NCBI GenBank assembly: GCA_951406725.2
Contig: OX597840.1
Location: forward strand, 4,712,001-4,776,000
Length of the DNA: 64,000 nucleotides
From: Octopus vulgaris
Taxonomy: Eukaryota
Direction: 5' to 3'
Both the position numbers and the translations under genes were made by a program. This document shows, piece after piece, positions 1 through 64,000 of this stretch; positions within the stretch are counted from its first letter, which is position 1; each line of letters begins with the position of its first letter. Under the pieces are notes generated by a model that did no database searches, was not told where the DNA came from, and saw nothing but the letters and a program-made list of their open reading frames with translations.

Positions 1-35
1 AACAAACAACGGTAACAGGGTGTGATGACCATCCT

Positions 36-650
36 GTGAATGTATCACTACAACAACAACCATCACCACCACTACTACCACCACCGTTACACCATCACTG
101 CAACCATCACCACCAGCATCGTCATAACCACCACCTTTACGACTACCTCTACAACCATCAGCTCCAGAACCACCACCTCCACACCACCATCGCCACCACC
201 ACCACCACCGCCATCACCACCATCACCACCACCACCACTACAACCAGCACCAGCACCAGCACCAGCACCAGCACCAGCACCACCTCCACACCAGCACCAG
301 CACCACCTCCACCCCCCACTACGACCCCCCACCAACACCACCACCACAACCAAAACAACCACCACCACCACTACCTCCGCACCCCACAACCAACACCACC
401 ACAACCACCACTACCACCACCACCACCACCACCACCACTACAACCACTACCACCACCACCACCACCACCACCACCACCACCAGCATCACCAGCACCTCCA
501 CACCACCACCACCACCACCACCACCACCTCCACACCACCAAAACCATCACCACCACCACATCGTCCCCACAAACACCACCATCATCATCACTGCCACCAT
601 TATCGTCCTCATCACCGCCAATACCCCCACCACCATCACCACCACCCACC
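36..650. repeat. Degenerate (CAC)n low-complexity block
   Basis: CCA/CAC trinucleotide runs. Confidence 0.9.
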
Positions 651-1337
651 AAATTTTATCCAATTATAGTAGGAGCCAGCGAAACACGCTCTTCCACACC
701 AACCTGCTTTTCTTACCCGAGGAACATCACGTAAAGAGTTCGGTAGTTAAGCTACCCCTTCCACACCCGGGACCAGAATAATTGCTCGAAATAGGCACGA
801 AATGATACAAAATAGATTTATGCAAATAATACTGTAGCAAAATGTGCCAATATGACGCGCACACACTCACACGCACGCACATACACACACACTCACACAT
901 ACACACACACACACATACACACACATACACACACACATACACACACATACACGCATACATACACACACACATACACACACACGTACACACACAAACATAC
1001 ACACACACACACACATATATACATATATACGACGGGCTCCTATATATATGTGTGTGTGTGTCCGTGTGTGTGGGTGTGTGTGTTTCTCTCGCTGCCACCG
1101 CTTGACAAACGGTGCTGGTGTGTTTACGACCCTGTAACTTAGCGGTTCGGCACAAGAAATCGATTTATTCGACTAAAAATCTAAGGTGGTGCCCCAGCAT
1201 GACTGCAGTCTAATAACTGGAAGAAGATGGCAGAAACCAATATAAATACATACATAGACACACATATCCAGCTGTCTCTCTATGTGCCTCTCTGGCTAAC
1301 CTCTTGGAAGTTTGTTTATCTATCTGTCTGTCTGTCT

Positions 1338-1564
1338 ATACTCTCTTTTACTCATTTACTTGTTTCAGTCATTTGACTGCGGCCATGCTGGAGCACCGCC
1401 TTTAATCGAGCAACTCGACCCCGGGACTTATTCTTTTTTTTTTGTAAGCCCAGTACTTATTCTATCGGTCACTTTGGCCGAACCGCTAAGTCACGGGGAC
1501 ACAAACACACCAGCATCGGTTGTCAAGCAATGCTAGGGGGACAAACAAAGACACACAAACATAT

Positions 1565-1595
<31 letters not shown>

Positions 1596-1744
1596 CGACA
1601 TATATACGACTACTATAATTGGATAAATTTGGTGGGTGGTGATGATGGGGGGGTGTATTGGCGGTGATGAGGACGATAATGGTTGTAGTGATGATGATGA
1701 TGGTGTTTGTGGGGACGTCGTATATATGTCGTATATATATATAC

Positions 1745-1809
<65 letters not shown>

Positions 1810-2016
1810 GACATATATATATATATACGTATATATATATACGACATATATACGACGGGCTTCTTTCAGTTTCCGTCTACCAAATCCACTCACAAGGCTT
1901 TGGTCGGCCCGAGGCTATAGTAGAAGACACTTGCCCAAGGTGCCACGCAGTGGGACTGAACCCGGAACCATGTGGTTGGTAAACAAGCTACTTACCACAC
2001 AGCCACTCCTGCGCCT
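1338..2016 (-). mobile_element. tRNA-derived SINE family A (central CA/TA microsatellite, LINE-like tail)
   Basis: Head aggcgcaggagtggctgtgtggt...ggttcagtcc carries A/B boxes; the tail ends in (aaaagagt)n. Other copies or fragments: 3420-3797+, 4178-4303-, 5058-5503-, 6516-6850-, 21425-22131-, 24385-24540-, 42330-42485+, 62785-63160-. Confidence 0.9.
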
Positions 2017-2161
2017 ATCTGGCTAACCTCTTGTAAGTTTGTTTATCTATCTGTCTATCTGTCTGTCTGTCTGTCTGACTGCATTCTTCGTCTCTCTCTC
2101 TCTCTCTTCCCCTCTCTCTCTCACTCACTCACTCAGTCACTTTCTTTCTCTCTCTGTTTAG

Positions 2162-2467
2162 CTACCTTTAATCTATCACTAGGCTTCACAACAAACACCG
2201 TCTCTTTGGGAAAGTTTGCCGAATGCGGTGGCGGCGGCGACGCAGGCAACGACGACGCTGACGGCGGTGACCGTGTCGTCGGCGGAAGGACCTGGTTGAC
2301 AATTAGCGGCTTTGGTGGCACCAGCGGCACTGTTAGCGGCGGCGGCGGCGGCGGCGCGAGAGAACCATATAACCGTGGGAACAGAGGCAGCCTTGGCAAG
2401 ATCAGCAATATAGGGAATGAGTTGGTCATTCGAACGAAACGACGGTGTGCCGACGACAACAAAACTC
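2162..2467 (+). CDS. Candidate internal coding exon (phase 1-1), Gly-rich, with RTKR furin-like site; possibly an N-terminal exon of the HGSNAT-like gene
   Basis: A long CT tract and tttag acceptor end at 2161, and a gtaagt donor starts at 2468. The GC/CpG-rich 306-nt open frame reads xTFNLSLGFTTN...NELVIRTKRRCADDNKT. The phase-1 end fits the phase-1 acceptor at 20656. Confidence 0.55.
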
Positions 2468-2846
2468 GTAAGTAGAATGAGCACAACAAAAGCAAAGAGT
2501 AGAATAATAAATAAATAGATACCGACTGACCTTTGGTCAGTTAGAAGCACGGACACCGGCACCTTTTTAGTTAGTTTAAGACTTGTCTATTGTTCTCGTG
2601 TGTTTTTGTAGCGCCGTTGCATGGACACGTTTCACGTTGTTTATTAGTCACCGGTTTCTTGTTAGGAACCGAAACCGTTTTGTCGCCGTCGTCGCTTCCT
2701 CACACCGCGCACTGAGTCACGTCATTGCCACTACGTCACGTCTCTCCCCCCCGCCACTGCGTCATACCACCGCAACTGCCTCACGTTTCCGCCACTACGT
2801 CACGTCATACAGACGTAGCAAAACTGCAACGTCGTCGTATAAGTGA

Positions 2847-3140
2847 CATAACATCATCCCGTTACCACTATGACGTTATCACGTTGTGACATCACTATGT
2901 CATAAAAATTATGACGCTCACAAACATCCACCTCATTACCACGTTGTAACGTCACAACGTTATGACGTCATCACATTGTAAAAACGTCTCATCACATAAC
3001 GTCATCCCGTTACCGCTATGACGTTACCACGTTGTGACATCACCATGTCTTAAAATAATGACGCTCACAAACATCCACCTCATTACCACGTTGTAACGTC
3101 ACAACCTTATGACGTCATCACATTGTAAAAACGTCTCATC
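2847..3140. repeat. Tandem duplication, about 146 bp x2, ACGT-rich
   Basis: acataac(a/g)tcatcccgttacc...aaaacgtctcatc occurs twice. Confidence 0.85.
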
Positions 3141-4303
3141 ATCGTTCAGTGACCATCACTCTGTAACATTACTACATTACTGCATTATGACCTCCAAACA
3201 CATTACTCCATAATCACATAGCAACGAGCCAACGAAAGAGTCTCAACAGGACACCTTGCCCAGCTAAAAATAGCAGCCAAATTTCAGGCAATTTCATCTT
3301 AATTTCTGAAGAAATTGAAGGATGCATTTGTGAATGTTTGCGATGTACAGAGAAAGAACGTAAGGAATGGCATGGTTGGAGTGTCTTTCAGTATAGTGGT
3401 TCGTCATAAATTTTTTTGTTGAGCTTGTTTACCAACCACATGGTTCCGGGTTCAGTCCCACTGCGTGGCACCTTGGGCAAGTGTCTTCTACTATAGCCTC
3501 GGGCCGACCAATGCCTTGTCAGTGGATTTGGTAGACGGAAACTGAAAGAAGCCTGTCGTATATATGTGTATATATATGTATGTGTGTGTATGTTTGTGTG
3601 TCTGTGTTTGTCCCCCTAGCATTGCTTGACAACCGATGCTGGTGTGTTTACGTCCCCGTCACTTAGCGGTTCGGCAAAAGAGACCGATAGAATAAGTACT
3701 GGGCTTACATAGAATAAGTTCCGGGGTCGAGTTGCTCGATTAAAGGCGGTGCTCCAGCATGGCCGCAGTCAAATGACTGAAACAAGTAAAAGAGTAAATA
3801 TACAATAGGCTGCGTGTGAGGGCAAGAATGACTATAATAATTTATATTTGAGTTTCAATATATTTTCATTAACCCGCATCGTTTATACTTATTCGGGTCT
3901 TCTAAAGCACTTCGCTCCCTATCGACCCCAGCACATCGATGACTTTTCTTCACTGTTTACGACCCTCAGCTGCCTCTTCTGCTTCTCTTTAGCTGGATCC
4001 CTGTCTATTCAGCACTGTCTCTGTATCCTGGCTCTAGATATTTTAGGGCATCTTCTCTTCTACCTCCCTTGTGTGTGCAAAGTCGATGCCTTACAAGTAA
4101 TATAGGATGTTAGTGGCCTATCCTCTACATGTTAAAGTTAGTACCTTTTTTGTCGAAAACTTCATAAGCGTGTCATTTACAAGGCTTTGGTCGGCCCGAG
4201 GCTATAGTAGAAGACACTTACCCAAGGTGCCACGCAGTGGGACTGAACCCGGAACCATGTGGTTGGTAAACAAGCTACTTACCACACAGCCACTCCTGCG
4301 CCT

Positions 4304-5300
4304 ATGTTAATATTTTATACATTGTTGGTAGACAGGTGATTGGTCTATAATAGTTCTTTGGGTTTTCTGTATCACTTGTTTCTGTTATTAGGTATGTCAC
4401 TCCGTGTCAACCATTCTCGGCTATTTTCTGGGGTTTTCATGACTTCGTTGTATACTGATGACATGTGGAGACGCAATGGCCCAGTGGTTAGGGCAGCGGA
4501 CTCGCGGTCATAGGATCGCGGTTTCGATTCCCAGACCGGGCGTTGTGAGTGTTTATTGAGCGAAAACACCTAAAAAGGCTCAACGAGGCTCCGGCAGGGG
4601 ATGGTGGTGATCCCTGCTGTACTCTTTCACCACAACTTTCCCTCACTCTTACTTCCTGTTTCTGTTGTACCTGTATTTCAAGGGGCCGGCCTTGTCACTC
4701 TCTGTGTCACGCTGAATATCCCCGAGAACTACGTTAAGGGTACACGTGTCTGTGGAGTGCTCAGCCACTTACACGTTAATTTCACGAGCAGGCTGTTCCG
4801 TTGATTCGGATCAACCGGAACCCTCATCGTCGTAACCGACGGAGTGCTTCCAACCAACTGATGACATATCATCCTGTATATCAACTGACTGTTTGATCCA
4901 TAAGTTTGGTACTCGATCTATTCTCGCTGACTTCCAATTGCTGGCTTTTTTCAGGGCCAGGGTGATCCCTTCTTTTTGAATATCTTCCCATTCATGTACT
5001 TCTTTATTTTCCAGGAGTGTTTCTTGTCCCTTAATCCATTCTGCATCTTCATTATGTTACTCTTTACTCTTTTACTCTTTTACTTGTTTCAGTCATTTGA
5101 CTGCGGCCGTGCTGGAGCACCGCCTTTAGTCAAGCAAATCGACCCCGGGACTTATTCTTTGTAAGCCTAGTACTTATCCTATCGGTCTCTTTTGCCGAAC
5201 CGCTAATTGACGGGGACATAAACACACCAGCATCGGTTGTCAAGCAATGCTAAGGGGACAAACACAGACACACAAACACACACACACACACACACACACT

Positions 5301-5332
<32 letters not shown>

Positions 5333-7100
5333 CATATATACGACAGGCTTCTTTCAGTTTCCGTCTACCAAATCCACTCACAAGGCATTGGTCGGCCCGG
5401 GGCTATAGCAGAAGACACTTGCCCAAGATGCCACGCAGTGGGACTGAACCCGGAACCATGTGGTTGGTTAGCAAGCTACTTACCATACAGCCACTCCTGC
5501 GCCTATGTCGTTTTTCATTTTCCCATATCGTACTCCAGAAATTTTCCATATCCTCTTTCTTTAGCGATTGCTCAACATTTATTTGTTGCTTACCGAGTTC
5601 CCTGTAAAATTTCTTTTCATCTTCTTTAAATAATTTGTTTTGTCTAAATTGTTTGCTTCTCTTTATATATCGTGATAGTCATTGTGCCTTTGCTTGGATT
5701 TTTTGCTTTAGATTTTCTTTTGCTTCAGGTATTTCATTTTTTTTTGTTTGATCCTATGCTTTTTGCATATTTTCTTGGCTTTTCTTTGGTTGACCTGGTT
5801 TCCGTTACTTATTTCGGTCAGTATTGATAGGCCGCCTCTCATCCATTGTATATCCTTTTCTAAGTTTTCTTTCCATTTTGATTGGTCGTCGCTCCTTTCT
5901 GCCAACGGTTAGCTCCCCGTTTGCCGGTGCAAGATCGACTCTACACGGCTGGCGCGTCCTCGAATCTCTGCCGCCACACCGCCCGCCTTTCAGACGCAGC
6001 GTTCGCTCACCCCTTGACGCCCGCGTTTGCCCGCTTTAGCCCGCTTTAGCCCGCTTTAGCCCGCCTTCGCCCGCCTCTTGACGCCCGCCTTCGCCCGCCT
6101 CTTGACGCCCGCCTTCGCCCGCCTCTTGACGCCCGCCTTTCAACGCTCGTAGGTTCGTCCTCTCGCAGTCGAACACCCTTTTTTAAAAATTATTATTGTT
6201 ATTATTTTTATTATTTTTATTATTTTATCTAGTTTCAGCTCACGAGCTGTGGCCATGCTGGGGCACCGCCATGTTGAGCAGTTTTCTTTTTTAGTTTTGT
6301 GCCTTTTGGTTCAGTAATAGCTTCAGCTGTAGCATAGACCAGTTGGTTTACCGATGTTATATTTAGTGGTCCTCTTGTTATTGATTTTATCTCATCTATT
6401 ACATTATTGCCAATTTTAATCAACTCCTTCAAGTTCTTATCCATACTGACTTTTATTAGGGGTTCCCTGTCTGTGGTGTCTTGTGCTTTTACCTGTTCCC
6501 ATTTTCTCTTTTATAGACCCCGGGACTTATTCTTTGTAAGCCCAGTACTTATTCTATCAGTCTGTTTTGCCGAACCGCTAAGTGACGGGGCCGTAAACAC
6601 ACCAGCATCGGTTGTCAAGCAATGCTAGGGGGACAAACACAGACACACAAACACACACACACACATATATATATATATACATATATACGATAGGCTTCTT
6701 TCAGTTTCCGTCTACCAATTCCACTCAAAAGGCATTGGTCGGCCCGGGGCTATAGCAGAAGACACTTGCCCAAGATGCCACGCAGTAGGACTGAACCAGG
6801 AACCATGTGGCTGGTTAGCAAGCTACTTACCACACAGCCACTCCTGCGCTTCTTTTAGTTCCAAATATTTCTCCCTATCCATGTCACTGTTTCGTGCTGT
6901 TGGTTGTTTTACAGGTTCTTCTATCTCATTACCCACAGAGGGCTCCTCAAATACATCCTCTTCTTGGTTTTCTGTAGTCCTTATTTCTATTTCATTTGTA
7001 TTTGGTATTACACGCTGATATCTGTTGACTTTTTCGTTTATTTCTTCCTGCTCAGTGTCTGTGAGTCTCCAGTTTTTTAATGATATCTCTTCGGACATTC
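4304..7100 (-). mobile_element. Decayed R4/Dong-like non-LTR retrotransposon fragmented by SINE insertions
   Basis: NPKNYYRPITCLPTMYKILT at 4306-4390; KWKENLEKDIQWMR and VNQLVYATAEAITE in the intervening pieces. Confidence 0.65.
4466..4856 (+). mobile_element. tRNA-derived SINE family B
   Basis: A box tggcccagtgg, B-box-like gtttcgattcc, TSD actgatgacat. Other copies at 17500-17878+ (TSD atcttgatatcc) and 23645-23915-. Confidence 0.88.
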
Positions 7101-7361
7101 TATAACTTGTTATGATCCATATTTAAGCTTGAAGTTGGATTTTGCTGTCTCCATAATTGATAAGTTTTTCCTTGGGGCTGGCCAGAGTGGAGCAATCTCA
7201 AGAATAATCAGCCGAAATTGCGAGGATAATCTGGTGCTTGACTGAGGAAAGAAAATTTCGAATGACCCATCCTTGTTTTCTTTGTATCGTCTATCTGGAT
7301 GTTTTGTTGTCCCTTTTTGTATCACCTAGCTGTCCGGATGCTTTGCGTTCTTGCCCCATTT

Positions 7362-7449
<88 letters not shown>

Positions 7450-7726
7450 TGAAATAAAACATATGCATATATATAAACATATATGTACGTACCTACCTCT
7501 ACATGTATATATACACGCATATATGAGTACAGGACACCAAAGGGACGTCGAACACAAAGAGAAACGAAAACATAGACACAAACCAAAGGAACTGGACATT
7601 TTTTTTAAAAACAACAAAAAATGGAGTACAGGACAATTAACATATATATATATAGCGGCATTCGTACACTTTTGTCTCTTATATGTATGTACACATTTTT
7701 CTAAGATATATATATATGTATATATG

Positions 7727-7791
<65 letters not shown>

Positions 7792-8057
7792 ATATATATT
7801 TAACGTGGAAAATTATTTGAATATACCAAATTTGAAAATTTTGACGTAATTTTAAAATCTCCCATGTGACATGGTAGATGATGTACAACCGATAGTGTTT
7901 CTGTTTGTGGTGATGGTGCTAGCTGCTCTTGTGGTGGTATGACAGCGGCGGCTGTAGTAATGTTGAGGTGGCTAGGGTAACGATAGCGGTAGAAGTGGTT
8001 GTGATGGTGGTAGTGGTAGTGGTGGTTGTGATGTGGTATAGTTGTAGAGCTGGTTAT

Positions 8058-9490
8058 GGCGGTGATAATTGTGGTAGCAGTGGTGGTAGTAGTAAAGGTG
8101 GTTATAGCGGTGATAATTGTGGTAGCGGTGGTAGTAGTAGTAAAGGTGGTTAAAGCGGTGATAATTGTGGTAGTAGTGGTGGTTGTAGTAAAGGTGGTTA
8201 TAGCGGTGATAATTGTGGTAGCGGTGGTAGTAGTAGTAAAGGTGGTTATAGCGGTGATAATTGTGGTAGCAGTGGTGGTAGTCGTAAAGGTGGTTATAGC
8301 GGTGATAATTGTGGTAGCAGTGGTGGTAGTAGTAAAGGTGGTTATAGCGGTGATAATTGTGGTAGCAGTGGTGGTAGTAGTAAAGGTGGTTATAGCGGTG
8401 ATAATTGTGGTAGCAGTGGTGGTAGTAGTAAAGGTGGTTATAGCGGTGATAATTGTGGTAGCAGTGGTGGTAGTAGTAAAGGTGGTCATAGCGGTGATAA
8501 TTGTGGTAGCAGTGGTGGTAGTAGTAAAGGTGGTTATAGCGGTGATAATTGTGGTAGCAGTGGTGGTAGTAGTAAAGGTGGTTATAGCGGTGATAATTGT
8601 GGTAGCAGTGGTGGTAGTCGTAAAGGTGGTTATAGCGGTGATAATTGTGGTAGCAGTGGTGGTAGTAGTAAAGGTGGTTATAGCGGTGATAATTGTGGTA
8701 GCAGTGGTGGTAGTAGTAAAGGTGGTTATAGCGGTGATAATTGTGGTAGCAGTGGTGGTAGTAGTAAAGGTGGTTATAGCGGTGATAATTGTGGTAGCAG
8801 TGGTGGTAGTAGTAAAGGTGGTTATAGCGGTGATAATTGTGGTAGCAGTGGTGGTAGTAGTAAAGGTGGTCATAGCGGTGATAATTGTGGTAGCAGTGGT
8901 GGTAGTAGTAAAGGTGGTTATAGCGGTGATAATTGTGGTAGCAGTGGTGGTAGTAGTAAAGGTGGTCATAGCGGTGATAATTGTGGTAGCAGTGATGGTA
9001 GTAGTAAAGGTGGTTATAGCGGTGATAATTGTGGTAGCAGTGGTGGTAGTAGTAAAGGTGGTCATAGCGGTGATAATTGTGGTAGCAGTGGTGGTAGTAG
9101 TAAAGGTGGTCATAGCGGTGATAATTGTGGTAGCAGTGGTGGTAGTAGTAAAGGTGGTTGTAGCGGTGATAATTGTGGTAGCAGTGGTGGTAGTAGTAAA
9201 GGTGGTCATAGCGGTGATAATTGTGGTAGCAGTGGTGGTAGTAGTAAAGGTGGTTATAGCGGTGATAATTGTGGTAGCAGTGGTGGTAGTAGTAAAGGTG
9301 GTCATAGCGGTGATAATTGTGGTAGCAGTGGTGGTAGTAGTAAAGGTGGTCATAGCGGTGATAATTGTGGTAGCAGTGGTGGTAGTAGTAAAGGTGGTCA
9401 TAGCGGTGATAATTGTGGTAGCAGTGGTGGTAGTAGTAAAGGTGGTCATAGCGGTGATAATTGTGGTAGCGGTGGTGGTAGTAGTAAAGG
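8058..9490. repeat. 48-bp minisatellite, about 30 copies
   Basis: Unit gcggtgataattgtggtagcagtggtggtagtagtaaaggtggttata, highly homogeneous. Confidence 0.95.
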
Positions 9491-9959
9491 TGTTTGTAAT
9501 GGCAGAGGTGGTAGTGGCGGCGGCTGTTGAAGTAGCGGTAGTGGTGTTGGTGGCGGTGGTGATGGTAGTAGTGGTAGTGGTAGTGATGGTTGTAATGGCG
9601 GTGGATGTAGCGGTGGTGGTTGGAGCAGTAAAGCAGGTTGTGTAGACGTTGGCGATGGTAGCGGTGGTGATGGCGGTATAGTGGTAGTGGTGTCGGCGAT
9701 GGTGGTGGTAGTAGTGATGGTGGTTGTGATGGATGTGGTGGCGGCGGAAGCAATAACAGTATAGGAGGTTGTAATAGCGATGATGGCGTTGATAGTGGTA
9801 GCAGCGGTGGTAGAGGTAGTAGTGGTGGTAGTAGCGGTAGAAGTAGGTTGTGGTGGTGTTGGCGTTGATGGTGGTGGTAGCATTGTTGCTGTTTATGTTG
9901 TTGCTCGGGGTAGTGATAACGGTGGTGGTAGTGGTGATGGTGATAGTACTGATAGTGGT

Positions 9960-11460
9960 GGTGGTGGTAAAAGAGACAGTGATGATGGTGTTGGTAGTGG
10001 TAGTGGTGGTGGTGGTGGTGGTAGAAGAAATAGTGATGATGGTGTTGGTAGTGGTAGTGGTGGTGGTGGTGGTAGAAGAAATAGTGATGATGGTGTTGGT
10101 AGTGGTAGTGGTGGTGGTGGTGGTGGTAAAAGAGACAGTGGTGATGGTGTTGGTAGTGGTAGTGGTGGTGGTGGTGGTGGTGGTGGTGGTAAAAGAGACA
10201 GTGATGATGGTGTTGGTAGTGGTAGTGGTGGTGGTGGTGGTGGTGGTGGTAGAAGAGACAGTGATGATGGTGTTGGTAGTGGTAGTGGTGGTGGTGGTGG
10301 TGGTAGAAGAGACAGTGATGATGGTGTTGGTAGTGGTAGTGGTGGTGGTGGTGGTGGTGGTGGTGGTGGTAAAAGAGACAGTGATGATGGTGTTGGTAGT
10401 GGTAGTGGTGGTGGTGGTGGTGGTAAAAGAGACAGTGATGATGGTGTTGGTAGTGGTAGTGGTGGTGGTGGTGGTGGTGGTGGTGGTAAAAGAGACAGCG
10501 ATGATGGTGTTGGTAGTGGTAGTGGTGGTGGTGGTGGTGGTAGAAGAGACAGTGATGATGGTGTTGGTAGTGGTAGTGGTGGTGGTGGTGGTGGTAGAAG
10601 AGACAGTGATGATGGTGTTGGTAGTGGTAGTGGTGGTGGTGGTGGTGGTGGTGGTAGAAGAGACAGTGATGATGGTGTTGGTAGTGGTAGTGGTAGTGGT
10701 GGTGGTGGTGGTGGTAAAAGAGACAGTGATGATGGTGTTGGTAGTGGTAGTGGTAGTGGTGGTGGTGGTGGTGGTAAAAGAGACAGCGATGATGGTGTTG
10801 GTAGTGGTAGTGGTGGTGGTGGTGGTGGTGGTGGTGGTAGAAGAGACAGTGATGATGGTGTTGGTAGTGGTAGTGGTGGTGGTGGTGGTAGAAGAGACAG
10901 TGATGATGGTGTTGGTAGTGGTAGTGGTGGTGGTGGTGGTAGAAGAAATAGTGATGATGGTGTTGGTAGTGGTAGTGGTGGTGGTGGTGGTAGAAGAAAT
11001 AGTGATGATGGTGTTGGTAGTGGTAGTGGTGGTGGTGGTGGTGGTGGTAAAAGAGACAGTGGTGATGGTGTTGGTAGTGGTAGTGGTGGTGGTGGTGGTG
11101 GTGGTGGTGGTAGAAGAGACAGTGATGATGGTGTTGGTAGTGGTAGTGGTGGTGGTGGTGGTGGTGGTGGTGGTAGAAGAGACAGTGATGATGGTGTTGG
11201 TAGTGGTAGTGGTGGTGGTGGTGGTGGTGGTGGTGGTGGTGGTAGAAGAGACAGTGATGATGGTGTTGGTAGTGGTAGTGGTGGTGGTGGTGGTGGTGGT
11301 GGTGGTATAAGAGACAGTGATGATGGTGTTGGTAGTGGTAGTGGTAGTGGTGGTGGTGGTGGTAAAAGAGACAGTGATGATGGTGTTGGTAGTGGTAGTG
11401 GTGGTGGTGGTGGTAGAAGAAACAGTGATGATGGTATTGGTAGTGGTAGCGGTGGTGGTG
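9960..11460. repeat. Compound minisatellite, 26 units of a fixed core plus variable (GGT)n
   Basis: Core a(a/g)aagagacagtgatgatggtgttggtagtggtagt. Confidence 0.95.
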
Positions 11461-11707
11461 TTGATTTTGAAGGTTGTAGCGTTTGGTTGTTATTCTAAAT
11501 ATTGATATTCTCCCGTCTTCTTTCTGCCGACATATTTGTTACACCCAAATAAATACGCCAAGATTTCTTTCTTAACTCTTTCTCTATCTGTTTGTCTGTT
11601 TGTCATTTTACCTGTCCGCCAGCTAGTCTGTCTGTCTGTCTTTTTTCCGTGTTCGTCTGTCTGTCTGTCTGTCTGTCTGTATGTATGTATGTATGTATGT
11701 ATGCATG

Positions 11708-11759
<52 letters not shown>

Positions 11760-11765
11760 CATCCA

Positions 11766-11845
<80 letters not shown>

Positions 11846-12217
11846 CATCCATCCATCCACCCACCCACCCATCCACCCACCCACCCATCCATCCATCTAT
11901 CTATCTATCTACTGTGGTCTTTCCGTAGGTTTTTCTTTCCACAGATAAACCTACCCATTTCTTGGGAACTTTTTGTCCAATTTCGACCTTTTTTGCATAT
12001 ATCCCCAACGATTTCGATCCAATTTTTTTACTCTGTTTTCGCCCCCCCCCCCTCGAAAAGAAAAGCCCTACATTGTAATTGTCCCCTCTATGTTTAGCCC
12101 TGTGTGGCCAATAAAGAAATTTATCTATCTATCTATCTGTTTGCCTGCTTGACTACCAGTCTGTCTTTCTTTTTAACTCTCCGCCATCCATTCTGTCTGT
12201 GTCTGTCTATCTGTCTA

Positions 12218-12267
<50 letters not shown>

Positions 12268-12534
12268 AGTCTGCCTGTCTGCCTCCATGTCTGTCTACCA
12301 TTTTGTCTTTTTATCTGTCCGCCTTCAGCTCTCTCTGTCTGTCTGTCTGTCTGTCTGACAACCAGTCTGTCTTGTGTCAGCCTGTTTGTCTTCTTTTTGT
12401 GTCTGTCTGTTCGTCTCTCTCTATATATGTATGTCTGTTTGTCCGTGACTATATCTATTTGCCTGTCTGTCAATATACGTATCCGTCTGTCTGCCGGCCT
12501 GCGTATATATTTATCTATCTGTCTGTGTATACCT

Positions 12535-13132
12535 TTTTCTTTACTACCCACAAGGGGCTAAACACAGAGAGGACAAACAAGGACAGACAAACTGATTAAG
12601 TCGATTATATCGACCCCAGTGCGTAACTGGTACTTATTTAATCGACCCCGAAAGGATGAAAGGCAAAGTTGACCTCGGCGGAATTTGAACTCAGAACGTA
12701 GGGCAGACGAAATACCTATTTCTTTACTACCCACAAGGGGCTAAACACAGAGGGGGACGAACAAGGACAGACAAACTGATTAAGTCGATTATATCGACCC
12801 CAGTGCGTAACTGGTACTTATTTAATCGACCCCGAAAGGATAAAAGGCAAAGTCGACCTTGGCGGAATTTGAACTCAGAACGTAACGGCAGACAAAATAC
12901 CTATTTCTTTATTACCCACAAGAGGCTAAACATAGAGGGGACAAACAAGGACAGACATAGGTATTAAGTCAATTACATCGACCCCAGTGCATAACTGGTA
13001 CTTAATTTATCGACCCCGAAAGGATGAAAGGCAAAGTCGACCTCGGCGGAATTTGAACTCAGAACGTAACGGCAGACAAAATACCGCTAAGCATTTCGCC
13101 CGGCATTCTAACGTTTCTGCCAGCTCGCCGCC
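12535..13132 (-). mobile_element. SINE family D as a head-to-tail trimer
   Basis: Three units of about 184 bp; only the last carries the ggcggcgagctggcagaa head. A monomer lies at 36798-37023 and a tail at 63945-64000. Confidence 0.85.
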
Positions 13133-13580
13133 TTGTGTATACAAGTGCAGGCATAGCCGTACGGTTTAAGTAGCTCGTTTTGCAGCAATCTAGTTCGAAG
13201 TTCAATCCCAGGCGCCAACCAAACGCTTTGCCAGTGAATTTGCTTGACGAAAACTGTGTGGAAACGTGTAGTATATATACAGCGGAACCTACTTTTACGA
13301 ATGCATCGCTTCACGATTAAATCGATTTACGAACAATTTTTCAAACATAAAACATCTCGGGTAACGAACGGTGACTCGAGTAACGAACACGCAAGCGAGA
13401 AACAACGGTGGGCAAGTTGGGAATATCAGCGGAAGAGAGTCAGTTTGCTGTATCGCTTTCACCCAATCCACATCCCTGTTCGAATTTGCTGTGTCTTCTC
13501 TTGAATTTCCAATGGGAAAAATAGTCCCGGTTTACGAACTTTTTGGGAATGAATTTAATTCGGAAACTGAGGTATATCAG

Positions 13581-13644
<64 letters not shown>

Positions 13645-13653
13645 AACACACAG

Positions 13654-13699
<46 letters not shown>

Positions 13700-14236
13700 A
13701 CACAGACACACACACAGACACACACAGACACACACACACACACACACACACAGACACACAGACACAGACACACACAGACACACACACAGACACACACAGA
13801 CATACACACACACACAGACAGACAAACAGACAGACACACACACACAGACACACACACATACACACACATGTATATATAAGTGTGTGTGTGTGACGAAAGA
13901 GTTTTGGCAAAGTGTTAAAGCAGAAGTGAAGACCAATTATACAGTGCGTGTCTTTAAATGGCAAAATATGACCAACCCTAAGTATAACAATCCAGTGGAG
14001 TGGGGCACGGGTTCTACTTCGACCCCGCAAGCCCCGTGTCAACACCGTAACCTGTAGATAACCTTATGGATATACTATGCGGGTTCATCCATTCTCAACA
14101 TGCTCGCAACAGCCTTCCACTTTTTTTCCATATACATCAGGTGACAGGCATTTTCTCTCCACCATTATTTTCATTTTATTACGGAGATGTACTCGCATAG
14201 CAAGTGACCTGATCTGTGATCGTGTGCTGGAACGAA

Positions 14237-14439
14237 AACAATTGCAGCGTAGAAGGTGTTTGTAAGCCATTTAAGAAACACACAAAAGCCGTTTGATTCA
14301 CTTCAACATTTAAGTTTAATTTGTCAAAATATGTCAAAATAAAATATTTTGACAAATTAAACTTAAATGTTGAAGTGAATCGAACGGCTTTTGTGTGTTT
14401 CTTAAATGGCTTACAAACGCCTTCCACGCTGCAATTGTT
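14237..14439. repeat. Long palindrome (arms about 95 bp)
   Basis: aacaattgcagcgtagaagg... / ...ccttccacgctgcaattgtt. Confidence 0.9.
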
Positions 14440-14479
14440 GTCATTTTTAGGTGGAAAATGAGGAAATTGACCAGCCCAA

Positions 14480-14940
14480 GGCTGGAGATGAATGTACCTG
14501 TCACGATTTCTTTCCCGCAGGTCTTCCATATCGTTTCTTTCGCTATAGCGACAAAACGAGCCTTGCTTTCTTTGTTAAAAGATGAAGGGGGGAACAATCT
14601 TTACAATCGACTCGGAAGACAGTTGTACTCTTCCCAGTTGTACTCTTCGACGTAAACCCATCGCGTGCCGAACGGTTTCCCTGTCCTGCTCGCATCTTGG
14701 GCACATGGGTAAACAAGGAGTACCATGCCTAGAGAGTTTATCGTGAACTGGCATGGCCCCTCGGTAACACTACCAGGCCAGGGATTCTTGGAAGTTATCC
14801 AAGGGTCCTGGCCCGAATGTCCTTCGGAACAGGCATCTAGTTGACCATCATCGAAGCCTAGAGTCTTCCCCAGGTCGTCGTTACACTTAGCTTCTACCAA
14901 CCCTCTATAGAATGACAAGGTGGAACCTCCGCTACTGGCG
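14480..14940 (-). mobile_element. L1/Tx1-clade ORF2 fragment
   Basis: Contains FYRGLVE...LGKTLGFDD, similar to the fragment at 18490-18930. Confidence 0.65.
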
Positions 14941-14941
14941 T

Positions 14942-15412
<471 letters not shown>

Positions 15413-15637
15413 CACTGCCTGACGACATTCCACTTGCCAAGCACCCAACTTTGGTCTACACTTGATTCAAGGTCACCCAAAGGCCTAAAAAGCAAAAACC
15501 AAGCATAATTAATAGAACTGGTTCCTTCGACTAAAAACCGTTCCAAGCGGTGCTCCAGTATGGCTGCAGTCCAACGACTGAAACAGGCTACAATGATAAA
15601 ACGCTTGCCAGTCTATCTGCTTGCCTGTCTGCCTACA

Positions 15638-15674
<37 letters not shown>

Positions 15675-16008
15675 TTAATGGCTATCAGTTTATATATATT
15701 TGCTCTTCTGTTTATTTTTCTTATCTATGTTTACCTTTGCTTATTTGTGTCACTTATCACCTTTGCAATCTTTCGCTTTGACTCTCTTTTTTGTCTGTCT
15801 GCCGCTCTCCCAGTCTGTCTGCCTGTCTGTCTCAGCTCCCCCCCCACCTCATGCTTACGACTGTGTTTTCGTACAGTTTCGGCCTCTTATCTTTTTCTCT
15901 TTTACTTGTTTCAGTATTTTGACTACGGCCATGTTGGGGCACCACATTGAGGAATTTTAAGTCGAACGAACCGACACCAGTACTTATTATTTTTTTATGT
16001 AGGGTACG

Positions 16009-16540
<532 letters not shown>

Positions 16541-16670
16541 TTGAGTGAAAGAGTACTTATTTCATCGACAACACAGTTCTATATTTAAGAGATGAGGGAT
16601 TATTTACATTATTTACATTATTTACATTATTTACATTTGACGGATATTTGTCCTCATCTTGTTTGTTGTT

Positions 16671-16716
16671 AACACAACGTTTCGGCTGATATACCCTCCA
16701 GCCTTCATCAGGTGTT
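16671..16716 (-). ncRNA. Minimal type I hammerhead ribozyme motif
   Basis: Reads AACAC-CUGAUGA-A-GGCUG..CAGCC-GAAA-CG-UU-GUGUU. Stems I and II pair perfectly, and stem III is the palindrome ACGU. Confidence 0.75.
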
Positions 16717-18285
16717 TTGAGGGAAATTTCGAACCTGGGTTCTCATTCCTAATTCATCGGTTTCTTAGGCCAAACCACTAATTTACACACATACACACGC
16801 GCGCACGCACGCGCATACACACACATCTTTTACTTGTTTTAGTCATTAGACTGCAGTCATGCTGGGGCACTGCCTTCATGTGAGTGTAACGCCCTAACCA
16901 CCAGACCACGCGCCTTCATATATACATATATATCTTCAGTTATCAGACTGAGGCTTTGCTGGGTCCTGCTTTGAAGACATTTTGTTGAAGGAATCGACCC
17001 CAGCACTTATATTTTTCAAAACCTGGTACTTACTCTATCGATACCTTTTGCACTAAGTCACGGGGATGTAAACACATCAACAGCGATAGTCAAGCGGTGG
17101 GGGTAGGGCAAACACACACACAAAGTGAATTAATTCTCGCAAGTTTCATGCCTCTGCGCTCATCAGGCGAGAGAGAGAGAATTTTTCTGTTCGTTTGTTC
17201 TCATATATACAAGAGCTCTTTTGTGCATGGTCATCGTCTCCATCAATTCTCACTGATGTTATGTTCTATCGTTGTTGTTTTCTTTTGTCTATTTTCTTCG
17301 CTTATCATTTTACTAGTTAATTTCCAATGCTGTTTTTCAATGTAGCTATTATACGCTGCTTACGATTTCCTGATACTTGTTTCTACATTGTTGTTTGTAC
17401 AATGTTTTTATTGAATAGCCTTGCCGATTTTGATATTTGTCAGTTTGTTATTTTCGAGTTTTCTGCATTTGGTGTTCCGGTTCATTATCTTGATATCCCG
17501 TGGAGGCGCAATGGCCCAGTGGACTCGCGGTCGTAGGATCGCGGTTTCGATTCCCAGACCGGGTGTTGTGAGTGTTTATTGAGCGAAAACACCTAAAGCT
17601 TCAAGAGGCTCCAGCAGGGGATGGTGGTGATCCCTGCTGTACTCTTTCACCACAACTTTCTCTCACTCTTTACTTCCTGTTTCTGTTGTACCTGTATTTC
17701 AAGGGGCCGGCCTTGTCACTCTCTGTGTTACGCTGAATATCCCCGAGAACTACGTTAAGGGTACACGTGTCTGTGGAGTGCTCAGCCACTTACACGTTAA
17801 TTTCACGAGCAGGCTGTTCCGTTGATTCGGATCAACCGGAACCCTCATCGTCGTAACCGACGGAGTGCTTCCATCCATATCTTGATATCCTGTTTTTCTG
17901 GTTTCCGTTCCATTAATTTATAGTGTGCCATTTTATTTTCTTGTAGCTAGAATTATTTTTCTGAAACTGTTCCCTCTTTTCTCATCGTTTCTTTTTAGAT
18001 TATGGTGCACGAATAGTTAAATACGATATTTCTGCTATCTATATTATCTCGATTTTATTCGCTTGTTTCATATTCCGTTTCGCTTGTTAGAACTATTTTG
18101 CTGAAGCTGTTTACTCTTTTGTTGCTGTTCAGTGCTTACCAGTCGTCGGTCGGAAGTTTTCTCTCTTGTTCTTGCGGAAATGTTAATTTCTGACCTACCC
18201 CACTTTTTTTTTTCCAAGAAAAGAAAAGCTCTACTTTGTAATCTGTCCCGTCTGTGTGCAGCCCTGTGTGGCTAATAAAGAAACA

Positions 18286-18378
<93 letters not shown>

Positions 18379-18419
18379 GTCTGTCTGTCTGTCTGCCTGT
18401 CTGCCTGTCTGCCTGTCTG

Positions 18420-18487
<68 letters not shown>

Positions 18488-18489
18488 AG

Positions 18490-18930
18490 ACTGTGACATC
18501 TCAGGCTCTACGTAGATGACGGTGAACAGGTGTGGTCGCCGTTTGTGAGGCACGCTTTCCCGCAACTCGTCTGTATGACCGAACTGCAGTCGTGGATCAA
18601 AAAGAGGCCGAGGAAGGGCGAATGTCACCGCGAGTGTCGCGTTGCTCTCAAGCAACTATGCCGTCCCGGGTCGACCTTGAGTGACTTCAACACAACCCAA
18701 GCATTCTATAGGGGATTAGTGGAGGGGAGGTACGACGACGAGCTCGGGGCGAATCTGGACGTCGACGAGGAATACCTGACCCGCCTGTTCAGGACGACTT
18801 TCGGGCCAGGGCTCATGGACAACTTCCAGAGATCCCTGGCCTGGCAGTGCTACCGAGAAGCGCTACCCGTCCGGGATAAGCTCTACGGACACGGCTCAAG
18901 AAACGCGGAGCCGACCTGCCCGAGATGCGA
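18490..18930 (+). mobile_element. L1/Tx1-clade ORF2 fragment (zf-RVT region)
   Basis: Reads SLAWQCYREALPVRDKL...PTCPRC. Confidence 0.75.
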
Positions 18931-19377
18931 GTCTCCTGCTTTAATATTGGTTCATCAGAGACCTTGGATAGCAAGAGGTCAAGATGTTTCGAGGAAACAT
19001 CTACCTATATTGCTTGAAGATCTCTCAGATGTTTTGGCAAGGCGTTAGGTAGCTGTGGGGCCTTGAAACCCAAGCTATTGCAGTACATGGTCTTCAGTAT
19101 AGACGGGATAGCTGGGACCCCTTTGGAACAGTGAAGTGACGTCCAGTTCGGAGGCTCATATATATGTATATGTAATTTATATATATATATATATATATTC
19201 ATCGGATCAGAGCGATCTCAAGATTAATCAGCCGAAATTGCGAGGATGATCCGGTTCTTGACTGAAGATTAGAGGCTTCGAATGACCCATCCGTTTTTTG
19301 TGTCGTCTCTGTGAGTGTTTTGCGTTCTTGTCCCATTTTGTATTTTTATATATATTTTTTATACATACATATATATA

Positions 19378-19569
19378 TATCTGTAAAATAATATGTGACA
19401 ATTATTCGGTAGCCAAGATAAAACTCTGAGTTTCGGATGCTGAGGTGGAAATCCACAACACCATCTCTTCGGTTATCTGGATGGTGTTGTGGATTTCCAC
19501 CTCGGCATCCGAGACTCAGAGTTTTATCTTGGCTACCGAATAATTGTCACATGTATTATTTTACAGATA
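19378..19569. repeat. Long palindrome (arms about 88 bp, 14-nt loop)
   Basis: ...gtggaaatccacaacaccatc / gatggtgttgtggatttccac... Confidence 0.9.
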
Positions 19570-19653
19570 AATTTCCTCTATTTACATAATATTGAGGTCT
19601 CTTTCTTTCTTTTGTTATCTTACCGTTTTTACGAATATATATATATATATATA

Positions 19654-20006
19654 CTAGCAGTATCGCCCGGCGTTGCTCGGGTTTGTAAGGGAAATAACTA
19701 TAAAGCATTTTTAGAGAGTTATAGCCAAAAAATGGGAAAAAAATGATGGTAAAATTTTTTTAGTTAAAAAGGTCGAGTTGCGTCCCCATGACAGTCTGTG
19801 GTTTGTGTTTCTGATTCTCGACCCCATGTCGAATTTATCGATCTTTTTCAGAACTGGGGGAACTTTTCAAAATTTTCGCTGCGTTAGTTTTGAATTATGA
19901 CATTGGGCTATGTGTGTGTCAAGTTTCATCAAAATCGGTTGAAAGCCGTGGTCAGGGTGAGGGTACAACCTAACAGACACACAGAAACACACACAGACAA
20001 ACTGCC

Positions 20007-20012
<6 letters not shown>
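19654..20012 (-). mobile_element. Non-autonomous Helitron
   Basis: Reverse-complement CTAG plus a cccgagcaacgccggg hairpin. Shares modules with the copies at 21090 and 49146. Confidence 0.7.
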
Positions 20013-20094
<82 letters not shown>

Positions 20095-20226
20095 GGGAAG
20101 GTTTACGAAAATAAACAAAAGAAGAAGGCAGGTGGAGTACAAACAAACAATTGTATTAGTATGGCGCTTAGGAATAGAAATAGAACAAGTCTTTTACGTT
20201 TCGAGCACACGCTCTTCGACAGAAAG

Positions 20227-20280
<54 letters not shown>

Positions 20281-20324
20281 GGAATTTACAAAAAAAATTA
20301 TGTGTGTGTGTATGTGTGAGTGTG

Positions 20325-20390
<66 letters not shown>

Positions 20391-20656
20391 TGTGTGTGTA
20401 TACATACATATATATGTTTATGTGCGTACATATAAATGTATCTATATATATTTGTATGTAACTATACATTATTTGTGTGATGGTTGTCGCTATTTAAGAA
20501 TTATATACTTAACTTGATTACTTCTTTTCTGTTATAATTATCATTTTGCTTACTTTTTTCTATTTTCTTTACTATTAATATTACTACCACCGTCACCAAC
20601 CAACCAACCAACCGGTCATCAATGTCACAAAACTTCGTCTAAAAACACAAACACAG

Positions 20657-20832
20657 CTTCATTCGTCCAGCTCTCATCGGCCTCCCAAGAACAGATTCAA
20701 TGGGTGGAATCGTACAAACAGCTGAACACATCTACACGGCCCTCCTTCGAAATGGACAAAGCCTGGTTGACCATCAACAGCACCGTACACTTCGAGATTC
20801 AAATCTTTATGCAGACCACTGAGTGTTACAAA
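20657..20832 (+). CDS. HGSNAT: HGSNAT-like exon, start of luminal domain
   Basis: Reads SFVQLSSASQEQ...FEMDKAWLTINSTVHFEIQIFMQTTECYK, resembling human MDQALLLIHN...VYWKSECCYH as recalled. The gtaagt donor is at 20833 (phase 0). The acceptor is either cag at 20656 (phase 1) or cag at 20670 (phase 0). Confidence 0.8.
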
Positions 20833-21089
20833 GTAAGTTACTCCTTTTTCCATTTCTGGTAATTGTGACACAACCTCTGGAGGAGGCGGGGTTGATTTTA
20901 TAATTTAAGTAAATCTAGAACTTTTGTTGTATGCCATTTGATACACCTGTATTTGTCTATGTTGTACGAATGGATGCCACAGGTCACTCTGAGAAATGTC
21001 AGCCTACTTTGCTGTGTTTTTTTTTAATGTGTGTATGAAGGTACTGTACAATTTATAAATTCATGAATGCATATATATATATATATATA

Positions 21090-21390
21090 CTAGCAGTATC
21101 GCCCGGCGTTGCTCGGGTTTGTAAGGGAAATAACTATATAAGCATTTTTAGAGAGTTACTTCCCTTATATAAACAGAGCCAAAAATGCATTAAAAAAACG
21201 AAAAAATGATGGTAAATTTTTTTAAAAATCGTAGACTCATCGTAGACGCGCGCTAATACCCAGAAGGGCTCGATATGAATCACGACTATAAGATACCCGC
21301 TTTTGGTTAAACTGCACCGCAAAATGTGGGAGTAGTTAGGAATCTAAATCGGAGGAGACAGACTCTCACACAACTTCAGTTTTATATATA
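21090..21390 (-). mobile_element. Non-autonomous Helitron
   Basis: Same 3' terminus as the other copies; body similar to 25931-26324. Confidence 0.7.
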
Positions 21391-21667
21391 AATATATATA
21401 TATGAATAAATACGTATATGTTATTTTATTCCTTTACCTGTTTCAGTTATTTTGACTGCGGCCATGCTGGAGCATCGCCTTTAGTCGAGCAAATCGACCC
21501 CCAGGATTTATTCTTTGTAAGCCTAGTACTTACTCTACCGGCCTCTTTTTGCCGAACCGCTAAGTTATGGGGACGTAAATGCACCAGCATCGGTTTTCAA
21601 GCGATGTCGGGGAGACAAACACAGACACACAAACAAATACACACACATACACAACCTTATATAATAT

Positions 21668-21700
<33 letters not shown>

Positions 21701-21832
21701 CTCCAACACTCAAGTGCAAACAAGGGAGTCAGAGAAAGGCAGAATGCCACTTAAATCTGAACACTACTATAGAAATATTCTTTTAAAAAAACTTTTCTTC
21801 TAATTTTTCTAAATTTAATTATTTAATCGTTA

Positions 21833-21870
21833 CAGTTGAAAAGGTCTCAAAATGACCGAAACCGGTACTG
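21833..21870 (+). ncRNA. Hammerhead motif with U3-A8 core covariation
   Basis: Reads CAG-UUGAAAA-GGUC..GACC-GAAA-CCGG-UA-CUG. A second copy lies at about 52456-52492 on the minus strand. Confidence 0.55.
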
Positions 21871-21919
21871 AAATGTTCACTATAAAATTATTTTAGCATT
21901 TTCTATTTTTGACTTGTTT

Positions 21920-21973
<54 letters not shown>

Positions 21974-22465
21974 GACGGGCTTCTTTCAGTTTCCATCTGC
22001 CAAATCCACTCACAAGGTTTTTGGTCGGCCCGAAACTATATTAGAAGACGTTTGCCCAAGGTGCCACGCAGTGGACTGAACCGGAACCATGTGATTGGTA
22101 AGCAAGCTACTTACCACACAGCCACTCCTGCGTCTATATATATATGTATGTGAGGACACACGACTTCGGAGTTAAGGTGTTGCACTCACGAATGAGAGAT
22201 TGTAGTTACAATTCCTAGACCGGGTGGTACGTTGTGTTCTTGAGCAAAACACTTCACCTCACGTGACTCTGCAATCACTTCGACACCTGACGGGTGACAC
22301 ACCTTGCACCCGTTTAGACAACATCGATTTGATGGAGAGAGTGAGATAATGTGCGGCACGAACATTTGGTCACAATAAACAAATTATTTGTTCAGGTCGT
22401 TCGGCGAAGGGTGAACCCTCACATGTCGTCTTCGACCGGAGAGTCTGTCATATGTGTGTGTGTGT

Positions 22466-22504
<39 letters not shown>

Positions 22505-22648
22505 GTGTATGTGTGTGTGTGTGTACTTATTCTATCTGTCTCTTTTGCCGAACCGCTAAGTTATGAGAACGTAAATGCACCAGCATCGGTTTTCAAGTGA
22601 TGCCGGGGAGACAAACACAGACACACAAACATATACACACACACACAC

Positions 22649-22681
<33 letters not shown>

Positions 22682-22682
22682 C

Positions 22683-22752
<70 letters not shown>

Positions 22753-24342
22753 GACGGGCTTCTTCCAGTTTCCATCTACCAAATCCACTCACACCACTCA
22801 CAAAGCTTTGGTCGGCCCGAGGGCTATATTAGAAGACATCATTTGCGCAAGCTGCCACGCAGTTGAACTGAACCCAGAACCGTGTGTGTGTGTGTGTGTA
22901 TGTGTGTGTGTGTGTATGTGTGTGTGTGTGTGTGTGTGTTTCAAATGTACAAAAACAAAACACGGAAACAGGTAAGAGAACAACAAACAAGGTGTATTTG
23001 TTTGACGCTGAGGATGAAAGGAAAAGTCGTTGACGTTTCGAGCCTATGCTTTTCGGCAGGAAGGAATGAGGATATAAAACGGAGAATATATATAATGGAA
23101 TCTCCCATGAAGGCGTGTGGTTGAATGGTTAGGACATTCGGCTCTTGTTCTCATTGTGTTCTTGAGCAAGGCATTTTATTTCACATTTACTCCAGTCAAC
23201 TCAGTCAGCGAAAATGAGTTGTACCCACAATTCGAAGAACCAGCTTTGTTACATTTTGCGTCACGCCGAATCTCCTTGAGAATTGCGTTAAGGGAACACG
23301 TGTCTATGGAGTGCTCAGCTATTTGCACCGTAATTTCACGAACGGGCTGTTTCGACGGAGTGCCAAACATAATGGAATGATTTTATTGCTACCCACAAGG
23401 GGCGAACATAGAGGGGACAATACAATCGGGAAAAAATAAAATAATGAATTATGAAGTTTGTACAATGTGGTGTAATGCCCACTCGATCCCCGAAATCGAG
23501 CGGTTACATTTCGCCATTTTTTAATCGTCAACAATATTTTCCAAATAAAAAACATTTTACACATTTTCAACATACATTTCAAAAATTTTTACAAAGTTCA
23601 ACAGTTTTTCCAGAATTTAAAGTTCTTTTTATCATTTCCAATTGGATGGAAGCACTCCGTCGGTTACGACGATGAGGGTTCCGCTTGATCCGACCAACGG
23701 AACAGCCTGCTCGTGAAATTAACGTGTAAGTGGCTGAGCACTCCACAGACACGTGTACCCTTAACGTAGTTCTCGGGGATATTCAGCGTGTCACAGAGAG
23801 TGACAAGGCTGGCCTTGAAATACAGGTACAACAGAAACAGAAAGAAAGAGTGAGAGAAAGTTGTGGCGAAAGAGTACAGCAGGGATTACCACCATCCCTG
23901 CCGGAGCCTCGTGGAGCTTTCCAAATTAAAGTTTTCACAATACCTTTTCTTTTATATATACTCCATTATCTCTACCAAATCTTGGTAACTTTCCATCGTT
24001 CGTGGCCACCTTGTAAGTCGGCATTTCATAATGTCGGCCAAACATAATGGAATCACCCGTCAAAGCCGACATGAGTATTCAGGTTTTGCTGGACCACTTG
24101 CAAATACGATTTGTTTACAGTGGATCAGATGCATCTGTCGTACATTAGATCACGCCCTCTATGAAATCAGAAGCTGAAACGATCGCAGAGCAACGTGAAA
24201 GGGAAGCGTTTTTGCTCAATAACACAACGCGCGGCCTGGTCCGGAAATCGAAACAATGATTCACTGGTTGTGAGTGCAACACTCTACCAACTAGGCCACA
24301 TGCCTTTACACACACGCATGCTTGTATATATGTGTGTGTGTA

Positions 24343-24377
<35 letters not shown>

Positions 24378-24568
24378 TATATATTTTTTACTTGTTTCAG
24401 TCATTTCACTGCGGCCATGCTGGAGCACCGCCTTTAGTCGAGCAAATCGACCCCAGGACTTATTCTTTGTAAGCCCAGTACTTATTCTATCGGTCTCTTT
24501 TGCCGAACCGCTAAGTAACGGGGACGTAAACACAGACACAGAAACATACACACACAGACACACACGCA

Positions 24569-24618
<50 letters not shown>

Positions 24619-25930
24619 TACATATATGTGCATGTATATACTCTTTACTCTTTTACTTGTTTCAGTCATTTGACTGCGGCCATGCTGGAGCACCGCCTTT
24701 ATATATCTATGTATTTATGTATGTACGTATGTACATGCACATATATGCATGTATGTAAGTATCTATGCATGTACGAGCGCATGTATGTATGTATGCACGT
24801 ACGCATGTGTGTATCTATGTATGTGTATACGTACGCATGTATGTATGCATGTATGAATGCATGTATGTGTGTGTATGTATGTATGTATCTCTTATTATAA
24901 AAGGCAGATTTTATCTGCCTCCCTTTGTCTCTTATAGAAATCTACAATATAGGATTTCTTCAATTACAATTTACCTAGCATTTTTAAGAGTAGAATGCAT
25001 CGGGTCGTGCCAGGTCCAGTTTTTAAAATTTCAACCCCAATTAAGCAAAATTTAGAGAAAACTCACATTGTGGTGTGTGAGTCAAGTGCTTTTCTTAGTG
25101 TGGGCTATAGCACACACACACACACACACAAAAAAGGGAGCGATCTGATTCACTCACGCTATCACTCTAATTTCTACGACTTTCTCTTTGCAAGTTTGCA
25201 ACGATTAAAGTGAAACTATTTCGATAAAACGAGAGAAGTGTACCTTAAACCACTACTAAAGAAAAAACACAGCAAACAGAAACAAATAAATACATAACGA
25301 TTTACTCCTCACACAATTTCTTCAATTAGAGTTTACCCATGATTTTTCAAAGTACTTCCATTGGGTCATGCCATACAAAATTTCTTTCAATTTTACCCCC
25401 AATTAAGACAAAATTCGAGAAAACTCAATATTTTAACATTTCACTCCGAAAGCATTGATGTACATGTGTGCGTGCGTGAGTGTGTGTGTGTCATTCCTCA
25501 CACACACGCATACACATACATATATGACAGTGACAAACACAAACGTTTCAAACAACTACATACAAACACGTGTGTGTTTGTTATTAGTAAAAAAGGCGCC
25601 AAAACACAATTCACTTCTCATTCCAACACATTTGCAAAGACACACGGACGGTCGAATTGCTATAACAATACAGAAAAGGTAAATTGTTTTTTATTTTACT
25701 TTCTGTCGTTATATTTTGGTAGTATTAATTGGCGAGCCGAGCTTGCAGTATGAAACAGTGTTTATGTATAAACAGACGACACTTATATATAGTTATTAAT
25801 AAATGTATGCATCCGTTTAAAAGAAAAACCAAAAAATATTTTATTCTTTATAAATGTTGTGTTCAAAATAACATTTTCTTTTAAGAATGTGTATATAACA
25901 AAGTATGTGTATATAACTACGTGGCTTATA

Positions 25931-26324
25931 TCTTTATATATAAAAGTGAAGTTGTGTGTCTGTCTCCTACGATTTAGATTCCTAACTACTCCCACATTTT
26001 GCGGTGCAGTGTAACCAAAACCGGGTATCTTATAGTCGTGATTCATATCGAGCCCTTCTGGGTATTAGCGTGCGTCTACGATGAGTCTACGATTAAAAAA
26101 AAATTACCATCATATTTTTCCATTTTAATGCATTTTTTCGCTATTATATAAGGGAAGTAACTCTCTAAAAATATCTACGATGTGTCAACGATTTAAAAAA
26201 AAATTACCTTAATTTTTTTTCCATTTTTAATGCATTTTTTTGCTATTTTTTGGCTATAACTCTCTAAAAATGCTTTATAGTTATTTCCCTTACAAACACG
26301 AGCAACGCCGGGCGATACTGCTAG
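25931..26324 (+). mobile_element. Non-autonomous Helitron
   Basis: A|TC 5' end, a subterminal GC-rich hairpin (better paired in the other copies) and a CTAG|T 3' end. Confidence 0.75.
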
Positions 26325-26599
26325 TGTATGTATGAATGTATGTATGTATGTATGCATATATGTATGCATACACAGACATTTCAAATATAAACAGATACCA
26401 TCATGTTTTGAAACATTTCTGTTTAGGAACAAAATAATGTCCTTGATGCATTCAAATATTTAATCTGTTTCTTTAGTAGAGTTGTCTTGAGAATAAAGCA
26501 TCAACAAATTTCAAACATCGGGTAGGTCCGCACGAACACAAAACTGTGTTATTAGGACGTATCTGTTTACTTTTGATATGTGTGTGTAGCTAGACATGT

Positions 26600-26663
<64 letters not shown>

Positions 26664-26818
26664 GAAAAAAACAAAAGACGAAGACAGGTGGAGTACAAAC
26701 AAACAAATGTATTAGTATAACGCTCAGGAATAGAAAATGTCTTTTACGTTTCGAGCCTACGCTCTTCTACAGAAAGGTACACAGAAAAAACAAGGAGAGA
26801 AACAAGGAATATATATAG

Positions 26819-26870
<52 letters not shown>

Positions 26871-28065
26871 ATATTTCGGAATGGTCATATTGCCAGTTTA
26901 GCCAATAAAAACACACGCACTATATATTTGGTGTTATTTTGCTTCAGTGATATTTATTTTTTACATTAATCTTAATCTTATTTCGGCCAAAGTTCTTTCG
27001 TCACACTCCTGTGACCGCATCAGTGGTCCTTTGTTTTCTTCTCACTTACTTGTGTCTCTCCTTACTAACCGTCAGCCATTTTGTATTTCTATTGTATGTC
27101 TTCATTTGCGCATGCTTATATCTCTATGTGCGTCTATGTTTATTTAGTGTGTGGGGGGGGGATGTCTGTAATATTTGTATCTTCTGGTTATATACATTCT
27201 TGTAATTTGTATTTTGTTTTTGTTGTTGTTGCTTTTGTTCTAATTTTGTTCATGTGTTTACATCCACCCATTATTATCATTACATATGCTTGTATGTATG
27301 TATAACAACAATATTAGTAATAATAATAATAAATCTAATCGAGAAAAAAAAGCTCATCGATTCTGTACCAACACGCCGAACAAGAACACGGGGGATCAAT
27401 CAATAACATAGAGATTAAGATATTGTCCACACATAGAACAGATGCAACAATTAGACAAATTACAGAAGCTACACATATAATAGAAAATAAACCTAGCCTG
27501 AATAGAAAACTAGAATGGAGCAATAGCGCACACCACAACATATGACAATAGTGGATCCTGCAAACATAATAAATACACAGGTAATTAAAGAAATAGAAAT
27601 GAATATCTATATGTATGTATATGTGTATATATATGTATATGTATATGTGTATATGTGTGTGTATATATGTATATATATATATGTATATGTATATGTATGT
27701 ATATATATATATATGTATATGTATATTCTTTTTTTTTTTTTTTTTTTTTTTCTCGATTAGATTTATTATTATTATTACTAATATTGTTGTTATACATACA
27801 TACAAGCATATGTAATGATAATAATGGGTGGATGTAAACACATGAACAAAATTAGAACAAAAGCAACAACAACAAAAACAAAATACAAATTACAAGAATG
27901 TATATAACCAGAAGATACAAATATTACAGACATCCCCCCCCCACACACTAAATAAACATAGACGCACATAGAGATATAAGCATGCGCAAATGAAGACATA
28001 CAATAGAAATACAAAATGGCTGACGGTTAGTAAGGAGAGACACAAGTAAGTGAGAAGAAAACAAA

Positions 28066-28110
28066 GGACCACTGATGCGGTCACAGGAGTGTGACGAAAG
28101 AACTTTGGCC
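28066..28110 (+). ncRNA. Hammerhead-like motif in the PLE pseudo-LTR (variant core)
   Basis: Reads GGACCA-CUGAUGCG-GUCACA(ggag)UGUGAC-GAAA-GAAC-UU-UGGCC. Copies at 32665-32709+ and 26985-27029-. Confidence 0.5.
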
Positions 28111-28206
28111 GAAATAAGATTAAGATTAATGTAAAAAATAAATATCACTGAAGCAAAATAACACCAAATATATAGTGCGTGTGTTTTTATTGGCTAAACT
28201 GGCAAT

Positions 28207-31200
28207 ATGACCATTCCGAAATATAACAATATCTGTTTCAACACACGACTTCACATAAAAAATCTTGCACAACAAATATTTAAACGTACTAACGTGAGCC
28301 ACAGCCAGGCTTGCAAGATGCTGAAGAACACTATATTTTGTTGCCTAAAGAAAACTGTGACAACGCAACAGCTTCGTTTTATAAAACAATGTGTCTCGTC
28401 CAGGATATGTATCAACAAGGTCACAGCCAACGTTAAACGGCTTGACCTCACTAACGGACAAGCGGAAAGACTAAAAAGGACGCTAATGGTAAATATTAGA
28501 AATAGAATATACAGAGAGCTGAGCGAACAAGAGAAGCGTAAACGTATATTTTTAAAAGAAATTAAAAGTATCACCACACGAAAGGAGAAAACCTTAATAA
28601 TGGATATAATATATGAAGAAAACAGACATGTAATACACCAATGCAATATCCATTTTAAGAGGAAGTTATCGTGGTTGAAACAGAAACGTCAATATGAGCT
28701 CGCAAAGGAAGAAAAGCAGAAGTATCCAGATACAATAAATGGAATTATTATGGAAGATGTGCTACTACCAGAAGAGTTCAATAAAGACAATGAAGCGAAC
28801 ATCTATGGGGGAGTAACAACGGACCCAGATGAAATATCGATACTTCAACTACCACCAAAGTATGCAGTGTATAGTAAAGTGAATACCATCAAATGCCTGT
28901 CCGAGATTGAAAAGTCGTTCACAAAAATACGTTGGAATTTAAATAGATACTATGACAACAACACTTGCGACAACAACAACAACGCGAAAAACACTAACCG
29001 CAGCAACAACAACACAAACAATAATGACCGCAACAATAACAACCGTAGCAACAAAAGCAACACGAACCCTAACAGCGGCAACAACAACAACAACACGAAC
29101 CCTAACAGCGACAACAACAATAACAATAGAAAAAATGTATGCATAGACACAAACAATAGATACAAAAACAAAAACACAAACAGAGAGAGAAAAATCGTAT
29201 ACAACAGCAACAACAACAACAATTATAGGGAGAACCGACACACAAACACACACACAGATAGCCATAGTCACAAAGACACGAATAAAAGTTGTGTCATAGG
29301 GGTCACGATGGAGAATAAAGTTGAATGCAACAGGATCCTTGGACAGGGAGCCAGCGGACTTGAAACAGATAACAATATTCATAGGAACAAAAATAACGAC
29401 CGCAACAAGGGGATTGACAGGGACCAACAGACAGACATAAAACCCAACACTAATATAAACAACACATATACCAGAAACAGGAACAATGAATATATCACTA
29501 GCGATGATAGTAATAATGGCAATGGTAGGAATAAAGGTAATAACAATAATAGTGGTAGTAGTAGTGGTGATGGTAACAGTAGAAGTAGTAATGAGGATAG
29601 TAGTGATAGTTGTGGTGGTAATAGGAATACTAGTAGTAGTAGTAGTAGTGGTAATGGTGATAATAATAATAGGAAGGCTGATGTTGGAAACAGTAACGAT
29701 AATGAAGATAACCCTAGAGAGACCATTGACATGTATACCCATCCCTTTGACACTCAATTCTTCAACGTATGCGACAAAACTTACTGCATGAACCGAATTT
29801 ATCCAACAACATTACCCTTCAACAAAAGGGTATACATCCCAAGACGTACTAATGACCACATGGAAGCACAGTTCACTATAGCTAGGACCAAACTTAGACA
29901 GATTTTAGGTTTATACATTAAGAGACAGAGACAGAATAAGACAGATGCCCAACAACTCGGGATTAAACCTGCATGTGGCCTACAGAAGCTCATTCAGCGC
30001 ACGAGGAACGGAGAGGTGATATGCCTTCCCACGGATAAGTCAGGCAGGATGTCAATAGACAGCTTACCGAACTACATCCAGGCAATGCAACCTCATATCG
30101 CCAATACAAAAGTAACAACTGTACAGGCGCATGAGGAGAGAGAAAAGGTCCTCAATGCCCACATGATGATGTGGACAATTGTTCTGGGACCTCAGAAACG
30201 TACTGCAAAGAATTTCCAAGCCTGGAACAATGATATCCCGGCACTGTATGGACTTCGCAAGGACCATAAAGGTTTTACTGACCCTATAGCAGGACCACCA
30301 ACAAGACCAGTCTGTGGAGCGAATATCGCTAGCAATTACAGAATCTCCTACTTCCTCTCAATGATCATACGCCCTATAATCAGGATGTCACCTGATGTAT
30401 GTGACAGCACAGAAGATCTCCTAAGCAGGATCAGTGACTGTAACAAAACTTGTGACTTGACAGGATGTATAGTAGGTAGCATGGATGTGGTATCCCTATA
30501 CCCATCGATTGACGTAGATTTTGCAGTGGAGAAGTGCGTGGAGATGATCAACGAGAGCCAGGTGGAGTTCTGTAATGTCGACACAGAAGAACTGGGCCTC
30601 CTACTTAGACTGACATATAATAGTGAATACTTAGATAAACATAATCTTAGTAGTTTCTGCCCCAGTAGATGTTTAAGAGGTAGACCGCCTACAATTACTT
30701 CTATGGCTAGGAAGACACATATAGAAAGATGGCGCGGATGGACCAGAGCCATACGGATCCCCGCAAATGTCCATCAGGTAAAGAAAATGATCGCACATGC
30801 ACTAGGAGCTAGTATAAGAGTTACCCTAAAAGGCCACACATTTAAATTTAATAATAAAATATATGCCCAGGACGAGGGGGCAGCCATCGGTGTTAGTATC
30901 GCTGGTGATGTGGCCAACCTCTTCATGGTATGGTGGGACAGAAGGCTTAAAGAATGCCTACTGCAGAAATCCATACTCGTAAACATGTACTCTCGCTATG
31001 TTGATGATATCAATATAGTAGTAAAGGCACCCCCACAAGAGAGTACGGTTGATATAGTAATAGAAACTAATACTATGGAGAGCATCCAGCAAATAGCTAA
31101 CTCCATCCACCAGAGTATTAAGGTCACAATAGACTACCCCACTAAACACCCCAACCATAGACTACCAGTACTAGACACTGAACTCTGGCTAGAAATTGTG

Positions 31201-32147
31201 AAAAATAAAACCCAAATCCTTCATTCATACTATGCAAAACCTATGGCCTCAAAATACCTGATCCACCGGAACTCAGCCATTGCGGGCAATGCCAAATTCA
31301 ATATTTTGATGGCAGACCTCGTCAGAATAATGAGAAATGTGTCACGCATGTGCAGCCTACAGAATTAAAGAGACACATACAGTATTTCATTCACCGCATG
31401 CAGTTCTCAGGTTACAGCCATAAAGAAAAGATCAGAGTATACAAAGGAGCCATGAAGAAATTTGATAATATATTATGTAATGATAGGAATGGGATTTGCC
31501 CACTCTATAGGAACAAGTCATGGAACACTATAGAAAGGACAAAAAAAAAAAAAAAAAAAAAAAAAAATAAGGAAGGCCAACTCTTGGTATGATAGCCATA
31601 AATACCAGAGTGTCATGTTCGTTGACACCACCCCTGGAGGTGAACTAGCGTACCGCTTTAGAAGGACCCTAGATAAACTTAAACTAAGAATTAAGGTTGT
31701 TGAAAAGCCAGGCAACCCTATCAGATCTATAATTGGTAGAACCTATCCTTTTAGTAGAACTCTCTGTACGGATAACTATTGCACTGTATGTAGATTTAGC
31801 CCACAAACGAACTGTAAAGCCAGAAATGTGGTCTATAGTATAAGATGTATAGAGGGAAGATGCAGTAACAAGACAGTAACATACGTAGGGGAAACTGCAA
31901 GAAGCATTGGTGAGCGGGTGAATGAACATTGGAGACAACTCAAGGAAGGTAAAAGCTCATCGATTCTGTACCAACACGCCGAACAAGAACACGGGGGATC
32001 AATCAATAACATAGAGATTAAGATATTGTCCACACATAGAACAGATGCAACAATTAGACAAATTACAGAAGCTACACATATAATAGAAAATAAACCTAGC
32101 CTGAATAGAAAACTAGAATGGAGCAATAGCGCACACCACAACATATG
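28207..32147 (+). CDS. PLE polyprotein (RT + C-terminal GIY-YIG endonuclease), with two frameshifts at about 31360 and 31541-31567
   Basis: RT motifs [27 protein letters not shown] and YSRYVDD; Cys linker CTDNYCTVC; endonuclease motif NVVYSIRC...[16 protein letters not shown]. Confidence 0.9.
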
Positions 32148-32884
32148 ACAATAGTGGATCCTGCAAACATAATAAATACACAGGTAATTAAAGAAATAGA
32201 AATGAATATCTATATGTATGTATATGTGTATATATATGTATATGTATATGTGTATATGTGTGTGTATATATGTATATATATATATGTATATGTATATGTA
32301 TGTATATATATATATATGTATATGTATATTCTTTTTTTTTTTTTTTTTTTTCTCGATTAGATTTATTATTATTATTACTAATATTGTTGTTATACATACA
32401 TACAAGCATATGTAATGATAATAATGGGTGGATGTAAACACATGAACAAAATTAGAACAAAAGCAACAACAACAAAAACAAAATACAAATTACAAGAATG
32501 TATATAACCAGAAGATACAAATATTACAGACATCCCCCCCCACACACTAAATAAACATAGACGCACATAGAGATATAAGCATGCGCAAATGAAGACATAC
32601 AATAGAAATACAAAATGGCTGACGGTTAGTAAGGAGAGACACAAGTAAGTGAGAAGAAAACAAAGGACCACTGATGCGGTCACAGGAGTGTGACGAAAGA
32701 ACTTTGGCCGAAATAAGATTAAGATTAATGTAAAAAATAAATATCACTGAAGCAAAATAACACCAAATATATAGTGCGTGTGTTTTTATTGGCTAAACTG
32801 GCAATATGACCATTCCGAAATATAACAATATCTGTTTCAACACACGACTTCACATAAAAAATCTTGCACAACAAATATTTAAAC

Positions 32885-32924
<40 letters not shown>

Positions 32925-32944
32925 CGTCACTGTGTTGTCCCCAT

Positions 32945-33275
32945 TGTGCCGACTGCTTCATCTCGGGTAAGGACGATGTACAGCAGTAGCTTGGGTTTCA
33001 AGGGCCCACAGCTGTTTAACTGTCTGCCGAAGCATCTGAGGAGCCTCTATGGAGTGGATGTAGACATTTTCAAACGTGAACTTGACCCCTGGCTCGCCGA
33101 GATCCCGGATGAGCCAATATCAAGGCAAGAAACTCAAAAGAGGGCAGTAACATCGAACGCCATCCTTCACCAAAAGCCGCTCCGACAAAGGTGGAGAGTA
33201 GAAAGATGATCACAATGGCGGTGCTCCAGCATGGCCACAGTCATTGGTCTGAAACATATTAAAGAATAAAAGAAA
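32945..33275 (+). mobile_element. 3' fragment of a related CR1-group LINE
   Basis: Reads SLGFKGPQLFNCLPKHLR...IPDEP, with tail ggcggtgctccagcatggccacagtc...tgaaaca. A similar minus-strand fragment lies at about 18940-19135. Confidence 0.85.
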
Positions 33276-33788
33276 ATCATTTTTGCTTAAATTATGCAAA
33301 TTTACTAAACCATAAATCTGTTCTGTTCTTTTTTGTCCCATGATTTAGACTTACACGTGTAGTCCCTTGACTACCGGAGATAAGATCAAGGAATTATCGT
33401 GCTGATGACGGCTATTGAGGTAGAAACTGGCACGTACACGACTGTTCCCTTATCTCAAGATAGTAATTAGGTCCTTTTCCTCAATGGCATGTCGACTTTG
33501 GAGAAATCTCGATTCTTTAGAGTCTCTCCCCTTTTTATGTGGATCTCTTAATTGCTATTTTTAAAATTACGATACACTCTCCAGAGTTGGAGATAATTTT
33601 AATAAATCAAGAATTTATCTTATATGGTATTTATGATATATGGTATACCTTTATTTGCCTACATTGTTCAAATACATTTCACTCGCCACCCTAAATCATT
33701 TTCCTTTACAATTTTTGTTTAAACACACTCACTCGCGCATGCTGACATACACAGATAAATTGATAAATATATAGGGAGATAGACAGTC

Positions 33789-34085
<297 letters not shown>

Positions 34086-34269
34086 GAAAGAGGCAGGGAA
34101 GATAGAGACGATAGAGACGGAGGAGAGAAATTAAACGAAGAGAAACATTAAAACGTCTGATGTCAAATAAGTCAGCATTGAATTATCGGCGCCGAATAGG
34201 CGGCTCCCCAACAACTACCCAAACTCCTCTTACGCACGATAGGTTGTATTAAGTCACATGCTACTACCT

Positions 34270-34550
34270 GTGGAGGCACATGGCCTAGTGGTTAGAGCAG
34301 CGGATTCTCGGTCGAGGGATCGCGTGTTCGAATCTCAGACCGGGCGATGTGTGTGTTTATGAGCGAAAAACCTAAGCTCCACGCGGCTCCGGCGAACTGC
34401 TGCTGACTCTTTTGCCACAACTTTCTCTCAATCTTTCCTCCTGCATCTTGCAGCTCACCTACGACGGACAGGCGTCCCGTCGTGGTAGGGAACCTATACG
34501 CCAAGGAAACCGGCCCCTTATGAGCCAGGCGCGGCTCGAGAAGGAACAAA
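34270..34550 (+). mobile_element. tRNA-derived SINE family C (head shared with family B, different 3' half)
   Basis: A/B boxes and TSD acatgctactac. A second copy lies at 38735-39030 on the minus strand. Confidence 0.85.
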
Positions 34551-34671
34551 CATGCTACTACTTGTATGTAACCTAATAAAACAACTACAAGAATAATAAT
34601 AAGTAGTAACAATGCAAACTTCATGGATACCCAAGACATGTGTATGTTTCCACTTTTCTTTTCCAATACAG

Positions 34672-34799
34672 TGTCCCCTGAATTTCAGAAAGTTGGCACC
34701 CGAGAAACAAACCACAACCATCCTTGTGTCTAGTACTACACCAATGATAATCCAACTCGCCAAAGCAGCCAATGGAAACAACGTGGAAACAATATGCAA
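34672..34799 (+). CDS. HGSNAT: HGSNAT-like exon, luminal domain
   Basis: Pyrimidine tract plus cag acceptor; reads CPLNFRKLAPEKQTTTILVSSTTPMIIQLAKAANGNNVETIC; gtaggt donor at 34800. Phase 0 to 2 links both neighbouring exons in frame. Confidence 0.85.
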
Positions 34800-34810
34800 G
34801 TAGGTTTTTA

Positions 34811-35352
34811 GGATCTTTTCCTTTTGAACGGCAGTTTGTAACATAATTTCTAGGTAACTAAAAAGTTTTAAACTTCGTATACTGGTAGAATGTGTTTATA
34901 AAACATCATTTTCTCTTGGTTTTATTGAGAAAATTCTATAGTTTGTAAGATATTTCGTCTGAAAATCCGAGCATTTCGGCAATTTTAACCAATCGATTAC
35001 CTCCATTGAACTAGAATCATTTGCTGCGTCTAAAACTGAGACTAACCCTCAACCTAACCCTAACCCTAAATTTTTTTTCTTAATTGTTAAATTAATTTAA
35101 TTGTTAGGGTTAGGTTTAGGGTTAGTTACAGGATGTTGTCTCAGTTTTAGACGCAGCAAATGATTTTAGCTCAAAAGAGAGCATAGGATTGGTTAAAATT
35201 CGAAAAATTAAACTACGTTAAACAAACGAATTACAATTTTCTCAAGAAAGCCAAGAGAAAAAATGTTTTATTTTGACACATTCTACCAGTATACGAAGTT
35301 TTAAAGTGTTTAGTTAACTAGAAATTGTCTGGCGTTCAAAAGGAAAAGATCC
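34811..35352. mobile_element. Foldback MITE with 8-bp TSD (Merlin- or hAT-like)
   Basis: TIRs ggatcttttccttttgaacg / cgttcaaaaggaaaagatcc with long imperfect arms. TSD GGTTTTTA at 34803-34810 and 35353-35360. Confidence 0.85.
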
Positions 35353-35665
35353 GGTTTTTATAATTCAAATCCATTGTTTTAAACACACAAAATAAGAACC
35401 GAAGGTACAATGTTCATGACCTCATCAAAGGCTTCTGAATTTTGGTGGTGGTGGTGGTGGTGGTGATCTTTAATCTTTTACTTACATTATTTACATTATT
35501 TACATTCGACGGATATTTGTCCTTATCTTGTTTGTTGTTAACACGTTTCGGCTGATATACCCTCCAGCCTTCATCTGGTGTCTTTGGGAAATTTCGAAAC
35601 TGAAAGAAGTCCGTATGTATACACACACATACATATATGTATGTGTGTGTATATTTTTGTGTGTC

Positions 35666-36330
<665 letters not shown>

Positions 36331-37536
36331 CATCGAAAAATACCTTATGTATGAGAACCCAGGTTCGAAATTTTTCCGTGACACCCGATAGAGGCTGGAG
36401 GGTATATCAGTCGAAACGTTGTGTTAACAACAAACAAGATGAGGACAAATATCTGTCAATTGTAAATAATGTAAATAAGGTAAATAATTCCTCATCTCTT
36501 AAATATAGAACTGTAGTAATTTATTGATTCTGGATATCGATAGTGTTTAAATGAAAGAGAGCTTGTATGGGTGATCGTCACCGAAGCTGACGAGACCTAA
36601 CAAGACCGAAATAAGGTTGTTTCTTTGGTTGTTAGATTGACACTTACTCTTTCTAGAATGGTTACAACGTCCCCAAACTATTGTAAGACCCTTGAAAGAA
36701 CACTTTCTCATATAGAATTAAATACACAGGCGCCAGACAAGCGAACATTTCGCCCCTTTTCGCCACAAGACTATGACTGCTGCCAGAAATATATATTTTT
36801 TTACTGCTCAGAAGGGGCTAAACATAGAGGGGACAAACAAGGACAGACGAAGGGATTGAGTCGATTATATCGCCCCCAGTGCGAAACTGGTACTTAATTT
36901 ATCGACCCCGAAAGGATGAAAGGCAAAGTTGACCTCGGCGGAATTTGAACTCAGAACGTAACGACAGACGAAATACGCTAAGCATTTCGCCAGGTGCGCT
37001 AACGTGTCTGCCAGCTCGCCGCCTTTTAGAAAGCAAGTTGTAACAATTCCTTTTTAACGGTTGAACTCATAATAGGGATTCGAACCCAAATCTTCTGTAA
37101 ACATGACAGCTGTTCTACCATTGAACTAAAGCAATGCTTTGAATTTCTCTATCAATTTTAGCAACTTCTTTCTTACCAACGAGATTTGTATATTGTTTAT
37201 GTTATTGGAATTAAGAAATTTGAAAGGAATAACTCCTTAAAATCCTTTAAATTGTTTTAGCCCGAAGGCCGCGGCCATGCTGGGGCACCACCGCTGAATG
37301 TAAACTAATTCGTTTTATCGAGATATTTCTTGGTCTCTCGAAGCTTCCACATTCTAACGTGATAAACAACATCCAAAGGGCTTTTTTAACCCAATATTTA
37401 TGCCCTATTATTTATAGCTCTATCTACTTCGAGCTGTTATAAACGAATTATTTCACGTTGTCCTCAATTGCTTATAACGTAAATAAGTATGTCTGTTTTA
37501 TTCTATGATGATTTCTCTTTTGTGGTCCGTTTGCAG

Positions 37537-37652
37537 CATGACTTACCATTTCTTGGAGGGAGGGGACTACTGGACCTTCATCAATTATACCAGTTATACC
37601 AACGGCTACTGCGACATACTACTGGCCAACAAACCAGTCAATCAAAATTATG
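37537..37652 (+). CDS. HGSNAT: HGSNAT-like exon, end of luminal domain
   Basis: ttgcag acceptor; reads MTYHFLEGGDYWTFINYTSYTNGYCDILLANKPVNQNY (cf. human LEYRFGEFGNYSLLV...CDLAVNEDPVDSN); gtaagt donor at 37653; phase 2 to 1. Confidence 0.88.
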
Positions 37653-37835
37653 GTAAGTAATCTATTTTGCGCTGCTTGAAATACAATGAATGCGTGTGCG
37701 TGCGTGCGTGCGTGCGTGCGTGCGTGTGTGTGTGTGTGTGTGTGAAAGAAAGAGAGAGAGAAAGAGAGAATGAAAAAAAGAGAGACAGACGAACCGACAG
37801 AAGACAGAGAAACACACACAGAGACACAGAGAGAA

Positions 37836-37922
<87 letters not shown>

Positions 37923-38591
37923 GTGAGAGAGAGAGAGAGGGGGAGACCACTATGTGGACACGCATATGCTAGAAATAGATCTACTACGGTCTCACCACTA
38001 AGAAATGTTCTCAAGAAAAAATTAGCAAAACAACCAAAACATAATCGAGCAAGACAAAAGAAAAAGTAATAAAAATATGGATTAATCATAGACATGTTTC
38101 ACTATCAACAAATTACGTAATTGTCCGTAGATCATCGGTACGACCGTCCAAGGTGAATATAATTTGCGGGACTGCATACTAGGACGTCCATGCAAAGTCA
38201 GACTTGTAAAACAGTCCTACCCATTACACTTGTGGTTACAATTTCAAATGTCCTCGTTTTGGCGCGCTAAATTACCGGAAAAACTGATGCTGCAGATAAT
38301 ACTTTACTGCAGCGGCCTTTGCCGGTTAGAGAACTTATTAATTTAATTTAAAATTTAAAATGAGGTTGAGAAATTAGATATTAATTTAATTAACATCGAT
38401 TTCACACCAGTGGTCTAGCATAAAAAAAAAACTGAAGGTTCAGTAAAATTGTATTATATATGTATATTAGAGGGAAATTATATATATAAGTTAATCCAAA
38501 CATGAAAACACAAAGAGAAAACGCAACAACACGAGGACGTGGAACAAGTATAGTATTATTGGACGCTCAGGAAAGGAAAGAAAGAAGGAGG

Positions 38592-38626
38592 ATTTAACGT
38601 TTCGAGCGGAGCTCTTCGTCAGAAAC
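38592..38626 (-). ncRNA. Minimal type I hammerhead ribozyme motif
   Basis: Reads GUUU-CUGACGA-A-GAGC(ucc)GCUC-GAAA-CG-UU-AAAU. Confidence 0.65.
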
Positions 38627-39201
38627 ATAGGAAATGGAAAGATCCAAGGAAGGGAAGACAGAGGAAAAAAGTCTCCAACGATACACACGCGGTCACACAA
38701 ACACACACACACACACACACAGACACATACATATGTTTGTTCCTTCTCGAGCCATGCCTGGTTCATAAGAGCCGGTTTCCCGGTTTCCTTGGCGTGTAGG
38801 TTCCCCACCTGGACGGGACGCTGGTCCGTCGCAGGTGAGCTGCAAGATGCAGGAGGAAAGAGTGAAAGTTGTGGTGAAAGAGTCAGCAGAAGTTCGCCAT
38901 TACCTTCTGCCGGAGCCGCGTAGAGCTTAGGTGTTTCGCTCATAAACACACACATCGCCCGGTCTGAGATTCGAACCCGCGATCCCTCGACCGCGAATCC
39001 GCTGCTCTAAGCACTAGGCCATGTGCCTCCACATATACCAGCTTAGCTAGGTGTAAATACACCTAAGGGATATTAAATATCCGAAGAATTTACTGGTTTA
39101 TATGTGGCACTCCGTTGGTTGCGACGACGAGGGTTCTATTTTTCGTAATTTACATACAATTCATACACACATGTACCTATTTACGTTAGAACATTATTTT
39201 A

Positions 39202-39621
39202 TAGGCGCAGGGGTGGCTGTGTGGTAAGTAGCTTGTTTACCAACCACATGGTTCCGGGTTCAGTCCCACTGCGTGGCACCCTGGGCAAGCGTCTTCTACT
39301 ATAGCCTCGGGCCGACCAAAGCCTTGTGAGTGGATTTGGTAGACGGAAACTGAAAAGAAGCCCGTCGTATATATGTATGTATATATATATATATATATGT
39401 GTGTGTGTACTTGTGTGTCTGTGTTTGTCCCCCTAGCATTGCTTGACAACTGATGCTGGTGTGTTTATGTCCCCGTCACTTAGCGGTTCGGCAAAAGAGA
39501 CCGATAGAATAAGTACTGGGCTTACAAAAGAATAAGTCCCGGGGTCGAGTTGCTCGACTAAAGGCGGTGCTCCAGCATGGCCGCAGTCAAATGACGGAAA
39601 CAAGTAAAATAGTAAAAGAGT
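39202..39621 (+). mobile_element. SINE family A copy
   Basis: Full-length copy. Confidence 0.9.
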
Positions 39622-40051
39622 ATACTAATTCAAAACTAAATATTTTAAAATTGTCTTGTAGAATGCAGGGGAGGTAACTATTTTCCCGTTTGTATATACA
39701 AAACGATAAACAAAATCAATTCGATACGGCCAATAAAAAAACCCGCTTTAAATATATACATACAACATGAAGAATGAAATATAATACAAACGAAATGTCC
39801 TACACAAAAACAAAAAGCCAAAACAAAAAATTAAATAAGATATATACGCTATATCTACATATATACCCCATTATTTCATGCATGCATACATACATACATA
39901 CATACATACATACACACACACACATACATGCATGCATACATACATACATATATACATACACACACACACATACATACATATATACATACATACATACATA
40001 CATACATGCATACATACACACATGCATACATACATACACATACATATACAT

Positions 40052-40124
<73 letters not shown>

Positions 40125-40145
40125 CATATATATACATATATACAT

Positions 40146-40218
<73 letters not shown>

Positions 40219-40294
40219 CATACACATATCTATATATACATATAGACCTCTAAATATACACATATATACATATACATCTATAAATATACATAGA

Positions 40295-41010
40295 GTTCCG
40301 CGTTGACCGTTTGGTTCCGTTCAAGCAATTCGTAATGGGTAATCCCTACCCAAGTCCCACCATACGCACAACATCGTTTTACGCGGATGAAGATCTTGTT
40401 TCACTCGCGGTGTCGCTTGTGTACCGGGGCTAAGCCATTCCTTACGCTGCTTCATATTGAAGTACAGGCACCATTTTTCGTCGCCAGTAACAAGAAATTG
40501 TTGCTTGTGTCCATGAGTTGAGCGGTCACTAAAAGCATGCGGAACCATACTCCATACTTCTGAACCTTTCCCATCGAGTAAAGATGTTTCTCTATAGCGG
40601 TGTAGGAGCATTCCATTTTCTCTGTTTGACGAGAATTTTCGTGCAAAACTTGGTTTAATCGCTCTTCATCGAACTCGACTGGACGTCCAGAACGAGGAAT
40701 GTCTTTGAGGTCAAAATTTCCATTTTTGAACTTAGCATACGAATCACGAGCGGTTTTCAGCTATGGCACCCTCTCCATACACAGCAAAGCTTTTGCGGTC
40801 TTAGAACCTTGACTGAAAGCAAAAAGAAGGAGGCGTCGAAAATGCTCGTTTTTCTTAACATTCTATTTTAAGGATCTGAAAATAAACAAAAATTAACTAA
40901 AATTAACTAGAAAAAATGAAAACAAAAACAAAATAGATTCCAAAATGATTTTAAAATAGAATTCTCGAAAAACATAGATTCCAAAGTTTAAAAACGCAAT
41001 AAATTCCATA
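40295..41010 (-). mobile_element. Truncated mariner relic
   Basis: Reads LVTGDEKWCLYFN...HPRKTMLCVWWD. Confidence 0.85.
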
Positions 41011-41165
41011 TATATTAGTATATATTAGATGTATTAGTATAACGCTCAGGAATAGAAAAAGTCTTTTACGTTTCGAGCCTACGCTCTTCTACAGAAAGGG
41101 ACACAGAAAAAACAAGGAGAGAAAAGAAAACGTATATAGTGGCTACCGATCTATCATGGCGACTG

Positions 41166-41251
<86 letters not shown>

Positions 41252-41607
41252 GTGTCTGTGTGTGTTTATATACACATACAGGGTGCGACAGGAGAAATCT
41301 TCCAGATTTACTACCTACCTTTACAGTTACTGTTTAGAAATAAAAAAAACCGTGGAACAGTAGCTATATGAAGACAGTATTATAATCTCTTCAGCTTCAC
41401 TATCAGTAAGAATACAGCAGAAAGAAAATAACGGAGGCTTTTCTACCACAGCTCATATCCAAATTATAGAAATAAGCCGATAGTTTTAAGGGAGAGAACT
41501 CTACTACAAGCACAGAAGAGTTATGTCCCGTTGCTTTGCTGCGGTGCTATTTTGCCGCGCTTATGAAGTGATTAATTTTAGATAGATTTTTATCTTTTTA
41601 TGAATTC

Positions 41608-41823
41608 TTACTCTTTACTCTTTTACTCTTTTACTCTTTTACTTGTTTCAGTCATTTGACTGCGGCCATGCTGGAGCACAGCCTTTAGTCGAGCGACTCG
41701 ACCCCGGGACTTATTCTTTGTAAGCCCAGTACTTATTCTATCGGTCTCTTTTGCCGAACCGCTAGGTGACGGGGACATAAACACACCACTAGGGGGACAA
41801 ACACAGACACACAAACATACACG

Positions 41824-41875
<52 letters not shown>

Positions 41876-42143
41876 TACGACGGGCTTCTTTCAGTTTCCG
41901 TCTACCAAATCCACTCACATGGCTTTGGTCGGCCCGAGGCAGTGGGACTGAACCCATATATATATATATATATATATATGCGACGGGCTTCTTTCAGTTT
42001 CTGTCTACCAAATCCACTCACAAGGCTTTGGTCGGCCCGTGGCTATAGTAGAAGACACTTGACCAAGGTGCCACGCAGTGGGACTGAACCCGGAACCATG
42101 TGGTTGGTAAGCAAGCTACTTACCACACAGCCACTCCTGCGCC
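41608..42143 (-). mobile_element. SINE family A copy with internal partial duplication
   Basis: The segment cgacgggcttctttcag...ggcccg occurs twice, at about 41878 and 41981. Confidence 0.85.
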
Positions 42144-42509
42144 TTGTAGTCCTTTATTTGTTTTATTCCTAGTCTAACCTACCTATGAGGTCAACTAGTT
42201 TGATAAGGAGAATGACATTTTATTGAGGTCAAGGGTTGCAAATGTAAATCAGAAAACACACACATTAACCATACATGTGGTTTTGTGTGTGTGTGTGTGT
42301 GTGTGTTTATGTGTGTGCATGTGCGTGCGCAGTCTTGGCTGTGTGGTAAGAAGTTCGTCTCCTAACCACACGGTTCCGGTTTCAGTCCCACTGTGTTACA
42401 CTTTGGGCAAGCATCTTTTAAAATGGCCTCGGGCCGGCCAAAGTCTCGGAAGTCAATTTGGTAGACGGAAACTGAAAGAAGCTCGCCTTCGCGCGCGCGC
42501 GCACACACG

Positions 42510-42572
<63 letters not shown>

Positions 42573-42890
42573 ACACACATACACATACAAATAACTCCAT
42601 GAAATGAATGCATGTATCAACTAAATCAACAGATATTTGGATAGACAGGTTGATATATGCCTAAAGAAATAGACAGGCATATAGGTAGATAGATGGATAG
42701 AAAGACAGATATATATATTGGTAGAAGGAGAGATATATGGATAGACTGATGGTTTGATAGATAGACTGACAGATAGATAAATAGATTAATAGGTAAATTG
42801 ATGGAAAGATAGATAGTGAGATAGTTAGATAGATAGATGGATAGATAGATAAATAGATAGATAAATTGATGGATAGATAGATAGATATAC

Positions 42891-42934
<44 letters not shown>

Positions 42935-43356
42935 TAATGGATAGACGGATAGATAGATTGATTACATACATATATAATAAATATATATATTTCATTATTA
43001 AGCCATGCAGGGTCGAACACAGATGGGACAATATAATGTAGAATTTTTCTTTTCAAAACCGATCTATAGGGATCGAAAAGGTTTTGGGACGTGTACACAA
43101 AGAGAAAACAGTGTCGATTTAACAACTGAAATTCTCAAAAGGGCGAGAAAATAAAACACTAACTAGGGTTATCCGTCGAAAGAAAAACCTACGAAAAAAA
43201 CAAACACCACGGTAACCTCGGAAGAAACAAAACCAAAAGCAATGAGAACAAAGCGACCTTTCTGTTTTTGTTCTATAGGTTCATGCTCAAAGTAGTTTAG
43301 TCATTCATGCGTACCATTTTTGCTACATTCACCCACTTTTTATTAAGCTTTTTATT

Positions 43357-43748
43357 AGGTGCAGGAGTAGCTGTGTGGTAAGTAGCTTGCTTACCAACCA
43401 CGTGGTTCCGGGTGCATGGCACCTTGGGCAAGTGGCTTCTACTATAGCCGCGAGTAGATTTGGTAGACGGAAACTGAAAGAAGCCCGTCGTATATATGAA
43501 CGTGTATATATATGTGTGTGTGTTTGTGTGACTGTGTTTGTCCCCTCAGCAACATCGCTTGATAACCGATGCTGGTGTGTTTACGTTTCCGTAACTTAGC
43601 GGTTCAGCAAAAGAGACCGATAGAATAAGTACTAGGCTTACAAAGAATAGGTCCTGGGGTCGATTTGGTCGACTAAAAGCAGCGCTCCAGCATGACCGCA
43701 GTCAAATAACTGAAACAAGTAAAAGAGCAAAAGAGAGAGTAAAAGAGT
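43357..43748 (+). mobile_element. SINE family A copy (diverged)
   Basis: Head and tail are recognisable, with internal deletions. Confidence 0.85.
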
Positions 43749-43894
43749 AGACAAATCTTCCCTCTCTACTTTCACTTTCATTTTCAAGTAAGACTTGAAA
43801 AAGTTAATGTTGGCCAGAGAGGAAAGTTTTATGTTGGACTCAAACGAGTACATATATATATATATATATATATATACATACACACACACACAAA

Positions 43895-43948
<54 letters not shown>

Positions 43949-44078
43949 GGTATGTAGAAAAATACAACATGGACAAGAACGTATAACTCTTAGAAGACGA
44001 TACAATAAACACGGACAGGACATTCGAAACCCTCAGTCTTCAGTCAAGAACCGGATCATCGTAGTAATTTCGGCTGAT

Positions 44079-44129
<51 letters not shown>

Positions 44130-44512
44130 TGAATGCACACATATATATATATATACACATATGCATACATATATATACATACAAATACACACACACATAT
44201 ATATGTGAGTGCGTGTGTATACATACACATAACACACACACACGCACACACACATGTTTGTAAATTCATACACTCTCTCAGAAAGCCAACTCGATACGTT
44301 CATAAACAGCGAAATCGAACTCAATTCACATACCCTCCAGCTTAAACACACGCACATAAACACATACATATGTACATCTATACATACATACACACACATA
44401 AACGCAATCATGCACACACATATACACATATATATATACACACGTACATATACACATATGCACACATGCACATACACACCCAGCACATCACACACAAAAC
44501 AAACATCTACGA

Positions 44513-44720
44513 TTACTCTTTTACTTGTTTCAGTCATTTGACTGCGGCCATGCTGGAGCACCGCCTTTAATCGAGCAACTCAACCCCGAGACTTATTCTT
44601 TGTAACCCCAGTACTTATTCTATCGGTCTCTTTTGCCGAACCGCTAAGTGACGGGGACATAAACACACCAGCATCGGTTGTCAAGCAATGCTAGGGTGAC
44701 AAGCACAGACACACAAACAT

Positions 44721-44769
<49 letters not shown>

Positions 44770-44941
44770 CATATATACGACGGGCTTCTTTCAGTTTCCG
44801 TCTACCAAATCCACTCACAAGGCTTCGGTCGGCCCGAGGCTATAGCAGAAGACACATCCCCAAGGTGCCACGCAGTGGGATTGAACCCGGAACAATGTGG
44901 TTGGCAAGCAAGCTACTTACCACACAGCCACTCCTGCGCCT
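44513..44941 (-). mobile_element. SINE family A copy
   Basis: Full-length copy. Confidence 0.9.
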
Positions 44942-45128
44942 ATTACATCTTCACACAAACAAATATACTCTCGCTCAAGCACAGAGTACGTGAATATGGA
45001 TCCTCACCCTGTCTACTCACTGCTAACCTAGATCTAACCAACAGCAACAATAACAACAATAATTTTGAGTACTTTCTCTGAAGCGGTAATATTTACGTTT
45101 CTTTCTTCCTGATTTTGTCTTTTGGCAG

Positions 45129-45198
45129 CCATTTTGTTTGTATTCGGTGGTTTAATTCTCCTCGCAATCGTCTGGTCTCTCCTGAAACTTATCTACAG
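45129..45198 (+). CDS. HGSNAT: HGSNAT-like exon encoding transmembrane helix 1
   Basis: ttttggcag acceptor; 70-nt exon reading (A)ILFVFGGLILLAIVWSLLKLIY(R); gtaagc donor at 45199; phase 1 to 2. Size and phase match human exon 5 as I recall it. Confidence 0.88.
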
Positions 45199-45210
45199 GT
45201 AAGCTGCTAT

Positions 45211-45214
<4 letters not shown>

Positions 45215-45243
<29 letters not shown>

Positions 45244-46160
45244 CTTCTTCTTCTTCTTCTTCTTCTTCTTCTTCTTCTTCTTCTTCTTCTTCTTCTTCTT
45301 CTTCTTCTTCTTCTTCTTCTTCTTCTTCTTCTTCTTCTTCTTCTTCTTCTTCTTCTTCTTCTTCTTCTTCTTCTTCTTCTTCTTCTTTTCTTCTTCTTCT
45401 TCTTCTTCTTCTTCTTCTTCTTCTTTGTCTTCTTTTCTTCTTCTTCTTTTCTTTTCTTCTTCTTCTTCTTCTTCTTCTTCTTCTTCTTCTTCTTCTTCTT
45501 TTTTCTTCTTCTTCTTTTCTTCTTCTTCTTCTTCTTCTTCTTTTCTTCTTCTTTCTTTTCTTCTTCTTCTTTTCTTCTTCTTCTTCTTCTTCTTCTCCGC
45601 CTTCTTCTCCCCCTCCTCCTTCTCCACCTCCTCCTTCTTCTTCTTCTTCTTCTTCTTCTTCTTCTTCTTCTTCTCCGCCTTCTTCTCCCCTCCTCCTTCT
45701 CCACCTCCTCCTTCTCCACCTCCTCCTCCTCCTTCTTCTTCTTCTTCTTCTTCTTTTCTTCTTTTTCTTTTTCTTCTTCTTCTTCTTCTTTTCTTCTTCT
45801 TCTCCTTCTTTTTTTTTTCTTCTTCTTCTTCTTCTTCTTCTTCTTCTTCTTGTTCTTCGTCTTGTTCTTCTTCTTGCTCTTCTTGTTCTTGTTCTTGTTC
45901 TTGTTCTTGTTCTTGTTCTTCTTTTTCTTCTTCTTCTTCTTCTTCTTCTCCTCCTCCTCCTTCTTCTACTCCTACTTCTTCTTTTTCTTCTTCTCCCCTC
46001 TCCCTCTTCCCCGTCTTCTTCTTCTTCTTCTTCTTCTTCTTCTTCTTCATAACTTCGTCATTATCATATCACTTATGTCCTCCTCCTCCTTCCCCTCCTC
46101 CCCCTCCTCCTTCCCCCTCCTCCTTCCCCCCTCCTCCTCCTCTTCCTCCTTCTCCACCTC
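45215..46160. repeat. (CTT)n / polypyrimidine tract
   Basis: Pure CTT run at 45215-45387, followed by degenerate CTT/CCT. Confidence 0.95.
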
Positions 46161-46205
46161 ATGATTACGATCATCATCATCATCGATATTATTGTTTTTG
46201 TGTAG

Positions 46206-46245
46206 ATGGGTGAGTGTGGCGACGATGCCCCCCCCCAGCAATTGA
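46206..46245 (+). CDS. Candidate next/terminal exon of the HGSNAT-like gene (RWVSVATMPPPSN*)
   Basis: tttttgtgtag acceptor follows a roughly 1-kb pyrimidine-rich intron and is phase-2 compatible. Stop at 46243-46245, AATAAA at 46350. An alternative reading is a 4-nt microexon ATGG followed by gtgagt. Confidence 0.4.
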
Positions 46246-46422
46246 ATCTATTTCAAGGTTGCACCTCTTGGCAAGTGAAAACGGAACGCATGCGCAATGT
46301 GTGCTGACGTTCATAAAGATTTCTCAAGCAAGAATTGATTAAAGAAGTAAATAAATAACCTCGTACGATCCAGTTTTTCTTCGGCCTCCTGGAGAACTTC
46401 ATCTCGTCTTTGCTGGTTGCGA

Positions 46423-47073
46423 GTGAGAACCTAGAAATTGTTGACTGCTTCACGTGAGAACCTAGAAATTGTTGACTGCTTCACGTGAGAACCTAGAAAT
46501 TGTTGACTGCTTCACGTGAGAACCTAGAAATTGTTGACTGCTTCACGTGAGAACCTAGAAATTGTTGACTGCTTCACGTGAGAACCTAGAAATTGTTGAC
46601 TGCTTCACGTGAGAACCTAGAAATTGTTGACTGCTTCACGTGAGAACCTAGAAATTGTTGACTGCTTCACGTGAGAACCTAGAAATTGTTGACTGCTTCA
46701 CGTGAGAACCTAGAAATTGTTGACTGCTTCACGTGAGAACCTAGAAATTGTTGACTGCTTCACGTGAGAACCTAGAAATTGTTGACTGCTTCACGTGAGA
46801 ACCTAGAAATTGTTGACTGCTTCACGTGAGAACCTAGAAATTGTTGACTGCTTCACGTGAGAACCTAGAAATTGTTGACTGCTTCACGTGAGAACCTAGA
46901 AATTGTTGACTGCTTCACGTGAGAACCTAGAAATTGTTGACTGCTTCACGTGAGAACCTAGAAATTGTTGACTGCTTCACGTGAGAACCTAGAAATTGTT
47001 GACTGCTTCACGTGAGAACCTAGAAATTGTTGACTGCTTCACGTGAGAACCTAGAAATTGTTGACTGCTTCAC
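46423..47073. repeat. Perfect 31-bp tandem repeat, 21 copies
   Basis: Unit gtgagaacctagaaattgttgactgcttcac, with no variants seen and no spacers. Confidence 0.97.
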
Positions 47074-47343
47074 TTATGTCGGCAGTGCGATACATAGCAG
47101 CATTGGTCGCGAATCCGATCTGAAGTTTTACAAAAGACTCAGACGAGCTGGAGCAGTTGTGGACTCATTGGACAAGTGTGTTTAATAATTTAAATCATAT
47201 ACTTAATATCTTTACATAAGTTTTCATATCTAAACTAATTTACATTAGGAAATTTAAAAGTAGAGTATAACGAAACAACGTTAGAAATCTTTGGAAATTT
47301 CTCCAGTTTAAAGGACGAACTCACATTCAGCCTTCTAAAAAGA

Positions 47344-47471
<128 letters not shown>

Positions 47472-47507
47472 AAAATGTATATAAAAATATATATATATAC
47501 AAAAATG

Positions 47508-47548
<41 letters not shown>

Positions 47549-48008
47549 TAGAAATATGTTACAAAAAGAAAATATAAAATACACGTACAAAATATTGTAC
47601 CCTTACATTTGTAAGGGTACAATATGAAAAATCAACGAAAATGCACATTGTAAATAAAAAAAGGCTTTTTATGACAGGTAACGACAAATATATACATTTA
47701 GATGGAAAGAGCTAGTAATAAGAGTCATAAAAGTCATTATTATGAGATGATTATAAGATAATTATAATAAAGTAAGAGAACAAAGCGTACCATGGTTTCC
47801 GCAAAGCTATTCATCGCTTTGAAAACACCGGCTAATACACGGTGTCAGGTCTAGTAGTTCCTGAGAAAAAAGATTATTTGTAAGGGAGGTAAGTAGTTCT
47901 GGATTTAGAGATGTGAATGGTGCAGGGAGTGTGTAGGGGTTAGTGGTTTAAATTGAAAGGTTAGTGGTGTTCTGTATTGAGTTGTGTGTTCATATTTAGT
48001 TGGGGGAG

Positions 48009-48812
48009 TTATTTATTGGGGAAAAATGCCTCTTTATTCAACCTTTGTTGCATTGTTGTGTCCTGTGAACATTGATGGAAGGGGAAGATTTGGAAATTGG
48101 GATTAAGATTCCTGGCACACCTTTCTATGTGTTCACTCACCTTTAAGTGTCTGTATTGTGGGTGGCGGATTTGCTCTTTGTGAATGGTGGTTCTTTGACG
48201 GAGTGAAATTCCTGTTTGTCCAATATAGAGTTTACCACATCCTATGCATGTCATGACATAGATTACATTTACCGAGGCGCAGGTGACATTTGATTTGATC
48301 TTAAATATTTCTCCTTGTTTGAATTTGAATGCTGAACCCTCCAGAAGGTGGGGGGCATGTTCCACAGTTAGTACGTCCACATTTTTACACTTTTGGCTCT
48401 GTTGTTAGTGGATACAGTCTAGCGCTGGTTAATATTTTTTTCAGTGACTTCGGTTGCTTTTTGCTTTTTATAATTTTGTATGAGCTTAAAATTTCGTTCA
48501 TTGTTTTGTCTGCTGTGAGAATGGGAAGATTTTGGGTGATGATGTTGAAGGCTTCGTTGTTTCTAGGGTTATGTGTGGAAATGTACGGGAGTATTTTAAA
48601 GTCTGGTTTAGTATTTCGGCAAGTTTTCCTTAGCATTTTATATCTATTTCCTTAGCTCTTTTAATGCCTTCATTTACTAATGAGATTGGGTAATGTATTT
48701 TAGTTAGTGTAGATCTAAGTTCAAGGAGTCTTCGTTCTCGAGTGTATATATCCGAAACTATGGTGCGGATTCTTTTCACTAGGTTAAAGGGTATGTTGAT
48801 TTTTATGTGTTT

Positions 48813-48815
<3 letters not shown>
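48009..48815 (-). mobile_element. 5'-truncated PLE fragment (Neptune-like; thumb + GIY-YIG)
   Basis: Contains NVIYVMTCIGCGKLYIGQTG...RQRTTIH, a CGRTNCGTC linker and a NIPFNLVKRIRTIVS thumb motif. An adjacent palindrome lies at 48956-49129. Confidence 0.85.
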
Positions 48816-48878
<63 letters not shown>

Positions 48879-48955
48879 TAAATATTAGGGAATAAATCCA
48901 AATTTACAGGAAAAAAATCAGATTTAGGATTAAATCCAATTTTATAGTAAAATAT

Positions 48956-49129
48956 TATAAAATATTATTAGAGACAAAACCACTATTTTGCAAAACAAAC
49001 AAGGAAAGACTTAATCAATACATAAAATTTTAATAAATTTTTGACTATTTATTAAAATTTTATGTATTGATTAAGTCTTTCCTTGTTTGTTTTACAAAAT
49101 AGTGGTTTTGTCTCTAATAATATTTTATA
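48956..49129. repeat. Long palindrome (arms about 83 bp, 8-nt loop)
   Basis: ...caatacataaaattttaataaat / atttattaaaattttatgtattg... Confidence 0.9.
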
Positions 49130-49145
49130 TATATATATATATATA

Positions 49146-50269
49146 CTAGCAGCATAGCCCGGCGTTGCCCGGGTATGTAAGATCCCCTAGTAGGCAACGA
49201 CTAATCCCAATCTAGTCCTTTCCCTCTAGGGAACGAAAGCGCATGTGTAGGTTGCAATGTCTTCTCTTCACTCCCAAATAACTATCAAACAGCTATCGAT
49301 AATTCAACCCAACCAATTCCAACCAGGAAGAAATTACATTCGAGACTTTACCCCTAACACCGCCACTTCTGCTAATAGCTGCTGCAGCCGCAAGTTATTC
49401 GAATACTTTTTTGTTTAAACTTTCTTTATAACTACCACCCCAAAAGTTTTACTTCAAATTTTTGACGTACCCTAAGGGTCCTCGGACGCTACTTGCAAAC
49501 TCTTGGTTTATTATAAACCGCTTTTGTCGTATGCACCAAAAAACCTTTTCCATTCGTTTGTTCAGTTTGGTCACTTTTGACTTTTTCGTTGTTGTCACTC
49601 ACATTGCTGCCCGTTTTTTTGCCGTTTTTGTACATTTTTATACATTTTGGGATACTTACCCCACGTGTTCCGAGAGTTAAAAAGGTCGAGTTGCGTCCCC
49701 TAGACAGTCTGTGGTTTGTGTTTAATCCACAAATCGGTTTGCTATGTGTGCCACATATGATTTAATTAACCGATTTTTTCCAGTAATAAAGTATCCTATT
49801 GCAATAAAAGAGCTATATGGCTCGCTGTGAATTTAAAAAAAATTCCTGCCAATTTGTGAAAGATATTGTTGAAAACATGTCATCTTCAATTCGAACGCGA
49901 TTTCCCAAAATGGCATGATTTTATCGATTTTTTTCTGATGGTAAGGTATTGCATGGAAAACTAACGTCAGAATTAAAGTTCTTAGGGTAACATTAAGCTT
50001 CACCATGAGTTTAGTGAAAATCGATTGCAAGTTGCGAAAACTACAACAGAAAATGTGTTGCATATATAAAGCTTAGATTCTCGACCCCATGTCAAATTTA
50101 TCGATTTTTTTCAGAACTGGGGGAACTTTTCAAAATTTTCGCTGCGTTAGTTTTGAATTATGACATTGGGCTATGTGTGTGTCAAGTTTCATCAGAATCG
50201 GTTGAAATCCGTGGTCAGGGTGAGGGTACAACCTGACAGACACACAGACACACAGACAGACAAACTGCC

Positions 50270-50275
<6 letters not shown>
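49146..50275 (-). mobile_element. Longer non-autonomous Helitron
   Basis: CTAG plus a gcccggcgttgcccggg hairpin. The distal part is near-identical to 19810-20010. Confidence 0.7.
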
Positions 50276-50328
<53 letters not shown>

Positions 50329-50589
50329 AAAGTGTATATAATATATAAAGTTATATAGGAGAGTATTGTAGTTCGCTTGAAGCATTGTGCATTGTTTGTA
50401 AAGAATAATAAATTTTGAATGGTACAACAATGCACTATAATACAAACAACGAGCCAATTACCTGATGTAATCTAGTCATCCATAGTCTGATATGATATTT
50501 CGGAATAATATTCCTTCTTCGGATATTCTCAGATGGAATCGCTGCTATAATCGGTTGTACCATTCAAAACTTTTTATTCTTTATAAAGT

Positions 50590-50653
<64 letters not shown>

Positions 50654-50659
50654 CTTGAT

Positions 50660-50858
50660 CACTTTGACCGACCAGTCCGTCAGGCGTCCATTTGACACCG
50701 CTGGTCACAGCACGCTGTCCACTCCTCTCTGGATCGCGCCTTCCTCATCCACGTGATCCCAACCGTCCTCCTGAAATCGTAACTCCACCGTCGTGGAGGT
50801 CTTCCGGGTGGTCTTTTCCGCTCGCGCGGGTACCACTCGACTACTGCGTGGGTCCACC
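50660..50858 (-). mobile_element. RTE-clade LINE 3' fragment
   Basis: Reads WTHAVVEWYPRERKRPPGRPPRRW...ARSREEW. Confidence 0.8.
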
Positions 50859-50899
50859 GATATATATATAGATGGGCTGGACACGTCGCCCGGCTCACC

Positions 50900-50941
<42 letters not shown>

Positions 50942-50942
<1 letters not shown>

Positions 50943-52199
50943 TGGGTCAGCCAGTAAATAATGCGGTTTTTTCAATTGCATGAACTATGGAGGACGGGAT
51001 AAACTACCTGCATCAACTTGTCATAAAAACAGGTGGTAATTTTATCTTGTTATTACTCTTGCTGCAAATTTTGAAGAGTGTAGTTCAATTTTAACAGTTA
51101 TTTTTTCAAAGCTATAATAAAAGTGACAAGAAGCATATTCGGCATATTTTGCTTTAGAGTTCAATAAAGGCAACAACGCAATGGAAAGTGTGAGGAATAT
51201 TAATGCAGTATATGGACAATAAGTGTCAACCAGTGTCAACGATGGTTCCAGAAATTTCGAGCCGGAAACTACAGCCTAGAAGACTAGACCTCGTCCTGGA
51301 AGATCTGTAGAGCTCGACGAGGACGTCCTGCAAACCCTGTTGGAACAAAATCCCATCGTAACTGTTGAGGAACTAGCAAAGAAGCTTGGATTTGGTCATT
51401 CAACCATTCACCGACACCGGCGTGCCATCGGAAAAGTCAGCAAATTGGGTCAGTGAGTTCCTCACAGACTTTCCGAGTCTAATCGCGAGCGGAAAGTGAA
51501 TGTGTGCCCTTCTTTGCTGTCACATCTCACGAATGAACCCTTTTTTTTGGACCGAATAGTGACTGCTGACGAGAAATGGGTTCTCTATAAAAATGTCAAA
51601 CGCCGAAGACGGTGGGTAGGGAAAGGAGAAACACCGGCACCCCAGGCTAAAGAAGGTCTTCACTCACGTAATGTGTTGTTATCTGTTTGGAGGGATATGA
51701 AAGGTTTAGTCCACTTTAAACTTTTAAACCCTAACCAAACGATAACAAAGGAGATCTGATGAGAGCAGTTCGGGCGGCTTAAGTCAGCGCTAGAAGAAAA
51801 ACGACCATCTTTGGTTTCAAGACGAAAGGTGTTCTTCCATCAGGATAATGCTCGGCCACAGTGAGGATGACATTCCAAAGGGTGGAACAGTTTGAATGAG
51901 AGATAATGCCCCACCCACCATATTCACCAGACATTGCCCCATCTGATTATCATTTATTCCACAGTCTTCAAAATCATTTGGGCGGAAAAAATATGAACAG
52001 GTCAGAACAGTACTGGAGGAGTATTTTTCGTCACGGACAAGTGAATTTTGGAAGAGGGGCCTTGCAAGTCTAGCAAATTGATGGAAGAGCATTGTAGAAA
52101 ATGAAGGAAAGTATATTTCAGATTGAAAAAGAACTTTGTTTATCATAATTTTGAAAGATAAAAGTATTAAAAAATCACATTATTTATGGGATGACCCAA
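50942..52199 (+). mobile_element. Full-length degenerate mariner transposon
   Basis: Imperfect TIRs ttgggtcagccagtaaataatgcgg / cacattatttatgggatgacccaa. Motifs *VPHRL, ADEKW, HQDNARPH and HPPYSPDIAPSDY are present, with stops and frameshifts. Confidence 0.9.
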
Positions 52200-52336
52200 T
52201 ATATATAGATATATACATAGCTATATGTATGTAGTTTGTATGTTCATGTGCATGTATGTATGTATGTATGTATGTATGTATGTATGTATGTATGTATGTA
52301 TGTATGTATGTATGTATGTATGTATGTATGTATGTA

Positions 52337-52379
<43 letters not shown>

Positions 52380-52692
52380 ATGAAAAGGAACACACGAGTT
52401 GATATATATGAAAAAACAAGTCAAAATAGAAAATGCAAAAATAATGCTAAAATTTCAGTACCGGTTTCAGTCATTTGAGACCTTTTCAACTGTAACGATT
52501 AAATATTTAAAGTTAGAAAAATTAAGAGAAAAGTTTTTTTAAAAGAATATTTGTATAGTGTTCAAATATAAGTGGCATTTTCCTTGTTTCTGCCTTTCTC
52601 TGTCTCTCACTTGAAAAGGTCTCAAATGACTGAAACCGGCACTGAAATATTCTTTATAAAATTATTTTAGCATTTTCTATCTTGACTTGTTT

Positions 52693-52732
<40 letters not shown>

Positions 52733-53322
52733 CGTTTTTGGATTTGGTTTGCAAGATTCTCTATGTGAGTTCGTGTGCTGAAGCATATTTTGTGTCTGGG
52801 GAGAGTCATTCTCTTTTAGTGCCTTATTGTTTAACACACTCACCGGTGAAGTTTCCACTCATTCACTTATATATTTTTCTAAAATTTTCATTGCGTCTTG
52901 CAACCTTTTCAGTAGTTGTTGACTCTGTCCGTAACAAACTTCTTCATCCACTTTGAAACACACTCTCTCACTTTTTACAATATTGAATACCTTGGGTTGC
53001 GAATTGATGTGGATAAATGAAGGTAAATATATTTCATAGTTATTTATATTTTTTCTTAAAATTTGGTATATACAACTGAAGATCGTAAAATGCGCTTCTA
53101 AATTAAATTAATTTTTTAAAATTGATTTATTTAATTTGTACATTAAACGTGAAACATATTTTTTGACCACAGTAACTAATAAATTAGACTTCATTTATTT
53201 CACCTGCCTTACATCCTTTTCGTACCAAAGAGAAAAGTCCGTTTGTTTTTATTTAAAAAAAAACATCGGTCATTCAACACGCATGGAGTCTGGCTTTATC
53301 TGCTCTTTCTCCCTCTCTTTGG

Positions 53323-53357
<35 letters not shown>

Positions 53358-53359
<2 letters not shown>

Positions 53360-56300
53360 GAAAGAAGTCACCCCCACCTGGTGGACGCCCGGGAGGAGGT
53401 TTTGAATGAGAAACCTGCCCGGGAAGTGAACCCAGGTGCAAGTTCTCCAACCGGCAGCAAGGGCCATGGAGACGGAGAACCCGGTGAAGAGGTAGAGGGA
53501 GGAGGAAGAACTAAAAGAAGGGCTGGAAGAACTAAAGGAAAAGCTCAAGCAGGACCAAAGGGTGAAAAAACCAGGAATAGAAGTGGAACCGCAAAAGATG
53601 GAAACAAACAGCGCACACGGGTGTGTAGGTTCTACCTGAGAGGTTCCTGCTGGCATGGAAAGGATGGTGCAGGCTGCCGCTTTGCACATCGGGGACCCTG
53701 CCACAGAGACACGAGGCAGATGGACAAACCATCAACACAAGGAAAAGGGATGGACCACGCACCACTTGCCCCAAAGCGGAGGTACGCAGATGTTGTGCGT
53801 GCCACAAACCACCAACATGATGTTGTCGAAAGGGCAGCTGCTGAGCAACAATCTTTTTTGTACATGGCACAAAAGATTGTACAGCAGCTGACCTGGCTTC
53901 ATCAAACCCAAGCCCGCAGGTGGGACTACCCACTATATACCAGACCACCACAGCAAACAGACCCAGGATGGACACCGCCGGCAACAACGTACACCTCACC
54001 TCGATGCTCCTACTGAACATCAGAGGACTGCGAAACACTCAGTAACAGGACAAAAATCCGTTCCTGAGAGACTTTGTTGCATGCAATCAAGCCTTATGCA
54101 TAGCACTTACGGAAACGCACCTGAAACCGGATATAGCAGATGCGGAGTTACACATACCACAGTATGCTGTACTACGGACCGACAGGAAAGAAAGGAGTCA
54201 TGGAGGTGTTGCTATGTACATCCGTGAGGACCTCACACCCCAGGTCCTCTTGTCATACTCAAACTCGGTGTGTGACACACTAATTGTACATATTAGGAAA
54301 CTTGATGTAGTTGTGTGTGCTACATATCGCCCTCCAGATGCCCCAAGCCATGTGGGCAAGTTTGAAGACTGCCTTATAAAAATAGAAGAAGTTCTAACCA
54401 CATTAGAACAACACATAAGTGTACTTCTTATGGGAGACTTCAATCTGCCCAATATCAGATGGCCCGAGGGCCTTTCTCTCCCAGGAATGACAAGATGTGA
54501 ACGAGGACAGGCGAGGTCCCTCCTGAACCTCATCAACACCCTGTACATGGAGCAGGTAATACTCCAACCAACCAGGGCAGGTAACACACTGGATCTCTGC
54601 TTCACAAATGACATGGATCTCATCCATAATGTGAAAGTGACACCGACACTACTCTCGGATCACAACATGATAGAGCTGACCATGTACGGGCCAAAAGAGA
54701 GCACGGACATGCAGCCTACAAGAAACCCTCAGAATCTTTCCAGCTTGAACTACCATAAGGCAAACTGGAAACAAATTGAGAAAGAGATCCTCAAACAAAA
54801 CTGGCCTAAATGTCTCTCCTCGCCAGACATCGACGTGAAACTTCAACAATTCATGTCTGTAATGCAAGCCATATGCTACAAATGTGTCCCAGAGAGAAAG
54901 GCCACTGTACACAAGAACAAAATCCCCAGAGAGAGGAAAATTTTAATGAGACGGCGTACAAAATTTTCAAATCGCCTAAACAAACAGATTGAAAGCAGTG
55001 AAAAGTCCCGCCTAAAAATAAAACTGTTGGAAATCGAAAAATGTCTGCAACTCTCCCATGAAAAGGAAAGAGCAGACAAAGAAGCCTGGTCTATACACAA
55101 CATAAAATCTAACCCCAGAGCTTTCTACAGGTATGCCAAAGAAACAGCTACGGTGCACTGTAGAATAGGGCCACTCCTCGAAAAGGATGGTACACTTACA
55201 GGAAAACCAATGAGGGTAAGTGAAATACTGAATGAGCAATTCAAGAGTGTTTTCACTCCACCCCTTGGGCATCTCCAAATCACCAATCCAACTGACTTTT
55301 TTACCACTGCAGATATAAAATCAGAGGCGGCGACGATAGATTGCATCGATATAAAGGAAGACGATGTAATCAAGGCTATAGATGAAATGAAAACAGACTC
55401 AGCTACTGGCCCCGATGGATTCCCGGCAATCCTCCTAAAAGCATGTAAGAGAGTCCTAGCAAGACCACTGCAGTTCCTCTTTCAGAGCTTCCTTGCAGCT
55501 GGCAAACTTCCAAGAAAACTGAAGGAAGGTAAAATATGCCCCATTCATAAAGGAGGTATCAGAGCGGAAGCCAAGAACTATAGACCTATCTCTCTGACCT
55601 CACACATCAGCAAGGTCATGGAACGAATAGTCAGAAGGAAGCTGATCACCTTCCTTGAAGAAAATGACTTGCTGCCCGACACTCAACATGGTTTCCGACC
55701 AGGGAGAAGCTGTTTAACTCAGCTCCTACAACACTATGACTGGGTGCTGAAACGGCTGCTCAACCACTCAAATGTGGAAGTGATATATCTCGACTTTGCA
55801 AAGGCCTTTGATAAAGTCGATCATGGAATGATATGTCACAAACTGCGTGATCTCAACATAGTTGGAAAACTGGGAGAATGGCTTCATGACTTTCTGAAAG
55901 ATAGAAGTCAGGTGGTAGTGGCCAATGGGGCCACTTCCATTAACACGCAAATAGTGAGCGGTGTTCCGCAGGGCACTGTTCTGGGACCACTACTGTTCAT
56001 AATGGCCCTCTCAGACATGCCCTCAGCCACGCAGAGAGCCACGATCACAAGTTATGCAGATGATACAAAAGTTTCACAGGCAATACAGAACCCTGAGGAC
56101 ACTAAACACCTGCAATGTGAGCTAGACAAAATATACAAGTGGGCCGAAAAGAATAGCATGCAGTTCAATGCTGAAAAGTTTCAAGCTCTATACTATCAGC
56201 ATGCAAAACTAAATGCAATACCCAATGAATACACTGGACCCGGAGGAATAGCAATCCCAGAGGCACAATCAGTGCGTGACCTAGGTATTTACATGAGTGA

Positions 56301-57032
56301 TGACGCGACCTTTCGTGTACATGTTGCTAAATTGGCAATGAAATGTAGACGACTGGCCGGATGGATCCTCAGAACCTTTAGAACAAGAGAACAAGAAACC
56401 ATGATGGTCCTCTGGAGGACACTTGTCCTAAGCCACTTTGACTACTGCTCTCAGCTATGGTCACCATCCAGTGTCAAGTTGATCACAGAGCTCGAGGCGA
56501 TCCAACGTAGCTACACGAAGAAGATAGCCTCTATGCAGAATGTAAGCTACTGGGAAAGACTCAAGAGATTAAAACTATATTCCCTGGAGCGTAGGCGGGA
56601 AAGATATGCCATAATATACATCTGGAAGATCCTGGAGGGACGTGTCCTGAACTTTGGCATCGAGAGTTACGCAAATGCCAGAACTGGGCGCCACTGCGTG
56701 GTGCCTAGGACTCCAAACTTGCCATCAAGATGTAGGACAAGATTCTGTGATAGCCTGGGCTTCCGAGGCCCACAGCTCTTCAATATCCTCCCGAAGAACC
56801 TGAGAGACCTGCATGGGGTGGATGCAGATGTCTTTAAAATGAAGCTGGATCTCTTCCTGTCAGGTGTCCCAGATGAACCAACTTCACGGCAGGAGGGGCA
56901 GATGAGGGCAGCTGCATCGAACTCTCTCATGCACCAAATGGCAGTTGCTAGAAAGCTTTCGTGAAGTGAAACCAAGTAGCAACACCAAATGGCGGTGCCC
57001 CAGCATGGCCACAGCTCATAAGCTGAAACTAG

Positions 57033-57064
<32 letters not shown>
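53358..57064 (+). mobile_element. CR1/L2-group LINE, 5'-truncated in ORF1, with (AATC)n tail, inserted in (TA)n
   Basis: ORF1 remnant carries a CCCH finger (CRFYLRGSCWHGKDGAGCRFAH). ORF2 has APE and RT domains. A short 3'UTR is followed by AATC repeats. Confidence 0.93.
53968..56964 (+). CDS. LINE ORF2 (apurinic endonuclease + reverse transcriptase)
   Basis: APE motifs LLNIRG, LTETHL, MGDFN, TLDL and SDH; RT motifs NYRPISLT, QHGF, YLDFAKAFD, GVPQG and YADDT. A compensating indel pair lies at about 54032-54060; the frame is open from there to 56964. Confidence 0.9.
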
Positions 57065-57095
<31 letters not shown>

Positions 57096-57321
57096 CATGT
57101 ATATAAATAGATGTGTGTATTTTTCCCTTGTTAACGATTAACTCGGAAAAAATTAAATAGTTTCTGTTAAAAAGTCTTATTGACGAGTTTCATTTCTTCA
57201 TTTCCCCGAAGAGAAGATTACATTGCTTTACACCATTTTATTCCTTTGGAATAATACCAGTGATATCTTCGAAACATGTGTCGGAAGTAAAAGAATTCTA
57301 ATAACACCTGCGTTTAACTCC

Positions 57322-57388
<67 letters not shown>

Positions 57389-57525
57389 TAAATATATGGC
57401 ACAACGAAGTACCGATATTTACTGGAAAATAGCAAACGTAATAATACGACGCTAATGTATAGCTTCACCGCGTATGTACTAACAAAAATGCGTGAGTGCA
57501 ACAAACTTGAAAAAAATTGTCTTAC

Positions 57526-57680
57526 CTCCAGGGAGAACATCTGAAAGATGAAACACCTAGAAAGGGATATTGTGGGACCGGGACCGGTTTCAGATTTTTC
57601 AAGATATGCCTGCACACATATACTTGATCTATCTTCATCAGCCAACATATACCATGACAACATTTCAGAAGTTGCCACAT
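57526..57680 (-). CDS. Candidate divergent first exon (MWQLLKCCHG...FRCSPWR)
   Basis: Minus-strand GAG|gtaag donor at 57525. The 51-codon ATG frame is basic and almost free of acidic residues, like a transit peptide. No homology recognised. Confidence 0.25.
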
Positions 57681-57779
57681 TAATGCCAATACACTCGACT
57701 GAAACGCTAAAACGCTGACAGAACGAGAACAGTGAAGAAGTTTGCCCCTTTGCCCCTTTTTTTTCTCTCTCTTCTCCTC

Positions 57780-57788
57780 TCACGTGAC
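57780..57788. promoter_or_regulatory. CLEAR-like E-box TCACGTGAC in a candidate (bidirectional) promoter
   Basis: 9 of 10 bases match GTCACGTGAC. It sits in apparently unique, CpG-containing sequence, 38 bp upstream of a ccgccATG. Confidence 0.45.
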
Positions 57789-57825
57789 TGCCGGTCAACT
57801 ATCCTTTCGGCTTCTGAGCACCGCC

Positions 57826-57852
57826 ATGACAACATCGACTTCTTCGTCTGCC
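57826..57852 (+). CDS. Candidate first coding exon MTTSTSSSA
   Basis: Kozak-like ccgccATGa start, with a gtaagg donor at 57853 (phase 0). Confidence 0.35.
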
Positions 57853-58205
57853 GTAAGGCATTATTTTCCAAATACGCCACTTAAGCTAAGTAAAACTGTC
57901 TAAAGTCGTAAGACACCCGCTGTTTTTGTCCTGTTATTACTATTATTGTTTTTTGTATTTATATTCGTGTGGCATCGTCCGTTTTTCTGTCCTTGTTTCG
58001 TATACATTCGATCCTTTTTCCAAGAAATCTAATGCTCGTAACTTAGTTTTTCCTTGGAGCTAGCCGGATCGGAGCGATCTCAAGATTAATCAGCCGAAAT
58101 GGCAAGGATGATCCGGTTCTTGACAGAAGATTAGAGGCTTTTTTTGTGTCGTCTATTTGAATGTTTTGTGTTCTTGTCCCATTTTGTACTTTTATATATA
58201 TTTTT

Positions 58206-58349
<144 letters not shown>

Positions 58350-58472
58350 TAATTTCCCGCTATCGGCCCAGAGACAGATTAGAAAGCGTGTTTGAATGTG
58401 GACGAAGAAGTTTGTTTCTTCTCCCTCTCTCATTTATACAGCCGCAGTCAAATGACTGAAACAATTAAAAGA

Positions 58473-58505
<33 letters not shown>

Positions 58506-58799
58506 TGTATGTATGTATGTATGTATGTATGTATGTATGTATGTATGTATGTATGTATGTATGTATGTATGTATGTATGTATGTATGTATGTACAGACAC
58601 ATGTATATTAAGCAAAAATGAGTTAATAGATATAACTCCGAGTGGCCAGTGGCATGTAGATGAATAACAGACAAATACAGGTATATCAGATACCATACAA
58701 AAGACATCCCAGATTTATTAAAGTTAGCTCCTTTCCTTCTCTGGATTAAATGTATGGTGGCCCAGCCATAGCCTTCCCGACTTTTCCTCTATTACACAT

Positions 58800-61140
<2,341 letters not shown>

Positions 61141-61249
61141 GAAGCCACTTCATGTTCCCAAATCTCTTTCATCCTTTCCATGAAATTCTATGATTTCCAA
61201 GACAGACAGCTCTCCAAATTGAAGTGGTATGTTTCTGATGTACACAGAA

Positions 61250-61333
<84 letters not shown>

Positions 61334-61483
61334 GCGTATGCACACACTTACACGGACAAAGTGACTCGTTCACTTATGCACAAGCGTACAAACACAAGGA
61401 CGTACGCAACTTTGACAAACGTTGTTAGATTGAAGCTTACGTACGTACATACACATACAATCACATGCATTTATACGCATTTG

Positions 61484-61592
<109 letters not shown>

Positions 61593-61593
61593 G

Positions 61594-61643
<50 letters not shown>

Positions 61644-61704
61644 CCTATCTACCTACCTACCTACCTACCTACCTACCTACCTACCTACCTGCCTACCTGC
61701 CTAC

Positions 61705-61737
<33 letters not shown>

Positions 61738-61739
61738 TG

Positions 61740-61813
<74 letters not shown>

Positions 61814-61996
61814 CATACACATACAAACACACACACGTGTGTGTGTGTGTGTGTTATACAAAATTTGTGGTTTCTTAATATTTAGAGCCGCGCGGCAAAA
61901 CTTGTGACTCCTTACATTTATATTACACGCACACACACACACACACACGCACACACACACATACATATATAAATATACATACATATATACATACAC

Positions 61997-62053
<57 letters not shown>

Positions 62054-63435
62054 TATATATATATATATGCATATATGTATACTTATGTGTATATATAAGT
62101 ATATAAATTTGTGTATATATATGTATATATATATATATATGTATACACACACGGCCACACGTATACACACACACGCACACACACACACACACACATATAT
62201 TTATAAATTGTATATGCATTTATGCATAGATTTATACATGCATACCAACAAAATTACACACATATGCTTACAAATTATCTTTTTTCTTGGTATCTGTCTT
62301 ACGGTATCTGTCTTACGGCTGCCGGGAATCAACCGCGGTCCTACATTTAAGTCGCAGGATCTACATAAGGAATTCCTCGGTGCACGTTTACTATATTTTA
62401 CATAATGGATAAGGGAGACAGAGTGTACTGTAAGCTTCGTTTAGCACGGCGATCGTTTCGGCGTACATCTGTATTGCTCCCTCGTGAGTGGCGAACGATA
62501 TAATGGAATGCACCCCGCAATGCAGAAGAAACCTCATCAGGTTACATAATAAGTTACAGTGTTATAGGATGTACATTTTGCTACTGTGTGTGGCAGGATG
62601 ATGTTGTTTGGAGACGTCCGTTTGTAGTAGTTCACAAATGTAATATTATAACGCTGTAACGTATTATGTAACCTGATGAGGTGTGGGATGCATTCGTTCC
62701 ATTATATCGTTTCACACCCGAGTGCAGATGTAAGCCGAAACGATTGTCATGCTAAATAAAGCTTACAGTACACTCTGTCTTCATCTTTTACTTGTTTCAG
62801 TCATTTGACTGTTGCCATGCTGGGGCACCGCCTTGAAAAATTATTGTATTCGAATGAATTGACTTCAGTACTTATATCTTTTTAAGCCTGGTACTTATTA
62901 ATCGACCTTTTTTGCCGAATCGCTGAATAACGGGGACGTAAATACACCAGCACCGGCGGTGGGGGACAAACACAGACAAAAAGACACACTCACGTATACG
63001 AAGGACTTCTTTCAGTTTCCGTCAACCAAATCCATCCAAAAGACTTTGGTCAGCCCTAGACTATGGGAGAAGACGCTTGCCCAAAGTACTACGCAGTGGG
63101 GCTGAACCTAGTACCATGTAGTTAGGAAGCAAGCTCCTTACCACAAAGCCACGCCTGCACCCTACATATGTGTATGTATAGTTTAGAGTTCCGTTATAGG
63201 TAAAGGGTAAAGACTCCCTTTGGTCATGAATGACTATAGCAGTCTTGCAAACAACTTGCACATGCAAGTGTTACCAGTCAAAAGCTCCGTATATCGGAAG
63301 CCAGCGAGTGTATGGGGTCATCAGGAGAGAATGCGCGCCGTTTCGGGGCCTACCTCTCGACGGCATCAATGCGCACCGGCCCCCCTCACTGATATGAGGC
63401 CCCGCTTGCTGGATCAGCTGGTTATCAAATAAAGC

Positions 63436-63615
63436 TCAATATTCTTCTAGCCATCGCTCATCGTCTCTTTTTAACCAAATCCAGTGGCTAGCCTTCTCCA
63501 CTGTAGATTGGATATCGGTCATGGTGGTATTGACTTTACGATGAGTTAGGCCTAGCAAAAACAACAGTCGTCTCACGCTGTGTCCAACAAACCCTCTATT
63601 GCACCTAGAAAGTTC
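63436..63615 (-). mobile_element. C-terminal relic of an RLE-type (Hero/NeSL-like) non-LTR element
   Basis: Reads RGFVGHSVRRLL...VEKASHWIWLKR. Confidence 0.6.
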
Positions 63616-64000
63616 CCCTCCGAGGCACAAGTCCGGGCAAGGTTGTTTATGCAAGGCCAACAGTCATTCGTGTATACCAGCCTGGTACTTATTAATCGAC
63701 CACAGATACCCAAGGGAAAGGCAATGGCCGATACAGCTTGGCACCAGTGAGATCGTAACTCATTTCTACAGCTGAGTGAAGTGGAGTAACGTGAAATAAA
63801 GTGTCTTGCTCAAGAACGAAACACACATTTCAGTCCGGGAATCGAACTCATTACCACGTAATCGTGAGTCCGACGCTCTAACCACTGAGCCATGCGTTAT
63901 AGGATCAACAAAGAAGTACTCCATCCAATGAGAGATAAATATCTGTTTATTACCCACAAGGGGCTAAACATAGAGGGGACAAACAAGGACAGACAAACGG

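Follow-up and report, generated by a model that had tools for sequence, protein, structure and literature searches.

In the human genome, 7276 minisatellites are reported to derive from transposable elements (PMC9659126). Arrays of this kind can multiply a regulatory site, as described for the 33-bp VNTR of the human TRIB3 promoter, whose unit is a conserved promoter element with the transcription factor site inside it and with a shown effect on expression (PMC7425993). Small tandem duplications are reported to arise by fill-in at staggered breaks (PMC8355091). The octamer TCACGTGA is reported as the ChIP consensus of MITF, and double MITF sites as giving more-than-additive peaks (PMC7427332); the CLEAR element is described as the 10-mer GTCACGTGAC, lying in most cases no more than 200 bp from the start site (PMC6003119). 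For human HGSNAT, a review reports neither a CLEAR element nor evidence that TFEB controls the gene directly (PMC4664539); no literature on HGSNAT as a TFEB target by ChIP-seq was found, and the tables of CLEAR targets in the first TFEB publications may be relevant to this point. Here we describe a tandem array of TCACGTGA sites in the window, which is the whole stretch of 64,000 nucleotides of Octopus vulgaris DNA analysed (contig OX597840.1, positions 4,712,001 to 4,776,000). No published description of the array locus was found in the literature searched.

TRF analysis revealed that positions 46423–47073 (no strand assigned) form a perfect tandem array with a period of 31 bp, 21.0 copies, 100% matches and no indels. 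As a head-to-tail array with a unit within 10–100 bp, it is a minisatellite. The octamer TCACGTGA was found 22 times in the window, compared with a mean of 0.81 in the shuffled window. Twenty of these sites are packed in 620 bp of the array, one at each junction from 46450 to 47039 in steps of 31; the other two stand alone at 22259 and 57780 and are unrelated to the array. The original prediction had stated that neither the 31-bp unit nor either flank contains CACGTG and that every junction creates the octamer, 20 times in total, and both statements were confirmed, by inspection of the sequence and by the motif count respectively. Its suggestion of a recent expansion of identical copies also held, given the 100% matches, the presence of the motif at junctions only and the single-copy state found elsewhere. 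The junction 16-mer has 20 occurrences in the genome, all at the array locus; the duplication is therefore local and not a feature of a LINE family.

The period had further been read as about three helical turns. At 2.95 turns, neighbouring sites are indeed nearly in phase, but the phase drifts along the array, by about 326 degrees over its whole length at 10.5 bp per turn and by 132 degrees at 10.4. Near-whole-turn spacing is also common: of the 46 possible periods between 15 and 60 bp, ten deviate by no more than 0.1 turn from a whole number of turns and six are as close to one as 31 is. For both reasons, helical phasing is weak evidence for regulation.

Contigs of public sequencing runs were compared with a query of one flank plus two units, covering eight of the 24 listed runs (X4, X9 and X11–X24 lay outside the comparison); P2 runs possibly include the source of the assembly and were excluded from the independent count. 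A single copy was found in three runs: in X7 one unit reads straight into the right flank, and in X5 and X6 the fit begins at the last unit with zero depth over the junction. These three have a 12-base deletion of the right flank in common and are about 2–4% different from the assembly, and the group (X6 is labelled organism A) comes from a related species or else from a divergent haplotype. In X1, a 61-base cyclic contig has a depth of 190 versus 9.87 for the flank, giving about 19 junctions (about 20 copies), and X1 is not the assembled haplotype, because its flank allele differs from that of the assembly. The depths in X3 (single-unit word 8, junction 3, flanks 4–5) correspond to about two copies, and those in X10, labelled organism D, to about two to three (6 versus 3.9). 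Junctions were present without yielding a count in X2, at a depth of 613 with 80% of the run covered, and in X8, where one contig has a depth of 2.3. The locus is a real, young VNTR, with copy numbers of 1 (X5, X6, X7), about 2–3 (X3, X10) and about 20 (X1), these being rough contig depth ratios and not counts from array-spanning contigs. The array and the copy-number polymorphism anticipated for it were thus recovered from the run contigs. The prediction had named an assembly artefact as what would overturn it; this objection failed. An assembly artefact, in the array itself or in its length, is very improbable: perfectly identical units in a whole number of copies would suit such an origin, but contigs spanning the junction occur in five of the eight runs, from four studies, and the depth ratio of about 19 in X1 accompanies a flank allele unlike that of the assembly.

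Comparison of the left flank plus one unit with the octopus genome itself found at least five dispersed copies with 75–79% identity over query positions 158–244. All five hold the unit once, colinear with both flanks and without CACGTG, and show 61–73% identity across both flanks to the single-unit form of the locus, as is expected for a TE-derived minisatellite. The last unit and the right flank translate without stops (open frame 47024–47185), the unit encoding ENLEIVDCFT in the frame of the relic. In one dispersed copy, L002, the upstream part contains a FADD motif and a weak match to Pfam RVT_1 (E = 0.005, under the curated cut-off). Judging from the dispersed copies, the open frame and the FADD and RVT_1 similarity of L002, the array is seated in a relic, about 200 bp long, of a LINE reverse-transcriptase frame; the decayed fragment that hosts it (46367–47183, +) corresponds to the C-terminal part of the reverse transcriptase. 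By its motifs we take the element to belong to an RTE-like clade. What is new in the present analysis is the identification of the 31-bp unit as a piece of this decayed reverse-transcriptase frame.

The exons around the array were inferred to belong to HGSNAT from their order, strand and by-eye likeness. Same-strand exons 3′ of the window carry HGSNAT motifs, and one downstream exon matches human HGSNAT with E = 1e-14 and has one DNA match in the genome. A genome search with Pfam HGSNAT_cat missed the HGSNAT gene, its sole match, on C3, containing stops. The most 5′ assignable exon in the window is a HGSNAT-like exon at 20647–20832 (+), with an uncertain start and the donor AAA/GTAAGT; it was placed by order, strand and by-eye likeness, and had no match in PDB or protein databases. 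It is followed by two exons at 34672–34799 (+) and 37537–37652 (+), which by their likeness we take to encode the lumenal domain of HGSNAT, and by a HGSNAT-like exon at 45129–45198 (+), donor CAG/GTAAGC, assigned to the first transmembrane helix (TM1) by its place in the order of exons and by the catalytic exon that lies downstream. A (CTT)n-type tract at 45214–46050 (+), 97.6% pyrimidine on the sense strand, lies between the TM1 exon and the array. The array is in the intron after the TM1 exon, behind this tract of about 830 nt, and the exon ends 1225 bp before it, in agreement with the predicted distance of about 1.2 kb. The array had also been described as standing beside a lysosomal gene; the assignment of the gene as HGSNAT stands on the evidence above, but the position is inside the gene, with the most 5′ assigned exon 25.6 kb or more upstream. 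Neither the first exon nor the promoter of HGSNAT was found in the window or in the upstream sequence examined. A GC-rich open segment of 306 nt at 2162–2467 of the window (+; phase 1-1; good acceptor, donor GTAAGT) might be an exon further 5′ in HGSNAT or belong to a different gene. At 46204–46215, 200 bp before the array, a consensus donor, GTGAGT, stands four bases after a pyrimidine-rich AG.

The window contains several further repeats. About 1 kb after the array, at 48009–48800 (−), is the 3′ fragment of a Penelope-like element, with a GIY-YIG domain scoring above the cut-off (E = 2e-5). By eye, a long retroelement with a reverse-transcriptase-like frame was found at about 26.9–32.9 kb, with near-identical direct repeats of about 0.9 kb at both ends and an inverted partial copy on its 5′ side; we take this to be a Penelope-like arrangement. 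The intron of the array also holds a long LINE, presumably CR1-like, at about 53.4–57.0 kb (+), with endonuclease- and reverse-transcriptase-like frames and a CpG o/e of 0.47, and a decayed relic of a mariner-like transposase was seen by eye at about 50.9–52.2 kb. A second long minisatellite is present at 8039–9492 (48 bp, 30.3 copies, 97%), with low-complexity GT-rich units. A search of 44–51 kb against Rfam for a hammerhead or other RNA gave 48 weak matches, none of them at gathering score or on the array or relic.

Searching the whole genome for triplets of TCACGTGA spaced 16–46 bp apart gave 33 matches, of which 18 came from the array. The other 15 fall in 13 loci with 3–9 sites each in about 3 kb, and the array is the largest TCACGTGA array at this spacing in the 2.8-Gb genome. 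In a background sample of 80 spaced 10-kb stretches (0.8 Mb), we found one complex array of at least ten copies and 12 TCACGTGA. On this basis about 1.6 motif-bearing long arrays would be expected by chance genome-wide, with the wide range of 0.04–9 that follows from building the estimate on one array in 0.8 Mb. Arrays with at least ten perfect copies numbered zero in the 1.0 Mb sampled. Control motifs also form arrays: the CRE motif TGACGTCA gave 69 triplet matches, and among the 50 listed were two 13-site arrays, while CCACGTGG gave eight, among them a 26-bp array that spans about 0.9 kb. The two TGACGTCA arrays are at G000:C15:25776664-25777175 (42-bp period) and G000:C8:93193870-93194264 (30-bp period). 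The prior for a lysosomal-enzyme gene as host is roughly 0.2–1% per motif, on assumed gene numbers and sizes. The lysosomal host gene is thus the remaining coincidence, and many motif–regulon pairs would have been equally noticeable. Four loci (L037, L040, L046 and L047) contain a dispersed small element ending in TCACGTGA, in short clusters that include 8-bp tandem runs; this element is likely the source of many solo sites.

We consider it probable that the locus is a young VNTR grown from one LINE piece in an intron of HGSNAT, in which the MITF/TFEB-type words are likely accidental and have no selected function. This reading is preferred because the position and context misfit CLEAR, because about 1.6 such arrays are expected by chance and because other palindromes form arrays too. 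The original prediction took the octamer as the core of the CLEAR element. The 8-bp core, present at all 20 junctions, is indeed the MITF consensus, but the full 10-mer is absent: the junction context is T-TCACGTGA-G, without G/C outer flanks, and the only perfect GTCACGTGAC in 264 kb is about 29 kb before the window, among repeats and with no evident exon. Nor are the sites close to a start, as judged from the most 5′ assigned exon, although the gene may have an internal promoter. With neither the 10-mer nor proximity to a start, and with human HGSNAT reported to be without CLEAR, the proposed link to lysosomal regulation is unsupported. Single-copy alleles have no TCACGTGA site, because they have no junction, and a site conserved before amplification, as in TRIB3, is therefore not found. 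Against an accidental origin, selection might account for the growth from 2 to 20 copies, perfect arrays of such length are rare (none in 1.0 Mb), and no other TCACGTGA array at 16–46 bp spacing is as large as this one, which is inside a lysosomal-enzyme gene. MiT/TFE or USF-type factors may well bind the sites when they are open and unmethylated.

The array might instead be a copy-number-tunable intronic enhancer, with MiT/TFE dimers on the 20 sites cooperatively raising HGSNAT transcription in long-allele animals. We regard this as unlikely. A MiT/TFE-family gene is present in the genome, on C4, the array is unmatched in size among TCACGTGA arrays at its spacing, and the TRIB3 VNTR is reported to raise expression with copy number (PMC7425993); moreover, TCACGTGA is reported as the best site of MITF, with the more-than-additive behaviour of double sites noted above (PMC7427332). 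On the other side are the distance to the 5′ end, which is 25.6 kb or more, the lack of G/C outer flanks, the absence of the sites from the related haplotype group X5/X6/X7 and the report of human HGSNAT without CLEAR (PMC4664539). The effect of methylation on the array could go either way: octopus transposons are reported to be mostly unmethylated, but gene bodies and satellites to be methylated compartments (PMC9476566), and 5mC in the E-box is reported to lower binding in the case of MAX (PMC5389568). As a proxy for methylation, the exon CpG o/e is 0.70, compared with 0.68 for the background. A related proposal, that we see here a regulatory element at birth, in which a blunt duplication in a dead LINE would have made a MiT/TFE site, and expansion into the most populous cluster of such sites in the genome would be wiring HGSNAT into the lysosomal regulon, tunable by copy number, with alleles of about 1–2 and about 20 sites coexisting to this day, is given only a small chance.

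Two other functions were weighed. The junction, CAC/GTGAGA on the sense strand, resembles the splice donor consensus, and long alleles might favour a pseudo-exon or hold U1 snRNP. The junction turns the bases at −3 to −1 from CGA into CAC, two of the four donors in the window are also without G at −1, pyrimidine-rich AG acceptor candidates are found at 46204 and 46237, and the array is downstream of the pyrimidine tract of about 830 nt and several AGs. GTGAGA is, however, already present in the single-copy allele, and long introns contain many words that resemble donors, most of which go unused, making an effect on splicing improbable. The array had also been proposed as a decoy titrating MiT/TFE off its true targets, and it does offer twenty consensus sites within 620 bp. 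This idea fails on numbers: about 42,000 TCACGTGA are estimated genome-wide (from 12 in 0.8 Mb), the array would add about 0.05%, and since 20 sites among so many cannot titrate the factor, we give it practically no credence.

The accidental origin that we favour has a plausible mechanism of birth. The array ends without microhomology: the preceding base differs from the last base of the unit and the following base from its first, leaving a remainder of 0. By comparison, 1.0 Mb contained 21 further exact tandem duplications, a set biased towards degenerate arrays; every one of them extends at least one base past whole units, which is the pattern expected from slippage at microhomology. The zero-remainder junction is atypical among exact duplications. 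A staggered double-strand break 31 bp wide, followed by fill-in and blunt joining, would give a dimer without microhomology. With one flank base on each side, the unit reads AGTGA ... TCACT, that is, the same 5-mer on opposite strands, and symmetric nicks at this 5-mer on the two strands would make the junction palindromic automatically. The perfect dimer would then have grown by slippage or unequal exchange to about 20 copies in some alleles. Hairpin-driven slippage was considered and rejected, as none of the four stretches folds better than shuffled sequence (z −0.38 to +2.13).

The single-copy, low-copy and ~20-copy alleles make the birth series of a minisatellite visible in a clean, small example, and the array locus is a polymorphic marker. 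The locus is also a warning for work on repeat-rich genomes, where chance produces motif arrays that happen to suit the gene closest to them. Alleles with no site, a few sites and 20 sites make the regulatory-birth reading directly testable; if expression tracked allele length, the locus would be one of few documented examples in which a transcription factor site is created at repeat junctions and tuned by copy number.

Among the known systems, the array resembles the reported Alu-, B1- and LTR-derived VNTRs in that a short piece of a retroelement relic is repeated head-to-tail in variable copy number (PMC9659126). It differs from them in its host, a relic of LINE reverse-transcriptase coding sequence, in its blunt and palindromic junction, and in showing the single, low-copy and ~20-copy states together. 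With the TRIB3 VNTR it shares a unit of about three helical turns that is single copy in relatives and a multiplied transcription factor site (PMC7425993); unlike that VNTR, it has the site at junctions only, in a non-conserved TE relic deep in an intron, and it is known from sequence alone. The CLEAR/MiT-TFE regulon is matched in the 8-bp core, which is the MITF consensus, and in a host gene for a lysosomal enzyme, as these are described (PMC6003119, PMC4664539, PMC7427332), whereas the array is without the 10-mer, is neither promoter-proximal nor conserved, and is in a gene whose human counterpart is the one reported without CLEAR. Finally, the array is like the duplications reported from fill-in at staggered breaks in that a short stretch is duplicated exactly and microhomology is not required (PMC8355091). 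Those duplications are described at engineered breaks in mammalian cells, whereas the origin proposed for the octopus array is read from the anatomy of its junction and would have been followed by growth to 21 copies.
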